Made by a program: the position numbers and the translations under genes | The notes under the pieces: generated by a model | The model's database searches: none | What the model saw: the letters and a program-made list of their open reading frames with translations, nothing else | What the model was told of the DNA's origin: nothing | Shown here: one piece after another, positions 1 to 64,000 of the stretch | Layout of the letters: each line of letters starts with the position of its first letter | How positions within the stretch are numbered: the first letter of the stretch is position 1 | From: Parcubacteria group bacterium | GTDB lineage: Bacteria; Patescibacteriota; Minisyncoccia; UBA6257; UBA11618 | Reading direction: 5' to 3' | Length of the DNA: 64,000 nucleotides | Assembly (NCBI GenBank): GCA_943357895.1 | Contig: CALRGO010000002.1 | Location: 25,926 to 89,925, forward strand

Positions 1-102
1 GGTGCCTACTGTTCCTGCGGGCGGGTTAGCAAGTGTCCACGCACCGAGAAGTACCGACCAAACGGCGATTAATATGAAAGATCGGCGCATTGTTGCATTA
101 TA

Positions 103-807
103 TTAATATGAACAGCACCATACCGGCGCGAGTGTGCATGCGTAGTCGTCGGCAAGCGTGCCGTCCGTGAGTTGTATGCGTCCGTAATCCTGATTAGTGA
201 CGGATCCCGTGTCCGCAAGCCAACCCCATGTGTTTGCCATGGCGAACAAATCGTCATTTCTGGTATTCGCCACGTCGCACCGCACGCCGTTGCGGTTGCC
301 CGATCCGCATACGCCAGCGCCCCGCTCTGCTGCCGAGCATACCCACCAACCTACGGGGCATGCGGCCGCTGATCCTGCCCAGCTCGCGGGCCGCGTGCTA
401 CGGCTTACCTTTACCGTTCTCCCACTTACCGTGCGCGTACATTCCCCCGCGGTATTAATGACGGCAGTCCCTGGCCTGCCTTGGCTCCAGATCCTCGTAG
501 TGCTTGATGTCATCGCCGCGATCTGCGCATCCACGTACGCCTTATTCGCCGCGTCGAGGCTCGATGTGGGGGTAGCTACGTTCAAAATCCTATTATTCGT
601 CATATCAAGCGACTTACGTATGGTCGTCGTGCCGTTCACGTCGAGCGCGGTCGCAGGGGCTGAGGTTTTTATACCGATGTTCATCGCGCTATCACTGAAA
701 AGTCCGCCGAGAGTGATTCCCGGCGTACCGGACGGTGGCGAAGCGAACGTCCATGCGGCAAGTATGCCGGACCATGCGAGTATTAATATAAAAACCTTGT
801 TAGGCAT
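103..807 (-). CDS. secreted protein with phage tail-fibre-like motif and Cys-rich C-terminus
   Basis: N-terminal hydrophobic signal (MPNKVFILILAWSGILAAWTFA); segment ILNVATPTSSLDAANKAYVDAQ resembles conserved tail-fibre/receptor-binding motif; 234 aa ORF. Confidence 0.5.
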   Translation of the reverse strand: MPNKVFILILAWSGILAAWTFASPPSGTPGITLGGLFSDSAMNIGIKTSAPATALDVNGTTTIRKSLDMTNNRILNVATPTSSLDAANKAYVDAQIAAMTSSTTRIWSQGRPGTAVINTAGECTRTVSGRTVKVSRSTRPASWAGSAAACPVGWWVCSAAERGAGVCGSGNRNGVRCDVANTRNDDLFAMANTWGWLADTGSVTNQDYGRIQLTDGTLADDYACTLAPVWCCSY

Positions 808-848
808 CTTGATAAGTGTACCACGGCGTACTACGCTCTAAGGGATAT

Positions 849-2252
849 ATGTCATTAGTTATCCACAACACGCTTACGGGCACGAACGAGATTTTTAAGA
901 AATCAAAGAAGTCTTTAAAGATGTTCGTTTGTGGGCCTACCGTTTATGGGCCGGCTCATATCGGCCACGCGCGAGTAGAAATCACATTTGACGCGTTCGC
1001 GCGGTACCTACGCGAGGCGGGATACGGTCTTACGTATATTCAGAACGTTACGGATGTGGATGATAAGATTATTGTCGCGGCAAAGGCTGAGGGTGTTTCG
1101 CCCGTGGCGCTCGCGCGGCAATTCGAAAAAGAATATATGGCGATAATGAAGATTTTGCGCGTGACGAGCGTAGACCGTAGGGCGCGCGCTTCGGCCTTTA
1201 TTAAAGAGATTCAAGAGCAAATTATACGCTTGCTGCAAAAAGGATATGCCTATGAAACGGAAAACGGCGTGTATTTCGAGGTACGGAAGTTTAAAGAGTA
1301 TGGCGCTCTTTCGGGGCAGGATTTGGATGCTACGCGCCCGCATTACCGCATCGAACCCGACCCCAAGAAAAAAGATCCGCTCGACTTCGCGTTGTGGAAA
1401 AATACCAGCAAGGACGACGGCATTAGTTGGAAGAGCCCGTGGGGCGAGGGTAGGCCCGGGTGGCATATAGAAGACACGGCAATCACCGAAAAGCTTTTAG
1501 GCCAACAGTACGACATCCATGGCGGCGGCTTGGATTTGAAGTTTCCTCACCATGAAGCAGAAATCGCCCAACAAGAAGCCGCGTCCGGCAAGAAACCCTT
1601 CGTGCGCGCGTGGATGCACGTGGGCATGGTGCTTTCGGCGAAGGGTGAAAAGATGTCGAAGAGCCTTAAGAACTTTTTGTTAGTGGAGGACTTCTTAAAG
1701 AAAAATTCCGTGGATGTTTTGCGGTTTATGTTCCTTTCCGCGCATTACCGCTCGCCTATTAATTATTCAGACGGGCTTGTGGAGCAGTCCCGCGCCGCAC
1801 TCGCGACTATCAGCGAATTTTTAGGCAAGCTTGATTTCGTGGCCGTGTCTGGCAAAGCCGGCGCCATTTCGCGCGCCATTTCGAGCGAGATTATAAAATG
1901 CGAAAAATTGTTTACGGTGGCGATGGATGACGACTTTAATACGCCGCAGGCGATTGGCGCGCTTTTTGCGTTTATGAACGGACAGGGAAAATCCGTATGG
2001 ATTTTATCTCGCGCGGAGGCCGTTGCCGTACGTAGCTTTCTCCTTAAAAAACTTTCGGTATTCGGTCTTATTTTTAAAAGTTCTGCGGCGCCCGCATCCG
2101 TGCGCGCATTACTTAGGAAGCGCGAAATTGCCCGTATCGGCAAAGATTTTGCCGCGGCAGACGCGGTGCGCGTAGAAATAGCGAAGGCGGGCTATGCGGT
2201 CGAAGATACGCCTATTGGTCCCCGTATTTTTTCTCTACCCTCTACCCACTAA
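849..2252 (+). CDS. cysS: cysteine--tRNA ligase
   Basis: HIGH motif (HIGHAR) and KMSKS motif present; start taken at internal Met MSLVIHNTLTG typical of CysRS N-terminus (ORF opens at 816). Confidence 0.9.
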   Translation: MSLVIHNTLTGTNEIFKKSKKSLKMFVCGPTVYGPAHIGHARVEITFDAFARYLREAGYGLTYIQNVTDVDDKIIVAAKAEGVSPVALARQFEKEYMAIMKILRVTSVDRRARASAFIKEIQEQIIRLLQKGYAYETENGVYFEVRKFKEYGALSGQDLDATRPHYRIEPDPKKKDPLDFALWKNTSKDDGISWKSPWGEGRPGWHIEDTAITEKLLGQQYDIHGGGLDLKFPHHEAEIAQQEAASGKKPFVRAWMHVGMVLSAKGEKMSKSLKNFLLVEDFLKKNSVDVLRFMFLSAHYRSPINYSDGLVEQSRAALATISEFLGKLDFVAVSGKAGAISRAISSEIIKCEKLFTVAMDDDFNTPQAIGALFAFMNGQGKSVWILSRAEAVAVRSFLLKKLSVFGLIFKSSAAPASVRALLRKREIARIGKDFAAADAVRVEIAKAGYAVEDTPIGPRIFSLPSTH

Positions 2253-2267
2253 TCACTATCCACTCCG

Positions 2268-3620
2268 TTGCCCACGCTTAAAGTCCCGCCGCAAAACATC
2301 GAGGCCGAAGAGGTTGTGCTAGGCGCGATAATGATCGACGCGGATGCCATTATCAAGGTGACGGACGTCCTTGCGCCCATTGATTTTTATTTACCCGCAC
2401 ATCGGCTTATTTTTGAGACGCAGGTTGCGCTCTTTGAACGGCACCAGCCGATAGACATTGTAAACCTCACGAACCGCATGAAAGAGGATGGTACGCTCGA
2501 CCGCGTAGGCGGGGCTTCGTACCTCTCTACCCTCATTGAGGGCGTGCCATCGTCTTCACACATCGTCCACTACGCCGGCCTCGTGAAAGAAAAGCGGGTA
2601 CTTCGCTCTATTATCGAAACGGCGGCCGAGGCGACGGAGGCGGCATTCAATCCGCAAAAGGAAGTCGAGTCCATTTTGGACGACGTCGAGCAGAAGATGT
2701 TCGCCATTTCGCAGGGGTCCGTGCGGCAGAAGTTCGTAGCAGTTAAGGACGAGCTAAAGAACGCCTATGAGCGAATTGAGCGCCTGCAAAGCGGCGACGG
2801 CGCTTTGCGCGGCGTCGGTACCGGCTTCCGCGAACTCGACAGTTGCCTTGGGGGGTTGCAGAAGTCGGACTTGGTAATCGTGGGTGCGCGCCCGTCTGTT
2901 GGTAAGACTACGTTCGTTATGGATATTGCGCGGCACGCTGCCATTAAGGAGGGGGTGGTTGTTGGCGTATTCTCGCTTGAAATGTCGCGCGATCAGGTCA
3001 TTGACCGCCTCATAGCGGCCGAATCGAATGTGGCTTTATGGCGGCTCCGTAACGGCAAAATCCAAGACGATACGGAATTTCAAATGATACAGGCGGGGCT
3101 CGACGTTCTTTCCCGCGCGCCGATATTCATAGACGATACCGCCGGCCCCACAATGCTCCAAATCAAGTCCATGGCGCGGCGGCTCCAGATGGAGCACGGG
3201 CTTGGGCTCCTCGTCGTCGATTATCTTCAGCTCATACAGCCGCGTACTAATAGCGATAATATGGTGCAGCAGATTACGGAAATCTCGCGTGCCCTGAAGG
3301 GCCTTGCGCGCGAACTAAATATCCCCGTGGTCGCGTTATCCCAACTTTCGCGTGAGGTGGATAAACGCGAAGTGAAGATCCCCCGCCTTTCGGATTTGCG
3401 CGAGTCAGGCTCGATAGAACAAGACGCAGACGTTGTTATGTTTTTGTACCGCAAGGACCGCGATAAGCTGAACCCCTCGCCCGAAGAGCAGAACACGGCG
3501 GAGGTGATTGTCGCTAAGCACCGCAACGGCGCCTTGATCAACACGAAGGTTAAGTTCGACCCCGACCGCGTAAGCTTTAGGGATATCGACCACGTGCACT
3601 CGAACAATAACGGTTTTTAA
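2268..3620 (+). CDS. dnaB: replicative DNA helicase DnaB
   Basis: N-terminal IEAEEVVLGAIMID motif, Walker A GARPSVGKT, RecA-like C-terminal domain; 450 aa. Confidence 0.9.
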   Translation: MPTLKVPPQNIEAEEVVLGAIMIDADAIIKVTDVLAPIDFYLPAHRLIFETQVALFERHQPIDIVNLTNRMKEDGTLDRVGGASYLSTLIEGVPSSSHIVHYAGLVKEKRVLRSIIETAAEATEAAFNPQKEVESILDDVEQKMFAISQGSVRQKFVAVKDELKNAYERIERLQSGDGALRGVGTGFRELDSCLGGLQKSDLVIVGARPSVGKTTFVMDIARHAAIKEGVVVGVFSLEMSRDQVIDRLIAAESNVALWRLRNGKIQDDTEFQMIQAGLDVLSRAPIFIDDTAGPTMLQIKSMARRLQMEHGLGLLVVDYLQLIQPRTNSDNMVQQITEISRALKGLARELNIPVVALSQLSREVDKREVKIPRLSDLRESGSIEQDADVVMFLYRKDRDKLNPSPEEQNTAEVIVAKHRNGALINTKVKFDPDRVSFRDIDHVHSNNNGF

Positions 3621-3621
3621 T

Positions 3622-4197
3622 ATGCTCCCCCGTTCTATACAGAAATTCATATCCGCCTTTGCCGCCTTGCCTTCTATCGGGCCGCGACAAGCGACGCGCT
3701 TGGCGTTTTATTTAGTGTCGTTAGGTTCGGCTTCGATAGTCGACATTGCGGATGCCGCGCGGGGCTTGGCGGCGCTCTCGACCTGCCCCGACTGCTTCTT
3801 TTTTTCCGAAGGGCCGGTATGCCCCTTCTGTGGTAACCCTGCACGGCGGAAGGATGTGCTAGCCGTCGTTGAGCGGCCGACAGACGTTATAGCAATAGAG
3901 GCAACTCGCAAGTTCAACGGCGTGTATTTGGTGCTCGGCGAACTTAAAAAGACGGGCGCATTGCAGCCGGAGCAGAAGCTTAAGCTCGAGCGTGGCAAGG
4001 CGCGCGGCCCGTTTAAAGAAATACTCTTAGCGCTCGACCAAACTACCTACGGCGACTTTAACGCGCAGACAATTACGAAAGAGCTTTCGGGCGTTACGGA
4101 AAAAATAACTCGCTTAGGCCGCGGCATCCCCACCGGCGGCGAAATAGAATTTGCCGACGAGGATACCTTGGGGAGCGCTATCGAGAAGAGAAGTTGA
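3622..4197 (+). CDS. recR: recombination protein RecR
   Basis: HhH N-terminus (PSIGPRQATRLAF), C4 zinc finger CPDC...CPFC, Toprim domain; 191 aa. Confidence 0.9.
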   Translation: MLPRSIQKFISAFAALPSIGPRQATRLAFYLVSLGSASIVDIADAARGLAALSTCPDCFFFSEGPVCPFCGNPARRKDVLAVVERPTDVIAIEATRKFNGVYLVLGELKKTGALQPEQKLKLERGKARGPFKEILLALDQTTYGDFNAQTITKELSGVTEKITRLGRGIPTGGEIEFADEDTLGSAIEKRS

Positions 4198-4265
4198 TTA
4201 GAACCGTATCATTATAAAGACGGTCGTCGTTATAATGATATGATCGGGTAGTGCTGAGTAAGCCG

Positions 4266-4414
4266 GCGCGCATATACTTCTCGGGAAACGTCCTCGCTGC
4301 TCTCCTGCGGAGCAGCGGGACTCGCTCTCAGCGGCGCAATCGCCTAAAAAGGCGATACCCAGAGCTGCGCCGCCTCCGAGATGTTCCCGATAAGCATATC
4401 CACGCCGTCTTTCC
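4266..4414. repeat. copy A of a diverged inverted structured element (inverted relative to copy B)
   Basis: Reverse complement shares identical 16-mers ggaaagacggcgtgga and ggaacatctcggaggc plus agctctgggta, gagagcga, gcgcgccggct with 5154-5373; nested hairpins 4331-4373. Confidence 0.5.
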
Positions 4415-4488
4415 GCTATGTCAGCGCCATCTAATTATTGTGGATAACTTTTAACGCCCGTTAGCTGGATTATGCAATACTTAGAAGT

Positions 4489-5125
4489 ATGAATAAAAAA
4501 TTCTTACTTATTTCGATTGCCGCCGGCACCTTGCTTGCGGGGGGGGGCTTCAGCAGATGTCGCGGATTCATATAGAGAATGCATAGATACTACCGATAGG
4601 GCTTATTGTGATGCCTTGTTTCCGAGAGAGTTTGTTTATGAAAATGGATCACGATTTGTTAGGGGAAGAGACGGTTTATATTTTTACGAGTACGTTGATA
4701 TTAATGGAAGGATTGTGCGTGATGAGCGTGCGGGTGCGGGATACCCTACCATAGAGTCTATTGTAGAAGATCTTAGTAGAGGTCCTTCGTTGCCGCCCGG
4801 TCACTATCGGTCTTGCCCTTGCGGACCCGCAACGATTTCTTCGAATTCTTGTGCGTCGTGTCCTCCTGCGTACTTCCCTCCCTCTACTTCAGTGCCTAGG
4901 CCGGAAGATTATATTTATTTAATGCATCGTCCGCGTCCCTTGCGAGTGACTCTCTTAAGTCCTGTAGCCCCCTCAAGGACTAGATATTCCCGTCCAAGAA
5001 TAACCCCCGGCACTCCTCCTAGTGTGAGTATTTTACCAACTTGGCTTCTTCGAAATTTATTAGGCAACTCGCCAACGATGGATAGCGGAAGCGGACTCGG
5101 CCCTCGCTCGGGAGGCGAGCGTTAA
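4489..5125 (+). CDS. secreted proline/cysteine-rich protein, reading frame interrupted by +1 frameshift in a G9 homopolymer (4539-4547)
   Basis: ATG at 4489 encodes signal peptide MNKKFLLISIAAGTLLAGG in frame 1, which stops after the G9 run; ORF 4517-5125 continues in frame 2 as ASADVADSYREC...; removing one G fuses them and gives an AxA signal peptidase site (GGASA/DV). Confidence 0.45.
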
Positions 5126-5153
5126 AGTTGCTTCTAGATTTTTATGTCATCGA

Positions 5154-5373
5154 GGAAAGACGGCGTGGACGTGTTTTGAGGAACATCTCGGAGGCCCGAT
5201 AGCTCTGGGTAATTCGCCGCAGCGAATTTATCGGGCCGAGAGCGAATGCCTTTTTTCCGCAGGTGGGGGCTTTCTCTAAATCCGTCGTACGGATTTAGCT
5301 AGAAAACCTTATGCAAAGCGCAGCGGAGCTAACCTTTAGCTGATGTTTCCGAAAAGCACGTGCGCGCCGGCTG
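5154..5373. repeat. copy B of the diverged inverted structured element
   Basis: See copy A; nested hairpin 5193-5237 (outer stem ggcccgata/tatcgggcc, inner attcgc/gcgaat) has the same architecture as 4331-4373 but different stem sequence; about 80 bp extra insertion with two small palindromes. Confidence 0.5.
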
Positions 5374-5402
5374 ATTAGGTGATGCGTATAATTTTATCAA
5401 TC

Positions 5403-5436
5403 AAAAAACCGGCTCAGGGTTCTGAGTCGGTTTTTT
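5403..5436. terminator. bidirectional intrinsic terminator between convergent genes
   Basis: A6-ccggctcag-ggtt-ctgagtcgg-T6 (one G-U pair); serves rplU on minus strand and upstream plus-strand gene. Confidence 0.6.
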
Positions 5437-5442
5437 CTTTTC

Positions 5443-5754
5443 CTATTTAATACCAGTTATCTCCACTTCGGTGAATTCTTGGCGGTGGCCTTTCTTCTTC
5501 TTATAGCGAGCTTTCGAGTGGTATTTGAATACAATTACTTTGCGTGCCCTGCCTTGCCCTACGAGCTTCGCCGTAACCGTTGCGCCGGTAACGAGCGGGG
5601 TGCCGACGATGACTTTACCGCCGTCTTCGGTTAAGAGAACCTCCTTAAAAATAACGGAGCCGTCGGCTTCGGGCACTATTTTTTCTATCTTCAGTTTTTC
5701 GCCAACGGCCACCTTGTACTGCTTGCCGCCGGTTTTTACAATTGCGAATGCCAT
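5443..5754 (-). CDS. rplU: 50S ribosomal protein L21
   Basis: MAFAIVKTGGKQYKVAVGEKLKIEK... canonical L21 N-terminus; 103 aa. Confidence 0.9.
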   Translation of the reverse strand: MAFAIVKTGGKQYKVAVGEKLKIEKIVPEADGSVIFKEVLLTEDGGKVIVGTPLVTGATVTAKLVGQGRARKVIVFKYHSKARYKKKKGHRQEFTEVEITGIK

Positions 5755-5766
5755 TTCTTTAGGTGA

Positions 5767-6102
5767 TTAGTTAACGGTAATAATACACGATATTGTAATT
5801 ACAATCAAGAGCGCTATAAAGGCGGTTACGGCGCTTGTAATACGCGCAAGGATAGGGTTTCTGCTCACGAGCACGCCCGCAAGGCATGCATTTAAACAGG
5901 TAATAATAGCGCCTGAAAATAACATATGGAGGGCATCATATTTTTCCCCGAGGAAATCCGCTCCCCGACCGCCCAAAAAGTGGATTATGATACGGCCTTC
6001 CGTATTCGCGAGCTTTACGTAATACAGGGAAAAGCCTATGAGGAGAGTGAACGCGGCGCTTGCGAAAAGCGCCGCATCCGCGTTTTTACGTAAATCATAC
6101 AT
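5767..6102 (-). CDS. small hypothetical integral membrane protein
   Basis: Start set at internal Met (MYDLRKNADAALFASAAFTLLIGF...) 4 nt after ddl stop; the longer ORF to 6210 would overlap ddl by about 100 nt; 3-4 predicted TM helices. Confidence 0.4.
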   Translation of the reverse strand: MYDLRKNADAALFASAAFTLLIGFSLYYVKLANTEGRIIIHFLGGRGADFLGEKYDALHMLFSGAIITCLNACLAGVLVSRNPILARITSAVTAFIALLIVITISCIITVN

Positions 6103-6106
6103 ACGC

Positions 6107-7267
6107 TTATTTCCCCCTCCCGAGTTTTTTAGACCAATCCGCGTGCGCAAGAATGCTCGAGGCGAAAGTGGATGTGAAGCCTTTTTTCTTTTTATTTTTT
6201 TCAAGCGCAAGCGTAATAAGCTTCTTTACAAGTTCTGGAAGCGCTACGCCGCTCTTTTCCCATAGGTGGTGGTAGAGTGTCCCTGGCAGAGGGTTGATTT
6301 CGTTCACATATAGTTTTTTTGATTCCTTATCGTAAAGGAAGTCCACGCGCGCGGTACCTGAGCATTCGAATTTTAAAAACACTTCTTTCGCAAGATTTTG
6401 TACGGCGGCCGTCGTCGCTTCTTCGAGCTCCGCGGGGATTATAAGGCTCTGCTTTGCGTTGCCGAGCTGGGCGCCGCCGCCCGAAATATATTTATCTTCG
6501 TACGAAAAAAAGTCTTCGGTAAATACCGATTCTTGCACTAAGGAGGCACGCGGTACGTCGTTGCCTATTACGGCACACGTGAGGTCGCAAACATTCGGCA
6601 CGCCTTCTTCAACTATTACTTTTTCATCGTAGTGGAAGGCGACATCGAGCGCAAAAGAAAGCTCCTTACCATTACGCACCTTAGCGATACCGATGGATGA
6701 GCCAAGTCGCGCGGGCTTTACGAAGAGCGGCCACGCAAGGCCCGTATTTATTTTTGTCACATAATCTTCCTTTTTAGCTTCCCAGTCAGATTTATAGAAG
6801 TAGATGAATTTGGTCGTGGGGAATCCCGCCTGTTCATATAGTTGTTTTGTTAACACCTTATCCATGGCGATGGCGCTTGCCGCTACGCCGCAGCCGACGT
6901 AGGGAATATCGAACATTTCAAAGAGTCCTTGCACGGTACCGTCTTCGCCGTTTTGGCCGTGGAATGCGGGGAATGCGACGTCGATTGTAATTGTTTTCCC
7001 GAATAATCCTTTTTGGTTAAAAACCATTTTTCCGCGGGATGATTCGAGGTCGAGATTCCATTTCGCGAGCGAAGAAAAATCACTTTGTTTTTTAAAGTTC
7101 GCTATATTATGCAGTTCGTCCCCTATGTGCCAGCTACCATCTTTACCAATATAAATTGCATGCGCATCAATACCAGCCTTTTTGAGGCCTGCAAGAATGA
7201 GGTGGCCGGTCAATATTGAGATGTCGTGTTCGGGGTTCTTACCTCCGAAAAATACGCCGATAGTCAT
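6107..7267 (-). CDS. ddl: D-alanine--D-alanine ligase
   Basis: MTIGVFFGGKNPEHDISILTG N-terminus, ATP-grasp fold, adjacent to murF; C-terminal Lys-rich extension. Confidence 0.85.
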   Translation of the reverse strand: MTIGVFFGGKNPEHDISILTGHLILAGLKKAGIDAHAIYIGKDGSWHIGDELHNIANFKKQSDFSSLAKWNLDLESSRGKMVFNQKGLFGKTITIDVAFPAFHGQNGEDGTVQGLFEMFDIPYVGCGVAASAIAMDKVLTKQLYEQAGFPTTKFIYFYKSDWEAKKEDYVTKINTGLAWPLFVKPARLGSSIGIAKVRNGKELSFALDVAFHYDEKVIVEEGVPNVCDLTCAVIGNDVPRASLVQESVFTEDFFSYEDKYISGGGAQLGNAKQSLIIPAELEEATTAAVQNLAKEVFLKFECSGTARVDFLYDKESKKLYVNEINPLPGTLYHHLWEKSGVALPELVKKLITLALEKNKKKKGFTSTFASSILAHADWSKKLGRGK

Positions 7268-7271
7268 TGTT

Positions 7272-8696
7272 TTACAGGTAATTATCTGGCCAATCGTTTT
7301 GGAATAGTACTACGTCCCCACTCTTTAGGATAGCGGGCAACGCCGCATGGGCATCTAGGGCGGTATCGAACCATAGGATACCTTGGCTCTTAAAATCGCC
7401 CGCTTTTAGTCCTTCAGCTATGGCGCCCGTCGCACTGTTTTTAATGAGGATTACGATATCTGCCACCGCGGCGAGATCCGTACCGATCATGCGGTGAATT
7501 TCGGCGCTTCGCGAACCCATCTCTACGAGGCCGGGGGTGACGTAGATTTTACGTTTGTTTTTAAAGCGCGCGAGAACGCGCACCGCTTCACGCGCGCCGT
7601 CCGGGTTGCCGTTATAGCTGTCGTCTATTACAAGTACACCGCTTGCTGCAGTAAACGGTTCAAGGCGGTGTGCTAGGGGGCGGGTCATTGCAACGCCGTG
7701 CGTAATTTCAGCGCGTGTCATACCGAGTGTTTCTGCAACGCAGACGGCGCCCATTATTGTTGCGGGCGCGTAGCCGCCTAGGAGTGGGGTTGAAAGATGG
7801 TATGCCTCCCCATGCGCGTTCGTAAGTGAAAATGACTGCCGCAAGCCGTCCGGTTCGAAGCGGACGTCCGCGATGCCGTAGCGCGGTAGGTCGCCCGTAA
7901 GGTCGCCGTAGAAAATTACCGTACGTCCTTCGAGATTTTTTTCATATTCCCCGCGCACGCGCTTATCTTCGGCATTTAGTACGGCGATGGCTGCGGGTTT
8001 GCTGTGGCGCACAATTTCGAATTTAGCGCTTACTGTTTTTACAAGGCTACCGAATCGTTCCATATGCGCTTCGTTGATGCCCGTCAGCACGGCGACGTCC
8101 GGCGGGGTAAGTGCGCAGAGTTCGCGAATATCTCCTATGTGGTGCGCGCCCATTTCTACCACGAGGACTTCGGTTTCAGCCGATACCTTTTCGAGTATAA
8201 AGCGGGCGATCCCTACGGGGGTGTTTACGCTTTCGGGTGTTGCAAGCGTCGCAAACCGTTCGGTGAGTATTGCGGCGAGTACCGCCTTCATCGTCGTTTT
8301 GCCGTAACTGCCGGTAATAGCGACAACTTTAAGGTTGGGGAATCGCGCGAGCTTATGCCTTGCTTTGTGTAGTATGCGGCCTTTTGCGAACGAGTCGAGT
8401 GGCAACGTTATAAGTACGGCGAGCGCAAGGTAGGTGGGGAAAATAAAAAGGCTTATGAGTGCGAAGATTGCGGCGGCTATAGCACCTGCTAAATAGAGGC
8501 TAATGGCCGTTACGGCCGCGGCCGCGATTATAGCGATGAGTGTTATCGCTTTAAGCTTCGTTGTCCAAACAGCTTTTTGGCGCATGTCGGCGTTAACCGA
8601 ATAGCGGCGTGCCAAAACGCCAAAATAACGCCCAAGGTCGTACTGTTCGAGCTGCAGGAGCGCGATATGGTAGCGGATGAGTCGTGCTGGATTCAT
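7272..8696 (-). CDS. murF: UDP-MurNAc-tripeptide--D-Ala-D-Ala ligase (MurF-like) with N-terminal two-helix membrane anchor replacing the canonical N-terminal domain
   Basis: Mur ligase P-loop ITGSYGKTT, central and C-terminal Mur ligase domains; first ~100 aa are hydrophobic (TLIAIIAAAAVTAISLYLAGAIAAAIFALISLFIF). Confidence 0.7.
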   Translation of the reverse strand: MNPARLIRYHIALLQLEQYDLGRYFGVLARRYSVNADMRQKAVWTTKLKAITLIAIIAAAAVTAISLYLAGAIAAAIFALISLFIFPTYLALAVLITLPLDSFAKGRILHKARHKLARFPNLKVVAITGSYGKTTMKAVLAAILTERFATLATPESVNTPVGIARFILEKVSAETEVLVVEMGAHHIGDIRELCALTPPDVAVLTGINEAHMERFGSLVKTVSAKFEIVRHSKPAAIAVLNAEDKRVRGEYEKNLEGRTVIFYGDLTGDLPRYGIADVRFEPDGLRQSFSLTNAHGEAYHLSTPLLGGYAPATIMGAVCVAETLGMTRAEITHGVAMTRPLAHRLEPFTAASGVLVIDDSYNGNPDGAREAVRVLARFKNKRKIYVTPGLVEMGSRSAEIHRMIGTDLAAVADIVILIKNSATGAIAEGLKAGDFKSQGILWFDTALDAHAALPAILKSGDVVLFQNDWPDNYL

Positions 8697-8822
8697 GGGG
8701 GTTATTATAGCGTATTTTGTTGGTTTTGGCGATTTTTTGACCGACTATTTATTTTATGGCATTATAAGCCCGGTTGTTTCCAAATTTACAAGAATCACAC
8801 GCGTCTTTTCAGGAGTAATATC

Positions 8823-9407
8823 ATGCAGCGAACTGTTAATGATCTTATCAGGCAAGATGTTTTTACTACGGGAGAGATCGCCTTGCTTTGGGATGTTGCG
8901 CCCCGTACGGTTACTAAGATGACTGATCGTACCCACAATCCCTTACCGTCATATCGTATCGGCGATGGTCTTGATAGACGCATGCCTCGTGACACGCTTC
9001 TCATTTTCATGAAGGCGCATCATATTCCCCTTATGCGTTTAGAAGATCCTTCGTTTCCGCGGGTTTTATTTGTTTGTACGAACAAAGACATCGTCGAAGG
9101 ATTTTCAGGGCAGAGCTTCTCGGTACGTTTCGCCGGCAACTTACTTGACGCTGGTATCGAGTTGCAGTCATTTTGGCCCGCATTAGTCATTTTGGATTAC
9201 GATTTCTGTCCTGATGCAGATGTGGTCTGTGCGCAGGTACGGGCGTATCCAACTAATCCCCTCGTTATCGGCATTGGAATGGATATGAATATTCCTCATG
9301 AGTATGTGAATTCATTCATTGATAAGAAGTTAGCCATTGAAGGTTTGCTTCAGGTTGACGTTGGTCGTTTGCTGGCTAAGCGGTACGAAAAGAAAGGTGA
9401 CGAGTGA
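8823..9407 (+). CDS. HTH (excisionase/MerR-like) DNA-binding protein fused to receiver-like domain
   Basis: Start at Met after strong SD aggag (8811-8815); TTGEIALLWDVAPRTVTKM helix-turn-helix; C-terminal RVLFVCTN...LVILDYDF resembles CheY-like receiver; the longer ORF from 8577 overlaps murF and is rejected. Confidence 0.5.
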   Translation: MQRTVNDLIRQDVFTTGEIALLWDVAPRTVTKMTDRTHNPLPSYRIGDGLDRRMPRDTLLIFMKAHHIPLMRLEDPSFPRVLFVCTNKDIVEGFSGQSFSVRFAGNLLDAGIELQSFWPALVILDYDFCPDADVVCAQVRAYPTNPLVIGIGMDMNIPHEYVNSFIDKKLAIEGLLQVDVGRLLAKRYEKKGDE

Positions 9408-9435
9408 AGACCTTCTATCCGCCGGCACATGGTGA

Positions 9436-17844: not shown

Positions 17845-18507
17845 TTAGGCGTTTTCCGTGCGCCATTTTTCTATTTCTTTGTGGTGGCCGGAGACGAGGA
17901 CTTCGGGGACTTTCCATTCTTTTGTTTTCGTTGGTTTGAATATTTCGGGGCGAGTGTAGGCCTTGTATGAGCCTTTTATGCTTTCAAGGGATTCGATTTT
18001 ACCGAGTACTTCTGGCACGAAGCGGCTTACGGCCTCAATTACCGTCATTGCGGGTAGTTCCCCACCCATTAAGACAAAGTCACCCATCGAAATTTCTTCG
18101 TCTGCGATATGTTCCGCTACGCGTTCGTCTACACCTTCGTACCGGCCGCAGATAAAGACGATGTTTTTATACTGCGCCAAGCGCTCGGCTTCTGCGCCGC
18201 TAAACTGTTTGCCGCGGGTTGAAAATAATATAATACGAGTATCTTTTTTTGCCGTGCCCTTAGTCACGGCTTTCACGGCTTTGTAAATTGGCTCTATGCC
18301 GAGAACCATCCCCGGCCCCCCGCCATAGGGAATACCGTCTACCTTGCGGTGAATCCCCTCACCCCATAGGCGTAGGTCGTGAGCTTGCACGCTAATTTTC
18401 CCCGCCTCCTTCGCGCGCTTTAAAAGCGAGTGGTCGCTATAGGACCCCGCGCCGAAGAGTTCGGGAAAAATGGTGATGATGTGGAAATTTATTTTGGGAG
18501 AATTCAT
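17845..18507 (-). CDS. trmD: tRNA (guanine37-N1)-methyltransferase
   Basis: FHIITIFPELF N-terminus, SPOUT fold motifs; 220 aa. Confidence 0.9.
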   Translation of the reverse strand: MNSPKINFHIITIFPELFGAGSYSDHSLLKRAKEAGKISVQAHDLRLWGEGIHRKVDGIPYGGGPGMVLGIEPIYKAVKAVTKGTAKKDTRIILFSTRGKQFSGAEAERLAQYKNIVFICGRYEGVDERVAEHIADEEISMGDFVLMGGELPAMTVIEAVSRFVPEVLGKIESLESIKGSYKAYTRPEIFKPTKTKEWKVPEVLVSGHHKEIEKWRTENA

Positions 18508-18530
18508 AATGACATTTAGATGTGAAAGTT

Positions 18531-18625
18531 TGATTTAAAAGTTATCCCGAGTTTTGGCGAGGCTAAAACTTTTCAATCATGTCCGGAGGGAAGCGAAGCG
18601 ACGAGGACGATTCCAATATTTTAAA
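18531..18625. repeat. repeat element R2 (second copy of the element embedded in the tRNA remnant), occupying the usual rimM position
   Basis: Shares tgatttaaaagttatcccgag, gagggaagc, agcgacgaggacgattcc (18 nt exact), ttttaaaa with reverse complement of 15833-15935. Confidence 0.45.
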
Positions 18626-18626
18626 A

Positions 18627-18663
18627 GAAAAACCGCGTGAGGGATATCCTTACGCGGCTTTTC
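18627..18663 (-). terminator. intrinsic terminator after KH-domain gene
   Basis: Minus strand: 10-bp stem ccgcgtaagg/ccctcacgcgg with G-U pair then T5. Confidence 0.55.
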
Positions 18664-18683
18664 AAATAACGTTACGGGAGATT

Positions 18684-19028
18684 CTAGAAACCGTCTGTTT
18701 GCGTTTCCGCGTGCTGTTCCGGCTCTACGTGCTGTTCGCCCTGTCCTACCTGCGGTGTCATGCCACGGGTCGAGCCTTCGGGCTCTTCGATCTTTAGGTT
18801 TACGCGGGCGTTGTTCTTGATGCCGACGATTCTAAGGAGTGAGCGGATGGATTTTGCCGTAGCACCCTGCCGGCCGACGACGTGGCCCATGTCCTTCTGG
18901 TTAACCTTCAGCGAAAGCAAAACGCCCATTTCGTCGATCTTCCTTTCGACTTTTACGTCTTCGGGAGTGTCGACAATAGACTTAACGAGGTATTCGAGAA
19001 ATTCTTGGTCTGCGAATCGTTCTGCCAT
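18684..19028 (-). CDS. KH-domain RNA-binding protein (KhpA/YlqC family)
   Basis: VGRQGATAKSIRSLL GXXG KH motif; located after rpsP as in rpsP-khpA-rimM-trmD operons. Confidence 0.8.
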   Translation of the reverse strand: MAERFADQEFLEYLVKSIVDTPEDVKVERKIDEMGVLLSLKVNQKDMGHVVGRQGATAKSIRSLLRIVGIKNNARVNLKIEEPEGSTRGMTPQVGQGEQHVEPEQHAETQTDGF

Positions 19029-19032
19029 ATTT

Positions 19033-19269
19033 TTAGATTACCACGCCAGCTTTTTTAAGCAAGGCGCTTACCGTGTCTGTGGGCTGGGCACCCATTTTAA
19101 CCCAATGCGTGACGCGCGTGCCGTTAAACTGTGACTTTTTCGTGTGCGGGTTGTACCAGCCTAAGTCTTCGACTTGGCTGCCGTTTAACTTATCGCGCTT
19201 TTCGCCGACGATAAGGCGGTACATCGCCTGATGCTTCTTACCGATGCGTTGGAGTTTTATGGCTAACAT
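19033..19269 (-). CDS. rpsP: 30S ribosomal protein S16
   Basis: MLAIKLQRIGKKHQAMYRLIV canonical S16. Confidence 0.9.
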   Translation of the reverse strand: MLAIKLQRIGKKHQAMYRLIVGEKRDKLNGSQVEDLGWYNPHTKKSQFNGTRVTHWVKMGAQPTDTVSALLKKAGVVI

Positions 19270-19283
19270 GTGAGTCTATAATA

Positions 19284-20015
19284 CTACACAGACTTCTTTT
19301 TTTCAAGTGCTTCGAGTGCCTTCTTTGCGGCATCTACTTCTGCCTCTTGCTTTGAGTAGCCAACGCCTTCGGCTACGAACTCGTTTTCGAAGTAGACGCT
19401 TACCTTGAATACCTTGTTATGCTCCGGCCCCGTTTCGCTTATTACGCGGTAGCTCGGCGTCATTTTTTTACTTGCCTGCGTCATTTCCTGCAGGGTGCTC
19501 TTGGGGTCGCGGTGGCTACCATTTTTCATAATCTCGTGCAGATTATTCATAACGAAGTTCGCTACGAAGGTGCGCGCCGCCGTAAGGCCGCCGTCTAAAT
19601 ATAATGCGCCTATCAGCGCCTCCATGGCGTTTGCGATAATCACTTCGCGGGCGCGGCCCGTGTCTTTGGCTTCGCCGCGGGAGAGGAGTACGGACTTTTC
19701 GAGCGCGATATCGTTACCCGCCTTCGCGAGCAACTGGTAATTCACGAGCGCGGCGCGAAGTGATGTGAGCTTACCTTCGTCTTCGTCGGGGAAGCGGTTA
19801 TATAATTCCTCGGTTACCGTAAGTTCGAGTACCGCGTCGCCTAAAAATTCCAGCCGTTCGTTGTGCGGCGTTTCCCACGCGGGGTTTTCGTTGCGGTATG
19901 AGCGGTGCGTTAAAGCCTCCTTTATAAGGGCTTTGGTAGTAAAAGAATAATTGATTGTTTTTTCGAGGCTTGCGCTATTCACTTTTGGGTTGTTCTGCGG
20001 CGGGCGTTTCCCCAT
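19284..20015 (-). CDS. rnc: ribonuclease III
   Basis: [13 protein letters not shown] RNase III signature, C-terminal dsRBD; start may be GTG at 19982 to avoid 41-nt overlap with nusB. Confidence 0.9.
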
Positions 20016-20436
20016 TAACCGCTTCGAGTTCTTTGAAGATAGTCCCCAAAACGCCGTTGATAAATTTACCGGAGTTTGGGCCGCCGTAGTTTTTAACTAT
20101 TTCGATGGCTTCGTTGATGGCGACCTTGGGTGGCACTTCTTCAGGGTTTGCGTAGAGCAGTTCGTAGAGGCCAATGCGCAGGGCGTTGCGGTCGATTATC
20201 GCGATGCGTTCCAAGGGCCATTCGGGGGCTGCCTTTGTGATAACGGCATCAATCGCCTCTATATGTTTTTTTACGCCTTCGGCAATTTTACGCGCAAATT
20301 CGGGCTCGTCGATCCCCGGGGCAAATTCCTCGAGGTTGCGGTCGACGATCTTTTCTAAGTCGTCCTTCTGCCCAAAAAAATCCCATTCATAGAGGGACTG
20401 GAGTACTACGGAGCGCGCTAATTGCCGAGTTGCCAT
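19975..20436 (-). CDS. nusB: transcription antitermination factor NusB
   Basis: Start set at [20 protein letters not shown] (canonical NusB N-terminus); upstream ORF extension to 20700 is non-homologous and overlaps rpmF. Confidence 0.8.
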
Positions 20437-20449
20437 ATGAAGGCAGTAT

Positions 20450-20620
20450 AGAACCCATCTCAAAAATAGTCTAGGAAGACATCCACGCCGCTTTCGGTTA
20501 TTTCCGGCTGCGAATCGCGATTTTCTCCTCGGAATACCTCGGTATTCCTCGTCGAAAAATCCCGTTTCTCGCTCGTAAATACCACGAAACCGCCTGCGGC
20601 CTATTTTTGAGATGGGTTCT
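20450..20620. repeat. MITE-like element: 20-bp perfect terminal inverted repeats flanking 131 bp, immediately 3' of rpmF
   Basis: agaacccatctcaaaaatag (20450-20469) is the exact reverse complement of 20601-20620; internal palindrome ggaatacctcggtattcc (20532-20549); 13-bp direct repeat accgcctgcggcc at 20589 and 20735. Confidence 0.5.
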
Positions 20621-20621
20621 G

Positions 20622-20789
20622 CTACTTCTTGCGGGAAGGGTACGTGCCGCACTGGGCGCACGCTTTGTGGGGAACAATCGGGCCTTTGCATTTTGCGCAT
20701 GCCGCCATGTTCGTTTTCTTCATGGCTAAGTGGGACCGCCTGCGGCCTACTTTGCCCTTGCTGTGATGCTTTACTGGTACGCCTCCCAT
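20622..20789 (-). CDS. rpmF: 50S ribosomal protein L32
   Basis: Unlisted 55-aa minus-strand [58 protein letters not shown]; basic N-terminus plus CxxC...CxxC zinc ribbon typical of L32. Confidence 0.65.
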
Positions 20790-20811
20790 GTCTTCTGGAT
20801 TTAAGATTAAG

Positions 20812-21393
20812 TTAAGTAGCCTTTAGTATGACAAGATTCTTGATAAACGTCAAACGGTGCAGGGGGCATGGGCCGTGGCGCTTAAGCGCCTTTATATGGA
20901 CTGCCGTGCCGTAGCCCTTATTCTCTTTAAAATTATAGGCTGGATGGCGCTTATGCATGCGCTCCATGTAGGCATCGCGCGCGACTTTAGCAAGGATTGA
21001 GGCGAGAGCGATGGCGGGGATTTTCTCGTCCCCTTTTATTATTGCCTTCTGTGGGATGGTTTTTGGGAGCTTTATTCCCGCGTCGAGCAGGGCGGGGGTA
21101 TTGGAATTACCGGTTACTTTTCTATATGCGCGATACGCGGTACGGTTTGCGGCTGCCGAGATATTTATTGCGTCTATGGTCGCAGGCGCTCCGCGTGCGA
21201 CGGCGTATTTTATTTCTTTGCGGGTTTTGATCCATGCGCACCATGCCCCACGTTGCTTCTCGGTAAGCTTTTTGGAGTCACGCAGTGGCAGGCCGGAGCT
21301 TTTAAGATCGACGTTGTCTGGCAGCGCAACGCAAGCCACGACTACCGGCCCTGCAAGCGGCCCGCGCCCCACTTCGTCTATGCCGATTATCAT
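20812..21393 (-). CDS. rnhB: ribonuclease HII
   Basis: MIIGIDEVGRGPLAGPVV canonical RNase HII N-terminus. Confidence 0.9.
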   Translation of the reverse strand: MIIGIDEVGRGPLAGPVVVACVALPDNVDLKSSGLPLRDSKKLTEKQRGAWCAWIKTRKEIKYAVARGAPATIDAINISAAANRTAYRAYRKVTGNSNTPALLDAGIKLPKTIPQKAIIKGDEKIPAIALASILAKVARDAYMERMHKRHPAYNFKENKGYGTAVHIKALKRHGPCPLHRLTFIKNLVILKAT

Positions 21394-21425
21394 AGGGCGA
21401 CTATAGCATAGTCCGGATTAATTTA

Positions 21426-21455
21426 TTGACTTATTACCATTAATAATGGTATTAT
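21426..21455 (+). promoter_or_regulatory. candidate sigma70-type promoter with operator-like palindromes
   Basis: TTGACT-N18-TATTAT 65 nt upstream of ORF 21520; spacer contains palindrome ccatta-a-taatgg; flanked by 11-bp inverted repeat ccggattaatt / aattaatccga (21411-21421, 21466-21476). Confidence 0.35.
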
Positions 21456-21519
21456 ATAATCAGCAATTAATCCGAATTTCTCGGAAAAATCTTCCATAAA
21501 CCCCTAGCGAGGAATCAAT

Positions 21520-21948
21520 ATGGCCGCCACAATCCCAATGCAAAAAGACAACTTGGCATCGCTACCTGAGCTCACTCCTTTACCTGTTCCATTCAACGGA
21601 AATCTAGTTAGGTACATATGTTTTCCATTAGACTTAGGAAGAGAAAAAAATACGCGAACGGTGTGTCATGTGCTAACGCGAAGGCTGGATAAGGTTGGTG
21701 TAATGGATACTGATAAGACCGAAAATGCCATCCTATTCGGCTCTGATGAGCCTAGCGACTATTTTGTTCAAGTCTCGTCATATGCTCTTAGTGAGGCTGA
21801 AAAAACGCATCCGAATCCGGAAAGCGTCGTTTTTCAAATCCATCATGGCAAGCAGTTAGGAAAGTACTACCCTCCGTTTTTTCAAAAAATTCTTTTGGTG
21901 GTTGATGCGGAGGGAGTTACACATCTTACTAATCTTGCGGCTTGGTAA
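21520..21948 (+). CDS. hypothetical protein
   Basis: 142 aa ORF preceded by candidate promoter; no recognisable domain. Confidence 0.45.
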   Translation: MAATIPMQKDNLASLPELTPLPVPFNGNLVRYICFPLDLGREKNTRTVCHVLTRRLDKVGVMDTDKTENAILFGSDEPSDYFVQVSSYALSEAEKTHPNPESVVFQIHHGKQLGKYYPPFFQKILLVVDAEGVTHLTNLAAW

Positions 21949-22031
21949 TCTGAGATTGGATGCAGAAAATGAATAGCCCGCCGGATGAAAGTCTGGCGGT
22001 TTTTTTATTCTTCCCGCATACTTTTATCGAT

Positions 22032-25000
22032 ATGAAATTCGTCCACCTGCATACCCATAGCCATTATTCTTTGCTCGATGGTTTAGCGAAGCCCACGGAG
22101 CTTGTTGCGCGGGCGAAAGAGTTGGGAATGGAGGCGTTGGCGCTTACCGACCACGGCAACTTATACGGCGCAATCGAGTTTTACCAGCTGGCGAAGAAGG
22201 CGGGCATAAAGCCCATTTTGGGTGTGGAAGCATATATTTGCCCGCGGACGCGCTTTGACAAGGCGCACGGCGCGGACGACAAGAGTTATCACTTAACACT
22301 CCTCGTCGAAAATAAAACGGGCTGGCATAACTTAATGAAGCTCGTCACGAAAGCGAACCTCGAAGGATTTTACTATAAGCCGCGTATGGACCGTGAGTTA
22401 CTTCGTATGCACCACGAGGGGCTCATTGCCCTTTCTGGCTGTGCATCAGGCGAATTAATACGCACTATTTTAAAAAGCGGCATGGTAGCCGCTGAACAAG
22501 TGGTGCGCGACTACGAAGAAATCTTCGGCAAAGGCAATTACTTTTTAGAAATTGGGCACCACCCTAATTTTTCGCCTAAGGATCATGCGGTCGTAAAGCC
22601 TGCGCTCATCGAGCTTTCTAAAAAATTTGGCATACCGCTCGTTGCTACGCAAGATATTCATTATTTAAAAAAGGAGGACGCACAGTACCACGATATACTG
22701 CTCGCGGTCGGTACCGGTAACCGTATAACGGATGAAAAGCGGTTAACGCTGAAGGCCGACGACTTTTCGATGCGTAGTCCCGAAGAAATGGCCGAGTGTT
22801 TTGCCGATTTACCAGAAGCACTTGCGCAGACGGTAGTTATTGCCGAGCGGTGTAATATAGAGCTCACGCTTGGTAAGAGCATTTTACCCGTATTCCCTTT
22901 ACCAGAAGGCGAAACAGATAATTCGTACCTTATGCGGCTTGTGCATGAGCGCACAGCCGGCCGCTACCCTGAAAAAACGAAGGAAGTTGAAGATCGTATT
23001 GCCTATGAGCTTTCCGTCATCGCCGGTACGGGCTACGCTGGCTACTTTCTTATCGTGCAGGATTTTATTAACTGGGCGAAAGATCGCGGTATTGTCGTCG
23101 GCCCTGGCAGAGGCTCCGCTGCCGGCAGTATCACCGCCTATATATTAGGAATCACAAACGTTGATCCCCTGCCTTTCAACTTACTCTTCGAGCGTTTCCT
23201 TAACCCCGACCGTATACAGATGCCGGACATTGACGTGGACATCGCCGACTCCCGCCGCGGGGAAGTCTTGGGCTACTTGAAGGAAAAGTACGGCGACGAC
23301 CGCGTTGCTAACATCATTACGTTCGGTACCATGGCCGCGCGCGCTGCGGTGCGCGACGTTGGGCGCGCTTTGGGTGCTGATTATTCGCTGTGCGACAAGC
23401 TTGCGAAGCTGATCCCTATGAAGGTTGGGCAAGAATTGGCCGCCGCGCTCGAAACCACGGAAGACTTGCGGTCGTTCATCGCGAGCGACCCCATGGCGAA
23501 GCGCATCATAGACGCCGCCGGCCACTTAGAAGGCGTTGCGCGGCACGCTTCGGTGCATGCATGTGGCACCGTGGTAGCCCCTGGTACGCTTTCTGATTAT
23601 CTCCCCTTGCAGTACGCACCGCAGGACCCGTCTACCATCGTCACGCAGTTTGAAATGCATGCCGTTGAATCCTTGGGTATTTTAAAGATGGATATTTTAG
23701 GTTTAAAAAACCTTAGTATTCTTGAAGAGGCAATCCGTTTAGTACGCGAAGCCGGCAAGGGCGAAATCGACGCGAACCATTTGCCGCAGGGCGATGAAAA
23801 AACGTATGCGATGTTGCGGGAGGGCGATACGACGGGCGTCTTCCAGTTCGAATCCGCCGGTATGCGTCGCTATATGAAGCTCTTGAAGCCTAATCAGCTC
23901 GAAGACTTGGTGGCGCTTGTGGCTTTATACCGCCCCGGCCCTATGGAATCTATTCCGTCTTTCATCGACCGCAAGCACGGCAAGGAAAAAATAAAATATT
24001 TGCACCCCAAGCTTGAGCCGATCTTGCGACCAACCTACGGCATTGGCGTGTACCAAGAGCAAATGATGCAAATCGCCCGCGACCTTGCGGGCTACACGCT
24101 GGCCGAAGCCGATACCTTACGTAAGGCTATTGGTAAAAAGATACAATCACTCCTCGACGAGCAGCGCGAAAAGATTATTAAGGGTATGGTTGCGCGCGAT
24201 ATCCCTATGGACGTTGCTAAAGAGATTTGGGAGTTATTTCCCTCGTTTGCCCGCTATGGCTTCAACAAGAGCCACGCTGTGTGCTATGCCGTGATTGGCT
24301 ACCAAACGGCATACCTGAAGGCTAACTATCCGGTTGAGCTTATGACAGCGCTTTTGAATGCCGATGCGGGCGATACCGAGCGTATGACATTCCTTGTTGC
24401 CGAATGCGCGAAGATGGGTATAAAAGTACTACCGCCCGATATAAACAAAAGTGCGGTTCATTTTGCTCCAGAAGAGCAAAATATCCGCTTCGGGTTGCTC
24501 GCTATCAAAAATGTGGGCGCAAATATTGTGGATGCGCTTGTTGCGGAACGGAACGCGGGCGGCCCCTTCGCGACACTTGCGGAGCTTTTGTATCGTGTGC
24601 ACCACAAGGATTTGAATAAGAAGTCACTCGAAAGCCTTATGAAGGCAGGCGCCTTGGATTCGCTCGGTACGAACCGATCCACCCTCATCGGCAACCTCGA
24701 GGAAATTATTAAATTCAGTTCGCTCGTGAAGAAGTCTAAAAACGAATCGCAGGCGGGGCTCTTCGGCGGCGCGGTTATTTCCGCAAACGCACTTAAATTA
24801 ACGCCAATGCCTGAAATCCCTTCCGCTGAACAGCTACAGTGGGAAAAGGAATTAATTGGGTTTTATATATCAAGTCATCCGCTTGAGGCGTACAAGGAAA
24901 AACTTATTGCGATAAAGGCACGGCCGATAAAAGAAGCGTTGCTGGTAAAAGCGGTGAAAGAGGAAGTGATAGTAGGTGGGCTTGTTGCTGCGGTGCGGAA

Positions 25001-25202
25001 AATTATGACCAAAACAAATAAGCCGATGATGTTTGTTACGCTCGAAGACATGGGTGGCACGCTCGACGTTATTGTATTCCCGAAGACTTTAGAGAAAGGT
25101 GAAGAACCGTGGCAGGTTGGTGCTGTTATCGCTATCTTAGGCCACATGTCATGGCGCGACGATGAACCGAGCTTGATAGCAGAGGGTGCTCGCATCCTTT
25201 AA
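22032..25202 (+). CDS. dnaE: DNA polymerase III alpha subunit (compact form)
   Basis: PHP domain start MKFVHLHTHSHYSLLDG, polymerase core, HhH and OB-fold; 1056 aa from internal Met (ORF opens at 21960). Confidence 0.9.
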   Translation: MKFVHLHTHSHYSLLDGLAKPTELVARAKELGMEALALTDHGNLYGAIEFYQLAKKAGIKPILGVEAYICPRTRFDKAHGADDKSYHLTLLVENKTGWHNLMKLVTKANLEGFYYKPRMDRELLRMHHEGLIALSGCASGELIRTILKSGMVAAEQVVRDYEEIFGKGNYFLEIGHHPNFSPKDHAVVKPALIELSKKFGIPLVATQDIHYLKKEDAQYHDILLAVGTGNRITDEKRLTLKADDFSMRSPEEMAECFADLPEALAQTVVIAERCNIELTLGKSILPVFPLPEGETDNSYLMRLVHERTAGRYPEKTKEVEDRIAYELSVIAGTGYAGYFLIVQDFINWAKDRGIVVGPGRGSAAGSITAYILGITNVDPLPFNLLFERFLNPDRIQMPDIDVDIADSRRGEVLGYLKEKYGDDRVANIITFGTMAARAAVRDVGRALGADYSLCDKLAKLIPMKVGQELAAALETTEDLRSFIASDPMAKRIIDAAGHLEGVARHASVHACGTVVAPGTLSDYLPLQYAPQDPSTIVTQFEMHAVESLGILKMDILGLKNLSILEEAIRLVREAGKGEIDANHLPQGDEKTYAMLREGDTTGVFQFESAGMRRYMKLLKPNQLEDLVALVALYRPGPMESIPSFIDRKHGKEKIKYLHPKLEPILRPTYGIGVYQEQMMQIARDLAGYTLAEADTLRKAIGKKIQSLLDEQREKIIKGMVARDIPMDVAKEIWELFPSFARYGFNKSHAVCYAVIGYQTAYLKANYPVELMTALLNADAGDTERMTFLVAECAKMGIKVLPPDINKSAVHFAPEEQNIRFGLLAIKNVGANIVDALVAERNAGGPFATLAELLYRVHHKDLNKKSLESLMKAGALDSLGTNRSTLIGNLEEIIKFSSLVKKSKNESQAGLFGGAVISANALKLTPMPEIPSAEQLQWEKELIGFYISSHPLEAYKEKLIAIKARPIKEALLVKAVKEEVIVGGLVAAVRKIMTKTNKPMMFVTLEDMGGTLDVIVFPKTLEKGEEPWQVGAVIAILGHMSWRDDEPSLIAEGARIL

Positions 25203-25209
25203 TTCTATA

Positions 25210-25250
25210 AAAAAAGAACGCCCGTGCCGGCTAACCGGTTACGGGCGTTT
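25210..25250 (-). terminator. hairpin terminator between dnaE and GNAT gene (functional on minus strand)
   Basis: 9-bp stem aacgcccgt/acgggcgtt; minus strand followed by T-rich tcttttttt. Confidence 0.45.
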
Positions 25251-25863
25251 AAGGAAATGACTTGATTATTCCTTTTCCATCTTTCTTTATGCGGATTGTT
25301 CCCCTTTTAAATCCCCAAGGTGGAGGATATTCAAAAGTGTAGAACGTTGCTGCTGGTTCGCCATATTCTTCGTAAAATTCATGCATTTCCGTTACCACGA
25401 AGCCGATTTTTTTGGATGCGAGAAATAAATGCATGTCTTTATCTTTGTCGCTTACATCAAAGCACAGGCTTTTATTCCATTCCTCCAAAGCTTTTGAAAA
25501 TAGCCGATGCATGAGGCGCATTCCATATCCCTGCCTTCGGTAATCCTTATCGATTTGGAATAGATGAATATATGCTCGGTTGTTTTTTTCCGCAAATGCC
25601 ATTATGCATCCTCTAATAGCATTATCTTCTTCGATGACGAGGCCATAATGGCGATCATCACGCATCCATTCGCGGAATGCATCATATTCATAATTCCAAT
25701 CAGGCCGAGGATTTTGGCTCATAAGGCGCATGATGTGCGGTATGTCACCATAATCCCATTCTCGTATGTTTTTTATAGATTCTTTTTTGCGTAACCATGA
25801 GAACATATAAAACCTCTTTCTTTTTTCGTATTTTTTTGAAAAGTACTCGTTGCAAAGGACCAT
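25249..25863 (-). CDS. GNAT family N-acetyltransferase
   Basis: Acetyl-CoA binding motif A RRQGYGMRLMHRLF; start may be at internal Met (25806). Confidence 0.7.
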   Translation of the reverse strand: MVLCNEYFSKKYEKRKRFYMFSWLRKKESIKNIREWDYGDIPHIMRLMSQNPRPDWNYEYDAFREWMRDDRHYGLVIEEDNAIRGCIMAFAEKNNRAYIHLFQIDKDYRRQGYGMRLMHRLFSKALEEWNKSLCFDVSDKDKDMHLFLASKKIGFVVTEMHEFYEEYGEPAATFYTFEYPPPWGFKRGTIRIKKDGKGIIKSFP

Positions 25864-25941
25864 CCCCTGCCATATTTCGGATAGTACTCTCTCTTTTTAC
25901 GGTTTGCCAGTGCCACGTTTTTCGTTTATCTTTTCATTACT

Positions 25942-27147
25942 ATGGAAGAACCTGAAAAGAAGCATCGTGATCACCGTGAATTAGGGCAGTTGCTTGATTT
26001 ATTTTCGTTCCACGACATCGCCCCCGGCGCTGCTTTTTGGCACCCCAACGGCATGACTATTTTTCGCGTACTTGAATCTGCCGCGCGCCAGATGAACGAC
26101 CGCGCGGGCTATAAAGAAATCTCGACGCCTATTATGGTGAAGAGCGACGTATTTAAAAAATCCGGTCACTGGGAACATTACCGCAAGAACATGTTCCACT
26201 TTGTGAACCCAACGGACGAAAACGAAGAGTTGGCAATAAAGCCGATGAACTGCCCCGAATCGACGTACGTGTTTAACGCTTCGACCCGCAGTTATCGTGA
26301 CATGCCTTTGCGGTTCGCTGAATTGGGGCGCTTACACCGTAACGAGCTTTCGGGAACGTTAGGTGGGCTCTTCCGCGTGCGGCAGATGACGATGGATGAC
26401 GCGCACGTATATTGCCGCCCCGACCAAGTAGAGACGGAGATTCGGCATATCGTGGACCTCACGATGCGTTTTTACGCCGTGTTCGGCTTCAAGCCGACGT
26501 GCGTCTTGGCAACCCGCCCCGAGAAGTTTATGGGCGATGCGGCCGATTGGGATAAGGCCGAGGCGGCTTTGAAGAGCGCCCTTGCGGCAAGCGGTATGGA
26601 ATATGAATTACAAGAAGGCGAAGGCGCCTTCTACGGCCCGAAGATCGAGTTCCACTTGCGTGACTCGCAGGACCGCGATTGGCAGATGGGTACGGCTCAG
26701 CTGGACCTCGTAATGCTTCCTAAACAGTTTGAGACGCAGTACGTGGACGAAAGCGGCGAAAAGAAAATGCCATGGGTGATCCACCGCGCCATATTCGGCA
26801 CCTTTGAGCGCTTCATCGGCATGATGCTCGAGCACACGGATGGCACGCTCCCCGTTTGGCTCGCGCCCGTACAAGCAACAGTGCTTTATGTGAACGACAG
26901 TCAGCGTGCCTATGCAGAGGAAGTGGTTGCAGCGCTCGTAGCGGCCGGCGTGCGTGCAGAACTAGATACGCAAAACGCCACCTTAGGTAAAAAAATCCGC
27001 GCAGCGGAAGTGCTGCGCATCCCCGTGATAGCCGTAATAGGCGAAAAGGAAGTCGCTGCCCGTACCGTAAGCGTACGCAACGACGTAAAGCCGTTCGATG
27101 TCTTCATCGCGGATACTGCTAAAGCGGCGAAGATTCCGATTATTTAG
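25942..27147 (+). CDS. thrS: threonine--tRNA ligase, N-terminally truncated (catalytic + anticodon-binding domains only)
   Basis: Begins at the HRDHRELGQLLDLF motif, which lies ~residue 240 of full-length ThrRS; class II motifs and C-terminal anticodon-binding domain present; no TGS or editing domain encoded upstream. Confidence 0.8.
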   Translation: MEEPEKKHRDHRELGQLLDLFSFHDIAPGAAFWHPNGMTIFRVLESAARQMNDRAGYKEISTPIMVKSDVFKKSGHWEHYRKNMFHFVNPTDENEELAIKPMNCPESTYVFNASTRSYRDMPLRFAELGRLHRNELSGTLGGLFRVRQMTMDDAHVYCRPDQVETEIRHIVDLTMRFYAVFGFKPTCVLATRPEKFMGDAADWDKAEAALKSALAASGMEYELQEGEGAFYGPKIEFHLRDSQDRDWQMGTAQLDLVMLPKQFETQYVDESGEKKMPWVIHRAIFGTFERFIGMMLEHTDGTLPVWLAPVQATVLYVNDSQRAYAEEVVAALVAAGVRAELDTQNATLGKKIRAAEVLRIPVIAVIGEKEVAARTVSVRNDVKPFDVFIADTAKAAKIPII

Positions 27148-27157
27148 TAATAGTAAA

Positions 27158-27191
27158 TAAAAAAACTAAGGAGCTCTTCCTTAGTTTTTTT
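27158..27191. terminator. bidirectional intrinsic terminator between thrS and gatB
   Basis: A8-ctaagga-gctct-tccttag-T7. Confidence 0.65.
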
Positions 27192-27201
27192 ATTCCTTTT
27201 T

Positions 27202-28611
27202 TTATTTAAGTAGACGTTCAAAAATTTCCCTAAGGAGGGCGGGGTTGCCGGTGCCTTTCAGTTCTTTCATTGCCTTACCTACTAAAAAGTGCAGGGATTC
27301 TAGTTTTCCTTTTTTGTAGTCTTCGAGTGCTTTGGGGTTTTCTGCGAGGATTTTTTGCGCCGTTTCTTCGAGTCCTGCCGCGTCTGAAACTTGGTGGAGG
27401 TTTTTTTCGGTAACCGTTGCTTCGGCTGTGGCACCGGTTTTTACCATATGTGTTAAGGCGTCTTTCGCGCCGCGACTACCTACTTCGCCTTTCGCTACCA
27501 TCGCTACGAGGGACGCGAAGTTAGCGGGCGTTAGTTTCAGACCCGTAAATTGCATGCCGTCTTTTTTCATCATTCCCCATAAGTCGCTCGTGAAGTAGTT
27601 GAGGAGTAAGGCGTAGTTGGGTGTGGCGTCGAGTTCTTTGAGTTCGCTTGCCGCTTCCTCAAAGAATTCTGCTGCTGCGCGGTCTTCGGTTACCACATAG
27701 GAATCCACCTCCTTCATGCCGTATTCATTAATAAAGCGCGCGCGCTTTTCGTGCGGTAGTTCAGGGATGGCCGCTTTAAGCGCTTCTAAATCGAAGGCGT
27801 CTGCATACATCGGCGGCAAGTCCGGCTCGGGGAAATAGCGGTAGTCGTGCGCATCTTCTTTCGTGCGCTGGCTTACGGTAATCCCCTTTTCCGCGTTCCA
27901 TCCGCGCGTTTCTTGAATTATTTTTTCACCTGAGTCGAGCGCTGCCGCGTGTCGCTTGTATTCGTATTCAATGGCGTCATGAACGGCCTTAAACGAATTG
28001 ATGTTTTTAACTTCAACTTTCGTGCCCATGTTTATAGAGATGTTGGCTTCCAAGCGCATGAGGCCTTTTTCCATATCAGCGTCGGACGTCCCCAAGTAGC
28101 GTAAAATGCGGCGCAGTTCTTCACCGAAGGCCGCAGCTTCTTCTGCTGTCCTAATATCCGGCTCTGTGACTATTTCCATAAGGGGCGCGCCCGCGCGGTT
28201 AAAATTAACGAGCGATTCGTTTCCAGTGTGCGTCAAGCTGCCCGCGTCTTCTTCTAAATGGATGCGCGTGATGCGGATGCCGTTCAAATTGCCACCTAAA
28301 ACGAGTGGTTCGTCGTACTGCGATATTTGGTAGCCCTTGGGTAGGTCGGGATAAAAATAGTTTTTGCGGTCGAACTTCGACCGGCCTTTAGGGAATACCG
28401 TGCCGCCCAAGGCCAAGCCGAGCTGGAGTACCAGTTCAACGGCCTTCTTATTAATGGTTGGCAGCGTGCCGAGGTGGCCCGTACAGACGGGGCAAACATT
28501 AACGTTCGGATGCGTTTCGTCGGGGTCGTTAACGCAGTCGCAGAACATCTTCGTGCGCGTTTTCAGTTCCACGTGGATTTCGAGACCGACGGTAAGTTGG
28601 CGTTCTTCCAT
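27202..28611 (-). CDS. gatB: Asp-tRNA(Asn)/Glu-tRNA(Gln) amidotransferase subunit B
   Basis: GLEIHVELKTRTKMFCDC N-terminus, GatB/YqeY C-terminal domain. Confidence 0.9.
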   Translation of the reverse strand: MEERQLTVGLEIHVELKTRTKMFCDCVNDPDETHPNVNVCPVCTGHLGTLPTINKKAVELVLQLGLALGGTVFPKGRSKFDRKNYFYPDLPKGYQISQYDEPLVLGGNLNGIRITRIHLEEDAGSLTHTGNESLVNFNRAGAPLMEIVTEPDIRTAEEAAAFGEELRRILRYLGTSDADMEKGLMRLEANISINMGTKVEVKNINSFKAVHDAIEYEYKRHAAALDSGEKIIQETRGWNAEKGITVSQRTKEDAHDYRYFPEPDLPPMYADAFDLEALKAAIPELPHEKRARFINEYGMKEVDSYVVTEDRAAAEFFEEAASELKELDATPNYALLLNYFTSDLWGMMKKDGMQFTGLKLTPANFASLVAMVAKGEVGSRGAKDALTHMVKTGATAEATVTEKNLHQVSDAAGLEETAQKILAENPKALEDYKKGKLESLHFLVGKAMKELKGTGNPALLREIFERLLK

Positions 28612-28620
28612 GCGCTGATT

Positions 28621-29976
28621 CTAGCGGAGACTCCCTAAGTATTCAATTACCGCTGCTTTTGTGGCGTCTCCCCACGACCCCTTGGCATACCTCAAAAGCG
28701 CGCTTGCGAGCCTCCATGCTTGCGGTCCTTTTACTGCCTGCACGACCGCTTCCTGCAGTTCCTCCACCGTGCGTTCGGTGGGCGGTCCATATATGCCGGT
28801 TGCGCCAGTCGTCGCTAATGCCCGCGCCTCCGGCCCCGTGTTCCATTTAATGAGAAGTTCTTGGAGCGCGCGCACGTCCTCTCCCGCATCCCCGCGAATG
28901 AGCGGCGTTTTTATCATGGCCGGATCCTTTTGCGTTGCCGGTGCCGGTACCGGCGTTCCGTTCGCACTTCTCCATTCCGCTACGGCGCGTTGCGTTACCG
29001 GCCCGTAATAGCCCGTCGCCCCCGCAGCCGCAAGTTCTCCCGCAGCCGGTCCGCTCGCGGCACGTATCAAGGCGCCTTGGAGTAACTTGACGTTTTTACC
29101 GCGTTTTTCTTTTTGGGCGCGCTGTATAAGCGTTTCAATGTCGGTTTCTTCTGGCGCTCCCCCTGCGGTGCCTGCAGGGGTGGTGGGGGAAGCCGGTTGG
29201 GTTGCGGCCACCTGAATTAGGGGTTGCGCCGAAGAGTTAAGCCGTACTCCGCCGTTGCGTGCCGCAATTACGACGCCGAATGATCCGTTATTGATATCGC
29301 TCGGCACGGGTTGCGTTCCCCATAGGTCGCTGCCGTTGCCGTACGACCTGAATTCGTCTTGTGCGGGCCACGGCTCTTCTTTGGCATATTCCCCGCCAAC
29401 AATTTTTCCACCCACGACAAGGCGCACGGAATAATCTTTTATTGAGTCAGGGCCCTCGGCAGAACGTTTAAGGTCGAGTGTTATGCCCTTTATAGTGCTT
29501 GATTTTGGAATCGCAAAGCCGAAGTTAAGTGCGCGTATATAATACGATGATTCGCCAAACTGCATTTCTGCCGCTGAACGGTTACCGTCTTCGATACCGG
29601 CATTTTCAGGGTAGAGCCAGCCTGTTCCGCCGACGCTCACGTCGTTTGATACCGACCCGAGCGGCTTCGTTTGGATTTTTCCATTATCGTAATGGACGGT
29701 AAGGCGTAGATAGTCGATACGCGCCTTGGTTTTAGGCGAATACGAATAACCTCCGCCACCGCCTCCTCCTCCCCCGCCACCGCCCGAACCGCTGCTCGTG
29801 CCGCCGCTGTCGCCGAAGGCAATGTTGTATGAGAGTGGAAGTGACGAGGAGTTAAGGAACGCGCCACCGCCTACGAATATGAAAAAGAAAAGAATGCCGA
29901 CTGCCGATTTGGCATTTTGGCTTCCTCGCTCGTCCGCGAGCATACGAAAAAATTTCCGCCTGAGCTGTTGCGTCAT
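28621..29976 (-). CDS. secreted/membrane-anchored glycine-rich protein with two putative peptidoglycan-binding domains
   Basis: N-terminal TM; poly-Gly tract (GGGGGGGGGGGG); two GATGYYGP/TGATGIYGP repeats typical of PG_binding_1. Confidence 0.6.
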   Translation of the reverse strand: MTQQLRRKFFRMLADERGSQNAKSAVGILFFFIFVGGGAFLNSSSLPLSYNIAFGDSGGTSSGSGGGGGGGGGGGGYSYSPKTKARIDYLRLTVHYDNGKIQTKPLGSVSNDVSVGGTGWLYPENAGIEDGNRSAAEMQFGESSYYIRALNFGFAIPKSSTIKGITLDLKRSAEGPDSIKDYSVRLVVGGKIVGGEYAKEEPWPAQDEFRSYGNGSDLWGTQPVPSDINNGSFGVVIAARNGGVRLNSSAQPLIQVAATQPASPTTPAGTAGGAPEETDIETLIQRAQKEKRGKNVKLLQGALIRAASGPAAGELAAAGATGYYGPVTQRAVAEWRSANGTPVPAPATQKDPAMIKTPLIRGDAGEDVRALQELLIKWNTGPEARALATTGATGIYGPPTERTVEELQEAVVQAVKGPQAWRLASALLRYAKGSWGDATKAAVIEYLGSLR

Positions 29977-30028
29977 GCGTATGTATAAATACTATCAGGA
30001 GTTACGATGCTTGCGCACTGTTAATAAC

Positions 30029-31462
30029 TTATAATGCGAGGCCTGCGGGCGCGTATTTAAGAACTCGCTCACTTACGCGGGTGAAATAAGGATTATTCTG
30101 AGGGTATATGGGCGTGCTACGGCGAGCGTTATAGATAAGGGACGGAATCGCGAACGATTTCCACGGCTCTTCGTTGAATGACGCAAAAATTACGGGGTGC
30201 CCCGTGTACCCCCCGACGAACCCTCGATATATCGCATTGTTTATGAATATCGGCATGCCCCCGTACTTTCCTTGCAGGGCGGTAAGCTCGGCAAATTCTA
30301 CACGGTTCACGAGAGGTTCCATGCGTGCAGCTTGATACAGGGAATATCCTGCGAGCGCGGCTAGTATGAAAAATAACGCTATTTTTTTGAGGACTGTTTT
30401 TTGGCGGTATTCAAATAGGGAGAGCGCATACCCTGCAAGGACGATGCAGCTTATATCAAATAGCACGATGAACCGGTTGTGGAATACCGCATTGACCGAA
30501 ACGAGGACGAGATTTACAAGCGCGTACCATCCGACAGCCGGCATTGATTTTTTTCCCACGCACCATGCAATACCGAGAAGCGCGAATGGGACATAAAAAA
30601 GCATGAGCGCGTCATGGTAAAAGGAAAATCCAACGAAATGCCCCGCAAGAAGTCCCGATACAGAGGGTGCATACGTTTCTTGTGCGTAATCCGTTGCATA
30701 TGTTGCATAGCCGATTATTTCTTTCGCGTGGAATGCCGTCATGGCGAGTACTGAGATCGCTGCGGCTTTGAACGCATACGCTTTTTTATTATCTGTTATA
30801 CCTGCGGCAATAAAGGTTAGTGCAAGTGGAACCGCCGTAAGGGGGTGGATGATTCCCGCAAGTGCCGCGTATACGAATCCGCGCGTACGGGCTAAGCCGT
30901 AGGCATGGAGAGCGAAGAGCGAAAATGCCATACCTATTTCCATTTTAAGGAAGAACGACCAGTAAAAAAGAAATTGCGGCAGGGAAAGCGCGTAGGCTAT
31001 AAGGCTGGAGAACGCCGCTCGCGCGCCGAAGCGGTCTTTTGCGAGTACATATATCCCTCTGCCGATTACTGCAGTGGTCAGCAAATGGAATGCGATGAGA
31101 ATGGCTTGCGTTCCGATACCTGCGGCGTATAAGGGGAGGCCAGCAAGTGCAAGGGGGTTGCCTGCGCAGGAGGCGAGAGATGCGAAGCAGGTGTTCCATG
31201 CGCCGTAGTACGCCCCTATATCTGCTCCGAGTGCCGACCACCCGTAACGTATGAAGGGTATGAGGCGCGTAGTGGCGAGGATGGTTAGGGGGATAAGAAA
31301 TACGAAGAACGTGGGCTTACTACTTTCTATTTTTTGGGTATCGGCTCCGAGTGTTACGAAGACGCCCACCCCGAGCATGCAATAGAGCAAAAAAATCGGG
31401 ATGGTTGCGTGAAGCGGCGTTGCCAAAAGCACAAGCGCGAGATAGGTTGCTAGTACGTACAT
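30029..31462 (-). CDS. polytopic membrane protein, putative GT-C-type glycosyltransferase/polymerase
   Basis: About 11 predicted TM helices then soluble C-terminal domain; start set at Met 31462 because the longer ORF overlaps the divergent GT2 gene. Confidence 0.5.
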   Translation of the reverse strand: MYVLATYLALVLLATPLHATIPIFLLYCMLGVGVFVTLGADTQKIESSKPTFFVFLIPLTILATTRLIPFIRYGWSALGADIGAYYGAWNTCFASLASCAGNPLALAGLPLYAAGIGTQAILIAFHLLTTAVIGRGIYVLAKDRFGARAAFSSLIAYALSLPQFLFYWSFFLKMEIGMAFSLFALHAYGLARTRGFVYAALAGIIHPLTAVPLALTFIAAGITDNKKAYAFKAAAISVLAMTAFHAKEIIGYATYATDYAQETYAPSVSGLLAGHFVGFSFYHDALMLFYVPFALLGIAWCVGKKSMPAVGWYALVNLVLVSVNAVFHNRFIVLFDISCIVLAGYALSLFEYRQKTVLKKIALFFILAALAGYSLYQAARMEPLVNRVEFAELTALQGKYGGMPIFINNAIYRGFVGGYTGHPVIFASFNEEPWKSFAIPSLIYNARRSTPIYPQNNPYFTRVSERVLKYAPAGLAL

Positions 31463-31477
31463 GTCTGTATCATCGTA

Positions 31478-32149
31478 ATGAAAGGGATTGCTGTTGTCAT
31501 TCCCGCATATAATGAGAGTGCTCGCGTAGTAGCGGTTGCTTTGGGAGCCGCACGGCATGCGGAGTTCGTTATTGTGGTGGACGATGGGTCGCGCGACGGT
31601 ACATGGAAGGCGCTCGCGGATCTTCCTCGGCCCGTCTATGTTCTCCGGCACCGTGTGAATATGGGTAAGGGGGCAGCGCTTATGACGGGGTGTGCGGCGG
31701 CACTTCGCCTCGGGGCGGAAATTCTAGTCACAATGGACGCAGATGGTCAGCACCCCCCGGAATATATTCCCCGAATCATACGCCATATGCGCGAAAAAAA
31801 TCTTGATTTCGTTTTTACGGAGCGCATGGCGGGAAACCAAATGCCCTTCGTGCGGCGCGCGGGTAATTATGTGATCAATAAGACGGCGCTTCATTTATTT
31901 GGTTTGCGTACGAATGACGTATGGTGCGGATTCCGCGCAGTGCGCGCATCATGCTTACCGCGCGTCATGTGGCGCGCACGTGATTATTCGGGCGAAGTGC
32001 AGATGGCTCTCGCGGTGGGTCGTAGCGGCATGTCATACGGTTCGTATCCTATTCCCACTATTTATGATGCGGGCGCTGCTAAAGGTGTGCATATTTTACA
32101 CGGGCTTAAATTACTTGCGCAGATGGCGGTTTGGCGTTTTTTTAGTTAA
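31478..32149 (+). CDS. glycosyltransferase family 2 (polyprenol-phosphate sugar transferase-like)
   Basis: VVIPAYNE, DDGSRDGT and DADGQH motifs of GT-A fold GT2; 223 aa. Confidence 0.75.
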   Translation: MKGIAVVIPAYNESARVVAVALGAARHAEFVIVVDDGSRDGTWKALADLPRPVYVLRHRVNMGKGAALMTGCAAALRLGAEILVTMDADGQHPPEYIPRIIRHMREKNLDFVFTERMAGNQMPFVRRAGNYVINKTALHLFGLRTNDVWCGFRAVRASCLPRVMWRARDYSGEVQMALAVGRSGMSYGSYPIPTIYDAGAAKGVHILHGLKLLAQMAVWRFFS

Positions 32150-32160
32150 TTATAATTTCC

Positions 32161-33036
32161 ATGTCTGAAAAAATAATTCGGAGGGATCGTTGTCCATTGT
32201 GCGGCTTCAAGGCTAAATCTATTCTTTATGACGCCGATGTTGCTCATCCTTCCGTGGCTCATTTTTTAAAAGATTATTACAAGGGGCGCGTTACTATTGG
32301 GGATCTTAAGGAGTGGCGTTATCAAGTCGCAGAATGTCCATTGTGTGGGTTTATTTGGCAAACATACGTTTTAGGCGATACTTTGGCGCATAAGCTGTAT
32401 TCCGAATGGATATCCCCTTCCGAATCAATGGATAAGAAAAAGGCCGCGGGGATGGCACTTCGTCGCGGTTATGCGGAAGAGGCGGTCGCTATTTCCTTTT
32501 TAATTAAAAAGCCCGCTGAGCAGATTATTGTTTTAGATTATGGTATGGGATGGGGGCAATGGTGTTTTATGATGTGGGCTTTTGGATATAAGATTTTCGG
32601 ATACGAGATCGCGTCCGAGCGCGTATCTTCAGCGCAGGGGGCGGGTATATCCGTTCTCGATGACGACGCTTTTAAAACGATGCACTTCGACTTCGTTAAT
32701 TGCGAGCAGGTTCTCGAGCACGTTTCAAGTCCCCTCGAGACGTTTAAAAAATTAGCCCAATCTTTGAAATGCGGAGGTTACTTACGCGTAGCGGTTCCTA
32801 ACGGCGCCGGCATAAGGCGCGCTATGCAGGATCCTTTTTGGATCCCCGGCAAGAATGCTATACATCCGCTTGAGCATGTCAACTGTTTTACTCGAAAGAC
32901 ATTGGTTAATCTGGGTATTGCCGCTGGTTTGCGGCCACTTAGCCGCTTTGGTCTTTTGCGTGTATTTTTTTCTTCGCCGCGTTTATGTGTGCGGCATATT
33001 TTAGGCGGCACTTCCCTTTATTTCTTAAAAATTTGA
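32161..33036 (+). CDS. class I SAM-dependent methyltransferase with N-terminal zinc ribbon
   Basis: CPLCG...CPLCG pair, motif I VLDYGMGWGQW, motif FDFVNCEQVLEHV. Confidence 0.7.
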   Translation: MSEKIIRRDRCPLCGFKAKSILYDADVAHPSVAHFLKDYYKGRVTIGDLKEWRYQVAECPLCGFIWQTYVLGDTLAHKLYSEWISPSESMDKKKAAGMALRRGYAEEAVAISFLIKKPAEQIIVLDYGMGWGQWCFMMWAFGYKIFGYEIASERVSSAQGAGISVLDDDAFKTMHFDFVNCEQVLEHVSSPLETFKKLAQSLKCGGYLRVAVPNGAGIRRAMQDPFWIPGKNAIHPLEHVNCFTRKTLVNLGIAAGLRPLSRFGLLRVFFSSPRLCVRHILGGTSLYFLKI

Positions 33037-33061
33037 TAATCTTTCATAATCCAAGCAATCT

Positions 33062-33394
33062 ATGGTCGGTATTCAGCTTATATGTATTATCATCGGTCTT
33101 GCGGCAATTCATCTTACGCATTTGTATTATAAGCGTTTTTATTTTTCAAAAAGGGAGTTATTTTTTTGGGTGGGGCTTTGGTGTATTTTTATAGTAGTTG
33201 GGCTTTTTCCGCAGAGTGTTTTGCCGGTGAGTGGTTATTTAGGGCTAACCCGCCCTATGGATTTTATAATGATTCTGGCTTTTGTAGTCCTTTTTTCCCT
33301 TGCTTTTCATAATTATGTTCTTGGTCGTAAGCAGGAGCGCGATTTCGAGCGTTTGGTTCGCGAAATTGCCTTGCGAGATGCGAATTTGAAATAG
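33062..33394 (+). CDS. small membrane protein, DUF2304-like
   Basis: 110 aa, 3-4 TM helices with charged C-terminal tail; this kind of small membrane protein commonly accompanies GT2 genes. Confidence 0.5.
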   Translation: MVGIQLICIIIGLAAIHLTHLYYKRFYFSKRELFFWVGLWCIFIVVGLFPQSVLPVSGYLGLTRPMDFIMILAFVVLFSLAFHNYVLGRKQERDFERLVREIALRDANLK

Positions 33395-33397
33395 AAT

Positions 33398-34555
33398 ATG
33401 CATATCATATTTTTTGCGGCTTTTTACTATCCGTATCGCGGTGGATATGTTGAAAGTATCTATGAGGTTTCGCATGGCCTCGTCCGCCGCGGTTTTACCG
33501 TAACTATAGTCACTTGTAATACCCATGCCATAGCAGAAGAAGAAAACCATGAGGGGGTTCGTGTGGTACGTATTCCTTGCTGGAGCCCCGCATGGCTTCA
33601 TAGCAGCTTTCCTTTGCCGAAGCCATGGGCAATCTTTTCTTTCTTGTGGCGGTTCCGCGGCTGCCGCTTAGACGCCATAATTACGGAAACCCGTTTTTAT
33701 CCCACGACCTTTTTAGGATTCCTTATAGGGTTTTTTCGCAGGATACCGGTTGTGCATGTGGAGCAAGGAAGTTGCCATCCGGCAAGTCATAATTTCCTTA
33801 TCAGATGGATGGGCCTGCTTGTAGACCATACTTTTGGATCCGTTGTTTGTAGGAGTGCCACGGTAACAGTGGGCGTTTCTGCCGAAGCAGCGGCTTTTGC
33901 GCGGCATCTCGGCGCGCGGAATCCATTTGTTATTTATAATCCAGTTGATATAGCGTTTTGGCATTCGCAGTCGCTTGTTTATACGAAAGATGATTTTTTT
34001 CGCATTTTGTTCGTGGGGAGGCTCGTATATGCTAAGGGTGCCCAAGACCTTTTATATTCACTTGTTTCCTTGCGGGCGTCCCTCACGCAAAAAGAATTTA
34101 GTCGGTTGCGCTGCATCGTTATTGGAGATGGTCCATACCGCGCTTCACTCGTACGTCTTATTGAGTCTCTTTCGCTTTCACAGGTAGTTATTTTTTTAGG
34201 TGAATGTGGTCGTGCGGCTATTCGTGAAGAGCTTTGGCAGGCATCCGTTTTCGTTAATCCTTCATATTCCGAAGGCTTGCCAGTATGCGTTTTAGAGGCG
34301 GCGGCATGCGCGGTGCCAATAATTGCGACAGACGTCGGCGGGACGAGGGAGATTATTTCTGCAGGTTGCGGCTTACTCATTTTGCCACGTTCTCCGGATG
34401 CGCTTGCTGGTGGCATTGCTCGTGCTTTGCGCTACCCAGCTGAATTTCGGCGTTATGGTATAGCCGCCCGTGCCCGCTCTGAAGACTTTTTTTCAACTCC
34501 GCACATCGTCGATGCGTATGAGTCGACTCTCCGTTCGGCTACCTGTCATGCGTAA
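33398..34555 (+). CDS. glycosyltransferase family 4
   Basis: GT-B C-terminal motif EGLPVCVLEAAACAVPIIATDVGG. Confidence 0.8.
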   Translation: MHIIFFAAFYYPYRGGYVESIYEVSHGLVRRGFTVTIVTCNTHAIAEEENHEGVRVVRIPCWSPAWLHSSFPLPKPWAIFSFLWRFRGCRLDAIITETRFYPTTFLGFLIGFFRRIPVVHVEQGSCHPASHNFLIRWMGLLVDHTFGSVVCRSATVTVGVSAEAAAFARHLGARNPFVIYNPVDIAFWHSQSLVYTKDDFFRILFVGRLVYAKGAQDLLYSLVSLRASLTQKEFSRLRCIVIGDGPYRASLVRLIESLSLSQVVIFLGECGRAAIREELWQASVFVNPSYSEGLPVCVLEAAACAVPIIATDVGGTREIISAGCGLLILPRSPDALAGGIARALRYPAEFRRYGIAARARSEDFFSTPHIVDAYESTLRSATCHA

Positions 34556-35768
34556 TGTCCTTATTTTTTCCGTTGATTATTTCCCGTACGTCGGAGGCGC
34601 GGAGATTGCGGTGCGTGAGACGTGTAAGCGTATCCCTGACTGCGCATTTACTCTTATAACGTGCCGGAATAGCCGTATTCTTCCGCGACATGAAATTATT
34701 GATGGTGTTTCGGTTTTTCGTGTCGGCATTGGCTTCCGACATATCGATAAATACATCATGCCTTTTACTGCTTTCGTTACCGCGATTCAGTTAAACCGCA
34801 AGCGCCGCTTTTCTATGGCATGGGCAATCATGGCTAATACGGGGGCTATCGCGGCGTTCGTATTCACAAGGCTGTATCCGAATGTTCGTTATCTTTTGAC
34901 TTTGCAAGAAGGCGATTCCGATTCGTATTATCGGAATCGTACGTGGTTTTGGGCTCCTTTGTATCGCGCACTTCATGCGCGCGCTGATCATATGCATGTT
35001 ATTAGTAATCATCTTGCCGCGCGTGCCCGTCGATTCGGCTATCGTGGGTCCGTTTCGGTTATTCCTAACGGCATTGATCCGGCGTTATTCAATATAGACC
35101 CCCTTTCACCCGAATTGATCGCGTGTATAAGAAAGGATATGGGTATTTTACAAGGTGAACAGATTATCATTACCACTTCCCGCTTAGAAGAAAAAAATGG
35201 CATTGATATTTTTTTACGTGCGATTGCTATCGTTACGCGCGATATTACATTACCAATCAAGGCTGTTGTTGCTGGATCGGGTAGCGAAGAAAAACGCCTT
35301 AAGCAGATTGCTGTGGATCTCGGTGTCGCCGATTCGGTTATTTTTTTAGGTTATAGCGTTCATGAAAAGATGCTACGCCTGCTGAAAGCGTCGTCCGTTT
35401 TTGTGCGACCTTCCCGCTCGGAGGGATTGGGTAATAGTTTTCTTGAGGCGATGGCATGCGGCATACCGATTATAGGAACGCCCGTCGGCGGTATACCCGA
35501 TTTTCTTATTGATGGGAAAACGGGCCTTTTTTCTAACCCGGAAGATCCGGCATCTCTTGCCGATGCCATACGACGGATACTTTCTGATGGTCAGCTGCGG
35601 AACGTTTTGGTTACAGGCGGAATTGCCGCGGTGGAAAAAACCTATTTATGGGATTCTATTGCATCAAAAATTTCATCTATGCTCAATCAGACGCTGAAAT
35701 GCCGCGCGCATGACGTTGTATATACCGAGAGCGAAAAAAATAAGCATAAGCAGAACAAAGGGAAGTAA
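34548..35768 (+). CDS. glycosyltransferase family 4
   Basis: Start at Met overlapping previous stop by 8 nt; EGLGNSFLEAMACGIPIIGTPVGG motif. Confidence 0.8.
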   Translation: MRNVLIFSVDYFPYVGGAEIAVRETCKRIPDCAFTLITCRNSRILPRHEIIDGVSVFRVGIGFRHIDKYIMPFTAFVTAIQLNRKRRFSMAWAIMANTGAIAAFVFTRLYPNVRYLLTLQEGDSDSYYRNRTWFWAPLYRALHARADHMHVISNHLAARARRFGYRGSVSVIPNGIDPALFNIDPLSPELIACIRKDMGILQGEQIIITTSRLEEKNGIDIFLRAIAIVTRDITLPIKAVVAGSGSEEKRLKQIAVDLGVADSVIFLGYSVHEKMLRLLKASSVFVRPSRSEGLGNSFLEAMACGIPIIGTPVGGIPDFLIDGKTGLFSNPEDPASLADAIRRILSDGQLRNVLVTGGIAAVEKTYLWDSIASKISSMLNQTLKCRAHDVVYTESEKNKHKQNKGK

Positions 35769-37790
35769 AGGAACTAGATAGCGAGTAAATCCAACGCTCA
35801 CTATAGTCAACGTTGCTGCCTGCGTCAGTACCAGGCCGCCCGTAAGGATATAGTCTTTGCGTTTGACTGCCGGCGCTATGCTACGGGGCATCATAAGATA
35901 CAGGACGGATGCGAAAAGAAATGCAATAAAAGGTATGGATATTGCGATCTCTACGGGATTAATGCCGAAGAACACCTCCGCTTTACTTATAAGGAGACGT
36001 CCATATGCCCGCGGCTCCTCCTGCATCCATTGGAAGGTGCGGGTTGCGCGGCCGTCGACGAACCGATACGCTATTTTTTCGACGAGGGGTGGGAGAGGCT
36101 GCTGTGGCACGAATGCCTCCGGAACGGGCGTGCCTATCATCAGGCTTGATGTGCCGCTTGATCGCAGAAAGAGCTCTGCTTTTCCTCCTACGGCAATATT
36201 TCTTATTACGAAAGGAGCGAGCATTAAGCTATAGCTAATCATAAAAATAACGGCAGGTAAAAGACTTTTTCGTTTTAGGCTTACGGCCATCCAGAGCAGA
36301 ATAACGGGTACGAAAAATTCCATATTGCTTCGCATGAGGACGAGTAATCCCGTAAGTACTCCCCCTACCCCGAAGAGGGCATATTTTTTTGAATTTACTG
36401 GTTGTTTTTCCGCCGAAAAAAGAGCGAGTACTGTTATTGCGGCTAATAATGCGCCTGCAGGATATAATTGTGTCGAATAATTCCGCATAAGCGGGTGAAA
36501 AAATACTCCTATGCCCGCCATGTAGAGAAACGGATTACGTGTCCCAGTTATTATTTGACCGATTTTTATTGTTATGAGTGCTGTTCCTATAAGCGCAATA
36601 CTTTGAATGAAAAATATGGGGAAAAGAGCCTCTCCTAAAATAAGGTGTGCGATGGCGAGAAGGTAGTAGTATAATATTTGCCAATAGTAAGAATCTTTTT
36701 CATATGTGGTCATCGCCCAGTCGCCTGTTGCGGCGATATGGCGTGCAAATGTTTCGTAGAGAACGGGATCATTCCCTGTTGGGAGTAGATTAAAATACCG
36801 CGACTCTGCCATAGCGAGGAGATTATATGTTGAAAAAGCAAGTCCTGCTAAAAATAAGACTGAAAATATAAAACGATCCGATCGTATCCATTCTCGCCAT
36901 GCTGCGCCGCGGGTTTTCATTATTAAATATGCTATTAAAAGCAGGAAAATAAGCATGATTCCACTTTCGTTTACTATCCCCCATATTCGATCTTCAGCAA
37001 GCCTTTTTTCAGTCGCGGGATGAGTATAGAAAAATCTTTCCGTAATTGCCGTTTCTTCACCCTCTGTCCACGCGAGGTAAATAAATCGGTTTGTTTTTGC
37101 CCCCGCATCGTAGCGTATCTCAAGTGGAATGGTGCCGCTTGAGCGTGAGGGAAGATGGATGGCGGCGGGGAGATTGCCTATGGGGGTGATAACCCTGTCT
37201 AGTATGACGGTAATTTTTGCGTCTTGATTAGCAGAGACTGTTATAGAGTCGTAAGTTGGAGGAACGCGTAGATTTGTTTTCCAAAGAGCTATAAACGGAA
37301 TAGCGGTCTTATCAATTTCTTTTCCGTTGCCGTTAAAGCGATCCTTTTCGTTCAGAAACCATAAAGGAAAAGGATCGGCGTGGAGTGAGTAGCCGGCGTT
37401 ATTAAAATTGATTTCTTGGTCAATCTTCGTAGTCAGGAACGCTGTCGGCGCGCCGTATTCCGTTGTCTCGGGGGCCTGATATTCGCTTATTACGCCATGG
37501 GCGGGTGAGAATAGTGTTGCGGCTATTTTTATGCCGATACAGAGCGTTATAGCGCACGCGAGTAGTGCGTATCGTTTGCCCCCATCTATTTTTGTGGTGG
37601 AAGAATTTTCTGGTAGGGCTACGAATAAGACAATAAATGCCGCGATAAGTAAGAGTTCATGAAGCGAGCCTAAGGGAATTCCGTTCACCCACGACCCAAC
37701 GCCGGGAATCGCGATGAACGTTAAAAACAGAAGCTCGCAAAAACGTTTGAGAATGAATGGGTTTTTGTTTATGCTGGATGGTGATGTCAT
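35673..37790 (-). CDS. large membrane glycosyltransferase-like protein (GT-C fold, ArnT/PMT_2-like) with N-terminal extracytoplasmic domain
   Basis: Signal-anchor, ~230 aa soluble beta-rich domain, then ~11 TM helices; 705 aa; 3' end overlaps convergent GT4 gene by 96 nt. Confidence 0.55.
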   Translation of the reverse strand: MTSPSSINKNPFILKRFCELLFLTFIAIPGVGSWVNGIPLGSLHELLLIAAFIVLFVALPENSSTTKIDGGKRYALLACAITLCIGIKIAATLFSPAHGVISEYQAPETTEYGAPTAFLTTKIDQEINFNNAGYSLHADPFPLWFLNEKDRFNGNGKEIDKTAIPFIALWKTNLRVPPTYDSITVSANQDAKITVILDRVITPIGNLPAAIHLPSRSSGTIPLEIRYDAGAKTNRFIYLAWTEGEETAITERFFYTHPATEKRLAEDRIWGIVNESGIMLIFLLLIAYLIMKTRGAAWREWIRSDRFIFSVLFLAGLAFSTYNLLAMAESRYFNLLPTGNDPVLYETFARHIAATGDWAMTTYEKDSYYWQILYYYLLAIAHLILGEALFPIFFIQSIALIGTALITIKIGQIITGTRNPFLYMAGIGVFFHPLMRNYSTQLYPAGALLAAITVLALFSAEKQPVNSKKYALFGVGGVLTGLLVLMRSNMEFFVPVILLWMAVSLKRKSLLPAVIFMISYSLMLAPFVIRNIAVGGKAELFLRSSGTSSLMIGTPVPEAFVPQQPLPPLVEKIAYRFVDGRATRTFQWMQEEPRAYGRLLISKAEVFFGINPVEIAISIPFIAFLFASVLYLMMPRSIAPAVKRKDYILTGGLVLTQAATLTIVSVGFTRYLVPLLPFVLLMLIFFALGIYNVMRAAFQRLIEHR

Positions 37791-38644
37791 ATTTCGTTCT
37801 TACGAGGCCGGGTCAGTGGATTAAGAATATTCTCGTTTTTGCCCCCATTTTTTTTATAGGAAGGGCGGGAAATTATGAAGATATGCGCGCCGTCTTTTTT
37901 ACGTTTCTTGTATTTACCCTTTTTTCCGTTGCTGCTTATATCATTAATGATATCATCGATCGCGATGATGACGCACTCCATCCAGTAAAACGTTTTCGCC
38001 CGATAGCGAGCGGGGTTATATCCCCTGCTCGTGCGGCAGTTTTTGCTGCTGTTATTTTTTCTTGCGCTGTATGGATAATGATGCGTTTTATTCCTTCTAT
38101 CATGCATAGCATGGTAGCCTATGCCTTTTTAACAGCGTTTTACACCTTTTATTTAAAGCGAATTCCCCTTGTCGATATAGTTACGGTTACATCGTTTTAT
38201 TTGCTTCGTGTTGCGGCAGGAGGGTCTGCGATACATATCATTCCTTCACGTTGGCTTGTCGCATGCGTCATGTTTCTTGCCCTTTTTATCGTATTAGGTA
38301 AGCGTCGTGCGGAATGTGCGCATTCCGCCTCAGCTATTCGTCCCGCACTTACTTTATATGCATCTGAACCGTACGGTATGCGAGAGATGCTTGATCATCT
38401 TCTCCCCGTTGCCGCCGCAGCAACTATTTCATCGTACGGAGCATATACAATCCTTGCCGTTCATTCTGATCTCGCTGTATATTCGCTCTTTTTCGTTATA
38501 TTTGGCATATTCCGATATTTTTTTCTGATTTACCGTTCGGCATTCGCTGAATCTGCCGAAATAGCGCTTACTAAGGATATGCCATTGCTTTTTTCCGTTT
38601 GCGGTTGGGGTATTTTTATGTATATTGTCGTATATCATTTATGA
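37757..38644 (+). CDS. UbiA-family prenyl-phosphate transferase, decaprenyl-phosphate phosphoribosyltransferase (DPPR synthase)-like
   Basis: RPGQWIKNILVFAP N-terminal motif, NDIIDRDDDALHPVKRFRPIASG Asp-rich motif and YLLRVAAGG...GKRRAE region resemble mycobacterial Rv3806c-type enzymes; 8-9 TM helices; true start probably Met 37778 or 37784. Confidence 0.65.
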   Translation: MGFCLCWMVMSYFVLTRPGQWIKNILVFAPIFFIGRAGNYEDMRAVFFTFLVFTLFSVAAYIINDIIDRDDDALHPVKRFRPIASGVISPARAAVFAAVIFSCAVWIMMRFIPSIMHSMVAYAFLTAFYTFYLKRIPLVDIVTVTSFYLLRVAAGGSAIHIIPSRWLVACVMFLALFIVLGKRRAECAHSASAIRPALTLYASEPYGMREMLDHLLPVAAAATISSYGAYTILAVHSDLAVYSLFFVIFGIFRYFFLIYRSAFAESAEIALTKDMPLLFSVCGWGIFMYIVVYHL

Positions 38645-39351
38645 ATCATTTTGATTATATCGACGACTACGATGAGGAGATTCCCTTGCATTTGCGAGAT
38701 TATTTTATGGAGCGAAAAATAGGTTATATTCGCGCCCGTATCCTTGAAAACTACGGGAATGCATCATGTTCATTGCTCGATGCCGGTTGCGGTACTGGCT
38801 GGCACGTCGCCGCTCTTATCGACGCTGGTTATGATGTGACAGGAATCGACGCATCTGAGCGACAAATAGCCCATGCGCGGCTGACGCATCCGCAGTGTAA
38901 ATTTATTTGCAGTAGCATGCTCTCACTTCCTTTTCCCGACGGCTCCTTTGATGTTGTTTACGCGATAAATTCTTTACATCATCTTGATTCTCCTGCGGCG
39001 CAGAAAACCGCGTTAGGGGAATTACGTCGCGTAACGAAAACCGGGGGGATTATAATCGTGCATGAGATGAATACCCGTAATCCCCTTATTCGGTGGTATC
39101 TTAGATTTCTTTTCCCCCGCTTAAAATCAATTGATGCCGGAAATGAACAATGGATCCTTCCTTCGTATTGGGAGAAGCATTATCCAGAGGTCTGTGGACC
39201 CGTTTCTTATTTCACTTTTACGCCCGATTTCACTCCACGCTTACTTTTGCCTTTTTTTAGGATGGTAGACCGTTTCTTAGAGTCGACTTTATTGCGCTTT
39301 TGGTCTGCGCATTACGCTGTTACTTTGCGTTTTGAAAAAAATACTCTATGA
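38641..39351 (+). CDS. class I SAM-dependent methyltransferase (type 11)
   Basis: ATGA start/stop overlap with upstream gene; motif I LLDAGCGTGWH, motif post-I DVTGIDAS. Confidence 0.75.
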   Translation: MNHFDYIDDYDEEIPLHLRDYFMERKIGYIRARILENYGNASCSLLDAGCGTGWHVAALIDAGYDVTGIDASERQIAHARLTHPQCKFICSSMLSLPFPDGSFDVVYAINSLHHLDSPAAQKTALGELRRVTKTGGIIIVHEMNTRNPLIRWYLRFLFPRLKSIDAGNEQWILPSYWEKHYPEVCGPVSYFTFTPDFTPRLLLPFFRMVDRFLESTLLRFWSAHYAVTLRFEKNTL

Positions 39352-40379
39352 AATATCTTGTTACTGGTGGCTCGGGTTTTCTCGGTATTAATCTTATCAG
39401 GCATCTTCTTGGGGAGGGCGCCGAAGTTCGCTCTTTTGATATCGCGGATTTTACGTATCCTGAGGCGGCATACGTGGATGCCGTTTTAGGCGACGTGCGG
39501 GATAGCGCGTCCGTTGCCCGCGCCATGCGCGGTGTTGATGCGGTAATACATTGCGCCGCGGCGCTTCCTTTGTATTCCGATTACGACATCGTATCTACTG
39601 ACGTCTCAGGAACGGAAAATATTCTTGCCGCGGCGGCGTCGGCGGGTGTCTCGCGTGTTGTGTATATATCCTCTACCGCCGTTTACGGAATTTTAAGCGC
39701 TTGCCTAGCGGATGAAGATACGCCGCTCGTCGGCGTTGGTCCGTACGGTAAAGCAAAGATTGACGCCGAGGCATTGTGCCTTTCGTACCGCAGGCGTGGC
39801 ATGTGCGTCCCTATCCTCCGTCCTAAATCATTCGTCGGTCCCGAGCGACTTGGTATATTCTCCTTGTTATACGAATGGGCGTTTTCAGGAAGGAATTTCC
39901 CCATCATCGGCAGTGGGCACAACCGGTACCAGCTTCTTGATGTCGCCGATTTATGCTCTTTTATTTCAACAGTATTGCATGCTGACGCCCGTATAGCAAA
40001 CGACACATTTAATGTCGGCGCGCGGGAATTTTCAACCGTACGTGAGGAATATCAAGCGGTGCTCGATCGCGCGGGGCACGGCAAGCGCGTTATTTCGTTT
40101 CCTGCCGGCCCCGCCATAGCTGCTTTGCGTATGCTTCACGCATGCCGTCTTTCGCCGGTCTATCCATGGGTTTACGAGACTGCAGGTAAGGATTCGTACG
40201 TTTCCATTGCGAAAGCCGAGCGGGAGCTGGGATATTCGCCGCTATATTCCAATATGGACGCACTATTGCGCAATTACGAGTGGTATATTGCTAACCGTCC
40301 GGCCTCCGGCGCGCGGGGTATATCCCACCGAACATCATGGAGGGGGGGCATGCTTGATTTTCTTAAATTATTTTTTTGA
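39348..40379 (+). CDS. NAD-dependent epimerase/dehydratase (extended SDR)
   Basis: VTGGSGFLG Rossmann motif, catalytic YGKAK (YxxxK); G7 homopolymer near 3' end (40343-40349). Confidence 0.8.
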   Translation: MKYLVTGGSGFLGINLIRHLLGEGAEVRSFDIADFTYPEAAYVDAVLGDVRDSASVARAMRGVDAVIHCAAALPLYSDYDIVSTDVSGTENILAAAASAGVSRVVYISSTAVYGILSACLADEDTPLVGVGPYGKAKIDAEALCLSYRRRGMCVPILRPKSFVGPERLGIFSLLYEWAFSGRNFPIIGSGHNRYQLLDVADLCSFISTVLHADARIANDTFNVGAREFSTVREEYQAVLDRAGHGKRVISFPAGPAIAALRMLHACRLSPVYPWVYETAGKDSYVSIAKAERELGYSPLYSNMDALLRNYEWYIANRPASGARGISHRTSWRGGMLDFLKLFF

Positions 40380-40831
40380 TGGCTAGTCCGCTTCATTATT
40401 TTTTCGAACTTGATCTTACGGCTTTCTCTCAAGACGTTTTTATTGTTGATGTTGAGGGTACAATTGCCCTACACGGGGCACATGCGGCGGATCCGGCTTC
40501 AGCTCGCAATATGGACGCCGTGCGTAAAGAAAAAAATATATTTCTTTGTTCGAATGCGCTTGATCAGTTGCGTATCGAGCGCATAGCCGCCGCTATCAAT
40601 GTCGGCTGCATCGCCTTATGGGGGGGGAAGCCGTGGGGGCGATTACCGGCCAGATTTCCGCGTAGTTCCGCTATAGTAGTTTTTGGCGATAAGTTCTTAA
40701 CCGACGGGTTATTCGCTTGGCGTATTGGTGCCCGTTTTATAAGAGTTCGCCGTCTTGTTTGCGGGAAGGAATCATTTCTAGAAAAGATATTTTTAAAAAT
40801 AGATGATTATCTCGCCTTATTTTTAAAATGA
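40376..40831 (+). CDS. HAD-superfamily phosphatase-like protein
   Basis: Motif I-like FIVDVEGT and motif IV-like VVFGDKFLTDG; 151 aa; contains in-frame G8 tract (40620-40627). Confidence 0.4.
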   Translation: MMASPLHYFFELDLTAFSQDVFIVDVEGTIALHGAHAADPASARNMDAVRKEKNIFLCSNALDQLRIERIAAAINVGCIALWGGKPWGRLPARFPRSSAIVVFGDKFLTDGLFAWRIGARFIRVRRLVCGKESFLEKIFLKIDDYLALFLK

Positions 40832-41928
40832 AAATTCTCATAGCAACGGGTATTTTTCCTCCTGATATTGGCGGGCCGGCGACCTATGTTCCTTTCGTTG
40901 CAGATGAGTTCGTCCGGCGCGGGCATTCGGTGCGGGTTGTGACGTACGGATCACGCCGCGCCGGCGGCTTATCGTATCCGGTTACGGGTGTTCCCCGCTT
41001 TCCGTTGCCGTTGCGGTATTTTTTGTTTTTTTTCGCGTGTGTCCGATACGGAGTTTTTGCTGATTGCATTTTTGCGCAGGACGCCTCGTCTTCGGGTGTA
41101 CCCGCGGCTTGCGCCTCCTTCATTTTACGGAAACGACTTATTGTGAAAATAGTGGGCGATTTTTCTTGGGAGTATGCTCGTAATGCGGAATTAGTGATGG
41201 ATGAAATTGATAATTTTCAAAAGAGATCTACGTATCCTTTTATCGTGCGGATGATCCGTTTTTGCCAAAAGGCCGTATGTCGCCGCGCCGCTTGCATAAC
41301 CGTACCAAGTCGTTATTTGAAGGGCATTGTTATGGGTTGGGGTGTTAATACGGAAAAAATAACCGTAATACCTAATGCGGTTATCGTTACCGCGCATCCG
41401 GTTTTGGCGGAGCGAGACCGCTTCATGGTTTTTACTGCGGGGCGTTTTGTCCCATGGAAGGGTTTTGATGGATTAATTCGCGCTTTCGCAAAAGCGCGAG
41501 ATGCGGCTCCGTCTGCGCGCCTCATGATTGCAGGAGACGGCCCGTGTCGGGAGAGTCTTGTTATGGTGGCTTCCGATGCAGGGGTTCTCGATGTAGTTTT
41601 ATTTTTAGGGCGCATATCCCCTTCGGAGATGGCTACGTGGTATTCCCGCGCCGGATGCTTCGCTCTTTTTTCTTCGTACGAAGGCCTTTCGCACGTCATT
41701 CTTGAGGCGTTGTCGTACGGGCTGCCTGTTATAGCGAGCGACGCAGGAGGAAATGCGGAGGCGGTTACTGACGGCATAAACGGCATAGTGGTTAAAAGCG
41801 GCGACGAAGAAGCTCTCGCGATGGCGTTGGTGAATTTTTTTAAGAATCCTATGTTTATTAAGAAGAATATAAGTTATTCGACCGCGGCGATGATCGATGA
41901 TATTTTAGGGGTATTACAGGGTTCATGA
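40828..41928 (+). CDS. glycosyltransferase family 4
   Basis: MKILIATGIFPPDIGGPATY N-terminus; EGLSHVILEALSYGLPVIASDAGG. Confidence 0.8.
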   Translation: MKILIATGIFPPDIGGPATYVPFVADEFVRRGHSVRVVTYGSRRAGGLSYPVTGVPRFPLPLRYFLFFFACVRYGVFADCIFAQDASSSGVPAACASFILRKRLIVKIVGDFSWEYARNAELVMDEIDNFQKRSTYPFIVRMIRFCQKAVCRRAACITVPSRYLKGIVMGWGVNTEKITVIPNAVIVTAHPVLAERDRFMVFTAGRFVPWKGFDGLIRAFAKARDAAPSARLMIAGDGPCRESLVMVASDAGVLDVVLFLGRISPSEMATWYSRAGCFALFSSYEGLSHVILEALSYGLPVIASDAGGNAEAVTDGINGIVVKSGDEEALAMALVNFFKNPMFIKKNISYSTAAMIDDILGVLQGS

Positions 41929-43076
41929 AATTACTCATGTTTTCGCTCGACCGTATGATTTTAGAGGACGGCTCCGCCTCGCAGAAAAAAATAATCGAAT
42001 ATGTAGCGTTTGCCGAAGAAATCCATGTTATTCTTTTCTCTTTTCGTGGTGAATCATCCCACCTGATCCATCCGCGGGTTTTTATATATCCTACAAGTCA
42101 TTATTTCCGTTTTAATCCATGGTATTTTTTCCGCGCTTTTGCAATGGCACGTACTATTATCCGTGTGCGGAATTTTAGTCCTGAAAAGGACGTTATGACG
42201 GCGCAAGATGTATTCCCGACGGGGGTCGCGGCGTATGCCGTACGGAAGCTATTTGGTATACCTCTTCAGCTGCAGGTGCATATCGATTTTTTTAAGGCTC
42301 GTTTTAGGACTGAGTCACTCATGAACCGTTTATATTTTCTATGTGCGCGTTTTCTTTTACCACGTGCGGATGCGGTCCGTGTTGTTTCAGCTGAAATCAG
42401 GGAATATCTTGTTGATGTAATGGCAATTAAGCCTAAAAAAATAGCCCTACTTCCTGTATTTTGCGATATCCGTTTCATTGTAGATGCCGCACCCCGTTTT
42501 GATTTGCATAAAAAATATCCTGATCATTCTTTTTTGATAGTCGCTATCGCCCGTTTTGTTCCCCAGAAGAACCTCGAGCTTTGTATTCGCTCGATGGACT
42601 TAATCTTTGCGTCTCATAGGAATATAGGGCTTGTTCTTGTAGGAAGTGGGCCGGAGGAGCATCGATTGCGTTCTCTCTCGGCTGCGGGCAGTGCTCATAA
42701 AAATATATTCTTCGAGTCATGGACGGACACGGCTGTTTCGTACAATAAAGGTGCGGATGTTTTTCTATTTCCCTCATGGTATGAGGGTTGGGGGCTTGCC
42801 GTTATTGAGGCTATGGCATGCGGCGTGCCGGTTGTAGCGACTCCCGTCGGCTGCGTTCCCCTGCTGATTGAAAACGGAAAGAGCGGTTATATTATAGAAC
42901 ATGATGATGCGGCAGCGGTCGCGCAGCATATACGTTTTCTTTACGAAAATTGCGCTTCGCGTTTAGCTATGGGGGCCTTTGCTCGGGAGGCAGTTCTTAC
43001 CCGTTTGTCATATGATAAAACCGCATATTTTAAGGAGTATGCTCAGGCGCTCGCTATAGCATTTCATGGAGCATAA
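41925..43076 (+). CDS. glycosyltransferase family 4
   Basis: EGWGLAVIEAMACGVPVVATPVGC motif. Confidence 0.8.
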   Translation: MKLLMFSLDRMILEDGSASQKKIIEYVAFAEEIHVILFSFRGESSHLIHPRVFIYPTSHYFRFNPWYFFRAFAMARTIIRVRNFSPEKDVMTAQDVFPTGVAAYAVRKLFGIPLQLQVHIDFFKARFRTESLMNRLYFLCARFLLPRADAVRVVSAEIREYLVDVMAIKPKKIALLPVFCDIRFIVDAAPRFDLHKKYPDHSFLIVAIARFVPQKNLELCIRSMDLIFASHRNIGLVLVGSGPEEHRLRSLSAAGSAHKNIFFESWTDTAVSYNKGADVFLFPSWYEGWGLAVIEAMACGVPVVATPVGCVPLLIENGKSGYIIEHDDAAAVAQHIRFLYENCASRLAMGAFAREAVLTRLSYDKTAYFKEYAQALAIAFHGA

Positions 43077-44127
43077 AAAAAAGATTCTGCTTTTCAATCT
43101 TGCCGTCGATGAGGACGACCCTATTTTGGCGTTCTCAGTTACGCTTATCGCGCGCCTTGCGCGCGAAGCGGAGTTAGTACATGTGATAACAGTTCGCGCA
43201 GGACGTTTTCGACTACCTTCGAACGTTACCGTGTGCTCCGTCGGGCGCGAGTCTGATAGAGGCAGGATTGCCAGTATCTTTTCTTTTTATGGGCATCTTT
43301 TACATGCTATAAAAAAGGAGCGCTTCGATATATGCTTCGCCCATATGAATCCTTTATTCGTCGCGCTTGCAGGCCCCGTCTGTTTTATTCAGCGCATCCG
43401 GATTGTGTTATGGTACGCACATCGCCATCAGGGAATTATCGCACGGATCGCTCACTTTTTTTCATGGCGCGTACTTACGACTAATCGGGGAGGCTACTCT
43501 TTATTTTCAGATAAGGTGGTAGCTACGGGGCATATGATCGATACAGATTTTTTTAAGCCCGTTATAGGGCTCAAAAAATCAGCCTCGCCGCTTTTTGTTT
43601 CCGTCGGCAGGGTTGCTCCTATTAAGGATTTGATGACGTTCATTCGCGCAGCGGGTATTTTGCGCGATAACGGACATCAGTTTCGATGCGTTTGCGTCGG
43701 CCCTGTATTGCCGCATGATGAGGTGTATTATTCGGCTCTGCAGGCTGAGGTCGCCCGACTTTCTCTTTCGGAATATTTTTCTTTTGCTGGATCCGTTATG
43801 CGTGAGAATCTACCTTTCGAATATGGGCGCGCCACTGCCCACGTAAATTTATGCCCGTATGGAGCGCTCGATAAAGCCGTCCTTGAGGCTATGGCATGCG
43901 GCGTGCCGAGCTTTTTCGCGAATGACGAATTCGTTTCGGTCGCCGGCCGTTTTTCGAGCGGGCTGTTTTTTAAATACGGCGATCCGCGCGATCTCGCCCG
44001 CCTTCTTGAGAAATTTCTCCTTTCGCTGGCTCAAGATAATTTAGTTCGGAATGAATTGCGTGCTATGGTCGTGCGACGACATAGTCTTAATTCTTTTGCG
44101 CATACATTCATGGAATTAATTACATGA
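43066..44127 (+). CDS. glycosyltransferase family 4-like
   Basis: LEAMACGVPSFFANDE GT-B C-terminal motif. Confidence 0.65.
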   Translation: MEHKKKILLFNLAVDEDDPILAFSVTLIARLAREAELVHVITVRAGRFRLPSNVTVCSVGRESDRGRIASIFSFYGHLLHAIKKERFDICFAHMNPLFVALAGPVCFIQRIRIVLWYAHRHQGIIARIAHFFSWRVLTTNRGGYSLFSDKVVATGHMIDTDFFKPVIGLKKSASPLFVSVGRVAPIKDLMTFIRAAGILRDNGHQFRCVCVGPVLPHDEVYYSALQAEVARLSLSEYFSFAGSVMRENLPFEYGRATAHVNLCPYGALDKAVLEAMACGVPSFFANDEFVSVAGRFSSGLFFKYGDPRDLARLLEKFLLSLAQDNLVRNELRAMVVRRHSLNSFAHTFMELIT

Positions 44128-44774
44128 GAACGATAGTGGGTGAATTAGTTCGCGGCAAAGGATTATGGCGCGCCTTGTTGTACGAGGCAATCTTTTCTTC
44201 AGCGGTTGCTTTACGTGCGCCGATTATAGACATCGCCTCCGGAGGCAATCCCGGTTATTGGCGTATTTTAGGTTTAAAAAAAGCTGATATAACGACGATT
44301 GACGTTAATGCGTCCACCCACCCTTCTTTAGTCTATGATTTTTCTTCGTTTCGATTATCCTATCCCGATGCGTCTTTCGAGTCGGCATTTCTTATGAACT
44401 GCGTTTACATATTCTCCGACCCGCTTTCCGTTATGCGAGAAGTGCGCCGTATATTACGGTTGGGCGGTGTGGCACTTATGAGCTTTCCTCTTGTATTTCC
44501 TTATACTCCAGAGCCGCGCGATTTATACCGGTTTACCGAAGAGGGTGTTCGGTATCTATGTGCGGAATCAGGACTTGTTATTGTAGCTCTCATGCCACTT
44601 GGCGGAAGATGGGCATCTGCCGCATATCTTATAAGTCCTTTTTTGCGTCCGTATTTTATTTTCGCATTCCCCGTATATTTTATGACCGTTTTTCTTGATA
44701 TGGTATCCGCTTTTTTCCTTCCTCGTCTATCTTCCGCACCAATCGGTTATTTCGCCATCGTTAAAAAAATATGA
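44124..44774 (+). CDS. SAM-dependent methyltransferase-like protein
   Basis: IDIASGGNPGYW motif I-like, LRLGGVALMSFP; hydrophobic C-terminus. Confidence 0.5.
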   Translation: MRTIVGELVRGKGLWRALLYEAIFSSAVALRAPIIDIASGGNPGYWRILGLKKADITTIDVNASTHPSLVYDFSSFRLSYPDASFESAFLMNCVYIFSDPLSVMREVRRILRLGGVALMSFPLVFPYTPEPRDLYRFTEEGVRYLCAESGLVIVALMPLGGRWASAAYLISPFLRPYFIFAFPVYFMTVFLDMVSAFFLPRLSSAPIGYFAIVKKI

Positions 44775-45532
44775 TTGGATATTGGGCACGAGAATTACTT
44801 TACGGTGTCCTTCGGGTAACGTTATCGTTCAAGCGCGATACCAGTCTCTACGTGCTCATGTATCATTCTGTGGGCGGCGACGGACCCCTTTCGGTTTCTG
44901 TTGCAGAGTTTAATTGGCAGATGCGCTTTATATCCCTTAATTACGACGTTATTTCGCTTTCTAGCGCTCTTTCTGTATCTCGTCTCCCGCGCGTCCGTCC
45001 TGCTATATGTGTGACTTTTGACGACGGGCTCGCTGATCTATACGCAAATGCACTTCCTATTTTAGAGAGGTGGAGAATTCCAGCGACTTTTTTTATTACG
45101 ACGGGATATATCGGCGGCTTACACCCCGTTTTTTACGGGCATGAGCGATGTATGTCTGCCACAGAAATAAAAGATCTGCATTTTCGCGGCTACGAAATTG
45201 GCGCACATACCGTCAGTCATCCCAAGCTCGCCCGTATTGACGCGCATGCTGCGTACGGGGAGATTGCTGGTTCTAAGGCGGTGCTTGAATTGATAACTGG
45301 CGCTCGTGTCCGTTCTTTCGCTTATCCTAAAGGTAGCTATACTGAAGCAGTGGAAAAATTAGTTGAGTCCGCCGGTTTCGAGGTGGCGTGTGCGGTGCGT
45401 GAGGCTGCGTGCGATTCTCAAGGTGATCGTTTCGCCTTGCCGCGCATAGCCGTCGACGCCTCGATAGGACGAATGCAGTTTAAGGGGAAGATTTCTCCTG
45501 CTATATCTGTTTATGAATATATTAAAAAATAA
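44771..45532 (+). CDS. polysaccharide deacetylase (NodB/CE4 family)
   Basis: TFDDG motif (ICVTFDDGLAD), HxxxxH-type (GAHTVSHP). Confidence 0.8.
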   Translation: MIGYWARELLYGVLRVTLSFKRDTSLYVLMYHSVGGDGPLSVSVAEFNWQMRFISLNYDVISLSSALSVSRLPRVRPAICVTFDDGLADLYANALPILERWRIPATFFITTGYIGGLHPVFYGHERCMSATEIKDLHFRGYEIGAHTVSHPKLARIDAHAAYGEIAGSKAVLELITGARVRSFAYPKGSYTEAVEKLVESAGFEVACAVREAACDSQGDRFALPRIAVDASIGRMQFKGKISPAISVYEYIKK

Positions 45533-46181
45533 TATGCCAATAACTAGCGGAATTTTAGCGTTCGAGAACTCGCATTGGTCGCGCGGCGATCAGGAATTGG
45601 TTTTGCGACATACGCTTGCACTTCCTTTTATTTCCGCCGGACCCGTTCTTGATATTGGGGGTGGCGACGGCCTTTTTAGCTCTCTTATAAAAAAGAAAAC
45701 CGGATTTGATATCCGTCTTGTCGATATATCCCCCATTGCCGTTCAGAAGGCGCGAGAAAAAGGTCTTGACGCTGAAGTTCTCGACATATCCGCCGACTTG
45801 CCATTTCATGATAAGAGTTTTGGTACTGTTTGCGCTCTTGATGTATTAGAGCATGTTTATGATCCACTTTTTCTTTTGTGTGAAATGAAGAGGGTGGGTG
45901 GGTCGGTGGTTATATCCGTACCTAATTTCCATTTTATTTTAGGGAGAATAAGTATGGCTTTTGGCTATATACCTTTTCAATCGAAACCGCGCCGCGGGCA
46001 TATTTATTGGTTTAATTATCCTATTTTATTAAAAATAATTCGTGATGCCGGCATGCATATCGAATCTATTTCCTACGGACCGATTATGCGCTTAGGTGTG
46101 CTTGGCCGCGCACTCGCCAGCTTATGGCCAAACGTTTTTGCTGATAGCTTTGTAGTTTTATTAAAAGAAACTGGTGCATGA
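45513..46181 (+). CDS. class I SAM-dependent methyltransferase
   Basis: VLDIGGGDGLFS motif I, CALDVLEHVYDP. Confidence 0.75.
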   Translation: MNILKNNMPITSGILAFENSHWSRGDQELVLRHTLALPFISAGPVLDIGGGDGLFSSLIKKKTGFDIRLVDISPIAVQKAREKGLDAEVLDISADLPFHDKSFGTVCALDVLEHVYDPLFLLCEMKRVGGSVVISVPNFHFILGRISMAFGYIPFQSKPRRGHIYWFNYPILLKIIRDAGMHIESISYGPIMRLGVLGRALASLWPNVFADSFVVLLKETGA

Positions 46182-47380
46182 GCAGTATATTGTCGATTGC
46201 ATATATCGCAAATATCCGCCTACCAACGGAAAAAGCACACGGTTACCAGATAATGAAAATGTGCGAAGCTTTGGCGGACGAAGGCGCTCATATTGTTCTT
46301 ACTTGTCCCATCCGTCGTCAAACGAACAGCGTGATACAAGAAGCGGCGGACCCCTTCGATTATTATGGGATTCGGCGCATTTTTACGGTCAGATATATCG
46401 CCAATTTCGATATTTTTAGGATAGAGCGGTATATTCCAGCAGGATTTTTTAAGTTCTTCTTTTATATACATTCGGTCGTATGGGGTGCGTATGCTCTTTA
46501 TATGGTTAGAAAAACCTCTGATGCTGTGTATTTGCATGACGATATCCCGCTAGGGATGCTTGCGACGTTTTTTAAAATTCCCCTTATATACGAAGTTCAT
46601 GGGATTCCAGCGGGCGTAGGTAGGTTGACCGTGCGATTTGCGTGCGGCTCCTCCACTTTATTAGTCGGTGCCCTTACGGCTCATATACGTGACCGGCTCA
46701 TTGGTGAATTCGGCTACGATTTCGCAAAGACTGTCATCCTTCCCGATGGCGTTGATCTCGGCTTGTTCTCAGAAAGCCATCCGCGAAGCTATTTTAGAAA
46801 AAAAGCCGGTTTTCTGGCACGCGGGCCGCTCGTGGGGTACGTCGGTACATTTACATCTTTGGGTTATGAGAAGGGGGTTGGTTCTTTGATACGGGCAATG
46901 GCGCTCGTGCGTGAAAAATATCCTGATGCGACTCTTGTTTGCGTGGGCGGTCCGGATGAGCTTATCCCCCAATACGAGAGATTAGTAGCTCATAGTGGAA
47001 TTCCCAAACATGCCGTTTGTTTTACGGGTCATGTAAATTCTTCGGGTGCCGTTTTGCGAATGCGTGCGTGCGACGTTTTAGTTATTCCTTTGCCGTATAA
47101 TGAATTTTTTGCGTATCATACTTCCCCGCTCAAACTTTTTGAATATATGGCTTCGCGTGTCCCTATAGTTGCGTCAGACCTCCCTTCTTTGCGGGAAGTC
47201 ATTTCCGAGCGAACGACCGTTTTTGCGGAGCCAGGAAACGCTGCATCGCTTGCGGCGGGTATTTGCTGTGTGCTTGATGATCCCCGCGCGGCCGAAGAGC
47301 GTGCGGAGGTGGCATATACGGATGTTCTGTCTTATGCATGGCGGGAGCGAGCAAAGGTCGTTATGGGATACATATCATAA
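46178..47380 (+). CDS. glycosyltransferase family 4
   Basis: GT-B architecture, C-terminal nucleotide-sugar binding region. Confidence 0.75.
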   Translation: MSSILSIAYIANIRLPTEKAHGYQIMKMCEALADEGAHIVLTCPIRRQTNSVIQEAADPFDYYGIRRIFTVRYIANFDIFRIERYIPAGFFKFFFYIHSVVWGAYALYMVRKTSDAVYLHDDIPLGMLATFFKIPLIYEVHGIPAGVGRLTVRFACGSSTLLVGALTAHIRDRLIGEFGYDFAKTVILPDGVDLGLFSESHPRSYFRKKAGFLARGPLVGYVGTFTSLGYEKGVGSLIRAMALVREKYPDATLVCVGGPDELIPQYERLVAHSGIPKHAVCFTGHVNSSGAVLRMRACDVLVIPLPYNEFFAYHTSPLKLFEYMASRVPIVASDLPSLREVISERTTVFAEPGNAASLAAGICCVLDDPRAAEERAEVAYTDVLSYAWRERAKVVMGYIS

Positions 47381-47382
47381 TA

Positions 47383-48411
47383 ATGCCTCTTCCGTTATGG
47401 AAAGCCGCTCCGCGCGCTTTCTTGCATTTCAATATTTTAAAAAGCTTTCCAAAGACTGTAGTCCAGTCATTAGGATTATATTTGCGCCAATCGCTAGAAA
47501 AATTTTCTTCTAAGCCCCTATTACTAGTTTTTTCGATTTCTCCGGATCATCTCCGTTTATGGTATTTTTTAGCAAAAAAACGGATTCGGATGGAAGATTG
47601 GCGCTTAGTTATCGTCGATAGTGCTGGAACTTTCGACCCGAAGCTCTTTCCGGATGCCGAGGTTTACCGTTTTTTAAATATTTATCATGGAAGAAAGATT
47701 GATTTTTTTCTGCGCCACCTTTCGTCGGAAGAAATTTTCATTTGCGACGACGATAAATATCTTGAGCGTGCTATTGACTCCGAACTTCGTCTTTTGAAGA
47801 ATCTAGACGTCGCTGCGGTTTCTTTGTGCTCGCGTAATTCTTTTTCGTTCGTGATCGGTGGCGTGCATCATAAGCCGATGGGCTCTTATGCGCTTTTATT
47901 TAAAAAAAGCGCGATCATCGAAAACAACCTTTTTTTCCAGTCTCCTCGGTATGCTGTATCCACCTACAAGGAATTTCCCGTAGGTGTTAAGCATCAGTTC
48001 GGGTATGATACTGCCGATTATGCTAACGAAAAACTGCTTCTTACTGGGTTTGAGATACCTTGCGCGGATGGTGCTGTTACGGGATTTGATGGCTTAAGTA
48101 CTTCATTTGTGTTTCTTTCTTCGTATTCGAAACGGGATGTTACGGAGATGCTTCTCGGTGCTCGGCATTATAGCGGCGGATCTGTAAACGGGGCCGTGAT
48201 GCGGAGTATATATTGCCGTACACAATTTGAAGAGGTTTTTAAGGCGGTTTTTAATGAAAATCCTATTTTTATGAGCGGTTATTCAGGGACTGAAGTGCGC
48301 GCTATTATTCAGGCCAATCTTTTTCTTGATCCGCTTCAAAAAAAGGATATTTTAGGATACTGTGACGCTATGGACAATGTGCGGGAAAAACTTATAAGGC
48401 AAGCAATATGA
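47383..48411 (+). CDS. hypothetical protein, possible GT-A-like glycosyltransferase
   Basis: Start 3 nt after upstream stop; possible DxD-like CDDD motif; no confident family. Confidence 0.35.
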   Translation: MPLPLWKAAPRAFLHFNILKSFPKTVVQSLGLYLRQSLEKFSSKPLLLVFSISPDHLRLWYFLAKKRIRMEDWRLVIVDSAGTFDPKLFPDAEVYRFLNIYHGRKIDFFLRHLSSEEIFICDDDKYLERAIDSELRLLKNLDVAAVSLCSRNSFSFVIGGVHHKPMGSYALLFKKSAIIENNLFFQSPRYAVSTYKEFPVGVKHQFGYDTADYANEKLLLTGFEIPCADGAVTGFDGLSTSFVFLSSYSKRDVTEMLLGARHYSGGSVNGAVMRSIYCRTQFEEVFKAVFNENPIFMSGYSGTEVRAIIQANLFLDPLQKKDILGYCDAMDNVREKLIRQAI

Positions 48412-48992
48412 GTTTTTTTGCCCGTGTTGCTCGAAAGATAGCTTCTTTTTATGCGGGCCTCTCTTTTAGATGTGATCTGCCCGTCTTCCATAGGAATTTC
48501 TTACCCTCTCTGCTGCCTTCATTCGGATTAGACGGTGTGGGGGCTGAGATTGGGGTTGCTCGGGGAGATTTTTCGGCAATTATTTTAAGAAACAGTAATC
48601 TTAGGTTGCTGTATTCGGTCGATTCATGGAGTGGTGATCGGTTTAAAAATTATCCTATTGCGATGAATAAGCTTTCTTGTTTTAAGGGTCGTTCGGTTAT
48701 TATGAAAAATGCTTCTGAGGATGCGTCTGCGAGCATTAAAGATGCTAGTCTTGATTTTATATATATTGATGCTTCTCATGATTATGAGGCTGTTTTACAG
48801 GATCTTGGGCTATGGTGGCCGAAGCTTAAAAAGGGAGGTATTTTTTCCGGACATGATTATATCGACGGTTCTTTCCCCGAAGGAAATTTTGGGGTTAAAA
48901 AGGCAGTTGATATATTTTTGAGTGATAAGTCCCATGGGAGGCTTTTTATTGTTCCGTGGAAATGGCCTACATGGTATTGCGTTAAAAAATAA
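48408..48992 (+). CDS. class I SAM-dependent O-methyltransferase (TylF/MycF-like)
   Basis: LDFIYIDASHDYEAVLQDL and GGIFSGHDY resemble macrocin O-methyltransferase-like sugar methyltransferases. Confidence 0.65.
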   Translation: MSFFARVARKIASFYAGLSFRCDLPVFHRNFLPSLLPSFGLDGVGAEIGVARGDFSAIILRNSNLRLLYSVDSWSGDRFKNYPIAMNKLSCFKGRSVIMKNASEDASASIKDASLDFIYIDASHDYEAVLQDLGLWWPKLKKGGIFSGHDYIDGSFPEGNFGVKKAVDIFLSDKSHGRLFIVPWKWPTWYCVKK

Positions 48993-49003
48993 GAAAATAG
49001 GTT

Positions 49004-50137
49004 GTGCATCCCCTTCTTATCGCCTATTCAATCGACCCCGTAAGCGGCTATGGAACAATGGCTGATTGCCATTGCAGAGCTCTTCTTGAAAAGAATATTC
49101 CTTTTACGCTTTTACTTCCGCGTTCCGCGAAGCGCGTTGCCGTGCCTTATGCATCGAACATACGGTATATTTTACCCCTATTACCTTTTACATTTAATTC
49201 TTTTTATGATGTGGCTCGCCTCCCGTTATTATATGCCCCCATCTCCCTTGCGGGGATCTCTCCGACTATTGTTCATTCGCTCGTTGATTTTCCGTACGCC
49301 TCCCTTGGTTTTCGTATAGCGCGGAAACGCCACCTGCCTTTTATTTTTTCAGCTGTCGGCACGTACTCCGTTGCGCCATTCGGGAACTGGATCGATAAGC
49401 GTCTTTTTATGCCGGCATATATGAATGCGACCCGCATCCTCGCCATTAGTTATTTTACTGCTCAGGCGATGCAGGAGGCCGCCGGCTATTCGAGGTCGGT
49501 GGATGTACTCTATTCACCCGCTGCGGAGCCCAAGCGTCCTGTCTCCCCGCTACCTACCTTTCCGGAATTACCCGTAAGCGCTCGGGTAATTCTTTCGATA
49601 GGCCCCTTAAAAGAGCGGAAGGGTATGGATATTCTTATTAGGGCTTTGCCGCATGTCTTAAAAGTCGTTCCAGCGGCGCATATCGTCATAGTTGCCGCAT
49701 ATGGTGATGTACAAAAATACGATGCGCTTGCGCGCTCATGCGGCGTTTCTGGCCATCTTAGCATTATGGATGCTGTTACGACTGAAAAACTTTTTTTTCT
49801 TTTTGAAAGATCAGAGGTTTTTGCTATGACTCCCCGTCGTATAGGAGATGAATTCGAGGGGTATGGCCTTGTTTATACGGAGGCGGGGTGGCATGCAAAG
49901 CCTGTTATTGCTTCCCGTTCTGGTGGGGCGCCTGAGGCCGTTATCGACGGTAAAACGGGAATTCTTGTTCCTGAAAATGACGAGCTAAAAACAGCGAGGG
50001 CTCTTATCGCCGTTTTGCAGGACGGCGCGTATGCGGCGCGCTTAGGTAGAGGTGGATATGATCTCGCATTAAGTCGCTGTATTGCGGCATATGCGGGCGC
50101 CGTAGTCCGTTTATACGGATCGCAAGGTAATAAATAG
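49004..50137 (+). CDS. glycosyltransferase family 4
   Basis: EGYGLVYTEAGWHAKPVIASRSGG motif. Confidence 0.8.
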   Translation: MHPLLIAYSIDPVSGYGTMADCHCRALLEKNIPFTLLLPRSAKRVAVPYASNIRYILPLLPFTFNSFYDVARLPLLYAPISLAGISPTIVHSLVDFPYASLGFRIARKRHLPFIFSAVGTYSVAPFGNWIDKRLFMPAYMNATRILAISYFTAQAMQEAAGYSRSVDVLYSPAAEPKRPVSPLPTFPELPVSARVILSIGPLKERKGMDILIRALPHVLKVVPAAHIVIVAAYGDVQKYDALARSCGVSGHLSIMDAVTTEKLFFLFERSEVFAMTPRRIGDEFEGYGLVYTEAGWHAKPVIASRSGGAPEAVIDGKTGILVPENDELKTARALIAVLQDGAYAARLGRGGYDLALSRCIAAYAGAVVRLYGSQGNK

Positions 50138-51301
50138 AGCGACGATTGCATTCGAAAATCGAGCGAGAACTCTTGCGAGTATCGCCCCCAAAACCCCGAA
50201 GGGTGGAATAAGGATACATGAAAAAATAAGCATTGCTCCTGCCGCGCTAGTATTAAGAGTAATAGTCTCTTTTTTGCGGAGTAGCGCCCCAAGGGTCGAT
50301 TCGGCAAGATGCGCAGGAAACGCAAGGAACGAGAGGGCGAGTAGCTGGGAGTATCTGAGTGCCTCCGGATATGCGGGGAATGCGAGGGGGAAAAATAAGG
50401 GGGCGGATGCGGCATATGCTATGAAAACGATGGCGGCAATTCCCGTCGCTTGAGCCGTTCTTGCGATGAGCATCCTTTTGATATGGGTGGTATTCATTGC
50501 TGCAACGTGTGCGACGGAGAGGGTTCCTGCGTTTTTAACGAATCCTTTTATCGTTTCAGGTATCATGCGCGCTATAGCGTAGATAGCAACATCTTTCGGC
50601 CCGAAGAAGGCATTAAGAAGTAGGATGTCGGCATAATTCGTCGCTTGTAAGAGTGCCTCAGTCCAGCTAGTTTTTTTTGCGAATTCAAGATATTCCTTTT
50701 TCCCCGGAATTGTATGTGTGGCGGGGTATTGCGCTAGGTAATACGTATACAGGCCGGCAGTCAGGGCGTTTGTGGAGAAAAAAGCGAAAACGAGGGCGGC
50801 GGCGCTATGGGGGAGAAAATATGCCGAAGCGATGAGTGCTGTGGCAAGCGCGCCTGATATAGTGAGGGATCGTGTCGCATAGCGCTGTATATCCCCCGTC
50901 CCCACATAATAGCTTTCGTAGAGACCGCTTATGGCGTAGGGGGTAAAAAATAATCCTCCAATAGCGGCGGCAATACTCAAGCCGTAAGCCCCTGTTAGTG
51001 CATAATACAATGAAAAAAATGCTAATACTGCGATTCCTTGCCATGATTTTTTAATAACCATAGCAGTCCCCTCCGCAAAGGCTCCGTGAATTCTTCGTGC
51101 TCCGGCGGCAATCAGGACTCCCGACATTTTAGGGTATACCGTAAGAAGAGCTATGCCCATAAGCGTACTTATTATCTGGTATTCACCCATGACCGTTTTC
51201 GAGACGAGTCGCGCTACTAAGGTATAAGCGGTAAAAAGCAGAATACTGCCTCCGGCTGACGCTAATCCCATATATGCGTTATTGCGTATGAAGCTTCGCA
51301 T
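50111..51301 (-). CDS. oligo/polysaccharide flippase (MOP superfamily, Wzx-like)
   Basis: ~12 TM helices, polysaccharide biosynthesis protein architecture; 396 aa. Confidence 0.6.
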   Translation of the reverse strand: MRSFIRNNAYMGLASAGGSILLFTAYTLVARLVSKTVMGEYQIISTLMGIALLTVYPKMSGVLIAAGARRIHGAFAEGTAMVIKKSWQGIAVLAFFSLYYALTGAYGLSIAAAIGGLFFTPYAISGLYESYYVGTGDIQRYATRSLTISGALATALIASAYFLPHSAAALVFAFFSTNALTAGLYTYYLAQYPATHTIPGKKEYLEFAKKTSWTEALLQATNYADILLLNAFFGPKDVAIYAIARMIPETIKGFVKNAGTLSVAHVAAMNTTHIKRMLIARTAQATGIAAIVFIAYAASAPLFFPLAFPAYPEALRYSQLLALSFLAFPAHLAESTLGALLRKKETITLNTSAAGAMLIFSCILIPPFGVLGAILARVLARFSNAIVALFITLRSV

Positions 51302-52562
51302 TTGTTTTTTTAAGTACAGCTATGCTGCCATACCCGCAATTTCTCAGGAAGGGGTAGTCCCTGAAACGCTCCATTTTTTTAGCTAAGGGAATTAATCGCG
51401 GAAAATACGGCAGGCATAGGCTGGAGGCTTGGAATGCGGTTATTTCGAATCCCCCCCTGCGTAGTTCTTTACGCATGACATGTGGGTAACGCCATATATG
51501 CGGCAATGCCTTGTTGCCACGATACCCCTCGTCAACCCCTGCGCTGCCGAGGTTTGCTAGTATCCTGCCGCAGCCTACGAACCATGCAAAGGGCGACCAG
51601 CGTGAGATTTCCCAAAAAACATCTTCGCCTAAAATAACAGCGGCGCAGGGATTAAGACATGTTGGTAACGCTATTACCGCTTTGCTTTTCGTGACGCGCC
51701 GCACTTCAGCGAGCCCTTTTTCAAAGCTCGGGAGATGTTCTAATATATGGGAGCTTATTACCCAGTCAAATGAGCTATCCTCGAAAGGGAGATTTTCAGC
51801 GTCCGCCATCACGAACCGTATTTTATTTTCCATGCCGGCTTCTACTGCGTGGCGCTTTGCTTTCGCTATATTGTACTCCGAGATGTCGCACGCGGTTATC
51901 ATGACGCCTTTCTTCGCGAGCATAATTGCAAGCGTTCCGTCCCCGCATCCGTTGTCTAATGCTGCTGTTCCGGCAGGTACGTACTCGACGATCGATGTAT
52001 ATTCCGTTTCATGGACGTACCGCCATAGGGGAAATGCGATACTTTTTTTACTTTCTATGCTTGATTCCTCCCGCTCTTTATAGAGTTCTTTTATAGTTTC
52101 ATTTGATGTATTTTCAGGTTCCGTATTTTTTTCGCCGTAGTCATGAGCGTTAATAAAAATTCCTAAGCATAGGATCGCGGCGATAATGCCGCTTATGGCT
52201 ATAGGCGGAAGACCACTACCCTGCGCTCCTAATTCGGCTACAGTGTGGGCGTTATAGTACCAAAAAGAGCCCCATAAGATGGATGCCCCTGCAATACTGA
52301 AAGAAAAAAGATCTCGTATGTTGATGCGGGTGCGCGCACGAATCAATTTCGGCGCCTTTTTTAATTTCGGTGTAAGAAGGCTTGCTCCTTCCAGTAGGGC
52401 GCTTATACCGACAATCCAGTATATTATCTGCCGCGCCACACCCATGCGTTCCAAAAATCCATTCGAAACGCCATCGATAGCGATGAGAGCTAGTCCCATG
52501 AAAACATACCAAGCAAAAACCAAGCTATTTATTTCAAGAATAAGAAGTAGTATCTTTTTCAT
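51279..52562 (-). CDS. membrane-anchored class I SAM-dependent methyltransferase
   Basis: Two N-terminal TM helices; motif I LDNGCGDGTLA, DWVISSHILEHLP. Confidence 0.7.
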   Translation of the reverse strand: MKKILLLILEINSLVFAWYVFMGLALIAIDGVSNGFLERMGVARQIIYWIVGISALLEGASLLTPKLKKAPKLIRARTRINIRDLFSFSIAGASILWGSFWYYNAHTVAELGAQGSGLPPIAISGIIAAILCLGIFINAHDYGEKNTEPENTSNETIKELYKEREESSIESKKSIAFPLWRYVHETEYTSIVEYVPAGTAALDNGCGDGTLAIMLAKKGVMITACDISEYNIAKAKRHAVEAGMENKIRFVMADAENLPFEDSSFDWVISSHILEHLPSFEKGLAEVRRVTKSKAVIALPTCLNPCAAVILGEDVFWEISRWSPFAWFVGCGRILANLGSAGVDEGYRGNKALPHIWRYPHVMRKELRRGGFEITAFQASSLCLPYFPRLIPLAKKMERFRDYPFLRNCGYGSIAVLKKTNAKLHTQ

Positions 52563-52563
52563 T

Positions 52564-54390
52564 TTATTCCTTTATATAAGCTGAAAAATCCTTCAGTTCT
52601 TTTTTGATAGGAAATATATTAAGCATCTTCATTTCAATTTCATTGCTTTCCGTTTCTTTTGAGACGAGGATCATCGCGGGATTGGCGGTTAAAAAATCAA
52701 CTTCCCGCGGCAGAATGGAATTGAAGGCGGGGCAGCGTATTTCCGTGCAATATTCTTCCAGAACCATCGTTTCGCGGGGGGCAAACGCCCATGCCATATA
52801 CGTTGAATGGGCTTTTTTCGGGATTATCGTTATTGGGCGCAATACGGTCGCATGTAGTGATTTTGCTAATTCGAGTAATTCTTTAATTTGGTCGTATTGC
52901 TCTCTTTTTCGCTTTCCGCCGTCATGACCCTCTATCATGTCATTAAAAACCATTTTTTGTTGGTTGGATGCAGCAAGTACGAATACCGGCAAAAGTCCTA
53001 TCGTGAGAACGGCAATAAATCCCTTACCGATGCGCGGCGAGGCGATCAATGCAATGCCGTCCGCCCCCCACTCGGCAATCAGTAGTGTGAGAATGACGGC
53101 GCTGGGATAGAGAAAAAGATAATAACGGAAAGACTGCCAGCTCGCGTAAAACGCGTGGTATGCCAAAAGCGGCGTTATAAGGAGTGCCCATGGCACGGCA
53201 AATCCCGCGGCTATTTCCGTACGCTTGTTTTTTAAAAAAGCGAGTAAGGTGCCGATTACGCCACCCCAAAGGAGAATCTCCTGTTCTCTCCCTAAATACG
53301 GCTGGGAGAAAAGCGTTAGATGCTCGGCATATTGGTCATAATACGAAATGAGCGTGGGGTTGAAATAATAGAGCACGTGGGACGCATAAAGCGCATAAAG
53401 GATGGCAACGATAGCTGTGGGAAAAAAGAATATTTTTTTAAAGAAGTGCCATGGCGCAGGCTTCGTCTTTTCCTTTTTAAATATAGTGGTAACTATCTGC
53501 ACGCCTTCGCTAATAATCGTCCCCATGCCGATAATAAGGGCGAATACGGCGAGCGTTCCTAGGTGTAGGGCATAAAAAACCGCAAGAAAGACCCAGAGAA
53601 TACGGAGATCTTTTTCATTTTTAAAAAGTATAAAACCGGCAATAAAAAGAAAAATAGCGATTCCTTGCGGAGCTATATCCCCTGAAATTAGATAATAGTT
53701 TATCCAATGAAGGGAAAAAAGCATGGGTACTGCCATAAGTCCTAGCATTTTTCGCGAAAGGGATATACGGGTGAGTTCGGCGATCGCAATGGCTATAAGT
53801 GTGTATATGCCATAAGTCCAAAGAATCATAAAATTTCCGTAGACATCCAGATCTTTAGGAAAAAATGCGACATAGGGAGAAAGTAGCAGAAAAAAAATTG
53901 GCCGGTGGATTTGACTTGTGAATATCTTTACGGTGACGAACGTGGCGTCATGTAGGGATGCTTCGGCATATGCCAGCCAATAATATTGGTCGCTCGCTGC
54001 ATTGAAATAGGGCGCGGTAATTTCCTTAAAATGTACATGTAGTATGGCGAGCATCATGAGGATGGTCGCACCGGAGGCAATGTCGTATGCGCCTATACGA
54101 ATGGCGGGCATGGGCCCCTTTTTTTGCCGGAGCATTACGGCAAGCAGGGCAATAACCGTACCACTTACTACGAGAATCCGCACCGCGGGTGTAATGGGAA
54201 GTGATGCCGCGCAACTTACGAGAAAGGAAATGATTAATTGAAAAAAAAGACCCCCTATTGCGGCATATATAAAGAAAAGAAGGGTGTTTATTTCTTTGCG
54301 TTCCGTAAGGAGTGGGACAGCAAGTAATCCCGGCACGGCGCAGGTTAGGATGAACGGCGGTAGAAATTGAGTTGCGATAAAATGCCACAT
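52564..54390 (-). CDS. polytopic membrane protein (GT-C/polymerase-like) with C-terminal soluble domain
   Basis: About 14 predicted TM helices over 470 aa then ~130 aa hydrophilic tail; 608 aa. Confidence 0.5.
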   Translation of the reverse strand: MWHFIATQFLPPFILTCAVPGLLAVPLLTERKEINTLLFFIYAAIGGLFFQLIISFLVSCAASLPITPAVRILVVSGTVIALLAVMLRQKKGPMPAIRIGAYDIASGATILMMLAILHVHFKEITAPYFNAASDQYYWLAYAEASLHDATFVTVKIFTSQIHRPIFFLLLSPYVAFFPKDLDVYGNFMILWTYGIYTLIAIAIAELTRISLSRKMLGLMAVPMLFSLHWINYYLISGDIAPQGIAIFLFIAGFILFKNEKDLRILWVFLAVFYALHLGTLAVFALIIGMGTIISEGVQIVTTIFKKEKTKPAPWHFFKKIFFFPTAIVAILYALYASHVLYYFNPTLISYYDQYAEHLTLFSQPYLGREQEILLWGGVIGTLLAFLKNKRTEIAAGFAVPWALLITPLLAYHAFYASWQSFRYYLFLYPSAVILTLLIAEWGADGIALIASPRIGKGFIAVLTIGLLPVFVLAASNQQKMVFNDMIEGHDGGKRKREQYDQIKELLELAKSLHATVLRPITIIPKKAHSTYMAWAFAPRETMVLEEYCTEIRCPAFNSILPREVDFLTANPAMILVSKETESNEIEMKMLNIFPIKKELKDFSAYIKE

Positions 54391-54394
54391 ACCC

Positions 54395-55009
54395 TTACGG
54401 GATGGGCTTCCCGACTACTTCCAGTTCGTATGCACCAATCCAGTCTTTTTCAGCCTGCGCCTTGAGGCGTAGGTGGGAGGTTTGCATGCGGTCGTTTATG
54501 ACTGTTTTCACGTCTGCTGGAGAAGGTCCGCTCGCGAGTACTTTCCATGCGGATCCGTTATCCGAAGATTCAAGGGACCATGACCGTATGTAATTTGTAT
54601 TTACTCCGTAATCCCCCCAGCGTATGATAATTTGTTTGATCTCGTAGCTGTCGAGGAGAGTCACGGTATAATCTATTGTATTGCTTCCGGGTGCCGCGAG
54701 CGTTTCCTCTGATCCATCGATTAGCTTTTCTGCGCCTCTTCCTTGGCCGATACTGAGGTCTGAGCGTTCGGGGGTATTGCTTATAACGGACATTTCGTTC
54801 GGCGCGAGGCGTCGGAACGTCGTCATTTCCGTTCCTATGTCCGATTTTCCGCAAATGAAGCTTGCGGGAGAAAGATCAAATTTAAATCCGGTGCCAAGAC
54901 ATGCTCGGACGATAAGAGCCGCCATTCCGACGGAAAGGCATACAGATATGATTATGCCGACTGTTAGTGTCCGTAAAAATCCTTTTTCCATTGCTTTGAT
55001 TGTAGTCAC
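54395..55009 (-). CDS. membrane-anchored discoidin (F5/8 type C)-like carbohydrate-binding protein
   Basis: N-terminal TM; LIDGSEETLAAPG...IRWGD...WSLESSDNGSAWKVL pattern resembles discoidin/CBM32 domains. Confidence 0.5.
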   Translation of the reverse strand: MTTIKAMEKGFLRTLTVGIIISVCLSVGMAALIVRACLGTGFKFDLSPASFICGKSDIGTEMTTFRRLAPNEMSVISNTPERSDLSIGQGRGAEKLIDGSEETLAAPGSNTIDYTVTLLDSYEIKQIIIRWGDYGVNTNYIRSWSLESSDNGSAWKVLASGPSPADVKTVINDRMQTSHLRLKAQAEKDWIGAYELEVVGKPIP

Positions 55010-55090
55010 TGATATTCTTTCCAGTCAATCAGAGTAGTATGTTAGTTCTGGTATTTTTCCCTTTGTCATGGATACTATTACTATATACGC

Positions 55091-56590
55091 ATGCGCTTTA
55101 TTTCTTTTATTCATTCTCTGCACGTCGTTATCGCCTGCATTCTCGGTGTCGGGATTTATTGGCTCGCCGCGCCGCTTGGTTGGATAGGGGCTCTAATAGC
55201 CGTTCTGTCTATGATGGTGACGGTCGGCATTGCGGATCGATTGTCGAGTGCGGGCGTGCGTACCTTATTCCTCATATGCGTTCTTTTCCATATAGCGGGG
55301 TTTACGGTCATCGCCTATCCGTCGGCGCAGGATGCGTATAACCGCTACGGTGATTTCCATAGCGGCATTACCGATGCGAATTACGGGAATATTCTTTTGC
55401 AGCCGTGGCACGCCGCTCCCGTTCTCAGGCTTTTTTTTGCGGAAGGTAAAATAGTCAAAGGTGTTATCAATTTTATCCGGCCTCCTGCAGGAGAAAGCGA
55501 AAGCATCGATGCTGCCGTCGAAGCTATTATTGCCATCGGAATCGTAAGCAGGATCGTGGCATTTGTCCTCTTTTATTTTTTCGTACAATCAGCCGGCCTC
55601 CGAGCGCGCGCCGTTGCCGCGGCACTTCTTATTTTTACTTTCCAATATACGAATATTGCATTGACCCAGAGCATGAAGTTTGTCGCCGGCCTGCCATTTT
55701 TTATGTTCTGGTTAGTAAGTTTTTCGGAGTACGAAAGAACGGGACATAGGCGATGGCTCGCGGCGCACGTCATGGCTCTTCCCCTCCTGCTTATTTCAGA
55801 ACAATGGATTATCTTCTTCGTTGCGGCGCTGTATCTCCTCTATCCTTTTTTCAGGCGGGGCGCCGGCATTCCGTTACGCGTCTTCGATGTTTTCGGCACC
55901 GCCCTAGTCGCGTTCGCTTCGACCACCCTGTATTTTTTGGAATGGGGACGTATAACAAGCAATCACATCCCGCTTTTGCCTCTTGTGCCGTCAGCATTCC
56001 GTTCCGCTTATTTGCATGAATATCCCGCACTCCTCCTCATTTTTTCAATCGCTTGCGGAATAGGTTTGTGTATATATAAAAAAACATTCGGATTTTCCGG
56101 TAAAAAATTTCTGTCGCTCGGCATTGTTCCCTACGCGATCTTTATGCAATCGCTTATTTTCCTTAACCCCGCGATGTTCCTTCAAAAAAATTTCTTATTA
56201 TTTTTTTTACCGTATTGGCTTCTTGTTTCATGTTCTCTCGGTATGATTATTCGCAATGCCTTCGTTGTGCGCAAGATCGACGCCGTTGCGGTTTTAGCTC
56301 TTGTTGCATGGACTATCGGATCTTTGCCTCAGATATTCCTTATGTTGGGTGCTTCCATGCCGACGTCGCCCGTTCTCGACGTAATTATCCTGCCGTTGCT
56401 CGTTGGGGTTGCTAGTAGAGACGCACATAAGGCATTTCTCCTATTTTTTACTCTTGTCGTTCTTGTTGGATTCCTTTCTGTATATAAATTACTGGTATAT
56501 ACGGACGGATGGGCGCGCGCGGGCGTGTTACTTCCCGTAATCCTCGTTCCGATTGCAATCGCCATTACCCGAAAATACCGTTATGCGTAA
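55091..56590 (+). CDS. polytopic membrane protein (GT-C/polymerase-like)
   Basis: About 13 TM helices; 499 aa; no soluble catalytic domain recognisable. Confidence 0.5.
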   Translation: MRFISFIHSLHVVIACILGVGIYWLAAPLGWIGALIAVLSMMVTVGIADRLSSAGVRTLFLICVLFHIAGFTVIAYPSAQDAYNRYGDFHSGITDANYGNILLQPWHAAPVLRLFFAEGKIVKGVINFIRPPAGESESIDAAVEAIIAIGIVSRIVAFVLFYFFVQSAGLRARAVAAALLIFTFQYTNIALTQSMKFVAGLPFFMFWLVSFSEYERTGHRRWLAAHVMALPLLLISEQWIIFFVAALYLLYPFFRRGAGIPLRVFDVFGTALVAFASTTLYFLEWGRITSNHIPLLPLVPSAFRSAYLHEYPALLLIFSIACGIGLCIYKKTFGFSGKKFLSLGIVPYAIFMQSLIFLNPAMFLQKNFLLFFLPYWLLVSCSLGMIIRNAFVVRKIDAVAVLALVAWTIGSLPQIFLMLGASMPTSPVLDVIILPLLVGVASRDAHKAFLLFFTLVVLVGFLSVYKLLVYTDGWARAGVLLPVILVPIAIAITRKYRYA

Positions 56591-57083
56591 TATTTTCACT
56601 TACAGTTGCGCTTTTTTTGCCTGTGTTTCTATTTTTTCTTTCGCGGGTATTTTGCATATCGAAGAAAGCGTTTTACTTTCGGGGGCGGACTTAGTGCCCG
56701 AAACGATAACGGTGCGGAGTGTGTACGGCGATGTTATTCTCAGGAGAACCGCCTATGCCCCCTTTTCTCTTTGGTTTGCGCGGGGTACGTATGCAGGCGC
56801 CGTTGCTAGTGGGCAGTCCCTTGAAAACTCTTTGGTTATACGGGGTGATGAAGTGGCTTCGTTCTCGTCCGCTTATCCCGAGTGGCGGGTATTCGCCGTC
56901 ATGAAGGCGCAGGATGTTGCCGGCAATGAACATTCATGTAATCTCCAGAGATTGTTCGGGGATACAACCTTACGGAGCTATAATTGCGCTCTCGATAAGG
57001 AAAAAATAACGTCCCTTTCTATCATCTTCGTCAAGCCTACTTCGTTGCGGGAAAAAATAACGATACTTGGCGAATCATTGTGA
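56583..57083 (+). CDS. secreted hypothetical protein
   Basis: Start at Met overlapping upstream stop by 8 nt; signal peptide MRNIFTYSCAFFACVSIFSFAG. Confidence 0.4.
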   Translation: MRNIFTYSCAFFACVSIFSFAGILHIEESVLLSGADLVPETITVRSVYGDVILRRTAYAPFSLWFARGTYAGAVASGQSLENSLVIRGDEVASFSSAYPEWRVFAVMKAQDVAGNEHSCNLQRLFGDTTLRSYNCALDKEKITSLSIIFVKPTSLREKITILGESL

Positions 57084-59372
57084 TTAGCGCAAAGACTTTT
57101 CGTACCCGTTCCAATCGATGCGGAAAATACGCGCTTTCGATTGGGAATTAGTTTCGTAATTGGAATATATTTCTTTTAGGTAGGGCGGTATTGTTTCGCC
57201 GGTATAAATCAATAAATATTTATTAGGCACGAACGGTAGCGGATTGAATATCTGGTCTTCGAGGAGAATATGGGTCACTTTGCGGGTACGGAGCACCGGC
57301 ATGGCTTCGGTAATCGAATCGAATTTTCCCGGATAGGTAAGACTGAGGCCGGATTGCGGGGCTATGATATCCTGCAATCCCCTTCCCCCGATTTTAGCGT
57401 CGGGTAAAAGCATCATTATATCGATACCATTTCCCGTAGCGAGTACGCCCTTTACGTTCGTCGATGCCCATAAAGCGACCTGCAGTCTATCTCTATTCAT
57501 GCGGGAAATATCCTTGACGAAAAGCCGTGCCACAAATATGAATGTCGAGAGCGAAACGCAGAGCAAGATTATCTGAGAGGCGGCGAACATGCCGAAGAAT
57601 AGGCGCTCGTCCCGTACGTCGTGCGGCGCCGTAGCGCGGAGCCCTGCCACCGCAACTAGTATGCCTAAGGGGGCGATTGGGAAAACATGCCGAAGGAGAT
57701 AATACAGATGGAAAATAGGTATAAGGCTCATAATCCATATCCCTATGGCGGCCCATACGGGAAACCATACGGGATCGCGCCATGTGCGAACAGCACCCTG
57801 CAGAAAGAAAAAAAGCTGGGGGAGAATACTATACGCGAAATAGAGCAGGACGAGGCATATCCCCGTCGTTATGAAGCGGTTGAATATTTCCGCGGCGGTA
57901 TGCGTCTTAAGATAATGCGGCAGGGTTACGGAAGGCGCCGCCCCCCATACGTCCACGTAGCGTTCTACAAAATATTTACTATTCTCACCGTAATTAAATG
58001 CTGATCCGAATTCCGCCTGCCGCATCAAGAGCATCGGCGAGGCGACGGCAAAAAAAATCGCAATCATGGCCGCCGACCTAAGCAGGAGTCCGCCTAGCGG
58101 CATTTTTTTCCACGCCCAGCATGATACGAGCACTATAGGTAGGACTATTATTCCGTTTGGGCGCACCCAATACGTAAGTCCCGCCACCCCGCTTGCGGCA
58201 TAGGCGAATGCTGGATTATCCCGTGCCTTATAAACGAAGCAAATTGCCGTAAGAAAAAGGAGGGTAAAAAGAGGCTCGGTTAAGATAAAGAGGTTATCCG
58301 ATATAATAAGAGGAAAAGAAAATATAAAGGCTATAAGGGCGGCGTCAATGGTTTTTTTTGATGCGGTGAGCCTGAAGGCCAGCCATCCTATGGGGAATAC
58401 GGCTGCCGCGCCGGTTACCGCAGTAATAAGTATTCCAACGAGCAAGTTTTCAAATATGGATGTAGCTCCCCATGCGTAGAGGAAGGGCGCCATGAATGCC
58501 GATAATCCTATTGCATGCGTTCGTATGGGCGACCAGTCGCCGCGCACTATTTCGAGCGCCTTAAGAATATATATATACGAATCATATTTTTGTATGGGAA
58601 ACATGACGATGTACGATACGTACATTTCAAGGCCGATGCGTACTGCGGCGGCAATAAGGAAAAAACAGAAAATACGTAAAAGGGGTATTTTTTTTATCCG
58701 CTCTTCATAGAGGATATTTTCAATGACTGATTGTACTGCTCGGCGTGCGAGCATGATTCTATTGCGGCACCAGTCAAAAAAACTTATTGTATTTGTTTTC
58801 CGAGCAGCGGTTATCGTATCAATAATACGGATGTCTTTAAAAAATCGCGATCGGTATACAGATTTTTTAACCACGGCGACAGGGCCGAGCCATGCGAGTA
58901 TTTCAGGCGAGGAGCACGTGTCGTGAAAAGCTATCGTCGCGCCTAGGGCGAGCTTCGGTGACCATAGCTCGAAATCACGCGTAACCATTTCGAGCGCATG
59001 ATCCCCATCGATAAAAAGCAGCTCTATTGGTAAATTGAATGTTTCAGCCGCTTTTTCGGAGGTCATGACGAGCGGCCGCACTACGGAAGAAAGTCCGGCG
59101 CGCTCCATATTATTTTGAAATATATCAAATGTTTTGAAATCGCCCTGTTCTGGTAGTCCGTTGTGGGGATCAACGGCATATACAGGAACGCCGTTACCAG
59201 CCTGCGAGCCTGCGCCTAAAAAAACCGCTGATTTCCCCTGCCATGAGCCGATTTCAACGATAACTCCTTTTCCCGTGCACCGCTTGGCACAGTCATATAA
59301 AAATGCGCCCTCTTTTGCCGTGAGCCAGCCGTGAACCGCCTCCGTATTTTTTTTAGCTTCTTTCAGCTCCAT
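57084..59372 (-). CDS. fusion protein: N-terminal class I SAM-dependent methyltransferase + C-terminal polytopic GT-C-like membrane domain
   Basis: N-terminal ~230 aa with GVIVEIGSWQGKSAVFL and LLFIDGDHALE (CmcI/TylF-like MTase); followed by ~500 aa with >12 TM helices; 762 aa. Confidence 0.6.
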   Translation of the reverse strand: MELKEAKKNTEAVHGWLTAKEGAFLYDCAKRCTGKGVIVEIGSWQGKSAVFLGAGSQAGNGVPVYAVDPHNGLPEQGDFKTFDIFQNNMERAGLSSVVRPLVMTSEKAAETFNLPIELLFIDGDHALEMVTRDFELWSPKLALGATIAFHDTCSSPEILAWLGPVAVVKKSVYRSRFFKDIRIIDTITAARKTNTISFFDWCRNRIMLARRAVQSVIENILYEERIKKIPLLRIFCFFLIAAAVRIGLEMYVSYIVMFPIQKYDSYIYILKALEIVRGDWSPIRTHAIGLSAFMAPFLYAWGATSIFENLLVGILITAVTGAAAVFPIGWLAFRLTASKKTIDAALIAFIFSFPLIISDNLFILTEPLFTLLFLTAICFVYKARDNPAFAYAASGVAGLTYWVRPNGIIVLPIVLVSCWAWKKMPLGGLLLRSAAMIAIFFAVASPMLLMRQAEFGSAFNYGENSKYFVERYVDVWGAAPSVTLPHYLKTHTAAEIFNRFITTGICLVLLYFAYSILPQLFFFLQGAVRTWRDPVWFPVWAAIGIWIMSLIPIFHLYYLLRHVFPIAPLGILVAVAGLRATAPHDVRDERLFFGMFAASQIILLCVSLSTFIFVARLFVKDISRMNRDRLQVALWASTNVKGVLATGNGIDIMMLLPDAKIGGRGLQDIIAPQSGLSLTYPGKFDSITEAMPVLRTRKVTHILLEDQIFNPLPFVPNKYLLIYTGETIPPYLKEIYSNYETNSQSKARIFRIDWNGYEKSLR

Positions 59373-59399
59373 AATTTGAAGTAGTATGGCATGTATGTA

Positions 59400-60488
59400 T
59401 TAGTAATTGCCATTATTGTACGTACGGAATCGCGCGCTTGACCATGAATGAATTGGTTTTTCAAGCATATGATACGAAATAAGGGCGACGGGAACAAGGA
59501 ATAAGGGCATTGAAAGCGGCGAAGAATCCCTATAGAAGGCGGGATTGTTCGTAAAAGGTTGCTGCCATAGATACAGGCTATAGGAAGCCAGTCCTATGTT
59601 TCGCATATAATGGAAAGCCCGCGACGCGAGAAATCGGGGGATGTGGCGCAACGCCATAATAAGGCGCAGGATCGCGAACGACGAGAGTAGAGCATATGCG
59701 AATTGTTCGGGGGCATGGCTCGTTTTTGCAGATACGAGAAATAATATACCCATAAAAAGAGCGCTTACTCCAGTAAGGGGCGCGCTCGGGATATTCACAT
59801 AGTGGCGTACGGTAGAACTCGCGGCATAGAGCGCTCCTCCGGCAATGGATGCGAATGCCCATCCGTTGTCTATCCAGCCGTGCATGAAAAATATCTTAAA
59901 TGCTGAAAATACCGAAAAAAGAACACACAGGGCGGCAATGGTAGGCGTTCGCCGAAGCGCCGGAAGTAGCAGTATAAATAATGGCCAAACGGCATAAAAC
60001 TGTTCTTCTACCGAAAGGCTCCAGAGATGGAGCAGATTCCATGTGCAGGGAGTCGCCGAAGCATTTGCGAGGAATGCAATGCAAGAAATGTTCGAACGGT
60101 CGATCGTTGCCGTCCATCCGAGCGCGGCGAAAAGCCCCATGCCGAGAAGATAGCCGGCATAGGCGGGAATAATTCTGAAAAACCGCCGGAGATAGAATTT
60201 TGCAATAGAAATACTTCCTGTCCGATCAAGCTCGCTGATAAGTATTTTCGTTATGAGGAATCCACTTATTACAAGGAATATTTTTACGCCCACGTCTCCA
60301 GCATGCCAACTGACTGTCAGGAAGGCGCGGATAAAATTTTTTTCGTAGGCGGTGTTTCCGAGCGAGACGAAAAACGAATGAAAGCGGAAAAATACCAGAT
60401 GACTTTCTATGACGAGTATAATGCTTATCCCCCGCCAAAAGTCGAGTACGGGATCACGGCCGTCCTTATACCGTTCCGGTTGTTCCAT
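59400..60488 (-). CDS. acyltransferase family 3 (OafA/YrhL-like) membrane O-acyltransferase
   Basis: DFWRGISIILVIESHL N-terminal motif, 10 TM helices. Confidence 0.75.
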   Translation of the reverse strand: MEQPERYKDGRDPVLDFWRGISIILVIESHLVFFRFHSFFVSLGNTAYEKNFIRAFLTVSWHAGDVGVKIFLVISGFLITKILISELDRTGSISIAKFYLRRFFRIIPAYAGYLLGMGLFAALGWTATIDRSNISCIAFLANASATPCTWNLLHLWSLSVEEQFYAVWPLFILLLPALRRTPTIAALCVLFSVFSAFKIFFMHGWIDNGWAFASIAGGALYAASSTVRHYVNIPSAPLTGVSALFMGILFLVSAKTSHAPEQFAYALLSSFAILRLIMALRHIPRFLASRAFHYMRNIGLASYSLYLWQQPFTNNPAFYRDSSPLSMPLFLVPVALISYHMLEKPIHSWSSARFRTYNNGNY

Positions 60489-61923
60489 GGCTCCCCTTTT
60501 CGAAGTATTCCGCTTCGCTGCCGACGGCCTCGATGTCTTCGCGTATGCCTGTTATTACGCTCCGCGCTGCCATAATTCCCATTTCGAGCGAGTGATCTTG
60601 GTTATTGTAACGGAATCTGCCGGGGCGGCCGATGTAATACAGGTTTTCGAAGCGGTCTAAATAGGCTTTTACTGAATCTACGTATGTTTTGTATTCGGTG
60701 TCGTATATCGGGTACACCTTTTTTTGGCGCATGAGGTAGCTTTGCCGTACTTCGCTCCGTTTGCAGAAGCCGAGGGGTTCGAGGTGCTTCATCGTCATTT
60801 CGAGCAATTCTTCCTTCGTCGCGTTCCAGACAGCGTCCCCCTCGAAACAGAAAAATTCCAAAAAGAGCGACGTTTTTCCATGCGGGCTCATTTTTTGGCT
60901 GAAATTATTCATCTCCGTAATCCTACCGAAGGGAATATGTTTTTCGGGGAAATAGATCCATTGGTCGCGCGTAATGCGTTCCTTATCGAGGGTGATGAAG
61001 AGATATACTTGGTCGCGATAGCGCATTTTTTCCGCTGCCGCCGTAATTGCCGCGGGCGGGGCAGGGTCGAGCAGTTTTAAAAATTCCTTCGGCGGGATGC
61101 TCTCAATAAGCGTCTTCGGGGTTATTTCTTTCAGCGCTCCTTTTACGGATACCGTAAGTCCCGTTATGCGGTTGTTATGGTGGCGAATGCGCACGGGATA
61201 ACTTTCGAGTTCCACGGGATTGCCGGCGTCCGCGATCTTTTTCGCGATTGTTTCATAAATAAGCCCCGTACCATATTCGGGGTAATAGAAGCTGTCTACG
61301 AGAGTACGGAGCCCTTTCGTACGGAAAAGGCCGAGCGTCCGCTCCGCTGCGGCTTTCACGAGGAAGCCAACGGACAGTCCCTTAATGCGCTGCGTTGCCC
61401 AGTCTGTATGTATGGTGTTCGCTTTTACACCCCAGATCTTTTCCGTGTAATTGATCATATTAAACTCGGCGAGCGTCCTGCCGAAGTGCGCCACGACATG
61501 GTCTTCGAAATGGCGAATTGGTTTTTTGAAAAGCCCGTAACGGAGCTGGGCGGCAGCGTAGTCCGCTACCATGCGCGTGGCCTTTCGTGGCCCGATATTG
61601 GCGAGTGCTTGGGCGGGGTTGATTGGGTAGTCGTAGAATTTGCCCGCGATGAACTGGCGCGTTTGGCGCTTTACTTCTATCCAGTTTTCTTTGATGAGCC
61701 CTTCGATGAAGCCGTAAAGGTATGGGTTTTTGGAAAAGAAGCGGTGCGGGCCGTTATCCGTGCGGAACGTGAGTCCGTCTGGCTCCGTAAACAAATAGGT
61801 CTTTGCGAGGCCGCCCACGCGGTCGGATTTCTCATAGAGCGTAAAATTCTTTCCGGCGTGCGTAAGTTCCATTGCTGCGGCGAGCCCCGCGGGGCCGGCG
61901 CCCAGAATACACGTCTCTTTCAT
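60466..61923 (-). CDS. FAD-dependent UDP-galactopyranose mutase-like enzyme
   Basis: ILGAGPAGLAAA Rossmann motif, EKSDRVGG, GPHRFF, NYTEKIWGV (cf. UGM YTEKQWG) and C-terminal GRPGRFRYNNQDHSLEMG (cf. UGM GRLAEYKYYDMHQVI); 485 aa. Confidence 0.55.
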   Translation of the reverse strand: MKETCILGAGPAGLAAAMELTHAGKNFTLYEKSDRVGGLAKTYLFTEPDGLTFRTDNGPHRFFSKNPYLYGFIEGLIKENWIEVKRQTRQFIAGKFYDYPINPAQALANIGPRKATRMVADYAAAQLRYGLFKKPIRHFEDHVVAHFGRTLAEFNMINYTEKIWGVKANTIHTDWATQRIKGLSVGFLVKAAAERTLGLFRTKGLRTLVDSFYYPEYGTGLIYETIAKKIADAGNPVELESYPVRIRHHNNRITGLTVSVKGALKEITPKTLIESIPPKEFLKLLDPAPPAAITAAAEKMRYRDQVYLFITLDKERITRDQWIYFPEKHIPFGRITEMNNFSQKMSPHGKTSLFLEFFCFEGDAVWNATKEELLEMTMKHLEPLGFCKRSEVRQSYLMRQKKVYPIYDTEYKTYVDSVKAYLDRFENLYYIGRPGRFRYNNQDHSLEMGIMAARSVITGIREDIEAVGSEAEYFEKGSHGTTGTV

Positions 61924-61950
61924 GCGCTTATCGTACTGGCATTATGGAAT

Positions 61951-61986
61951 AAAAAAAAGACGTCCCTCGTCGGGACGCTTTTTCTG
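61951..61986 (-). terminator. bidirectional intrinsic terminator after rplK
   Basis: A8-gacgtccc-tcgtc-gggacg-cT5. Confidence 0.65.
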
Positions 61987-62001
61987 GTGATAGGTATTCT
62001 T

Positions 62002-62427
62002 TTAGCCTTCTATCTTAATACCCATGTTCTTCGCGGTGCCTTCGATCATGCGGCCGGCCGCGGGGATGTCGTAGACGTTCAAGTCCGGCAACTTCCTTTC
62101 CGCGATGGCGTTTACGTGCGCGCGGGTTACTTTACCGACAATCTTCTTAGATCCTTCGGCGGAGCCCTTCTCGATGCCGGCATATTTCTTTAAAAGCGCG
62201 GCGACCGGCGGGGTCTTCAGCTTGAATTCGAAGCTGCGATCCTCGAATACGGTGATTTCTGCGGGGACTACGTCGCCCAACATGTCTTTCGTCGCTTCGT
62301 TGAAGCGCTTGCAGAAGTCTTGGATGTTTACGCCGTGCTGGCCGAGCGCAGGGCCGACGGGCGGCGTCGGTAACGCTTTACCGGCTTCGATCTGCAACTT
62401 AAGTACTGTCTTGATAGGCTTTGCCAT
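62002..62427 (-). CDS. rplK: 50S ribosomal protein L11
   Basis: [35 protein letters not shown] canonical L11. Confidence 0.9.
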
Positions 62428-62468
62428 TTTTTTAGTGATTAGTGAATAGTGGGTAGTGAATAGAACGA

Positions 62469-63032
62469 CTATAGCTTTTGAATCTGTAACGAATCGAGTT
62501 CGACCATCGTGTCCCTGCCGAATATCGGCGCGAGGACCTTCACTTTGCCCTTCGCCTCGTCCACCTCCGAGACCTTCGCCTCGTAGTCCTTGAACGGGCC
62601 GTCGGTTATTTTAACCATATCGCCAGGGCGGACGTCAATTGCGAAGCTTGTCTTTGCATCCCCCATCCGTGCCATCAATACGTCTATTTCGTCCTTCGAG
62701 AGCGGTGTTGGCTGAGTGCTGTCGGCACCCACAAACCCTGTTACGCGGGGGGTGTTACGGACCAAGTACCACGAGTCGTCGGTGAGCACCATGTCTACGA
62801 GCACGTAGCCGGGGTAGATTTTTTCTTCTATCTCGCGGCGCTTGCCGTTCTTGATCTTGATTAACTTTTCTTTCGGCACGAGCACGTCGAAAATCTTGTC
62901 GTCCATACCTAGGGATTCCACGCGCTGCTTCACATAGCGCACCACGGCGTCTTCATAGCCAGAATACGTGCGGATGGCGTACCAGTGGCGGCCTTCGCCT
63001 TTTTGCTTTTTGGATTGGGTTATCGGCATCAT
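62469..63032 (-). CDS. nusG: transcription termination/antitermination factor NusG
   Basis: NGN domain ([11 protein letters not shown]) and C-terminal KOW. Confidence 0.9.
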
Positions 63033-63036
63033 ATGG

Positions 63037-63222
63037 TTATTGGAGAAGGTAGTTGTTCAAGGCGTAGAGAAGCGCGTAGTCGACGGCGCCGAGGAATGCG
63101 GCGATGCCGATAGAAAGCATGACAACTACGGCCGTCATGCGGATGGTTTCTTGCGCTGTCGGCCAGTTGATTTTGCTAAATTCGGCGCGCGCTTCGGTGA
63201 AGAAGGATGTAAGGCGGTTCAT
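63037..63222 (-). CDS. secE: preprotein translocase subunit SecE
   Basis: 61 aa single-TM protein immediately upstream of nusG. Confidence 0.8.
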   Translation of the reverse strand: MNRLTSFFTEARAEFSKINWPTAQETIRMTAVVVMLSIGIAAFLGAVDYALLYALNNYLLQ

Positions 63223-63265
63223 TGGGTTCTATAATACCAAGTTCGGGTAAAAAGTGCAATAACCG

Positions 63266-64000
<735 letters not shown>

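What the first reader, a model, noticed from the sequence alone, without database searches (positions are those of the whole stretch)
4266..5373. Inverted pair of diverged structured elements with compensatory stem substitutions flanking a secreted-protein gene
Copy A (4266-4414) is the reverse complement of copy B (5154-5373). The two share exact 16-mers (ggaaagacggcgtgga, ggaacatctcggaggc) plus agctctgggta, gagagcga, ccgcagg and gcgcgccggct in the same order. Each has a nested hairpin enclosing the conserved single-stranded GCTCTGGGTA. Copy A has outer stem gcggcgca/tgcgccgc with inner tcgcc/ggcga. Copy B has outer ggcccgata/tatcgggcc with inner attcgc/gcgaat. The same architecture with different stem sequence is the signature of a selected RNA (or protein-bound DNA) structure rather than recent duplication. 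The copies bracket gene 4489-5125 with the same ends facing the gene, like recombination sites of an invertible cassette, or two ncRNA genes transcribed divergently or convergently. No recombinase is nearby.
Basis: seen in the sequence. Interest (0 to 1): 0.8.

Follow-up and report, generated by a model that had tools for sequence, protein, structure and literature searches.

The report
Structured repeats bracketing swappable gene cassettes
The two inverted copies belong to a previously uncatalogued family of about 165-base folded (three-armed) repeat elements in tiny-genome Patescibacteria; the elements sit in a fixed orientation at the borders of strain-variable accessory genes wedged between housekeeping genes.

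Summary
Copy A (4258-4416, minus strand) and copy B (5152-5374, plus strand) are two diverged members of one family. I collected 19 copies from Patescibacteria (CPR) genomes and metagenomes. No copy matches anything in Rfam 15, phage, plasmid or viral collections.

All copies share one fold: a long closing helix, a three-way junction, a 9-nt invariant bulge (GCUCUGGGU) and invariant junction strands.
- 96% of cells form pairs, against 75% in shuffles.
- 42 of 51 pairs show changes on both sides.
- The fold is strand-specific: P1 has 43 G-U pairs on the sense strand and 10 on the antisense strand.

The 1.2-kb block (hairpin, copy A, cargo gene, copy B) is missing from strains whose flanks are 96-99% identical. 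Related genomes carry other cargo at the same site. A second site (thrS/gatB) is empty in this window. In relatives it holds two different cassettes with the same kind of borders.

The sense 3' end faces a converging neighbour in 15 of 16 cases. The 5' end faces the accessory gene.

The best reading is that these are oriented border modules acting as a single-stranded form, probably RNA. Their function is inferred, not shown. The invertible-cassette idea is not supported.

The parts
4208..4239 (.). Palindromic hairpin ATCATT..AATGAT, lying outside the sense 3' end of copy A. It is part of the A-type border of the cassette.
   Evidence: Inverted repeat I6, 94% complementary. It is unique in the window. 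It lies beside A-type copies in L017, L033 and L029, and in L029 it is next to gatB rather than recR. The stems covary between loci.
4258..4416 (-). Copy A, sense strand = minus. P1 5' strand 4383-4416; J1/2 AUCUCGGA 4375-4382; P2 outer 5' strand 4366-4374; bulge GCUCUGGGU 4357-4365; P2 inner hairpin 4339-4356; P2 outer 3' strand 4330-4338; J2/3 GAGAGCGA 4322-4329; P3 4290-4321; P1 3' strand 4258-4289.
   Evidence: Coordinates. Fold -92.6 kcal/mol, z -6.8. Covariance-model hits of 163 and 162 bits. Sense strand 13.5 kcal/mol more stable than antisense.
4489..5125 (+). Cargo gene: an orphan protein with a signal-peptide-like N-terminus. It is out of frame in this window because of the G tract.
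   Evidence: Frames. There is an intact 244-aa orthologue, P0002 (60% identity), at the same site in L017/L018. No Pfam, NCBIfam or PADLOC match. The source pipeline called no gene here on the window's own contig (L001).
4539..4547 (+). Homopolymeric tract of 9 G inside the signal-peptide codons. Probably a slipped-strand on/off switch.
   Evidence: 9 G here (out of frame), 10 G in L005, 8 G (in frame) in L017. The unrelated cargo of L023 also has 9 G in its signal peptide.
5152..5374 (+). Copy B, sense strand = plus, starting 27 nt after the cargo stop codon. P1 5' strand 5152-5184; J1/2 5185-5192; P2 outer 5' strand 5193-5201; bulge 5202-5210; P2 inner hairpin 5211-5228; P2 outer 3' strand 5229-5237; J2/3 5238-5245; P3 with about 67 extra nt 5246-5344; P1 3' strand 5345-5374.
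   Evidence: Coordinates. Fold -96.6 kcal/mol, z -3.8. Covariance-model hits of 132 and 145 bits. The P3 insert is shared with L027, with compensatory changes.
5403..5436 (.). Bidirectional intrinsic terminator of recR/rplU. It is ancestral to the site and not part of the insertion.
   Evidence: Terminator scan. It is homologous to the terminator in the empty site of relative L039 and to the one in L017.
27148..27201 (.). Empty state of a second cassette site, between convergent thrS (25942-27147) and gatB (27202-28611). It holds only a bidirectional terminator.
   Evidence: The same site is occupied by copy/cargo/copy cassettes in L023 and L029.

Best explanation
**Shown.**
- Copies A and B are members of a multi-copy family of about 165-nt elements in Patescibacteria.
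- The conserved unit is a fold, not a sequence. It has a roughly 26-bp closing helix with a variable base. It has a three-way junction with invariant strands AUCUCGGA and GAGAGCGA.
- One arm carries an invariant 9-nt bulge (GCUCUGGGU). The other arm ends in a GCNG loop.
- The fold is favoured on one strand.
- The elements sit at the borders of accessory genes inserted between housekeeping genes, and their polarity is fixed. The sense 5' end faces the accessory gene. The sense 3' end faces the 3' end of the neighbouring core gene.
- Whole cassettes are present, absent or different among close relatives.
- SNP density is raised right beside the cassette. This fits exchange by homologous recombination in the flanks.

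**Inferred.**
- The active form is RNA made by transcription running outward from the inserted DNA.
- Copy B would be the 3' UTR of the cargo mRNA.
- Copy A would be made by divergent or antisense transcription from the cargo promoter region.
- The compact fold, with its long double-stranded helix, would then end, process or stabilise these outward transcripts. It might do this as an RNase III-type or protein-bound 3' structure. That would shield the convergent essential genes from antisense transcription and fix the cargo mRNA 3' end.
- The conserved blocks would also give portable homology for swapping cassettes.

**Confidence.** That this is a real, strand-specific, selected structure marking cassette borders: about 0.85. 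That the RNA insulator / 3'-end mechanism is correct: about 0.35-0.45.
For: **Family and fold**
- 19 copies found.
- 96.2% of cells paired against 75.2 +/- 0.8 in shuffles, with 0 of 500 shuffles as high. 42 of 51 pairs changed on both sides. Slid controls 35-50%.
- P2 outer stem canonical in 162 of 162 cells. Its strands pair at only 65% with the partner strands of other copies.

**Strand**
- Sense strand more stable in 17 of 18 copies.
- P1 has 43 G-U pairs against 10, and summed energy of -634 against -454 kcal/mol.
- This holds for 4 of the 5 copies whose P1 sequence is unrelated to the others.
- A different hairpin element at the same site (L046) folds equally on both strands.

**Insertion**
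- The recR-rplU spacer is 1245 bp here. It is 29 bp in strains with identical RecR and L21.
- Flanks are 96-99% identical, but there are 20-24 mismatches in the last 200 bp of recR.
- The same site holds different content in L017, L033 and L045.
- thrS/gatB is empty here and occupied by different cargo in L023 and L029.

**Polarity**
- From the gene maps, the sense 3' end converges on the neighbouring gene in 15 of 16 determinable cases. Neighbours include recR, rplU, thrS, gatB, htpX, rny and jag.
- In L023 and on the thrS side of L029, the elements lie 15-28 nt from the neighbours' stop codons with no other terminator.

**Possible tertiary contact**
- L023 copy B has the bulge change U->A together with the loop change A->U.

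**Analogy**
- Neisseria Correia elements bind RNase III and alter expression of neighbouring genes (abstract of PMC2649163).
Against: - No expression data of any kind were available, so RNA is inferred only from the strand asymmetry.
- No promoter-like box lies at a fixed distance upstream of the sense 5' end, and no U tract follows the 3' end.
- Ten of 16 copies have no co-directional gene upstream. Their sense transcript would have to come from divergent or antisense initiation.
- A simple terminator would suffice for insulation. The idea does not explain why about 35 unpaired nucleotides are invariant.
- The copies were found with an exact pattern. That inflates the apparent sequence conservation, and the copies are related rather than independent.
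- The alignment behind one search was fitted to the structure.
Confidence: 0.45

Rival explanations
1. The elements are the ends of a non-autonomous mobile DNA cassette. A trans-acting enzyme moves it through a single-stranded intermediate of sense polarity (ssDNA or RNA) and recognises the folded junction and bulge. On this view the fold is selected for mobility, not for any local function.
For: - There are several copies per genome. One MAG has four copies on three contigs.
- Nearly identical cores occur in different lineages and sites.
- Arms and helices are mixed in a mosaic among copies.
- Inverted copies bracket different cargo. The cassette lies in either orientation at thrS/gatB: the A-type end is next to thrS in L023 and next to gatB in L029.
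- The sense-strand bias is as strong in copies that lack an upstream co-directional gene.
- Invariant loops would suit protein recognition.
Against: - The outermost part of the element (the base of P1) is the least conserved, whereas transposon termini are normally the most conserved.
- No target-site duplication or sharp common boundary was found.
- No transposase, recombinase or reverse transcriptase lies in any of the 14 loci that carry copies.
- No copies occur in viral, phage or plasmid collections.
- The raised SNP density in the flanks fits plain homologous exchange.
Confidence: 0.25
2. They are free-standing small RNA genes (paralogues) made from their own promoters. Like tRNA genes, they merely serve as landmarks or hot spots next to which foreign genes accumulate.
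For: - Strand-specific fold.
- Conserved core with variable peripheral helices, as in functional RNAs.
- A TATAAT or AATAAT box lies about 8-10 nt upstream of the sense start in a few copies: L023 copy A, the L029 copy at 3726, and L025.
Against: - Promoter-like boxes are not at a constant position and are absent from several copies, including window copy A.
- No terminator follows the sense 3' end. In L023 and on the thrS side of L029, that end abuts the neighbour's stop codon (15-28 nt).
- The elements are absent together with the cargo in close relatives. They therefore travel with the cassette rather than waiting at the site.
Confidence: 0.1
3. They are structure-specific recombination sites, working like integron attC sites. 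A dedicated recombinase encoded elsewhere would insert and exchange cargo through them.
For: - Different cargo lies between the same kind of borders at the same sites.
- The fold is conserved, not the sequence, and one strand is favoured, as for attC.
- AAC...GUU sits at the top of P1.
Against: - The conserved sequence lies at the junction, not at the base of the hairpin.
- The R box pattern RYYYAAC/GTTRRRY is not met: GAGGAAC/GUUUCCG.
- Copies are inverted around one gene rather than direct in arrays.
- No integrase gene in any locus.
- Cargo genes carry their own promoters.
Confidence: 0.07
4. The pair forms the arms of an invertible switch that flips the cargo gene (one of the first reader's alternatives).
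For: - Inverted orientation, with shared exact 16-mers.
- Contigs of three assemblies break inside copy B.
Against: - The same cargo polarity relative to A-type and B-type ends in 4 of 4 cassettes.
- No A/B chimeric closing helices in the window or in L023.
- All spanning contigs agree in orientation.
- The two copies of every pair belong to different stem subtypes, which lowers homology.
- Single copies exist.
- No invertase nearby.
Confidence: 0.03

Closest known systems
Correia repeat-enclosed elements (CREE/NEMIS) and 'minimal mobile elements' of Neisseria
   Same: - Both are small multi-copy intergenic repeats that fold into hairpins when transcribed and sit beside variable genes.
- CREE are reported to bind RNase III and to alter expression of neighbouring genes (abstract of PMC2649163).
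- Minimal mobile elements are variable gene regions between fixed conserved flanking genes, exchanged by homologous recombination in those flanks (PMC3787668). That matches the recR/rplU and thrS/gatB sites here.
   Different: - CREE are MITE-like, with conserved 26-bp terminal inverted repeats and a TA duplication (my recollection, not tested).
- Here the termini are the variable part and no duplication was found.
- The conserved part here is a three-way junction with invariant loops, extensive covariation and a one-strand bias.
BOX / RUP / SPRITE repeats of Streptococcus pneumoniae
   Same: BOX is modular and mosaic. These repeats are predicted to form stable RNA structures, often lie at the 3' ends of genes, and are co-transcribed with neighbours. 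They have been proposed to act as terminators or regulators (PMC3049150).
   Different: - The terminal repeats of BOX and RUP resemble those of known IS elements that may mobilise them (PMC3049150). No such partner is known here.
- Here the architecture is one fixed three-way junction rather than a variable number of modules.
- Here the elements occur as oriented borders of gene cassettes.
REP/BIME elements (with RAYT transposases) of proteobacteria
   Same: They are structured extragenic palindromes placed just after stop codons, often between convergent genes. Different types combine into mosaics. They are thought to be recognised as folded single strands and to protect mRNA 3' ends (established knowledge, from memory).
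   Different: - REPs are simple hairpins of about 35 nt with a conserved 5' GTAG. These elements are branched, about 165 nt long, and have different conserved motifs.
- Whether a RAYT-like gene is present was not tested.
Integron attC sites
   Same: Recognition is by fold rather than sequence. One strand is the active one. They are associated with exchangeable single-gene cassettes.
   Different: - The conserved boxes of attC lie at the base of the hairpin. Here conservation is at the junction.
- attC sites are direct repeats in arrays next to an integrase, and their cassettes lack promoters. None of this holds here.
Orphan structured RNA motifs of Rfam (classes found by comparative genomics with unknown function)
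   Same: This is a conserved multi-helix fold with covariation, invariant junction nucleotides, and no known function.
   Different: No family of Rfam 15 matches. The best score on a copy is 19 bits for gntR-DTE against a gathering score of 63.6, and that hit is absent from another copy.

Membership tests
Any Rfam 15 RNA family | Covariance-model score at or above the family's gathering score | tested here: not met
   Whole-window scan found only two tRNAs. Permissive scans of the region and of single copies gave at best gntR-DTE at 19.3 bits against a gathering score of 63.6. That hit was not reproduced on L029.
MITE (miniature inverted-repeat transposable element) | Terminal inverted repeats conserved in sequence among copies (the transposase binding sites) | tested here: not met
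   The base of P1, i.e. the termini, has unrelated sequences in L019, L020, L021, L027 and L034, while pairing is kept. Conservation is highest in the centre.
MITE (miniature inverted-repeat transposable element) | Target-site duplication flanking the insertion | tested here: inconclusive
   Occupied and empty sites were compared. No consistent duplication was seen, but the exact boundaries could not be fixed because the spacers differ.
MITE (miniature inverted-repeat transposable element) | A related autonomous element with a transposase | tested here: inconclusive
   None in the roughly 120 kb of loci that carry copies. Whole genomes could not be searched.
Integron attC site | R''/R' boxes RYYYAAC ... 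GTTRRRY at the base of the hairpin | tested here: not met
   The only AAC...GTT lies at the top of P1, as GAGGAAC/GTTTCCG, with the wrong purine/pyrimidine pattern. The hairpin base is variable.
Integron attC site | Direct repeats in a cassette array next to an intI integrase and a Pc promoter | tested here: not met
   Copies are inverted around a single gene. There is no integrase. Cargo genes have their own promoters.
Invertible DNA switch (inverton) | Both orientations of the segment present in a population | tested here: not met
   All contigs that span the block have one orientation. Read-level data were not available.
Invertible DNA switch (inverton) | An invertase gene nearby | tested here: not met
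   Neighbours are dnaK, grpE, cysS, dnaB, recR, rplU, ddl, murF and others. No recombinase domains.
Intrinsic (Rho-independent) terminator | G+C-rich hairpin directly followed by a U tract | tested here: not met
   Scans report no terminator at the ends of the elements. The longest T run within 40 nt after the sense 3' end is 2-5.
Type I toxin-antitoxin repeats (Sib/Ibs-like) | A conserved small hydrophobic ORF on the strand opposite the RNA | tested here: not met
   Arm lengths differ by 2 or 4 nt among copies, so no reading frame is kept. The 67-aa ORF at 4251-4454 is specific to copy A. By inspection of the sequences, the short antisense ORFs starting at the invariant AUG differ in length and are not hydrophobic.
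Minimal mobile element (Neisseria sense): variable region between fixed conserved flanking genes | Different gene content between the same flanking genes in close relatives, with signs of homologous exchange in the flanks | tested here: met
   The recR/rplU site is empty, or holds the cargo gene, or a 95-aa gene, or other elements. thrS/gatB is empty or holds two different cargoes. SNP density is raised next to the cassette. Definition taken from PMC3787668.

The most novel reading that the evidence does not exclude
The sense-strand fold is a new class of functional RNA, for example a self-processing ribozyme or the scaffold of a ribonucleoprotein. It would define or mobilise single-gene accessory cassettes in Patescibacteria. 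The invariant junction strands and 9-nt bulge would form its active core, held together by a bulge-to-loop tertiary contact. A variant of this reading is that the folded 3' ends of single-stranded cassette DNA prime or protect the cassette during uptake, in the manner of hairpin inverted terminal repeats.
Probability: 0.15. Interest if true: 0.85.

Novelty: new variant of a known kind. Interest (0 to 1): 0.62.

Why it matters
Patescibacteria make up a large share of bacterial diversity, have very small genomes, and have almost no described non-coding elements.

This family has unusually clean covariation: 42 covarying pairs from only 19 copies. It has an invariant unpaired core and a strict orientation at the borders of strain-variable genes. 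Those genes include likely phase-variable secreted proteins and a sigma factor.

If the elements are RNAs, they form a new structured RNA class with a testable role in insulating or processing transcripts of newly acquired genes. If they are recombination or mobility signals, they point to an unknown way in which these symbionts exchange surface and regulatory genes.

Either way, the covariance model gives a ready marker for finding accessory-gene hot spots in these genomes.

Tried and rejected
- **Rfam.** Gathering-threshold and permissive scans found nothing. The weak gntR-DTE hit is spurious, and the L20-leader hit covers only the terminator at 5403-5436.
- **Other copies in the window.** None beyond A and B.
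- **Viral contigs (two patterns), phage and plasmid collections.** No matches. The first viral pattern required GG after CGGA and would have missed most subtypes, so I repeated the scan.
- **Pattern-scan false positives.** L022, L024, L028, L031 and L032 were rejected with the covariance model.
- **Cargo function.** No Pfam, NCBIfam or PADLOC match for the window cargo or most other cargoes. Only the L029 cargo matches, as a sigma-70 family protein.
- **Promoter idea.** I looked for a fixed -10 box upstream of the sense start and a U tract downstream. Neither is consistent across copies.
- **Small conserved ORF on either strand.** Rejected because arm lengths vary by non-multiples of 3.
- **GCUCU (bulge) pairing with AGAGC (J2/3).** RNAalifold chose this helix. 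Both segments are invariant, so there is no evidence for it, and it competes with the fully covarying 9-bp outer stem. I treated it as a possible alternative or tertiary pairing only.
- **Precise insertion boundaries and target duplication.** Not resolvable. TATCAWT occurs at both ends in the window and L017 but not in L029.
- **More relatives of the recR site (seven RecR homologues).** Mostly empty sites or other elements, plus one diverged copy in L045.
- **GatB look-up.** It was repeated successfully.
- **Literature searches for a prior description in Patescibacteria or Saccharibacteria.** Nothing relevant found.
Full report
**1. The observation**

The region lies between recR (3622-4197, +) and rplU (5443-5754, -), which converge.

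The two 16-mers occur exactly twice in 64 kb, once per copy on opposite strands. Shuffles give about 0.5 matches even when 3 mismatches are allowed. The nested stems and the unpaired GCUCUGGGU are as described.

It pairs GACGGCGUGGA... at one end with ...UGCGCGCCGGC at the other. As a result each copy folds on its own: -92.6 kcal/mol (z -6.8) for A and -96.6 kcal/mol (z -3.8) for B.

Full extents are 4258-4416 (A, sense = minus) and 5152-5374 (B, sense = plus).

The 'gene' between them is interrupted by a frameshift at a run of 9 G (4539-4547).

**2. Not a known RNA and not confined to this locus**

Rfam 15 finds only two tRNAs in the window. It finds nothing on the copies even with permissive settings.

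One exact-pattern scan each of the genome and metagenome collections returned 18 stretches, counting L026, which is the same record as L018. Twelve of these are true members and five are chance hits, as judged with a covariance model.

Adding the window and an orthologous locus gives 18 close copies, plus one diverged copy in L045.
- The genomes carrying them are labelled Saccharibacteria and Harrisonbacteria.
- The metagenomic copies come partly from groundwater samples (Hainich H51).
- The window's RecR has its nearest named relatives in Patescibacteria.
- There are no matches in viral contigs, phage genomes or plasmids.

Because the scans needed exact motifs, they sampled only the best-conserved part of the family. 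L045 shows that more diverged members exist.

**3. Architecture and evidence for selection on the fold**

On the sense strand every copy reads as follows.
- **P1:** about 26 bp. The top, GGAAC/GUUUCC, is conserved and the base is variable.
- **J1/2:** AUCUCGGA.
- **P2:** a 9-bp outer stem, then the bulge GCUCUGGGU, then an inner hairpin of 7-9 bp. No nucleotides lie between the inner and outer stems on the 3' side.
- **J2/3:** GAGAGCGA.
- **P3:** 4 bp, a bulged A, 8 bp and a GCNG loop.
- **P1 3' strand:** follows P3 directly.

The P2 outer stem uses six different sequences yet is canonical in 162 of 162 cells. Its 5' strands pair with the 3' strands of other copies at only 65%. There are 13 different inner hairpins and 14 different P3 arms, all with the same shape.

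On an alignment made with a model carrying my structure:
- 96.2% of 951 cells pair, against 75.2 +/- 0.8% in shuffles (0 of 500 as high).
- 42 of 51 pairs have changes on both sides.
- Sliding the partners by 1-3 columns gives 35-50%.

Three caveats apply. The alignment is fitted to the structure. The copies are related. The arms recombine as blocks, so the number of independent events is smaller than the cell counts suggest.

One possible tertiary contact emerged. CUG in the bulge may pair with CAG in the P3 loop. In L023 copy B, U->A in the bulge coincides with A->U in the loop. L027 has a wobble-compatible change, and L017 copy A has an unmatched one.

**4. Strand**

The sense strand folds better than its complement in 17 of 18 copies, typically by 10-20 kcal/mol.

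The asymmetry sits mostly in P1. There the sense strand has 43 G-U pairs against 10, and summed energy of -634 against -454 kcal/mol. The sense strand is favoured in 16 of 17 copies, including four of the five whose P1 sequence is unrelated to the rest.

A different long-hairpin element at the same site in L046 folds equally on both strands, as a plain DNA palindrome should. The selected form is therefore a single strand of sense polarity. RNA is the simplest reading, and single-stranded DNA is not excluded.

**5. Genomic behaviour**

*The recR/rplU site.* Strains whose RecR and L21 proteins are identical to the window's have only 29 bp between the two genes. Their flanks are 96-99% identical in DNA.
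- Mismatches pile up right next to the block: 20-24 in the last 200 bp of recR, against 0-3 per 250 bp further out. This is the signature of import by homologous recombination.
- The terminator at 5403-5436 is homologous to the one in an empty relative (L039). The block therefore lies between the recR stop codon and the ancestral terminator.
- At this site, L017 has the same hairpin / copy A / cargo / copy B arrangement, with an intact cargo gene.
- L033 has the hairpin and copy A followed by an unrelated 95-aa gene with a strong sigma-70-type promoter.
- L045 has a diverged copy.
- L046-L048 have a different hairpin element.
- Several other relatives have an empty site.

*The thrS/gatB site.* This second site is empty in the window (27148-27201, terminator only).
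- In L023, whose ThrS and GatB are 94-95% identical, it holds copy / 377-aa Cys-rich protein with a signal-peptide-like N-terminus / copy.
- In L029 it holds copy / sigma-70 family protein / copy. Here the A-type end, with the same ATCATT hairpin, lies next to gatB instead of thrS.

*Rules across cassettes.*
- In all four paired cassettes the cargo runs from the A-type end to the B-type end.
- The two copies of a pair always belong to different stem subtypes.
- Across all copies, the sense 3' end converges on the neighbouring gene in 15 of 16 determinable cases. Neighbours include recR, rplU, thrS, gatB, htpX, rny and jag. The exception is L025, upstream of infC.
- The sense 5' end faces either the start of a diverging accessory gene (10 cases) or the stop of a co-directional one (7 cases, counting L045) (gene maps).
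- In L023 and on the thrS side of L029, the elements lie 15-28 nt from the neighbours' stop codons with no other terminator.

**6. Mechanism**

*Shown:* a strand-specific, selected fold that marks the borders of exchangeable accessory-gene cassettes, in fixed polarity.

*Inferred, my preferred reading (about 0.4):* the fold acts as RNA in transcripts that run outward from the inserted DNA.
- Copy B is the cargo's 3' UTR.
- Copy A would catch divergent or antisense transcription from the cargo promoter region.
- The roughly 26-bp helix plus the compact junction would end, process or protect these RNAs.
- The convergent essential genes would then not be hit by antisense transcription, and the cargo mRNA would get a defined 3' end.

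This explains the outward polarity on both sides, the one-strand bias, and the loss of ordinary terminators in L023. It resembles what is reported for Correia elements, which bind RNase III (abstract of PMC2649163), and what is proposed for pneumococcal BOX/SPRITE repeats (PMC3049150).

*Weak points:*
- No expression data.
- No fixed promoter or U tract.
- No reason why about 35 unpaired nucleotides must be invariant.

*Main rival (about 0.25):* the elements are ends of a non-autonomous mobile cassette, recognised as a folded single strand by an enzyme encoded elsewhere. This would explain the invariant loops and the mosaic spread. Against it, the termini are the least conserved part, no duplication or partner enzyme was found, and the flank pattern fits plain homologous exchange.

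The other readings fit less well: free-standing sRNA genes, attC-like sites and an invertible switch (see the rival explanations).

**7. Comparison and novelty**

The sites meet the definition of Neisseria 'minimal mobile elements' (PMC3787668). In lifestyle the elements resemble CREE, BOX and REP repeats.

They fail the defining tests for MITEs (conserved termini), attC sites, invertons, intrinsic terminators and every Rfam family. I found no description in the searchable literature.

I rate this a new variant of a known kind: interspersed structured repeats at variable loci. The chance that it is a genuinely new functional RNA class is about 0.15.

**8. Verdict**

Its 'selected structure' reading is supported. 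Its 'invertible cassette' reading is not. Interest 0.62.

Noticed in passing
window 4539-4547; L005 3927-3936; L017 474-481; L023 3650-3658: The cargo gene has a G tract inside its signal-peptide codons. Its length differs between assemblies: 9 G here and 10 G in L005 (both out of frame), 8 G in L017 (in frame). The unrelated cargo of L023 also carries 9 G in its signal peptide. This looks like slipped-strand phase variation of secreted proteins.
   Followed up: partly
window 4208-4239; L017 144-175; L029 2394-2423; L033 186-217: A palindromic hairpin ATCATT..AATGAT with covarying stems accompanies A-type copies on their outer side. In L029 it is at a different genomic site (next to gatB). It has no U tract. 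It may be a protein-binding site or a further structural module of the cassette border.
   Followed up: partly
window 27148-27201: The thrS/gatB spacer holds only a bidirectional terminator here. In relatives L023 and L029 it holds two different cassettes bordered by the same element family, so it is a second hot spot seen in its empty state.
   Followed up: yes
L046 4588-4775; L047 about 1070-1250; L048 about 2990-3200: A different family of long imperfect-palindrome elements occupies the recR/rplU spacer in more distant relatives. Shared motif: GCCGACAGG(G)AAAA ... GA(A/C)TCGACC ... GGGACTCATACA. It folds equally well on both strands, unlike the three-way-junction family.
   Followed up: partly
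L045 4577-4744 (-): A diverged member of the family lies just after recR in a 70%-identity relative: 44 bits, J1/2 GUAUCGGAGG, bulge GCUUGGU, J2/3 GAGAUCGA, and a poor closing helix. The family is therefore older and broader than the exact-pattern scans show.
   Followed up: partly
window 2500-6300 compared with L002, L003, L004, L006: Sequence divergence between strains is patchy. Some blocks have 10-56 mismatches per 250 bp (e.g. 2500-3000, 5750-6250) next to blocks with 0-3. This indicates frequent homologous recombination in the population.
   Followed up: no
L005 end (= window about 5192), L011 end (= window about 5234), L013 start (= window 5343): Three independent assemblies break their contigs inside copy B. 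This is expected if near-identical copies exist elsewhere in those genomes, or if strains differ there.
   Followed up: no
window 4251-4454 (+): A 67-aa ORF spans the whole of copy A on the antisense strand. It is not conserved in other copies, because arm lengths differ by non-multiples of 3, so it is very likely spurious.
   Followed up: yes
L029 2612-2618 and 2649-2677; L033 489-520: Cargo genes bring their own strong sigma-70-type promoters: TTGACA-17-TATATT in L029 and TTGACT-17-TATATT in L033. L029 also has a run of 7 C between the element and the promoter.
   Followed up: no
L019, L020, L023 (MAG CAYTBX01): The MAG that is 94-95% identical to the window in ThrS and GatB is titled 'Candidatus Saccharibacteria'. 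The nearest named RecR homologues, however, are from Harrisonbacteria, Jorgensenbacteria and 'Patescibacteria group'. The phylum-level label of the window's organism is uncertain.
   Followed up: no

What the first reader, a model, noticed from the sequence alone, without database searches (positions are those of the whole stretch)
4489..4560. G9 homopolymer splits a signal peptide from its mature secreted protein (phase-variation or frameshift candidate)
ATG 4489 encodes MNKKFLLISIAAGTLLAGG, then the G9 tract (4539-4547) throws the frame into a stop 14 codons later. The long ORF 4517-5125 is in the +1 frame and begins exactly where a mature domain should. Deleting one G produces ...LLAGGASA/DVADSYREC..., a textbook Sec signal with an AxA cleavage site. 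Tracts of G7 and G8 also sit in-frame in the SDR (40343-40349) and HAD (40620-40627) genes of the glycan island. Homopolymeric G tracts of this length are classic slipped-strand phase-variation switches for surface proteins and glycosylation genes. The gene is also bracketed by the inverted elements above.
Basis: seen in the sequence. Interest (0 to 1): 0.6.

Follow-up and report, generated by a model that had tools for sequence, protein, structure and literature searches.

The report
Poly-G switch in a secreted-protein gene
A run of nine G's breaks the reading frame of a small secreted-protein gene in a Saccharibacteria (CPR) genome just after its signal peptide. Run-length differences between samples and relatives make it look like a slippage-driven on/off switch that is currently off, carried on a strain-variable gene cassette.

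Summary
G9 lies at 4539-4547. The ATG at 4489 encodes a Sec-type signal peptide that runs out of frame, and removing one G fuses it to the 4548-5125 ORF.

The gene is real. A syntenic ortholog in another species (P0002, 244 aa) is intact and has G8 at the same codons. dN/dS is about 0.35-0.43, and the indels between the two genes preserve the frame.

The same strain was recovered in other assemblies with G9 (ENA, Logan) and once with G10. That extra G is the only difference in 4,579 nt. No in-frame version of this strain's gene exists in a collection of about 15 billion proteins.

An unrelated secreted, Cys-rich gene in a related Saccharibacteria genome also carries a G9, in frame, inside its signal peptide. 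Such runs are otherwise rare: three runs of G/C of 8 or more in about 142 kb.

The G7 and G8 tracts in the glycan island are invariant and in frame, so they show no sign of switching.

The gene sits on a 1.24-kb cassette that is missing from strains of the same species. It is flanked by inverted copies of an undescribed, covarying ~160-nt structured repeat.

Most likely this is a pilC-like poly-G contingency locus in the OFF state (confidence about 0.5). The main rival is a recently frameshifted pseudogene. It is a new member of a known kind, in a phylum reported to lack MutS/MutL.

The parts
4489..4575 (+). 5' fragment of the gene. It holds the start codon and the signal peptide (MNKKFLLISIAAGTLLAGG), then an out-of-frame tail ending at a TAG stop.
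4539..4547 (+). G9 homopolymer, the frameshift point. G8 or G11 would be in frame. G9 and G10 are out of frame.
4548..5125 (+). Mature-protein reading frame (+1 relative to the ATG), open to the stop at 5123-5125. It is about 72% identical over aligned residues to ortholog P0002 (BLASTP: 60% with 100% query coverage). No other disabling mutation is present.
4260..4418 (+). Left copy of a ~160-nt structured repeat, in the same orientation as the gene.
   Evidence: 151.5 bits
5150..5373 (-). Right copy of the structured repeat, inverted, with a ~65-nt internal insertion.
   Evidence: 119.7 bits
4196..5439 (.). Strain-variable cassette. In strains of the same species (95-99% identical flanks) this 1,244-nt stretch is replaced by a 29-nt spacer carrying a terminator hairpin.
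4207..4240 (+). Hairpin downstream of recR, at the left edge of the cassette. A similar hairpin precedes the left element in L001, L009 and L036.
5403..5436 (.). Terminator-like hairpin (15-bp stem, A run before and T run after) between the right element and the rplU stop codon.
40620..40627 (+). Control tract: G8, in frame, in a 151-aa ORF of unknown family. It is invariant in the three other assemblies read.
40342..40348 (+). Control tract: G7, in frame, near the 3' end of an NAD-dependent epimerase gene. It is invariant in the three other assemblies read.

Best explanation
The locus is a contingency (phase-variable) gene of a Saccharibacteria bacterium. A poly-G tract sits inside the signal-peptide-coding part of an accessory gene for a small, orphan, Cys- and Pro-rich secreted protein. 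Slipped-strand mispairing during replication adds or removes a G. With G8 (or G11) the signal peptide is fused to the mature domain and the protein is exported. With G9 or G10 translation stops after 28 or 32 codons and nothing is made. The sequenced population is in the OFF state (G9). Shown: the frame logic, the ON length in the ortholog, length differences between samples, and the same design in an unrelated secreted gene. Inferred: that switching is frequent, reversible and used by the organism, and that the reported lack of MutS/MutL in Saccharibacteria raises the slippage rate.
For: 1. G9 and the frame logic are confirmed. 2. The gene is real. The intact syntenic ortholog P0002 has the same signal peptide. 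dN/dS is 0.35 in the N-domain and 0.43 overall. The 40-codon and 7-codon indels keep the frame, and the C-terminus is conserved. 3. The ortholog has G8 at the same codons (GCG GGG GGG GCT) in two assemblies. 4. Same-strain assemblies show G9 in the window, in ENA ERZ27280257 and in Logan ERR3719150, and G10 in Logan ERR5863101. The extra G is the only difference in 4,579 nt. 5. The same MEGAHIT-type pipeline gives G8 for one lineage and G9 for the other in an identical local context, which argues against a context-specific sequencing error. 6. A second, non-homologous cassette gene (L017 3628-4761, 377 aa, 27 Cys, signal peptide MRYISSIGGGLLVSFIFLTTAFA) has an in-frame G9 at codons 8-10. Two of the three G/C runs of 8 or more in 142.6 kb fall in these two signal-peptide segments (P about 7e-7). 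7. GGG makes up only 18.6% of Gly codons and 5 of 95 Gly-Gly pairs are GGG-GGG, so the tracts are not the default coding choice. 8. The gene is dispensable and strain-variable, as contingency genes usually are. 9. Jaffe et al. 2021 (PMC8406219) found no MutS or MutL in Saccharibacteria. Poly-G tracts near the 5' end of coding regions are an established switch, for example pilC in Neisseria (PMC5320596).
Against: No ON version (G8 or G11) of this strain's gene exists in the protein collection, so all recovered consensus sequences of this strain are OFF (only P0001 and P0002). Only one of about five readable same-strain assemblies departs from G9, and a single G10 in a short Logan contig could be a homopolymer error. 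The tract's conservation in the ortholog is weak evidence, because the signal-peptide DNA is almost identical anyway (dS 0.06). Poly-G tracts are not enriched in the window, and the other two tracts are invariant. No read-level data could be examined. The protein's function is unknown.
Confidence: 0.5

Rival explanations
1. Recent pseudogene. A one-base slip in a poly-G run that arose by chance inactivated a dispensable accessory gene in this strain. The gene is now decaying, and there is no selected, reversible switching.
For: All same-strain assemblies are out of frame: G9 four times (the window plus three others) and G10 once, so the observed change went further from the in-frame length. 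No ON protein of this strain is in the database. The whole cassette is absent from sister strains, so the gene is dispensable. dN/dS of 0.35-0.48 is fairly relaxed. A G/C run of 9 or more is not improbable in 64 kb.
Against: There is no second disabling mutation in 193 downstream codons. The tract is built from the less-used GGG codon. An unrelated secreted gene in a relative has the same G9-in-signal-peptide design, in frame. The G8 ortholog is intact.
Confidence: 0.28
2. Sequencing or assembly artefact. The true tract is G8 and the extra G is a homopolymer miscall carried into the consensus.
For: Long G runs are error-prone on several platforms. One assembly gives G10, which shows that the length call is not fully stable.
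Against: G9 is reproduced in the NCBI contig, in an ENA MEGAHIT contig of 206 kb and in a Logan contig seen in two samples. The identical local context is assembled as G8 in the ortholog lineage, in two assemblies. The other long ORFs of the window are intact, and the G8 and G7 tracts are stable in three assemblies, so there is no general homopolymer problem.
Confidence: 0.07
3. Programmed recoding. G9 is the functional allele, and the full-length protein is made by RNA-polymerase slippage on the G run or by +1 ribosomal frameshifting on GGG GGG GGC.
For: A run of G's allows tRNA-Gly or the nascent RNA to re-pair after a one-base shift (inference from the sequence). Transcriptional slippage on homopolymers of 9 or more is established for A/T runs (general knowledge).
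Against: The ortholog is encoded in a single frame with G8, so no recoding is needed there. No stimulatory element such as a rare or stop codon follows the run, and no downstream structure was found. G10 also occurs and would need a different shift. Slippage on G/C runs is known to be less efficient than on A/T runs (general knowledge, not tested here).
Confidence: 0.05

Closest known systems
Neisseria gonorrhoeae / N. meningitidis pilC1 and pilC2 poly-G translational phase variation (Jonsson et al. 1991, as summarised in PMC5320596)
   Same: [quoted passage not shown] From my own recollection of Jonsson et al. 1991, not checked here, the pilC tract lies in the signal-peptide-coding part. One-base length changes switch the frame on and off. 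Tract lengths of G9 to G15 differ between strains.
   Different: The organism here is a Saccharibacteria (CPR) bacterium and the protein is an orphan unrelated to PilC. Only G8, G9 and G10 have been seen. Reversibility has not been demonstrated, and no ON form is seen in this strain.
Campylobacter jejuni and Helicobacter pylori poly-G/C contingency loci (PMC8355987, PMC8437040, PMC4209511)
   Same: Intragenic G/C homopolymers of about 8-13 nt control surface-structure genes. That these bacteria lack MutS/MutL-type mismatch repair is my general knowledge. The same absence is reported for Saccharibacteria (PMC8406219).
   Different: Those genomes carry dozens of such tracts, concentrated in glycan and flagellar loci. 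Here the tracts are not over-represented, and the two in the glycan island are invariant.
Accessory genes bracketed by two inverted MITE copies (for example integron mobilization units, or Correia/NEMIS elements in Neisseria). This is recalled from general knowledge, not tested.
   Same: Two inverted copies of a short non-coding repeat flank a cargo gene. Presence or absence varies between strains. The repeat is multi-copy in the genome.
   Different: The repeat here shows extensive compensatory base-pair changes in internal hairpins: 31 of 47 predicted pairs. Solo copies have a consistent orientation relative to the upstream gene. No target-site duplication or transposase was identified, so membership in any MITE family is not established.

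Membership tests
Simple-sequence-repeat (homopolymer) translational phase variation / contingency locus | A hypermutable repeat (poly-G/C of about 7 or more) lies within the 5' part of the coding sequence. | tested here: met
   G9 at 4539-4547, which is 50 nt after the ATG.
Simple-sequence-repeat (homopolymer) translational phase variation / contingency locus | Changes in repeat length move the gene between an intact frame and a truncated frame. | tested here: met
   G8 gives an intact 211-aa protein. G9 and G10 give 28- and 32-codon products. The G8 ortholog is intact.
Simple-sequence-repeat (homopolymer) translational phase variation / contingency locus | Tract length varies within a strain or between closely related isolates while the flanks stay identical. 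| tested here: met
   G9 in the window, ERZ27280257 and ERR3719150, against G10 in ERR5863101. The extra G is the only difference in 4,579 nt. This rests on consensus assemblies only, and on a single variant.
Simple-sequence-repeat (homopolymer) translational phase variation / contingency locus | Both ON and OFF states occur in the same strain or population (reversibility). | tested here: not met
   No in-frame version of this strain's protein was found among 5.8 billion clusters. ON is seen only in the ortholog species. This lowers the claim but does not exclude minority ON cells.
Simple-sequence-repeat (homopolymer) translational phase variation / contingency locus | Read-level length heterogeneity above the sequencing-error baseline, with a high switching rate. 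| not testable with these tools
   No raw reads or cultures were available.
Simple-sequence-repeat (homopolymer) translational phase variation / contingency locus | The gene encodes a surface, secreted or surface-modifying product. | tested here: inconclusive
   The N-terminus has n-, h- and c-regions and an ASA site by inspection and hydropathy. No signal-peptide predictor was available, and the protein has no known family.
Sec (SPase I) signal peptide | A positively charged n-region, a hydrophobic h-region of 10-15 residues, small residues at -3 and -1, and no lipobox Cys. | tested here: met
   MNKK / FLLISIAAGTLLAGG / ASA|D. KD(15) is 1.98 at residues 5-19, and there is no Cys at +1. This was checked by rule, not with SignalP.
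Unitary pseudogene | Several independent disabling mutations and/or loss of coding constraint. | tested here: not met
   There is a single frameshift. The downstream 193 codons are open. dN/dS is 0.35-0.43 against the ortholog, and the indels preserve the frame. A very recent pseudogene cannot be excluded.
Rfam RNA families (for the flanking ~160-nt elements) | A match to a curated covariance model. | tested here: not met
   There was no hit at gathering score in the window and nothing convincing at E up to 5 in 4150-5450.
MITE / transposon terminal inverted repeats (for the flanking elements) | Target-site duplications, a cognate transposase, and clean empty sites. | tested here: inconclusive
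   Empty sites exist in the same species, but the whole intergenic region differs, so no precise junction or duplication could be read. No transposase is nearby, and there are no copies in viral contigs.

The most novel reading that the evidence does not exclude
Saccharibacteria (and at least one other CPR lineage) may carry a previously undescribed cassette system. In it, inverted pairs of a ~160-nt structured repeat bracket and exchange accessory genes at junctions of convergent housekeeping genes (recR/rplU, thrS/gatB). The cargo genes that encode secreted proteins would be under poly-G contingency control. In an episymbiont lineage reported to lack mismatch repair, this would act as a surface-variation toolkit. 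The cassette here is much younger than its flanks (dS 0.26-0.34 against 1.0-1.9). Different cargo occupies the same site in different genomes: a secreted Cys-rich protein, a sigma-70-like protein, and small orphan proteins.
Probability: 0.35. Interest if true: 0.7.

Novelty: new member of a known kind. Interest (0 to 1): 0.5.

Why it matters
CPR/Saccharibacteria are ultrasmall episymbionts whose lifestyle depends on surface contact with host bacteria. How they vary their surface is largely unknown. Literature searches here found no description of homopolymer-based phase variation in Saccharibacteria or Patescibacteria. If confirmed, this would extend a classic pathogen strategy to the CPR. It would tie in with the reported absence of MutS/MutL in Saccharibacteria. 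It would also flag a set of orphan secreted proteins as likely host- or phage-interaction factors. On the practical side, such genes are mis-annotated as truncated ORFs, as with P0001 here, or not called at all, as in the ENA contig. The flanking structured repeat and the cassette polymorphism are a separate and possibly more novel lead.

Tried and rejected
- **Function of the protein.** Pfam, PHROGs and PADLOC gave no match for the repaired protein or for P0002.
- **Remote homologs.** A word-indexed search of 5.8 billion proteins found only the window's own ORF and one ortholog. An exhaustive HMMER search of 1.84 billion representatives added only four weak hits (E between 1e-6 and 1e-3), probably low-complexity proline-rich matches.
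- **Structure.** AlphaFold2 on P0002 with a two-sequence alignment gave mean pLDDT 44.5, so no fold search was run.
- **The second cassette protein (L017).** It is also an orphan.
- **Flanking elements.** Rfam gave nothing, either at gathering score or at E up to 5. The IMG/VR scan gave 0 hits. The promoter scan found no sigma-70-like site upstream of the gene.
- **More same-strain contigs.** Larger flanks did not reveal the hidden contigs. A small flank around a spurious 38-aa ORF did reveal one more, with G9. P0001 itself is not indexed by position.
- **Source of the samples.** A literature search for the run and assembly accessions found nothing, so the environment of the source samples is unknown. 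Related copies come from JGI metagenomes and from contigs labelled Hain-H51.
- **Element encoding a peptide.** An ORF recurs on the reverse strand of the element, but this was rejected. The translated sequence is not conserved where the stems covary.
- **Which strand of the element functions.** This was not resolved: G.U 44 against A.C 22 overall, and 9 against 22 without two invariant G.U pairs.

Full report
**1. The observation**

The window reads ...ATG AAT AAA AAA TTC TTA CTT ATT TCG ATT GCC GCC GGC ACC TTG CTT GCG GGG GGG GGC TTC... from 4489, with nine G's at 4539-4547. The ATG frame gives MNKKFLLISIAAGTLLAGGGFSRCRGFI and stops at 4573-4575. A 202-codon ORF (4517-5125) runs in the +1 frame. 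Removing one G gives a 211-aa protein, MNKKFLLISIAAGTLLAGGASA|DVADSYREC....

By rule, the N-terminus is a Sec/SPase I signal. It has two Lys, a 15-residue hydrophobic core that is the hydropathy maximum of the protein (1.98), Ala at -3 and -1, and no lipobox Cys.

One G/C run of 9 or more in 64 kb is not remarkable by itself: 0.32 are expected under a first-order Markov model, and runs of 8 or more number 2 against 1.2 expected.

**2. The gene is real**

Of 5.8 billion protein clusters, only two match. P0001 is this contig's own truncated ORF. P0002 is a 244-aa intact protein with the same signal peptide. P0002 lies in the same place, between recR and rplU-ddl-murF, in an ENA contig and in an NCBI metagenome contig.

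- Against P0002, the repaired gene has dN/dS of 0.35 in the N-terminal domain and 0.43 overall.
- The two indels, of 40 and 7 codons, keep the frame.
- The C-terminal DSGSGLGPRSGG is conserved.
- The 193 codons after the tract contain no further disabling change.

The family is an orphan. It has no Pfam, PHROGs or PADLOC match. An exhaustive HMMER search of 1.84 billion representatives found nothing convincing. The AlphaFold model was unusable, with pLDDT 44.5.

**3. Tract lengths elsewhere**

The ortholog has G8 at the same codons (GCG GGG GGG GCT), in frame, in both assemblies. Contigs that encode a RecR identical to the window's gave further copies of the same strain:

| Source | Tract | Note |
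|---|---|---|
| Window (NCBI contig) | G9 | |
| ENA ERZ27280257, 206-kb contig | G9 | identical to the window over the cassette and 14.2 kb |
| Logan ERR3719150 | G9 | contig seen in two samples |
| Logan ERR5863101 | G10 | the extra G is the only difference in 4,579 nt |
| Ortholog species, two assemblies | G8 | in frame |

So G8, G9 and G10 are all observed, and G9 is reproduced by three different assembly pipelines. A simple consensus error is therefore unlikely. The identical local context is also assembled as G8 in the ortholog lineage.

No in-frame protein of this strain exists in the collection. All recovered consensus sequences of this strain are OFF.

**4. The design recurs**

Searching public genomes for the conserved core of the flanking repeat found a related Ca. 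Saccharibacteria MAG, CAYTBX01. Its thrS and gatB are 85-88% identical to the window's. In that genome, between thrS and gatB, two inverted copies of the repeat bracket a different gene (L017 3628-4761). It encodes 377 aa with 27 Cys and the signal peptide MRYISSIGGGLLVSFIFLTTAFA. Its Gly8-Gly10 are encoded by an in-frame G9.

In the window plus 78.6 kb of related loci there are only three G/C runs of 8 or more. Two of them lie in the signal-peptide segments of these two unrelated secreted genes (P about 7e-7). GGG is a minority Gly codon, at 18.6%.

Cassette cargo genes without signal peptides have no such tract. These are a sigma-70-like gene in L036, a 108-aa protein in L013 and a 95-aa protein in L042.

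**5. Controls**

The G7 at 40342-40348 lies in an NAD-dependent epimerase gene. The G8 at 40620-40627 lies in a 151-aa ORF with no Pfam match, so it is not demonstrably a HAD gene. Both are identical in the three other assemblies read, out of 15 contigs that carry the same neighbouring glycosyltransferase. They show no evidence of switching.

**6. Context**

The gene lies on a strain-variable cassette. Strains of the same species have 95-99% identical flanks; one is 99.3% identical over 9.3 kb. In those strains a 29-nt terminator spacer replaces window 4196-5439.

The cassette is bounded by inverted copies of a ~160-nt repeat, at 4260-4418 (+) and 5150-5373 (-). Its predicted structure is strongly supported by covariation: 31 of 47 pairs show compensatory changes among 18 copies (model R1). 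The repeat is absent from Rfam and from IMG/VR. It is multi-copy in Saccharibacteria, and one copy occurs in a Harrisonbacteria MAG.

Between the window and the ortholog genome, the cassette gene has dS of 0.26-0.34. The adjacent rplU and ddl have dS of 1.0 and 1.9. The cassette is therefore much younger than its surroundings, which points to horizontal exchange.

**7. Mechanism**

The best-supported reading is a pilC-like translational contingency switch. Slipped-strand mispairing in the G run toggles export and production of an accessory secreted protein, and the sampled populations are OFF. Jaffe et al. 2021 found neither MutS nor MutL in Saccharibacteria (PMC8406219). As in Campylobacter and Helicobacter, that absence would make G runs highly unstable; this step is inferred.

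The frame logic, the ON and OFF alleles and the recurrence are shown. Frequency, reversibility and benefit are inferred.

- **Main rival, confidence about 0.28.** A recent one-way frameshift in a dispensable gene.
- **Artefact, about 0.07.**
- **Transcriptional or ribosomal recoding, about 0.05.**

**8. Comparison and novelty**

The locus works like Neisseria pilC and the Campylobacter and Helicobacter poly-G loci (PMC5320596, PMC8355987). It meets the structural criteria of a contingency locus. It fails one criterion, ON and OFF states in the same strain, and the decisive criterion of read-level heterogeneity could not be tested.

Literature searches found no report of homopolymer phase variation in Saccharibacteria or Patescibacteria. 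I rate it a new member of a known kind, of moderate interest. The flanking structured repeat and cassette system is the more novel lead, and it lies outside the finding as it was written.

Noticed in passing
window 4260-4418 (+) and 5150-5373 (-); also L001, L011-L015, L017, L018, L027, L032, L033, L036, L038, L039, L042-L046: This is a ~160-nt repeat with a conserved multi-stem structure. 31 of 47 predicted pairs show compensatory changes among 18 copies, and the conserved cores are TACCCWGAGCT and YCCGAGATGTTCC. It is absent from Rfam and IMG/VR. It is multi-copy in a Ca. Saccharibacteria MAG, and one copy occurs in Ca. Harrisonbacteria. Which strand functions is unresolved.
   Followed up: partly
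window 4196-5439, compared with L004, L005, L007, L008, L048-L050: The whole 1.24-kb cassette (hairpins, both repeats and the gene) is missing in strains of the same species, whose flanks are 95-99% identical. A 29-nt spacer with a different terminator hairpin takes its place. No clean junction or target duplication could be read.
   Followed up: partly
L017 3407-4933 and L036 2444-3886, compared with window 27147-27202: At the thrS/gatB junction, one relative has a cassette with a Cys-rich secreted gene, another has a cassette with a sigma-70-like gene (Pfam regions 2 and 3), and the window has no cassette. Different cargo therefore occupies the same site.
   Followed up: partly
L013 6013-6987; L042 276-890: There are further repeat-associated cargo genes. 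One is a 108-aa Cys-rich protein between inverted copies. The other is a 95-aa orphan behind a single copy at the recR/rplU junction, with a clear TTGACT...TATATT promoter-like site and an AAGGAG ribosome-binding site.
   Followed up: no
L009 1073-1264, compared with window 5388-5198: In another strain (93% identical recR), the repeat next to recR is the window's right-hand type, including its ~65-nt insertion and outer flank. The cassette may sit in the opposite orientation there. The contig ends inside the repeat.
   Followed up: no
window 4489-5125 compared with 5443-7267, against L001: Synonymous divergence of the cassette gene (dS 0.26-0.34, and 0.06 in the signal peptide) is far lower than that of the adjacent rplU (1.0) and ddl (1.9). 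This indicates recent transfer or recombination of the cassette between lineages.
   Followed up: partly
L011, L012, L013, L014, L018 (solo repeat copies): All five solo copies that could be assessed lie downstream of the preceding gene and in the same orientation as it. This hints at an orientation-dependent role, such as a 3'-UTR or terminator-associated element, rather than random MITE insertion.
   Followed up: no
window 5093-5121: A GC-rich hairpin (CCTCGCTCGGGAGGCGAGCG) overlaps the last codons of the gene. It is conserved at the DNA level in the ortholog, together with the C-terminal DSGSGLGPRSGG. It could be a terminator or part of the cassette end rather than a protein motif.
   Followed up: no
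window 40376-40831: The 151-aa ORF carrying the in-frame G8 has no Pfam match at E up to 0.001.
   Followed up: partly
L036 2612-2618: A C7 run lies just after the left repeat, about 108 nt upstream of the sigma-like cargo gene's ATG. It is too short and isolated to interpret.
   Followed up: no
window 5767-6210 (-); L003 5146-5481: A conserved 111-aa hydrophobic protein of unknown family lies between rplU and ddl in all related contigs. The window's ORF list extends it to 147 aa from an upstream TTG.
   Followed up: no

Follow-up and report, generated by a model that had tools for sequence, protein, structure and literature searches.

The 171-bp element at the rpmF-nusB junction is, with high confidence, a non-autonomous transposon of the type II MITE kind, in which the terminal inverted repeats (TIRs) of an IS5-family insertion sequence (IS) of the NF033580 type enclose an unrelated core that pairs with itself. 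It belongs to an ordinary kind of mobile DNA, the MITEs of a cosmopolitan IS5-family IS, and its ends are unusually conserved across phyla. Beyond the routine are the invariance of this terminus across phyla together with its explanation by coding overlap, the way in which the hairpin architecture is retained, and a copy that is unusually well conserved at this ribosomal-protein/nusB junction in Patescibacteria. Prokaryotic MITEs are defined as elements of less than 500 bp without a transposase gene, with TIRs of about 4-30 bp and a flanking direct repeat (PMC10969869). The initial annotation of the window, i.e. of the whole 64-kb stretch of DNA analysed here, had called the element MITE-like. 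This reading is supported by its length below 500 bp, its 20-bp TIRs, its missing coding capacity, its stem-loop, the copies elsewhere, the polymorphism of the insertion, and the existence of a matching autonomous IS. The initial annotation did not anticipate the IS5-family parent, the occurrence of the termini in several phyla, the nature of the 13-mer repeat, or the well-conserved insertion at the same site in one distant relative.

Anatomy of the element and gene context

The element occupies 171 of the 185 nt that separate the rpmF stop codon from the nusB start. Arm 1, the terminal inverted repeat AGAACCCATCTCAAAAATAG (20450-20469), is the 3' arm on the gene-sense (-) strand; arm 2, CTATTTTTGAGATGGGTTCT (20601-20620), is its exact reverse complement, and the two pair at 20 of 20 bp. 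Between them lies a non-coding core of 131 bp (20470-20600, - strand), which forms the imperfect middle and apical helices of a hairpin and whose purine-rich (GAGG/GACGA) strand is the - strand. The apical stem-loop, GGAATAC-CTCG-GTATTCC, is located at 20532-20549. The initial annotation had proposed 20-bp perfect inverted repeats around a 131-bp core with a palindrome, abutting the rpmF stop codon in the nusB-rpmF spacer, and all of this is confirmed, the spacing between stop codon and arm being 1 nt. Its distinction between this element and another one at 15009-15208 likewise holds, as the termini of the two are unrelated.

Every local gene is encoded on the - strand. The upstream neighbour of the element is rpmF (20622-20789; bL32, Pfam Ribosomal_L32p 5.5e-12), preceded by rnhB (20812-21393; RNase HII, Pfam). 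The downstream neighbour, 13 nt from the element, is nusB (19975-20436; Pfam NusB 2.3e-33), which overlaps rnc (19284-20015; RNase III, Pfam) by 41 nt; rpsP, a KH-domain gene and trmD follow downstream of rnc.

Within the 64-kb window, the arm 20-mer has only its two matches at up to 3 mismatches (0 expected, from 100 shuffles), and nothing credible was found as a further arm copy at up to 5 mismatches. The coding capacity of the element amounts to mechanical ORFs of 41 and 59 aa. A tblastn comparison gave no match in the element to a transposase of the IS5-family parent type, and no transposase of an NF033580-type IS was found within the 64-kb window or at any MITE-bearing locus. An Rfam scan of the window at the gathering threshold returned two tRNAs and nothing else, and an E-value scan of 20400-20680 no relevant family (best score 20 bits versus a gathering score of 70).

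The initial annotation had also described a 13-bp direct repeat lying just outside one arm and again inside rpmF. The sequence does recur in rpmF, but the repeat extends over 19 nt with one mismatch, and its first copy (20589-20607) is situated inside the element, where it runs from the core 7 nt into the arm, and is hence not a target-site duplication. The rpmF copy (20735-20753, - strand; codons K-V-G-R-R-R) is native to rpmF and also found in L002 and L140, whose alleles lack the MITE. Most of the element copy is subfamily consensus: L081, L091, L136 and L137 read ATAGGCCG(C/T)AG... at the same element position, with no rpmF near. For these reasons, target duplication and capture were both rejected, and we regard the repeat common to element and rpmF as mostly coincidence.

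The parent insertion sequence

A short BLAST query consisting of the arm only, run against annotated plasmids, led to the parent IS. The query matches Leptospira weilii plasmids at many sites per record, always at the edges of genes annotated as 'IS5 family transposase'. One such IS (L130) measures 865 bp, encodes WP_085986074.1, and has the termini T-AGAACCCATCTCAAAAAT...ATTTTTGAGATGGGTTCT-A, or, with its ends read further, T-AGAACCCATCTCAAAAATGCC... to ...GGTTTTTGAGATGGGTTCT-A. Its transposase is read from two frames, the orfA and orfB of this IS type, with a -1 frameshift at the slippery site A AAA AAA G, yielding 256 aa with the Pfam domains DUF4096 (PF13340; 8e-27) and DDE_Tnp_1 (PF01609; 6.5e-21), and it scores 238.7 bits against NCBIfam NF033580 (cutoff 110). 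Out of 8,000 candidates scored, 7,923 are homologues at E <= 1e-20. The best 120 of these share 55-68% identity with the query, except for two Leptospira proteins at 84-86%, and they span Actinomycetota, Chloroflexota, Myxococcota, Desulfobacterales, Verrucomicrobiota, Acidobacteriota, Bacteroidota and Nitrososphaerales; a Patescibacteria label does not occur among these best 120 of 7,923. Judged from this collection of proteins, the NF033580-type IS family is very large and cosmopolitan.

Four homologues (57-67% identity) from four other phyla were also examined at the DNA level. The ISs carrying these transposases are 832-933 bp long and have near-identical termini, with a T before and an A after. 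The termini of the four follow AGAA[C/G]C[C/T]ATCTCA[A/T]AAAT except in the Desulfobacteraceae copy: AGAAGCCATCTCATAAAT in Verrucomicrobiales, AGAAGCCATCTCAAAAAT in Saprospiraceae, and AGAAGCTATCTCAAAAAT and AGAACTCATCTCAAAAAT at the two ends of the Anaerolineales IS (L135). The Desulfobacteraceae terminus (L132), ACAAGC[C/T]ATCTCAAAA, is more diverged (4 of 18 positions). The TIRs of L133-L135 are near-identical to the window arms, and arm 1 agrees with the Leptospira IS (L130) at 18 of 18 positions and with the Anaerolineales IS (L135) at 20 of 21.

The transposase stop codon is contained in the right repeat of each of the five ISs. The right end reads ...TTT TGA GATGGGTTCT, and the encoded C-termini follow the pattern LLR[HLYN][FL] and then stop. 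The arm at 20601-20620 is the 'N-Y-F-stop' variant of the Anaerolineales IS (20/21 identical), and both window arms are of this 'stop-codon' (right-end) type. The near-invariance of the termini across phyla would follow from their role as transposase binding sites and from the fact that one of them encodes the last codons and the stop; the coding overlap with the stop codon thus probably helps to explain why these ends are so conserved. The window core shows no similarity to the IS interiors. Because the arms alone match the IS and the interior is unrelated, the element falls under the type II MITEs in the sense of PMC10969869.

A family of short elements with the same ends

The 20-mer bounds a single element in the 64-kb window. 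An exact search with it through one genome per species of bacteria and archaea found it in at least 119 stretches of MAG or genome contigs, from six or more phyla. Among the matches listed, there are 80 distinct short elements bounded by the exact 20-mer; for most arms, a partner arm is found 39-377 bp away, the cores differ, and none has a transposase inside. The matches come from Desulfobacterales (many copies per MAG), several Patescibacteria lineages, Chloroflexia, Bacteroidota, Kofleriaceae and Verrucomicrobiota; one of the matches listed, L045, is the same locus as the window. Some of the contigs are 0.3-5 Mb long, which rules out binning error as an explanation.

The subfamily of the window element also occurs at other loci (L081, L091, L101, L136, L137). 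One Patescibacterial MAG contains at least 7 copies of a 164-bp subfamily, which differ by at most 1 nt and all sit in sites of the form cT-element-Ag; such near-identity may be taken as evidence of recent activity. An orthologous site (L106/L030) carries a 144-bp full-length copy in one genome and a 56-bp internally deleted copy in the other, in opposite orientations. In a further filled/empty comparison (L028/L011), the spacer is too diverged to show a TA duplication.

ORFs near solo arms, inspected on both strands, are ordinary host genes with no autonomous partner among them, and all-against-all clustering of 791 ORFs near arms gave no recurring gene family. One solo arm (L022) is adjoined by a 40-aa C-terminal transposase remnant. 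BLAST of the 191-nt region against plasmids and phages yielded no match, at an E-value limit that masks bare 20-nt matches. A single viral-contig match (L129) was discarded as chance, since it lies within coding sequence and has neither a T flank nor a partner arm. The searchable literature contains no 14-20-mer match to the terminus, and its 11-12-mer matches are unrelated primers.

A hairpin maintained by compensatory changes

On both strands, the whole element is predicted to fold into a single long, imperfect hairpin, with energies of -81.3 and -73.9 kcal/mol (z = -7.1 and -7.7), and none of 200 shuffles was equally stable. For the covariation analysis, 10 elements of the window's Patescibacterial subfamily were aligned on the purine-rich strand. 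The consensus hairpin of this alignment comprises 58 pairs, of which the 20 basal ones are essentially invariant and 23, in the middle and apical helices, are compensatory. Paired cells amount to 90.7%, versus 32-50% with the partners slid by 1-3 columns, and no shuffle out of 500 matched the observed covariation. Hence, the hairpin is kept by compensatory changes. The apical motif ATA(C/G)-loop-(C/G)TAT occurs in 10 of 21 clusters that have almost no core 8-mers in common (0.15 expected), and the closing pair of the apical stem covaries as well (CG in six, GC in four).

Motifs of the GAGG/GACGA type are confined to one strand of the elements (e.g. 10:0, 13:0, 11:0). Relative to the neighbouring genes, this purine-rich strand has no preferred orientation across the family (8 sense, 12 antisense), and a cis-RNA role for the family as a whole was dropped on these grounds. 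The fold is thus conserved, yet gives no evidence of a general service to host transcripts. That the folded element, as RNA or as single-stranded DNA, is itself functional, either in mobilisation or as an RNase III-processed host regulator of rpmF/nusB-rnc, is a proposal to which we attach a low probability; in the latter case, if true, it would be a domesticated, cross-phylum structured mobile element. Speaking for a function of the fold are the base of 18-20 bp, the apical stem and the purine-rich internal loops of one strand, which these MITEs retain in different phyla by way of compensatory changes, and the 96% conservation of the present copy between lineages with about 80% identity in the neighbouring genes.

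Alleles and history of the rpmF-nusB junction

The comparison of the spacer in relatives, which the initial annotation had suggested as a check for insertion, reveals that the insertion is polymorphic. Among contigs encoding an identical NusB, the window, L001, L004 and L045 are filled, and L002, L003 and L005-L009 are empty. From nusB onward, the filled and empty forms are 99.91% identical (3 differences in 3,476 nt); L002 is without rnhB and without a 142-aa ORF. The empty L002-type allele has the sequence TAG-GTTATACTGCC..., which corresponds to TAG-C-(171 bp)-ATACTGCC... in the window. The empty junctions are TAG-GTTA-TACTG in L002 and TAG-GCTA-TACTG in L140, and the L002-type allele is not a clean pre-insertion site. 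Empty spacers are also found in relatives with 77-89% NusB identity, namely L140 (17 nt, TAG-GCTATACTGCC), L145 (3 nt), L146 (7 nt) and L147 (32 nt). At the corresponding position in L143, there is an unrelated hairpin element.

A metagenome scan with the apical core recovered four loci. Two of them are subfamily copies at other sites; the other two, L138 and L139, belong to a much more distant relative, and they have the same junctions as the window, including the atypical C. We had initially taken the empty L002-type alleles to indicate a recent insertion, and this was revised because L138 and L139 possess the same junction. Between the window and L139, nucleotide identity is 81.3% for rnhB (60% at four-fold sites) and 80.3% for nusB (52% at four-fold sites), and it reaches 94.0% for rpmF, 100% for the 74 nt upstream of rpmF, and 95.9% for the MITE (7 differences, both arms perfect). 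Third codon positions in the neighbouring rpmF have diverged more than the MITE has. The tract of high identity (about 95%) extends over some 540 nt, from about 20940 to 20400, and decays at both ends into flanks of about 80%.

The distances of rpmF are discordant with those of nusB. In comparison with the window, L002 has 95.8% identity in rpmF and 100% in nusB, L139 has 94.0% and 80.3%, and L140 has 85.1% and 76.4%. That the window strain and one distant relative are filled and closer relatives are empty would most simply be accounted for by one insertion followed by exchange of the rpmF-MITE block through homologous recombination, and we consider this the more likely course of events.

The state of preservation of this copy leads to another interpretation, namely that the MITE was exapted and is now a selected structured RNA in the rpmF-nusB-rnc transcript, for instance as an RNase III processing site that would uncouple rpmF from nusB-rnc and feed back on the expression of rnc, or as a 3' hairpin that stabilises the rpmF mRNA. 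Its 95.9% identity to L139 with perfect arms would agree with this, given 80-81% for nusB and rnhB and 52-60% at their four-fold sites, and so would its divergence, which is lower than at third positions of rpmF. So would the nature of the seven substitutions, three of which fall on unpaired positions while one turns G.U into G-C, and the predicted fold, whose stability in the comparison of window and L139 is equal or greater (-77.2 vs -80.3 kcal/mol). The perfect 20-bp base of the stem and the encoding of RNase III within this gene string, where nusB overlaps rnc, point in the same direction. However, a strain with identical NusB lacks the element, as do four other relatives (spacers of 3-32 nt), and it is therefore dispensable. 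Furthermore, the tract of high identity covers rpmF together with its promoter, reaches into the 3' end of rnhB and decays gradually, as recombination would leave it, and the history of rpmF is itself discordant with that of nusB. The unbiased orientation of the purine-rich strand across the family also speaks against a role in host transcripts. On balance, we think that exaptation is unlikely, and that selection on the element in place at rpmF-nusB is improbable to about the same degree.

Likely local consequences for rpmF, nusB and rnc

According to the transposon reading, a very stable hairpin would now be co-transcribed with rpmF-nusB-rnc. The hairpin is not followed by a U-tract on the sense strand, and termination is thus not expected there; terminator-like matches are at background level (2 vs 1.2 expected). 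Promoter-like sites in the region number 3, versus 0.8 expected. One of them, the weak candidate TAGACT-17-TATACT directed toward nusB (20445-20473, - strand), is defined by its match to the consensus (9/12): TAGACT is contributed by the element, and TATACT spans the junction and is already present in the empty alleles L002 and L140. The perfect basal stem of 20 bp could be a substrate of RNase III, whose gene rnc lies in the same gene string; we offer this as speculation, by analogy with the transcripts of the Neisseria hairpin MITEs (Correia elements), which are RNase III substrates.

Target site and probable mobilising enzyme

Of 126 arms, 107 have a T as the adjoining outer base, and the flanks are T..A in 50 of 69 oriented elements and in all five autonomous ISs. 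When the elements are oriented by their purine-rich strand, the flanks are mirror images of each other, with A-Y-T before the element and A-R-T after it. Such a symmetric, TA-centred target is expected of a double-strand DDE transposase, not of a strand-specific HUH enzyme. In the window, the flanking T of the TA target (20449) forms T/A with 20450 and corresponds on the - strand to the A after the element. The opposite flank is atypical: position 20621 is G on the + strand where the consensus has A, and the - strand junction reads TAG-C/AGAACCC, so that the window copy is flanked on the sense strand by C...A, as in L138 and L139. Neither of the empty alleles L002 and L140 gives a clean TA-duplication reconstruction. 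The T...A flanks would fit a TA duplication, and equally an insertion into a split T/A or a T-initial TIR of 21 bp. The target TA falls within a TATACT hexamer, which precedes the nusB start codon by 11 nt, and the T..A flanks would regenerate this hexamer.

Taken together, the data suggest the following mechanism. A parent transposase of 250-260 aa, produced via a -1 frameshift, would be supplied in trans from a full-length IS, bind the termini of about 18 bp, and excise the element. Insertion would take place at the TA of an A-Y-TA-R-T target, leaving T...A flanks. In the present case, the element would have landed in a 17-nt rpmF-nusB spacer, within the TATACT hexamer.

It is very doubtful that the MITE is moved by another class of enzyme, either a TA-specific transposase of the IS630/Tc1-mariner type or a single-strand HUH/RAYT enzyme as for REPINs. 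TA flanks and a CTAG-like target would suit IS630 equally, and the hairpin doublets, compensatory evolution and strand asymmetry recall REPINs. But the arms match IS5-family TIRs at 18/18 and 20/21 positions, and each of the five ISs of this kind has T..A flanks. The two-sided symmetry of the flanks is unexpected of strand-specific HUH enzymes, and the genes near the arms include no recurrent one of the IS630 or RAYT type. Both hypotheses were dropped after the test for symmetric flanks and the match to IS5.

Nor is the element at all likely to be a native, ancestral cis-element, such as an rpmF terminator or 3' UTR or a nusB leader. In line with such an origin, the window contains a single copy, placed exactly between two genes of like orientation; its hairpin is very stable, and the element is conserved in L138 and L139. 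Nevertheless, both close and more distant relatives have empty alleles, related copies are found in either orientation at unrelated loci of many phyla, and the arms are the TIRs of an IS; moreover, a sense-strand U-tract is missing, terminator-like matches do not exceed background, and no Rfam family matches. The initial annotation had named a single-copy sequence conserved in relatives as rpmF 3' UTR as the finding that would speak against a MITE; this is not what the empty spacers and the related copies at unrelated loci show. An assembly artefact, i.e. a hairpin or chimeric join, can practically be dismissed: assembler errors can create perfect inverted repeats, but the identical insertion is present in independent ENA, Logan and NCBI assemblies (L001, L004, L045), a diverged version exists in SXGR/SXGT contigs, and in L001 the element lies 43 kb inside a 206-kb contig.

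Implications

Patescibacteria (CPR) have small genomes, in which mobile DNA is usually described as scarce. The identification of the element as a MITE would mean that they carry cosmopolitan IS5-family MITEs, in one MAG as a recent burst. The overlap with the transposase stop codon would provide a concrete reason for a transposon terminus that is identical across phyla, and the 18-mer AGAACCCATCTCAAAAAT could serve as a simple annotation marker of this MITE superfamily in metagenomes. At the locus itself, a junction of 17 nt would have been turned into a hairpin (about -80 kcal/mol) ahead of nusB-rnc, which makes it a natural test of how a streamlined genome tolerates or uses such a hairpin.

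Comparison with known systems

REPINs are doublets of REP sequences and are mobilised by RAYTs, which are HUH transposases (PMC2817692). The window family resembles them in its hairpin-forming inverted doublets, its compensatory changes and its intergenic location. REPINs move as single strands by means of a single-copy HUH enzyme, are lineage-specific, and have arms that are themselves small palindromes; in the window family, by contrast, the arms are IS5 TIRs and not self-complementary, the flanks are symmetric, and there is no recurrent neighbour gene.

TA-flanked hairpin MITEs have been described as Correia/NEMIS elements in Neisseria, ERIC/IRU in enterobacteria and RUP in Streptococcus pneumoniae (PMC2229807, PMC10969869). 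Common features are a length of 100-200 bp, TIRs, TA flanks (here those of the family consensus), an intergenic position near genes, polymorphism among strains, and internally deleted variants. Correia, ERIC and RUP elements are co-transcribed as stable stem-loops, which is probably also true of the window element. The sequences, however, are unrelated, and each of these families is confined to a genus or family, in contrast to the six or more phyla found here. RUP is linked to IS630, whereas the parent family of the window element is IS5; Correia and ERIC are not known to have a transposase.

The Tourist-type MITEs are members of PIF/Harbinger, a eukaryotic superfamily with transposases related to IS5. 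Like the window element, they are non-autonomous and hairpin-prone, have only the TIRs in common with an IS5-like DDE transposon, and insert into a short, A/T-rich palindromic target. The differences are their eukaryotic hosts, a 3-bp TWA duplication, and unrelated TIRs.

Within IS5, the IS427, IS1031 and ISL2 subgroups are tabulated in PMC3196728. Compared by this tabulated description, the parent IS resembles them in size, organisation, frameshift and TIR length. The NF033580-type IS5 elements themselves are 832-933 bp long and possess a transposase, and the window element, with 171 bp and no transposase, has an unrelated interior; what unites them are the (near-)identical terminal 18-20 bp, the T...A flanks of the family consensus and, probably, a TA target.

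Structure of the rpmF-nusB locus

The locus from 20622 to 21948 of the window is a mosaic when compared with that of the close strain lacking the MITE (L002). From nusB onward, the two sequences share 99.9% identity; rpmF of the close strain is 4.2% diverged from its window counterpart, and rnhB and a 142-aa ORF (window 21520-21948) are missing there, hence dnaE adjoins rpmF. A 32-nt stretch with the promoter-like site of rpmF (TTGACG-17-CATACT, window 20853-20825) is identical in both.

The substitutions in rpmF (window 20622-20789) relative to L139, the distant relative with the MITE at the same junction, follow an odd pattern: all ten differences are in third codon positions, affecting 10 of the 29 third positions that are not four-fold degenerate and 0 of the 27 four-fold sites. 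Strong codon preference, in a gene as small and highly expressed as rpmF, may be the explanation. A mechanical ORF of 241 aa on the minus strand (window 19975-20700) is in frame with nusB and spans the entire MITE. No evidence was found that this ORF is used; NusB homologues begin at the annotated ATG. The closest named NusB homologues belong to Harrisonbacteria/Paceibacterota.

In another relative, whose NusB is 83% identical to that of the window, the rpmF-nusB spacer harbours another hairpin element in place of the MITE; it is AT-rich, 113 nt long (about 888-1000 in L143 and about 91-203 in L144) and has the apex ATACGGCCGACCGTAT. The rpmF-nusB junction seems to be a repeated landing site of hairpin elements.

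The window itself includes a second hairpin element (15009-15208), recognized by a perfect 24-bp inverted repeat (CGAATCCGCGGTGCTATGGGGACC) with a core of 152 nt between the arms. Its termini are unrelated to those of the MITE at 20450-20620, and TA flanks are absent at this element. A tRNA-Val gene (15944-16018) is located about 740 nt away.

Variants with the same arms

The arms of the MITE also delimit units of other lengths. A Chloroflexia MAG possesses a 699-bp unit (L038 6706-7404; two mismatches in the right arm) whose arms enclose an ORF of about 170 aa resembling DinB; the unit may be a passenger-carrying derivative or else two solo ends. At orthologous sites of two Desulfobacterales MAGs, there is a 144-bp element (L106 3509-3652) and an internally deleted copy of 56 bp in the opposite orientation (L030 1599-1654), implying that the core was deleted and inverted in place. 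The Anaerolineales contig L135 contains a 42-bp mini-element (1033-1074) composed solely of two arms with CAATTG between them; a full-length IS copy lies about 100 nt from it.

In the MAG CAYHXC01, labelled Saccharibacteria, a 164-bp subfamily is represented by seven or more copies (L042, L068, L070, L079, L084, L085 and L095) that differ by at most 1 nt. No transposase was seen in the approximately 64 kb of this genome examined. Every one of these copies sits in a CTAG-like site (cT|...|Ag), and their presence in this Patescibacterial genome looks like a recent burst.

What the first reader, a model, noticed from the sequence alone, without database searches (positions are those of the whole stretch)
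25942..27147. Minimal threonyl-tRNA synthetase lacking TGS and cis-editing domains
The ORF starts at the HRDHRELG motif that normally lies ~240 residues into ThrRS. The upstream sequence is the divergent GNAT gene, so no N-terminal editing domain can be encoded here. Without editing, Ser mischarging would need a trans-editing factor or be tolerated.
Basis: partly seen in the sequence, partly recalled or inferred. Interest (0 to 1): 0.5.

Follow-up and report, generated by a model that had tools for sequence, protein, structure and literature searches.

The report
Editing-domain-less threonyl-tRNA synthetase, clade-wide
This ultra-small (Parcubacteria/CPR) bacterium encodes an intact, strongly conserved threonyl-tRNA synthetase that lacks the whole proofreading module; its entire clade shares this short form, which resembles known minimalist enzymes such as the yeast mitochondrial one.

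Summary
ORF 25942-27147 (+) encodes a 401-aa threonyl-tRNA synthetase (ThrRS) made only of the class II catalytic core and the anticodon-binding domain. It aligns to E. coli ThrRS residues 238-610, nearly the boundaries of the engineered deltaN enzyme (PDB 1EVK). An in-frame TAG at 25882-25884 and a divergent GNAT gene leave no room for an N-terminal domain. Three independent assemblies give the same gene, and dN/dS is 0.04.

The short form is shared by a monophyletic Parcubacteria clade (Harrison-, Yanofsky-, Lipton-, Giovannonibacteria): all 120 nearest protein clusters and all 17 reference-genome loci. Other CPR lineages (Dojka-, Shapiro-, Buchananbacteria) keep a ~580-aa form with an intact N2 editing site.

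The short clade also carries fixed changes next to catalytic residues, including Gln381 to Met (Gln381 contacts the substrate carboxyl) and Phe379 to Ile/Leu/Met.

No editing-domain gene was found in the window, in 17 related loci, or as a free-standing gene among 80 metagenome loci. Whole genomes could not be searched.

Most likely this is the sole housekeeping ThrRS, with fidelity resting on the synthetic site or on tolerated Thr-to-Ser errors. It is a new member of a known kind. Interest is moderate.

The parts
25942..27147 (+). thrS: 401-aa threonyl-tRNA synthetase with catalytic core plus anticodon-binding domain only
   Evidence: The ORF is listed. TIGR00418 scores 477.7 bits, above its cutoff. 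It aligns to E. coli ThrRS 238-610 at E = 5e-109. dN/dS is 0.04 against L001 and L002.
26215..26835 (+). Class II aaRS catalytic core (Pfam tRNA-synt_2b, aa 92-298)
   Evidence: Pfam E = 6.5e-41. The invariants are present: H76 (Ec H309), C104 (C334), R133 (R363), D153 (D383), H155 (H385), Y231 (Y462), K234 (K465), Q253 (Q484), H281 (H511) and R290 (R520).
26872..27081 (+). Anticodon-binding domain (Pfam HGTP_anticodon, aa 311-380)
   Evidence: Pfam E = 3.2e-16.
26386..26394 (+). Motif-2 strand codons M149-T150-M151. These correspond to E. coli F379-T380-Q381. Both F379 and Q381 are replaced in this clade.
   Evidence: Q381 is Met in 119-120 of the ~120 short-clade sequences. It is Gln in 89/93 full-length representatives, 111/112 N2-containing CPR-type enzymes and 118/119 Myxococcota-type short enzymes. 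Gln381 H-bonds the threonine carboxyl in E. coli ThrRS (PMC9880928).
26257..26262 (+). E106-S107 (E. coli G336-H337), two and three residues after the zinc ligand Cys; clade-specific
   Evidence: S107 is invariant in the short clade. The position is His in 67/93 full-length representatives.
25882..25884 (+). In-frame TAG that closes the thrS reading frame upstream
25864..25941 (.). 78-bp divergent intergenic region. A promoter-like site lies at 25904-25932. There is no Shine-Dalgarno-like sequence and no room for a T-box or other leader.
   Evidence: Rfam finds nothing here.
25249..25863 (-). Divergent GNAT acetyltransferase gene of generic type, bounding thrS on the 5' side
   Evidence: Pfam Acetyltransf_1 E = 2.2e-12. 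It has only sub-threshold NCBIfam hits. Other assemblies call it at 185 aa.
27156..27194 (.). 18-bp-stem hairpin with T/A runs on both sides: a bidirectional terminator shared by the convergent thrS and gatB genes
27202..28611 (-). gatB (Asp/Glu-tRNA amidotransferase subunit B), a conserved convergent neighbour
   Evidence: Pfam GatB_N E = 3e-102. The dnaE-thrS-gatB order is also seen in L001, L002 and L027.
21960..25202 (+). dnaE (DNA polymerase III alpha, 1080 aa), a conserved upstream neighbour
   Evidence: In the Yanofskybacteria locus L027, dnaE ends 28 bp before the short thrS.

Best explanation
Shown: this gene encodes a catalytically intact, bacterial-type ThrRS that lacks the entire N-terminal module (the N1/TGS domain and the N2 post-transfer editing domain). 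The enzyme is under strong purifying selection. It sits among core housekeeping genes (dnaE, gatB). The same ~400-aa architecture is shared by a monophyletic clade of Parcubacteria (CPR/Patescibacteria). Sister CPR lineages retain a ~580-aa form with an intact N2 editing site, so the loss is a derived, clade-wide trait.

Inferred: this is the organism's only ThrRS. It charges tRNA-Thr through its anticodon-binding domain and catalytic core, as the engineered E. coli deltaN enzyme does. It cannot hydrolyse Ser-tRNA-Thr in cis. Serine errors are therefore limited only by the zinc-containing synthetic site, through kinetic discrimination and/or pre-transfer hydrolysis of Ser-AMP as in yeast mitochondrial ThrRS. 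Whatever passes that filter is tolerated as low-level Thr-to-Ser mistranslation. The fixed substitutions around the pocket (Q381M, F379 to Ile/Leu/Met, H337S, W304F, F387Y, C480M, and F487L with a one-residue insertion) may be part of that adaptation.
For: Identity and integrity:
- TIGR00418 scores above its cutoff.
- The protein matches E. coli ThrRS at E = 5e-109.
- The Zn ligands and the Thr/ATP-binding invariants are all present.
- dN/dS is 0.04.
- Three independent assemblies give the same gene.

No N-terminal module:
- Pfam and NCBIfam find none.
- An in-frame stop and a divergent gene lie upstream.
- An N1+N2 profile built from 93 full-length enzymes finds nothing in any frame of the window or of the 17 CPR loci.

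Clade-wide trait:
- The 120 nearest 90%-identity clusters are all 392-437 aa with the same two Pfam domains. Their core motif starts within 45 residues of the N-terminus.
- All 17 GTDB Patescibacteria loci encode ~400-aa forms.
- The clade is monophyletic with a long stem in an NJ tree.

Derived loss:
- 112 N2-containing relatives include proteins named Dojka-, Shapiro- and Buchananbacteria.
- They keep the editing residues H73, H77, K156, D180, C182 and H186.
- Candidate-phylum names in the short and N2-containing sets do not overlap.

Pocket remodelling:
- Eight of nine fixed changes lie within 6 residues of a catalytic residue (Fisher p = 0.03).
- Q381 contacts the substrate carboxyl (PMC9880928).

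Precedent:
- The editing-domain-less yeast mitochondrial ThrRS performs pre-transfer editing in the catalytic core (PMC4267643).

No free-standing N2 gene:
- None of the 80 metagenome loci retrieved with a CPR-type N2 profile carries a clearly free-standing N2 gene.
Against: - Only 64 kb of this genome and about 20 kb around thrS in relatives could be inspected. A trans-editing gene or a second thrS elsewhere cannot be excluded.
- Short ThrRS forms also exist in large free-living Myxococcota genomes. There they are probably extra copies, so short does not by itself mean sole.
- The link between the pocket substitutions and fidelity is inference. They could be neutral lineage markers on a long branch. 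The enrichment test is only p = 0.03 and uses sequence distance, not 3D distance.
- From memory (Dock-Bregeon et al. 2000, Cell): the engineered E. coli deltaN enzyme mischarges tRNA-Thr with serine. A bare core is therefore not intrinsically accurate.
Confidence: 0.62

Rival explanations
1. Split system: the short enzyme is the catalytic half of a two-gene arrangement. A free-standing deacylase encoded elsewhere in the genome clears Ser-tRNA-Thr in trans. Candidates are an N2/tRNA_SAD protein, an AlaX-like protein, an archaeal-type ThrRS-ed or a ProXp-type protein. The precedent is the crenarchaeal ThrRS-cat plus ThrRS-ed pair.
For: - The precedent exists in Crenarchaeota (cited in PMC4787780).
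- Free-standing tRNA_SAD ORFs occur in co-occurring ultra-small archaea, for example L016 12342-13043 in a Woesearchaeota MAG.
- More than 90% of this genome was not available for inspection.
Against: - No N1/N2, archaeal-type ED, DTD or YbaK homologue was found in the 64-kb window or in the 17 CPR loci.
- None of 80 metagenome loci found with a CPR-type N2 profile is a clear stand-alone N2 gene. All continue into a catalytic core or run off the contig, except L060.
- No conserved neighbour of the short thrS looks like a deacylase.
Confidence: 0.25
2. Auxiliary paralogue: the genome also has a normal N2-containing thrS, and this short copy is a second enzyme. It might be stress- or antibiotic-related, or edited in trans by the long copy, as proposed for duplicated ThrRS in Anabaena.
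For: - A separate ~400-aa ThrRS family is widespread in Myxococcota with 10-16 Mb genomes.
- Trans-editing between duplicated ThrRS is documented (PMC4787780).
- N2-containing ThrRS exist in other CPR lineages.
Against: - The short gene lies in a conserved dnaE-thrS-gatB housekeeping context in all relatives.
- dN/dS is 0.04.
- It passes the thrS equivalog cutoff.
- The named lineages carrying short forms and N2-containing forms do not overlap.
- From general knowledge: CPR genomes are below about 1 Mb and rarely duplicate synthetases.
- The short clade has no close full-length relative. The best is 48-50% identical and comes from unrelated taxa.
Confidence: 0.1
3. Artefact: a truncated gene call, a pseudogene remnant or a misassembly has hidden the N-terminal domains.
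For: Some database relatives are annotated longer, at 421-439 aa.
Against: - Those extensions are unconserved. They precede an internal Met that aligns with the start used here.
- An in-frame stop and an opposite-strand gene lie upstream.
- The gene is identical in three assemblies.
- More than 120 clusters share the same boundary.
- Purifying selection is strong.
Confidence: 0.01

Closest known systems
Engineered E. coli deltaN-ThrRS (residues 242-642; PDB 1EVK/1EVL/1FYF/1KOG)
   Same: The boundaries are almost identical. Both proteins are 401 aa, and query residues 9-380 align to chain residues 1-369 at E = 1e-108. Both have the same two domains, the same zinc triad and the same Thr-binding residues.
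   Different: The window protein is a natural gene that is conserved across a clade. It carries fixed pocket changes that E. coli lacks (Q381M, F379M, H337S, G336E, W304F, F387Y, C480M, an insertion after 487) and a C-terminus about 11 residues shorter.
Yeast mitochondrial 'minimalist' ThrRS (MST1; PDB 3UGQ/4EO4)
   Same: It is a natural ThrRS made only of a catalytic core and a tRNA-binding domain, with no editing domain. It serves as the only ThrRS of its translation system and shows pre-transfer editing in the catalytic core (PMC4267643).
   Different: The loss is independent. The window protein is much closer to bacterial ThrRS (368 bits to E. coli) than to MST1 (259 bits). MST1 serves a translation system that makes only a handful of proteins (general knowledge), whereas here a whole cellular proteome depends on the enzyme. 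Pre-transfer editing has not been tested here.
Crenarchaeal split ThrRS (ThrRS-cat such as Aeropyrum pernix ThrRS-1, PDB 3A31, plus free-standing ThrRS-ed)
   Same: It has a catalytic enzyme without a cis-editing domain. It is the precedent for trans-editing of Ser-tRNA-Thr (references in PMC4787780).
   Different: The window protein is bacterial-type, not archaeal-type. The archaeal thrS model NF003068 scores 177 bits against a cutoff of 484, and 3A31 scores 176 bits. No ThrRS-ed partner was found in the sequence available.
Degenerate or missing ThrRS editing in host-restricted bacteria (Mycoplasma; small-genome symbionts)
   Same: Genome reduction is associated with loss of synthetase proofreading (review PMC7373986). 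A 410-aa short ThrRS occurs in the endosymbiont Ca. Providencia siddallii.
   Different: Per the review, Mycoplasma retain a degenerate, inactive editing domain. In the symbiont the loss looks recent and lineage-local, since P0191 is nearest to E. coli ThrRS in the NJ tree. Here the deletion is clean at the domain boundary. It is shared by a large environmental clade and is accompanied by a remodelled pocket.
N1-less, N2-containing ThrRS of other CPR lineages, Clostridia and some DPANN archaea (~575-600 aa)
   Same: These are the architecturally nearest relatives within the radiation. They have the same core and anticodon-binding domain and also lack TGS.
   Different: They keep PF07973 with the editing residues H73, H77, K156, D180, C182 and H186, and they keep Q381, W304 and F379.

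Membership tests
Threonine-tRNA ligase (bacterial type, NCBIfam TIGR00418 thrS) | Whole-protein score above the curated equivalog cutoff | tested here: met
   The score is 477.7 bits against a cutoff of 383.65.
Threonine-tRNA ligase (bacterial type, NCBIfam TIGR00418 thrS) | Class IIa catalytic core plus HGTP anticodon-binding domain | tested here: met
   PF00587 has E = 6.5e-41 and PF03129 has E = 3.2e-16.
Threonine-tRNA ligase (bacterial type, NCBIfam TIGR00418 thrS) | Zinc triad (Ec C334, H385, H511) and the threonine/adenylate contacts D383, Y462, K465, Q484, R363, R520 and H309 | tested here: met
   All are present in the query and invariant in the ~120 clade members. The one exception is the substrate contact Q381, which is Met.
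Threonine-tRNA ligase (bacterial type, NCBIfam TIGR00418 thrS) | Canonical N-terminal module: TGS (N1) plus tRNA_SAD editing domain (N2) | tested here: not met
   Pfam gives no hit for either domain. The TIGR00418 match starts at profile position 166. The N1+N2 HMM finds nothing in the window. The module is not needed for aminoacylation, so this affects the architecture and not the enzyme class.
Threonine-tRNA ligase (bacterial type, NCBIfam TIGR00418 thrS) | Threonylation of tRNA-Thr | not testable with these tools
   This needs an enzyme assay.
Minimalist (editing-domain-less) sole ThrRS, as in yeast mitochondria | Catalytic core plus tRNA-binding domain only | tested here: met
Minimalist (editing-domain-less) sole ThrRS, as in yeast mitochondria | Only ThrRS serving the translation system | not testable with these tools
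Minimalist (editing-domain-less) sole ThrRS, as in yeast mitochondria | Pre-transfer hydrolysis of Ser-AMP in the synthetic site | not testable with these tools
   This is a biochemical property shown for ScmtThrRS (PMC4267643).
Minimalist (editing-domain-less) sole ThrRS, as in yeast mitochondria | Common descent with MST1 | tested here: not met
   The protein is closer to bacterial ThrRS (368 bits) than to MST1 (259 bits). It forms its own clade among bacterial-type enzymes, so the loss is independent.
Split ThrRS-cat / ThrRS-ed system (Crenarchaeota) | Free-standing Ser-tRNA-Thr hydrolase gene (PF08915-type or N2-type) in the genome | tested here: inconclusive
   None was found in the window, in the 17 CPR loci or among 80 metagenome N2 loci. 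More than 90% of the genome is unseen.
Split ThrRS-cat / ThrRS-ed system (Crenarchaeota) | Archaeal-type catalytic subunit | tested here: not met
   NF003068 scores 177 bits against a cutoff of 484.
Myxococcota-type ~400-aa ThrRS family | Sequence affiliation with that family | tested here: not met
   That family keeps Q381, H337, W304 and F379. It falls outside the monophyletic CPR short clade in the NJ tree.

The most novel reading that the evidence does not exclude
A large environmental bacterial clade runs its whole proteome on a ThrRS with no post-transfer editing and no trans-editing partner. It has compensated by rebuilding the first and second shell of the amino-acid/adenylate pocket (Q381M, F379 to Ile/Leu/Met, H337S, W304F, F387Y, C480M, an insertion after 487). 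This would be an editing-independent solution to the threonine/serine discrimination problem that could be transplanted and tested in E. coli deltaN-ThrRS.
Probability: 0.25. Interest if true: 0.65.

Novelty: new member of a known kind. Interest (0 to 1): 0.4.

Why it matters
ThrRS is a textbook case of zinc-mediated selection plus N2 post-transfer editing, and papers state that bacterial ThrRS contain the N2 domain (PMC4787780, PMC4267643). This window shows that a whole, widespread Parcubacteria clade dispenses with N2 while sister CPR lineages keep it.

That gives a natural paired comparison for asking how much proofreading a cell needs. It also yields specific residues (Q381M and its neighbours) that can be tested for editing-free serine rejection.

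If no compensating mechanism exists, these organisms would be environmental, non-intracellular examples of constitutive Thr-to-Ser mistranslation. For annotation, the ~400-aa length is genuine and should not be flagged as partial.

Tried and rejected
- **Upstream extension or hidden exon-like ORF.** Rejected: there is an in-frame TAG at 25882-25884, no alternative start, and an opposite-strand GNAT gene.
- **A DTD next to thrS in L002.** The 145-aa ORF between thrS and gatB is a secreted low-complexity protein, not a deacylase.
- **A weak DTD tblastn hit in L027 (E = 0.07).** It falls inside gatB and is spurious.
- **Editing-factor search in the window.** Pfam and NCBIfam scans of about 40 window ORFs found no tRNA_SAD, tRNA-Thr_ED, YbaK or DTD domain.
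- **Representatives search.** It returned no close hit for the clade (best 48% identity). It was useful only for sampling full-length and other short forms.
- **Literature.** Six searches combining ThrRS, editing or mistranslation with CPR or Patescibacteria found no paper describing this. The most relevant survey, Melnikov et al. 2018 PNAS (PMC6298100), is not held. I therefore cannot say whether CPR genomes were covered there.
- **RNA leader.** Rfam found no T-box or other leader at thrS.
- **GNAT as an aminoacyl-tRNA acetyltransferase partner.** Considered because of adjacency. It has only generic, sub-threshold family hits, and the adjacency is not conserved outside close relatives.
- **MST1 at the signature positions.** Not possible, because the PDB tool prints only the top alignments.
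- **Structure prediction.** Not run. Sequence identity to solved ThrRS structures already fixes the fold.
Full report
**1. The observation**

The window contains an ATG-initiated ORF at 25942..27147 (+) of 401 codons, beginning MEEPEKKHRDHRELGQ.
- Reading the frame upstream gives a TAG at 25882-25884, with no ATG/GTG/TTG in between.
- The next gene upstream, at 25249..25863, is on the opposite strand. It is a generic GNAT acetyltransferase (Pfam Acetyltransf_1 E = 2.2e-12; only sub-threshold NCBIfam hits).
- The 78-bp gap holds one promoter-like site at 25904-25932, whose -10 element ends 9 nt before the ATG. It has no Shine-Dalgarno-like sequence and no Rfam leader.
- Downstream, an 18-bp-stem hairpin flanked by T/A runs (27156-27194) separates thrS from the convergent gatB gene.

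There is therefore no coding space for an N-terminal domain.

**2. What the protein is**

- Pfam finds only the class II core (tRNA-synt_2b, aa 92-298, E = 6.5e-41) and the HGTP anticodon-binding domain (aa 311-380, E = 3.2e-16).
- The NCBIfam thrS equivalog TIGR00418 scores 477.7 bits against a cutoff of 383.65, but only from profile position 166 onward. The archaeal-type thrS model stays far below its cutoff.
- Against PDB sequences, residues 5-380 align to E. coli ThrRS 238-610 (E = 5e-109). Residues 9-380 align to residues 1-369 of the engineered N-truncated E. coli enzyme 1EVK, which is also 401 aa.
- I recalled the E. coli sequence from memory. Its length (642 aa) and the residues expected at the zinc-ligand positions 334, 385 and 511 check out. 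Aligned to it, the query keeps H309, C334, R363, E365, R375, D383, H385, Y462, K465, Q479, T482, Q484, H511 and R520.
- The identical gene with identical neighbours occurs in three independent assemblies.
- Against the two closest genomes (85-87% nucleotide identity), dN/dS is 0.04.

This is a functional, selected gene. It is not a fragment, pseudogene or miscall.

**3. Distribution of the short form**

- The 120 nearest 90%-identity clusters (95% down to 63% identity) are all 392-437 aa with the same two Pfam domains. Named members are Patescibacteria: Paceibacterota, Yanofsky-, Lipton- and Harrisonbacteria.
- In all of them the DHRxxG motif starts within 45 residues of the N-terminus. The few longer calls have an internal Met where this gene starts.
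- A scan of GTDB species genomes found 17 Patescibacteria loci. Every one has a ~400-aa ORF closed by an upstream stop. The closest is Ca. Harrisonbacteria nzgw435 at 95% identity.
- In the Yanofskybacteria locus L027, dnaE ends 28 bp before the short thrS.
- Non-CPR hits from the same scan carry N-terminal extensions:

| Length | N-terminal content | Loci |
|---|---|---|
| 640-650 aa | N1 + N2 | Gemmatimonadota, Vicinamibacteria, Chlamydiae |
| 570-580 aa | N2 only | Clostridia, a Woesearchaeota MAG |
| ~570 aa | archaeal-type editing domain on a bacterial-like core | Nanoarchaeia |

- In an NJ tree of core regions, the CPR short clade is monophyletic with a long stem (0.22). Its nearest full-length relatives are only 48-50% identical and come from unrelated taxa.

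**4. Other CPR lineages keep editing**

I searched with P0218, a Patescibacteria fragment outside the clade. It returned 112 proteins of about 575-600 aa carrying PF07973 (tRNA_SAD) without TGS. Named members include Dojkabacteria, Shapirobacteria, Buchananbacteria and 'Patescibacteria group'.
- These proteins keep the editing residues H73, H77, K156, D180, C182 and H186.
- NCBI places Buchananbacteria and Harrisonbacteria both in the Parcubacteria group. The loss of N2 therefore happened inside that group.
- Candidate-phylum names in the short and N2-containing sets do not overlap. This is weak but consistent evidence that the two forms are alternatives, not co-resident paralogues.

**5. Short ThrRS elsewhere**

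About 17 of the 150 best 50%-identity representatives are also short, and they are scattered among full-length enzymes.
- One is from the leech endosymbiont Ca. Providencia siddallii. It is 410 aa and is nearest to E. coli ThrRS.
- Another seeds a large ~400-aa family in Myxococcota (Myxococcus, Stigmatella, Corallococcus, Sorangium), whose genomes are 10-16 Mb.
- A few others are fragments.

The domain deletion has therefore happened repeatedly. The architecture as such is not unique.

**6. A remodelled pocket specific to this clade**

I compared about 120 clade members with three sets: 93 full-length representatives, 112 N2-containing CPR-type enzymes and 119 Myxococcota-type short enzymes. 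The comparison shows fixed differences in this clade only (E. coli numbering):
- W304F
- G336E and H337S
- F379 to Ile/Leu/Met
- Q381M (119-120 of ~120, against Gln in 89/93, 111/112 and 118/119)
- F387Y (not exclusive to the clade: Tyr also predominates, 92/112, in the N2-containing CPR-type enzymes)
- C480M
- F487L plus a one-residue insertion
- R492Q
- V508W

According to PMC9880928, in E. coli ThrRS Gln381 and Gln484 H-bond the threonine carboxyl, Asp383 H-bonds the beta-hydroxyl and Tyr462 H-bonds the amino group. From memory, Phe379 is the motif-2 residue that stacks on the adenine.

Among 125 columns conserved in full-length enzymes, 9 are fixed differently in the clade. Eight of those nine lie within six residues of a catalytic residue (8/63 against 1/62, Fisher p = 0.03). 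This is suggestive, not proof. The test uses linear distance, and the clade sits on a long branch.

**7. Search for a compensating editor**

- Pfam and NCBIfam scans of about 40 window ORFs found housekeeping genes (cysS, dnaE, gatB, trmD, nusB and others) and a roughly 30-kb envelope-glycan cluster. They found no tRNA_SAD, tRNA-Thr_ED, YbaK/ProX or DTD domain.
- tblastn with N-terminal modules of nine full-length relatives found nothing in the window or any CPR locus. A profile HMM of 93 N1+N2 modules run against all six-frame ORFs also found nothing there. The only free-standing hit is in the Woesearchaeota locus L016.
- A metagenome scan with a CPR-type N2 alignment returned 80 loci. All continue into a catalytic core or run off the contig, except L060, which stops 120 residues after N2.

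These negatives cover only a small fraction of each genome. The trans-editing rival therefore remains open.

**8. Mechanism**

*Shown:* an intact bacterial-type ThrRS core with its anticodon-binding domain and no cis post-transfer editing domain. It is conserved clade-wide.

*Inferred:* it is the sole ThrRS, and it recognises tRNA-Thr as the E. coli deltaN enzyme does. Serine that is activated is either rejected in the synthetic site or incorporated at threonine codons and tolerated. Rejection in the synthetic site would follow the pre-transfer editing shown for the minimalist yeast mitochondrial ThrRS (PMC4267643). Tolerance would follow what has been reported for Mycoplasma and other reduced genomes (PMC7373986).

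My estimates are:

| Reading | Confidence |
|---|---|
| Sole, editing-free ThrRS | ~0.6 |
| Unseen trans-editing factor | ~0.25 |
| Co-resident long thrS | ~0.1 |
| Artefact | ~0.01 |

**9. Comparison with the known, and novelty**

Editing-domain-less ThrRS are established in yeast mitochondria and, as one half of a split system, in Crenarchaeota. Degenerate editing is known in host-restricted bacteria. Databases already annotate these CPR proteins as threonine-tRNA ligase. The finding is therefore a new member of a known kind.

What appears not to be described in the literature I could search:
- The loss is clade-wide in environmental Parcubacteria.
- Sister CPR lineages retain N2.
- The short clade has a distinctive pocket (Q381M and neighbours).

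Papers still state that bacterial ThrRS contain N2. One relevant genome survey (PMC6298100) could not be read, so prior mention cannot be excluded.

**10. Verdict**

Interest is moderate at 0.4. The most novel reading not excluded is editing-independent Thr/Ser discrimination through pocket remodelling. I give it probability ~0.25 and interest ~0.65 if true.

Noticed in passing
window 4253-4423 (+) and 5145-5218 (inverted partial copy); L001 3400-3570 and 4781-4939: A ~170-nt strongly structured element (fold z = -5.4 and -6.2 on the two strands) with no Rfam family. It occurs as inverted copies bracketing a single secreted-protein ORF. In the related contig L001 the same pair brackets a 377-aa Cys-rich secreted protein inserted exactly between thrS and gatB. 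It looks like a small mobile or hypervariable cassette with long structured inverted repeats.
   Followed up: partly
window about 4489-5125: A signal-peptide ORF starts at ATG 4489. A run of nine G at about 4536-4544 lies between it and the 4517-5125 ORF, which is in another frame. This could be a phase-variable tract or an assembly error in a secreted-protein gene.
   Followed up: no
thrS-gatB gap: window 27148-27201; L002 11259-11696; L001 3381-4953: The gap is 54 bp (terminator only) in the window. In the closest relatives it holds a 145-aa secreted ORF (L002) or a 1.5-kb cassette (L001). It appears to be an insertion hot spot.
   Followed up: partly
proteins P0308-P0426: Myxococcota (Myxococcus, Stigmatella, Corallococcus, Sorangium; 10-16 Mb genomes) carry their own conserved ~400-aa ThrRS family without N1/N2. 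This is presumably a second copy of unknown role.
   Followed up: partly
L017 3437-5143, L019 9494-11203, protein P0133: Nanoarchaeia and DPANN ThrRS of ~570 aa have a core ~49% identical to the window's bacterial-type ThrRS. That core is fused to an archaeal-type N-terminal editing domain (MKILTLHVDY...; PF08915 in relatives).
   Followed up: no
L016 3737-5452 and 12342-13043 (-): A Woesearchaeota MAG has a bacterial-type ThrRS with N2 but no TGS. About 7 kb away it also has a free-standing tRNA_SAD-like ORF of ~233 aa (HMM E = 5.8e-07).
   Followed up: no
L026 343-1563; protein P0191: Short ThrRS forms also occur in a MAG labelled Gammaproteobacteria (406 aa, 46% identity) and in the endosymbiont Ca. 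Providencia siddallii (410 aa). These are independent losses of the editing module.
   Followed up: partly
L060 (metagenome contig BNJS01001823.1) 4001-4498: An N2-containing ORF ends 120 residues after the N2 domain, and not at a contig end. It is either a frameshifted thrS or a rare truncated form.
   Followed up: no
window 19975-20700 (-): The NusB ORF is 241 aa, but the NusB domain covers only residues 95-221. Gene callers in other assemblies disagree on the start (153 against 238 aa). This may be a CPR-specific N-terminal extension.
   Followed up: no
window 28621-29976 (-): A 451-aa protein has an N-terminal membrane anchor, a run of about 15 glycines and a C-terminal peptidoglycan-binding repeat. 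Only the repeat has a Pfam family.
   Followed up: no
window about 31500-61900: A roughly 30-kb envelope-glycan cluster is unusually rich in SAM methyltransferases (at least eight). It also has glycosyltransferases, an epimerase, a polysaccharide deacetylase, a UbiA-type prenyltransferase, an acyltransferase and several large membrane proteins with no family.
   Followed up: no
window 25904-25941: The only promoter-like site upstream of thrS ends 9 nt before the ATG, and there is no Shine-Dalgarno-like sequence. The mRNA may be leaderless or nearly so.
   Followed up: no
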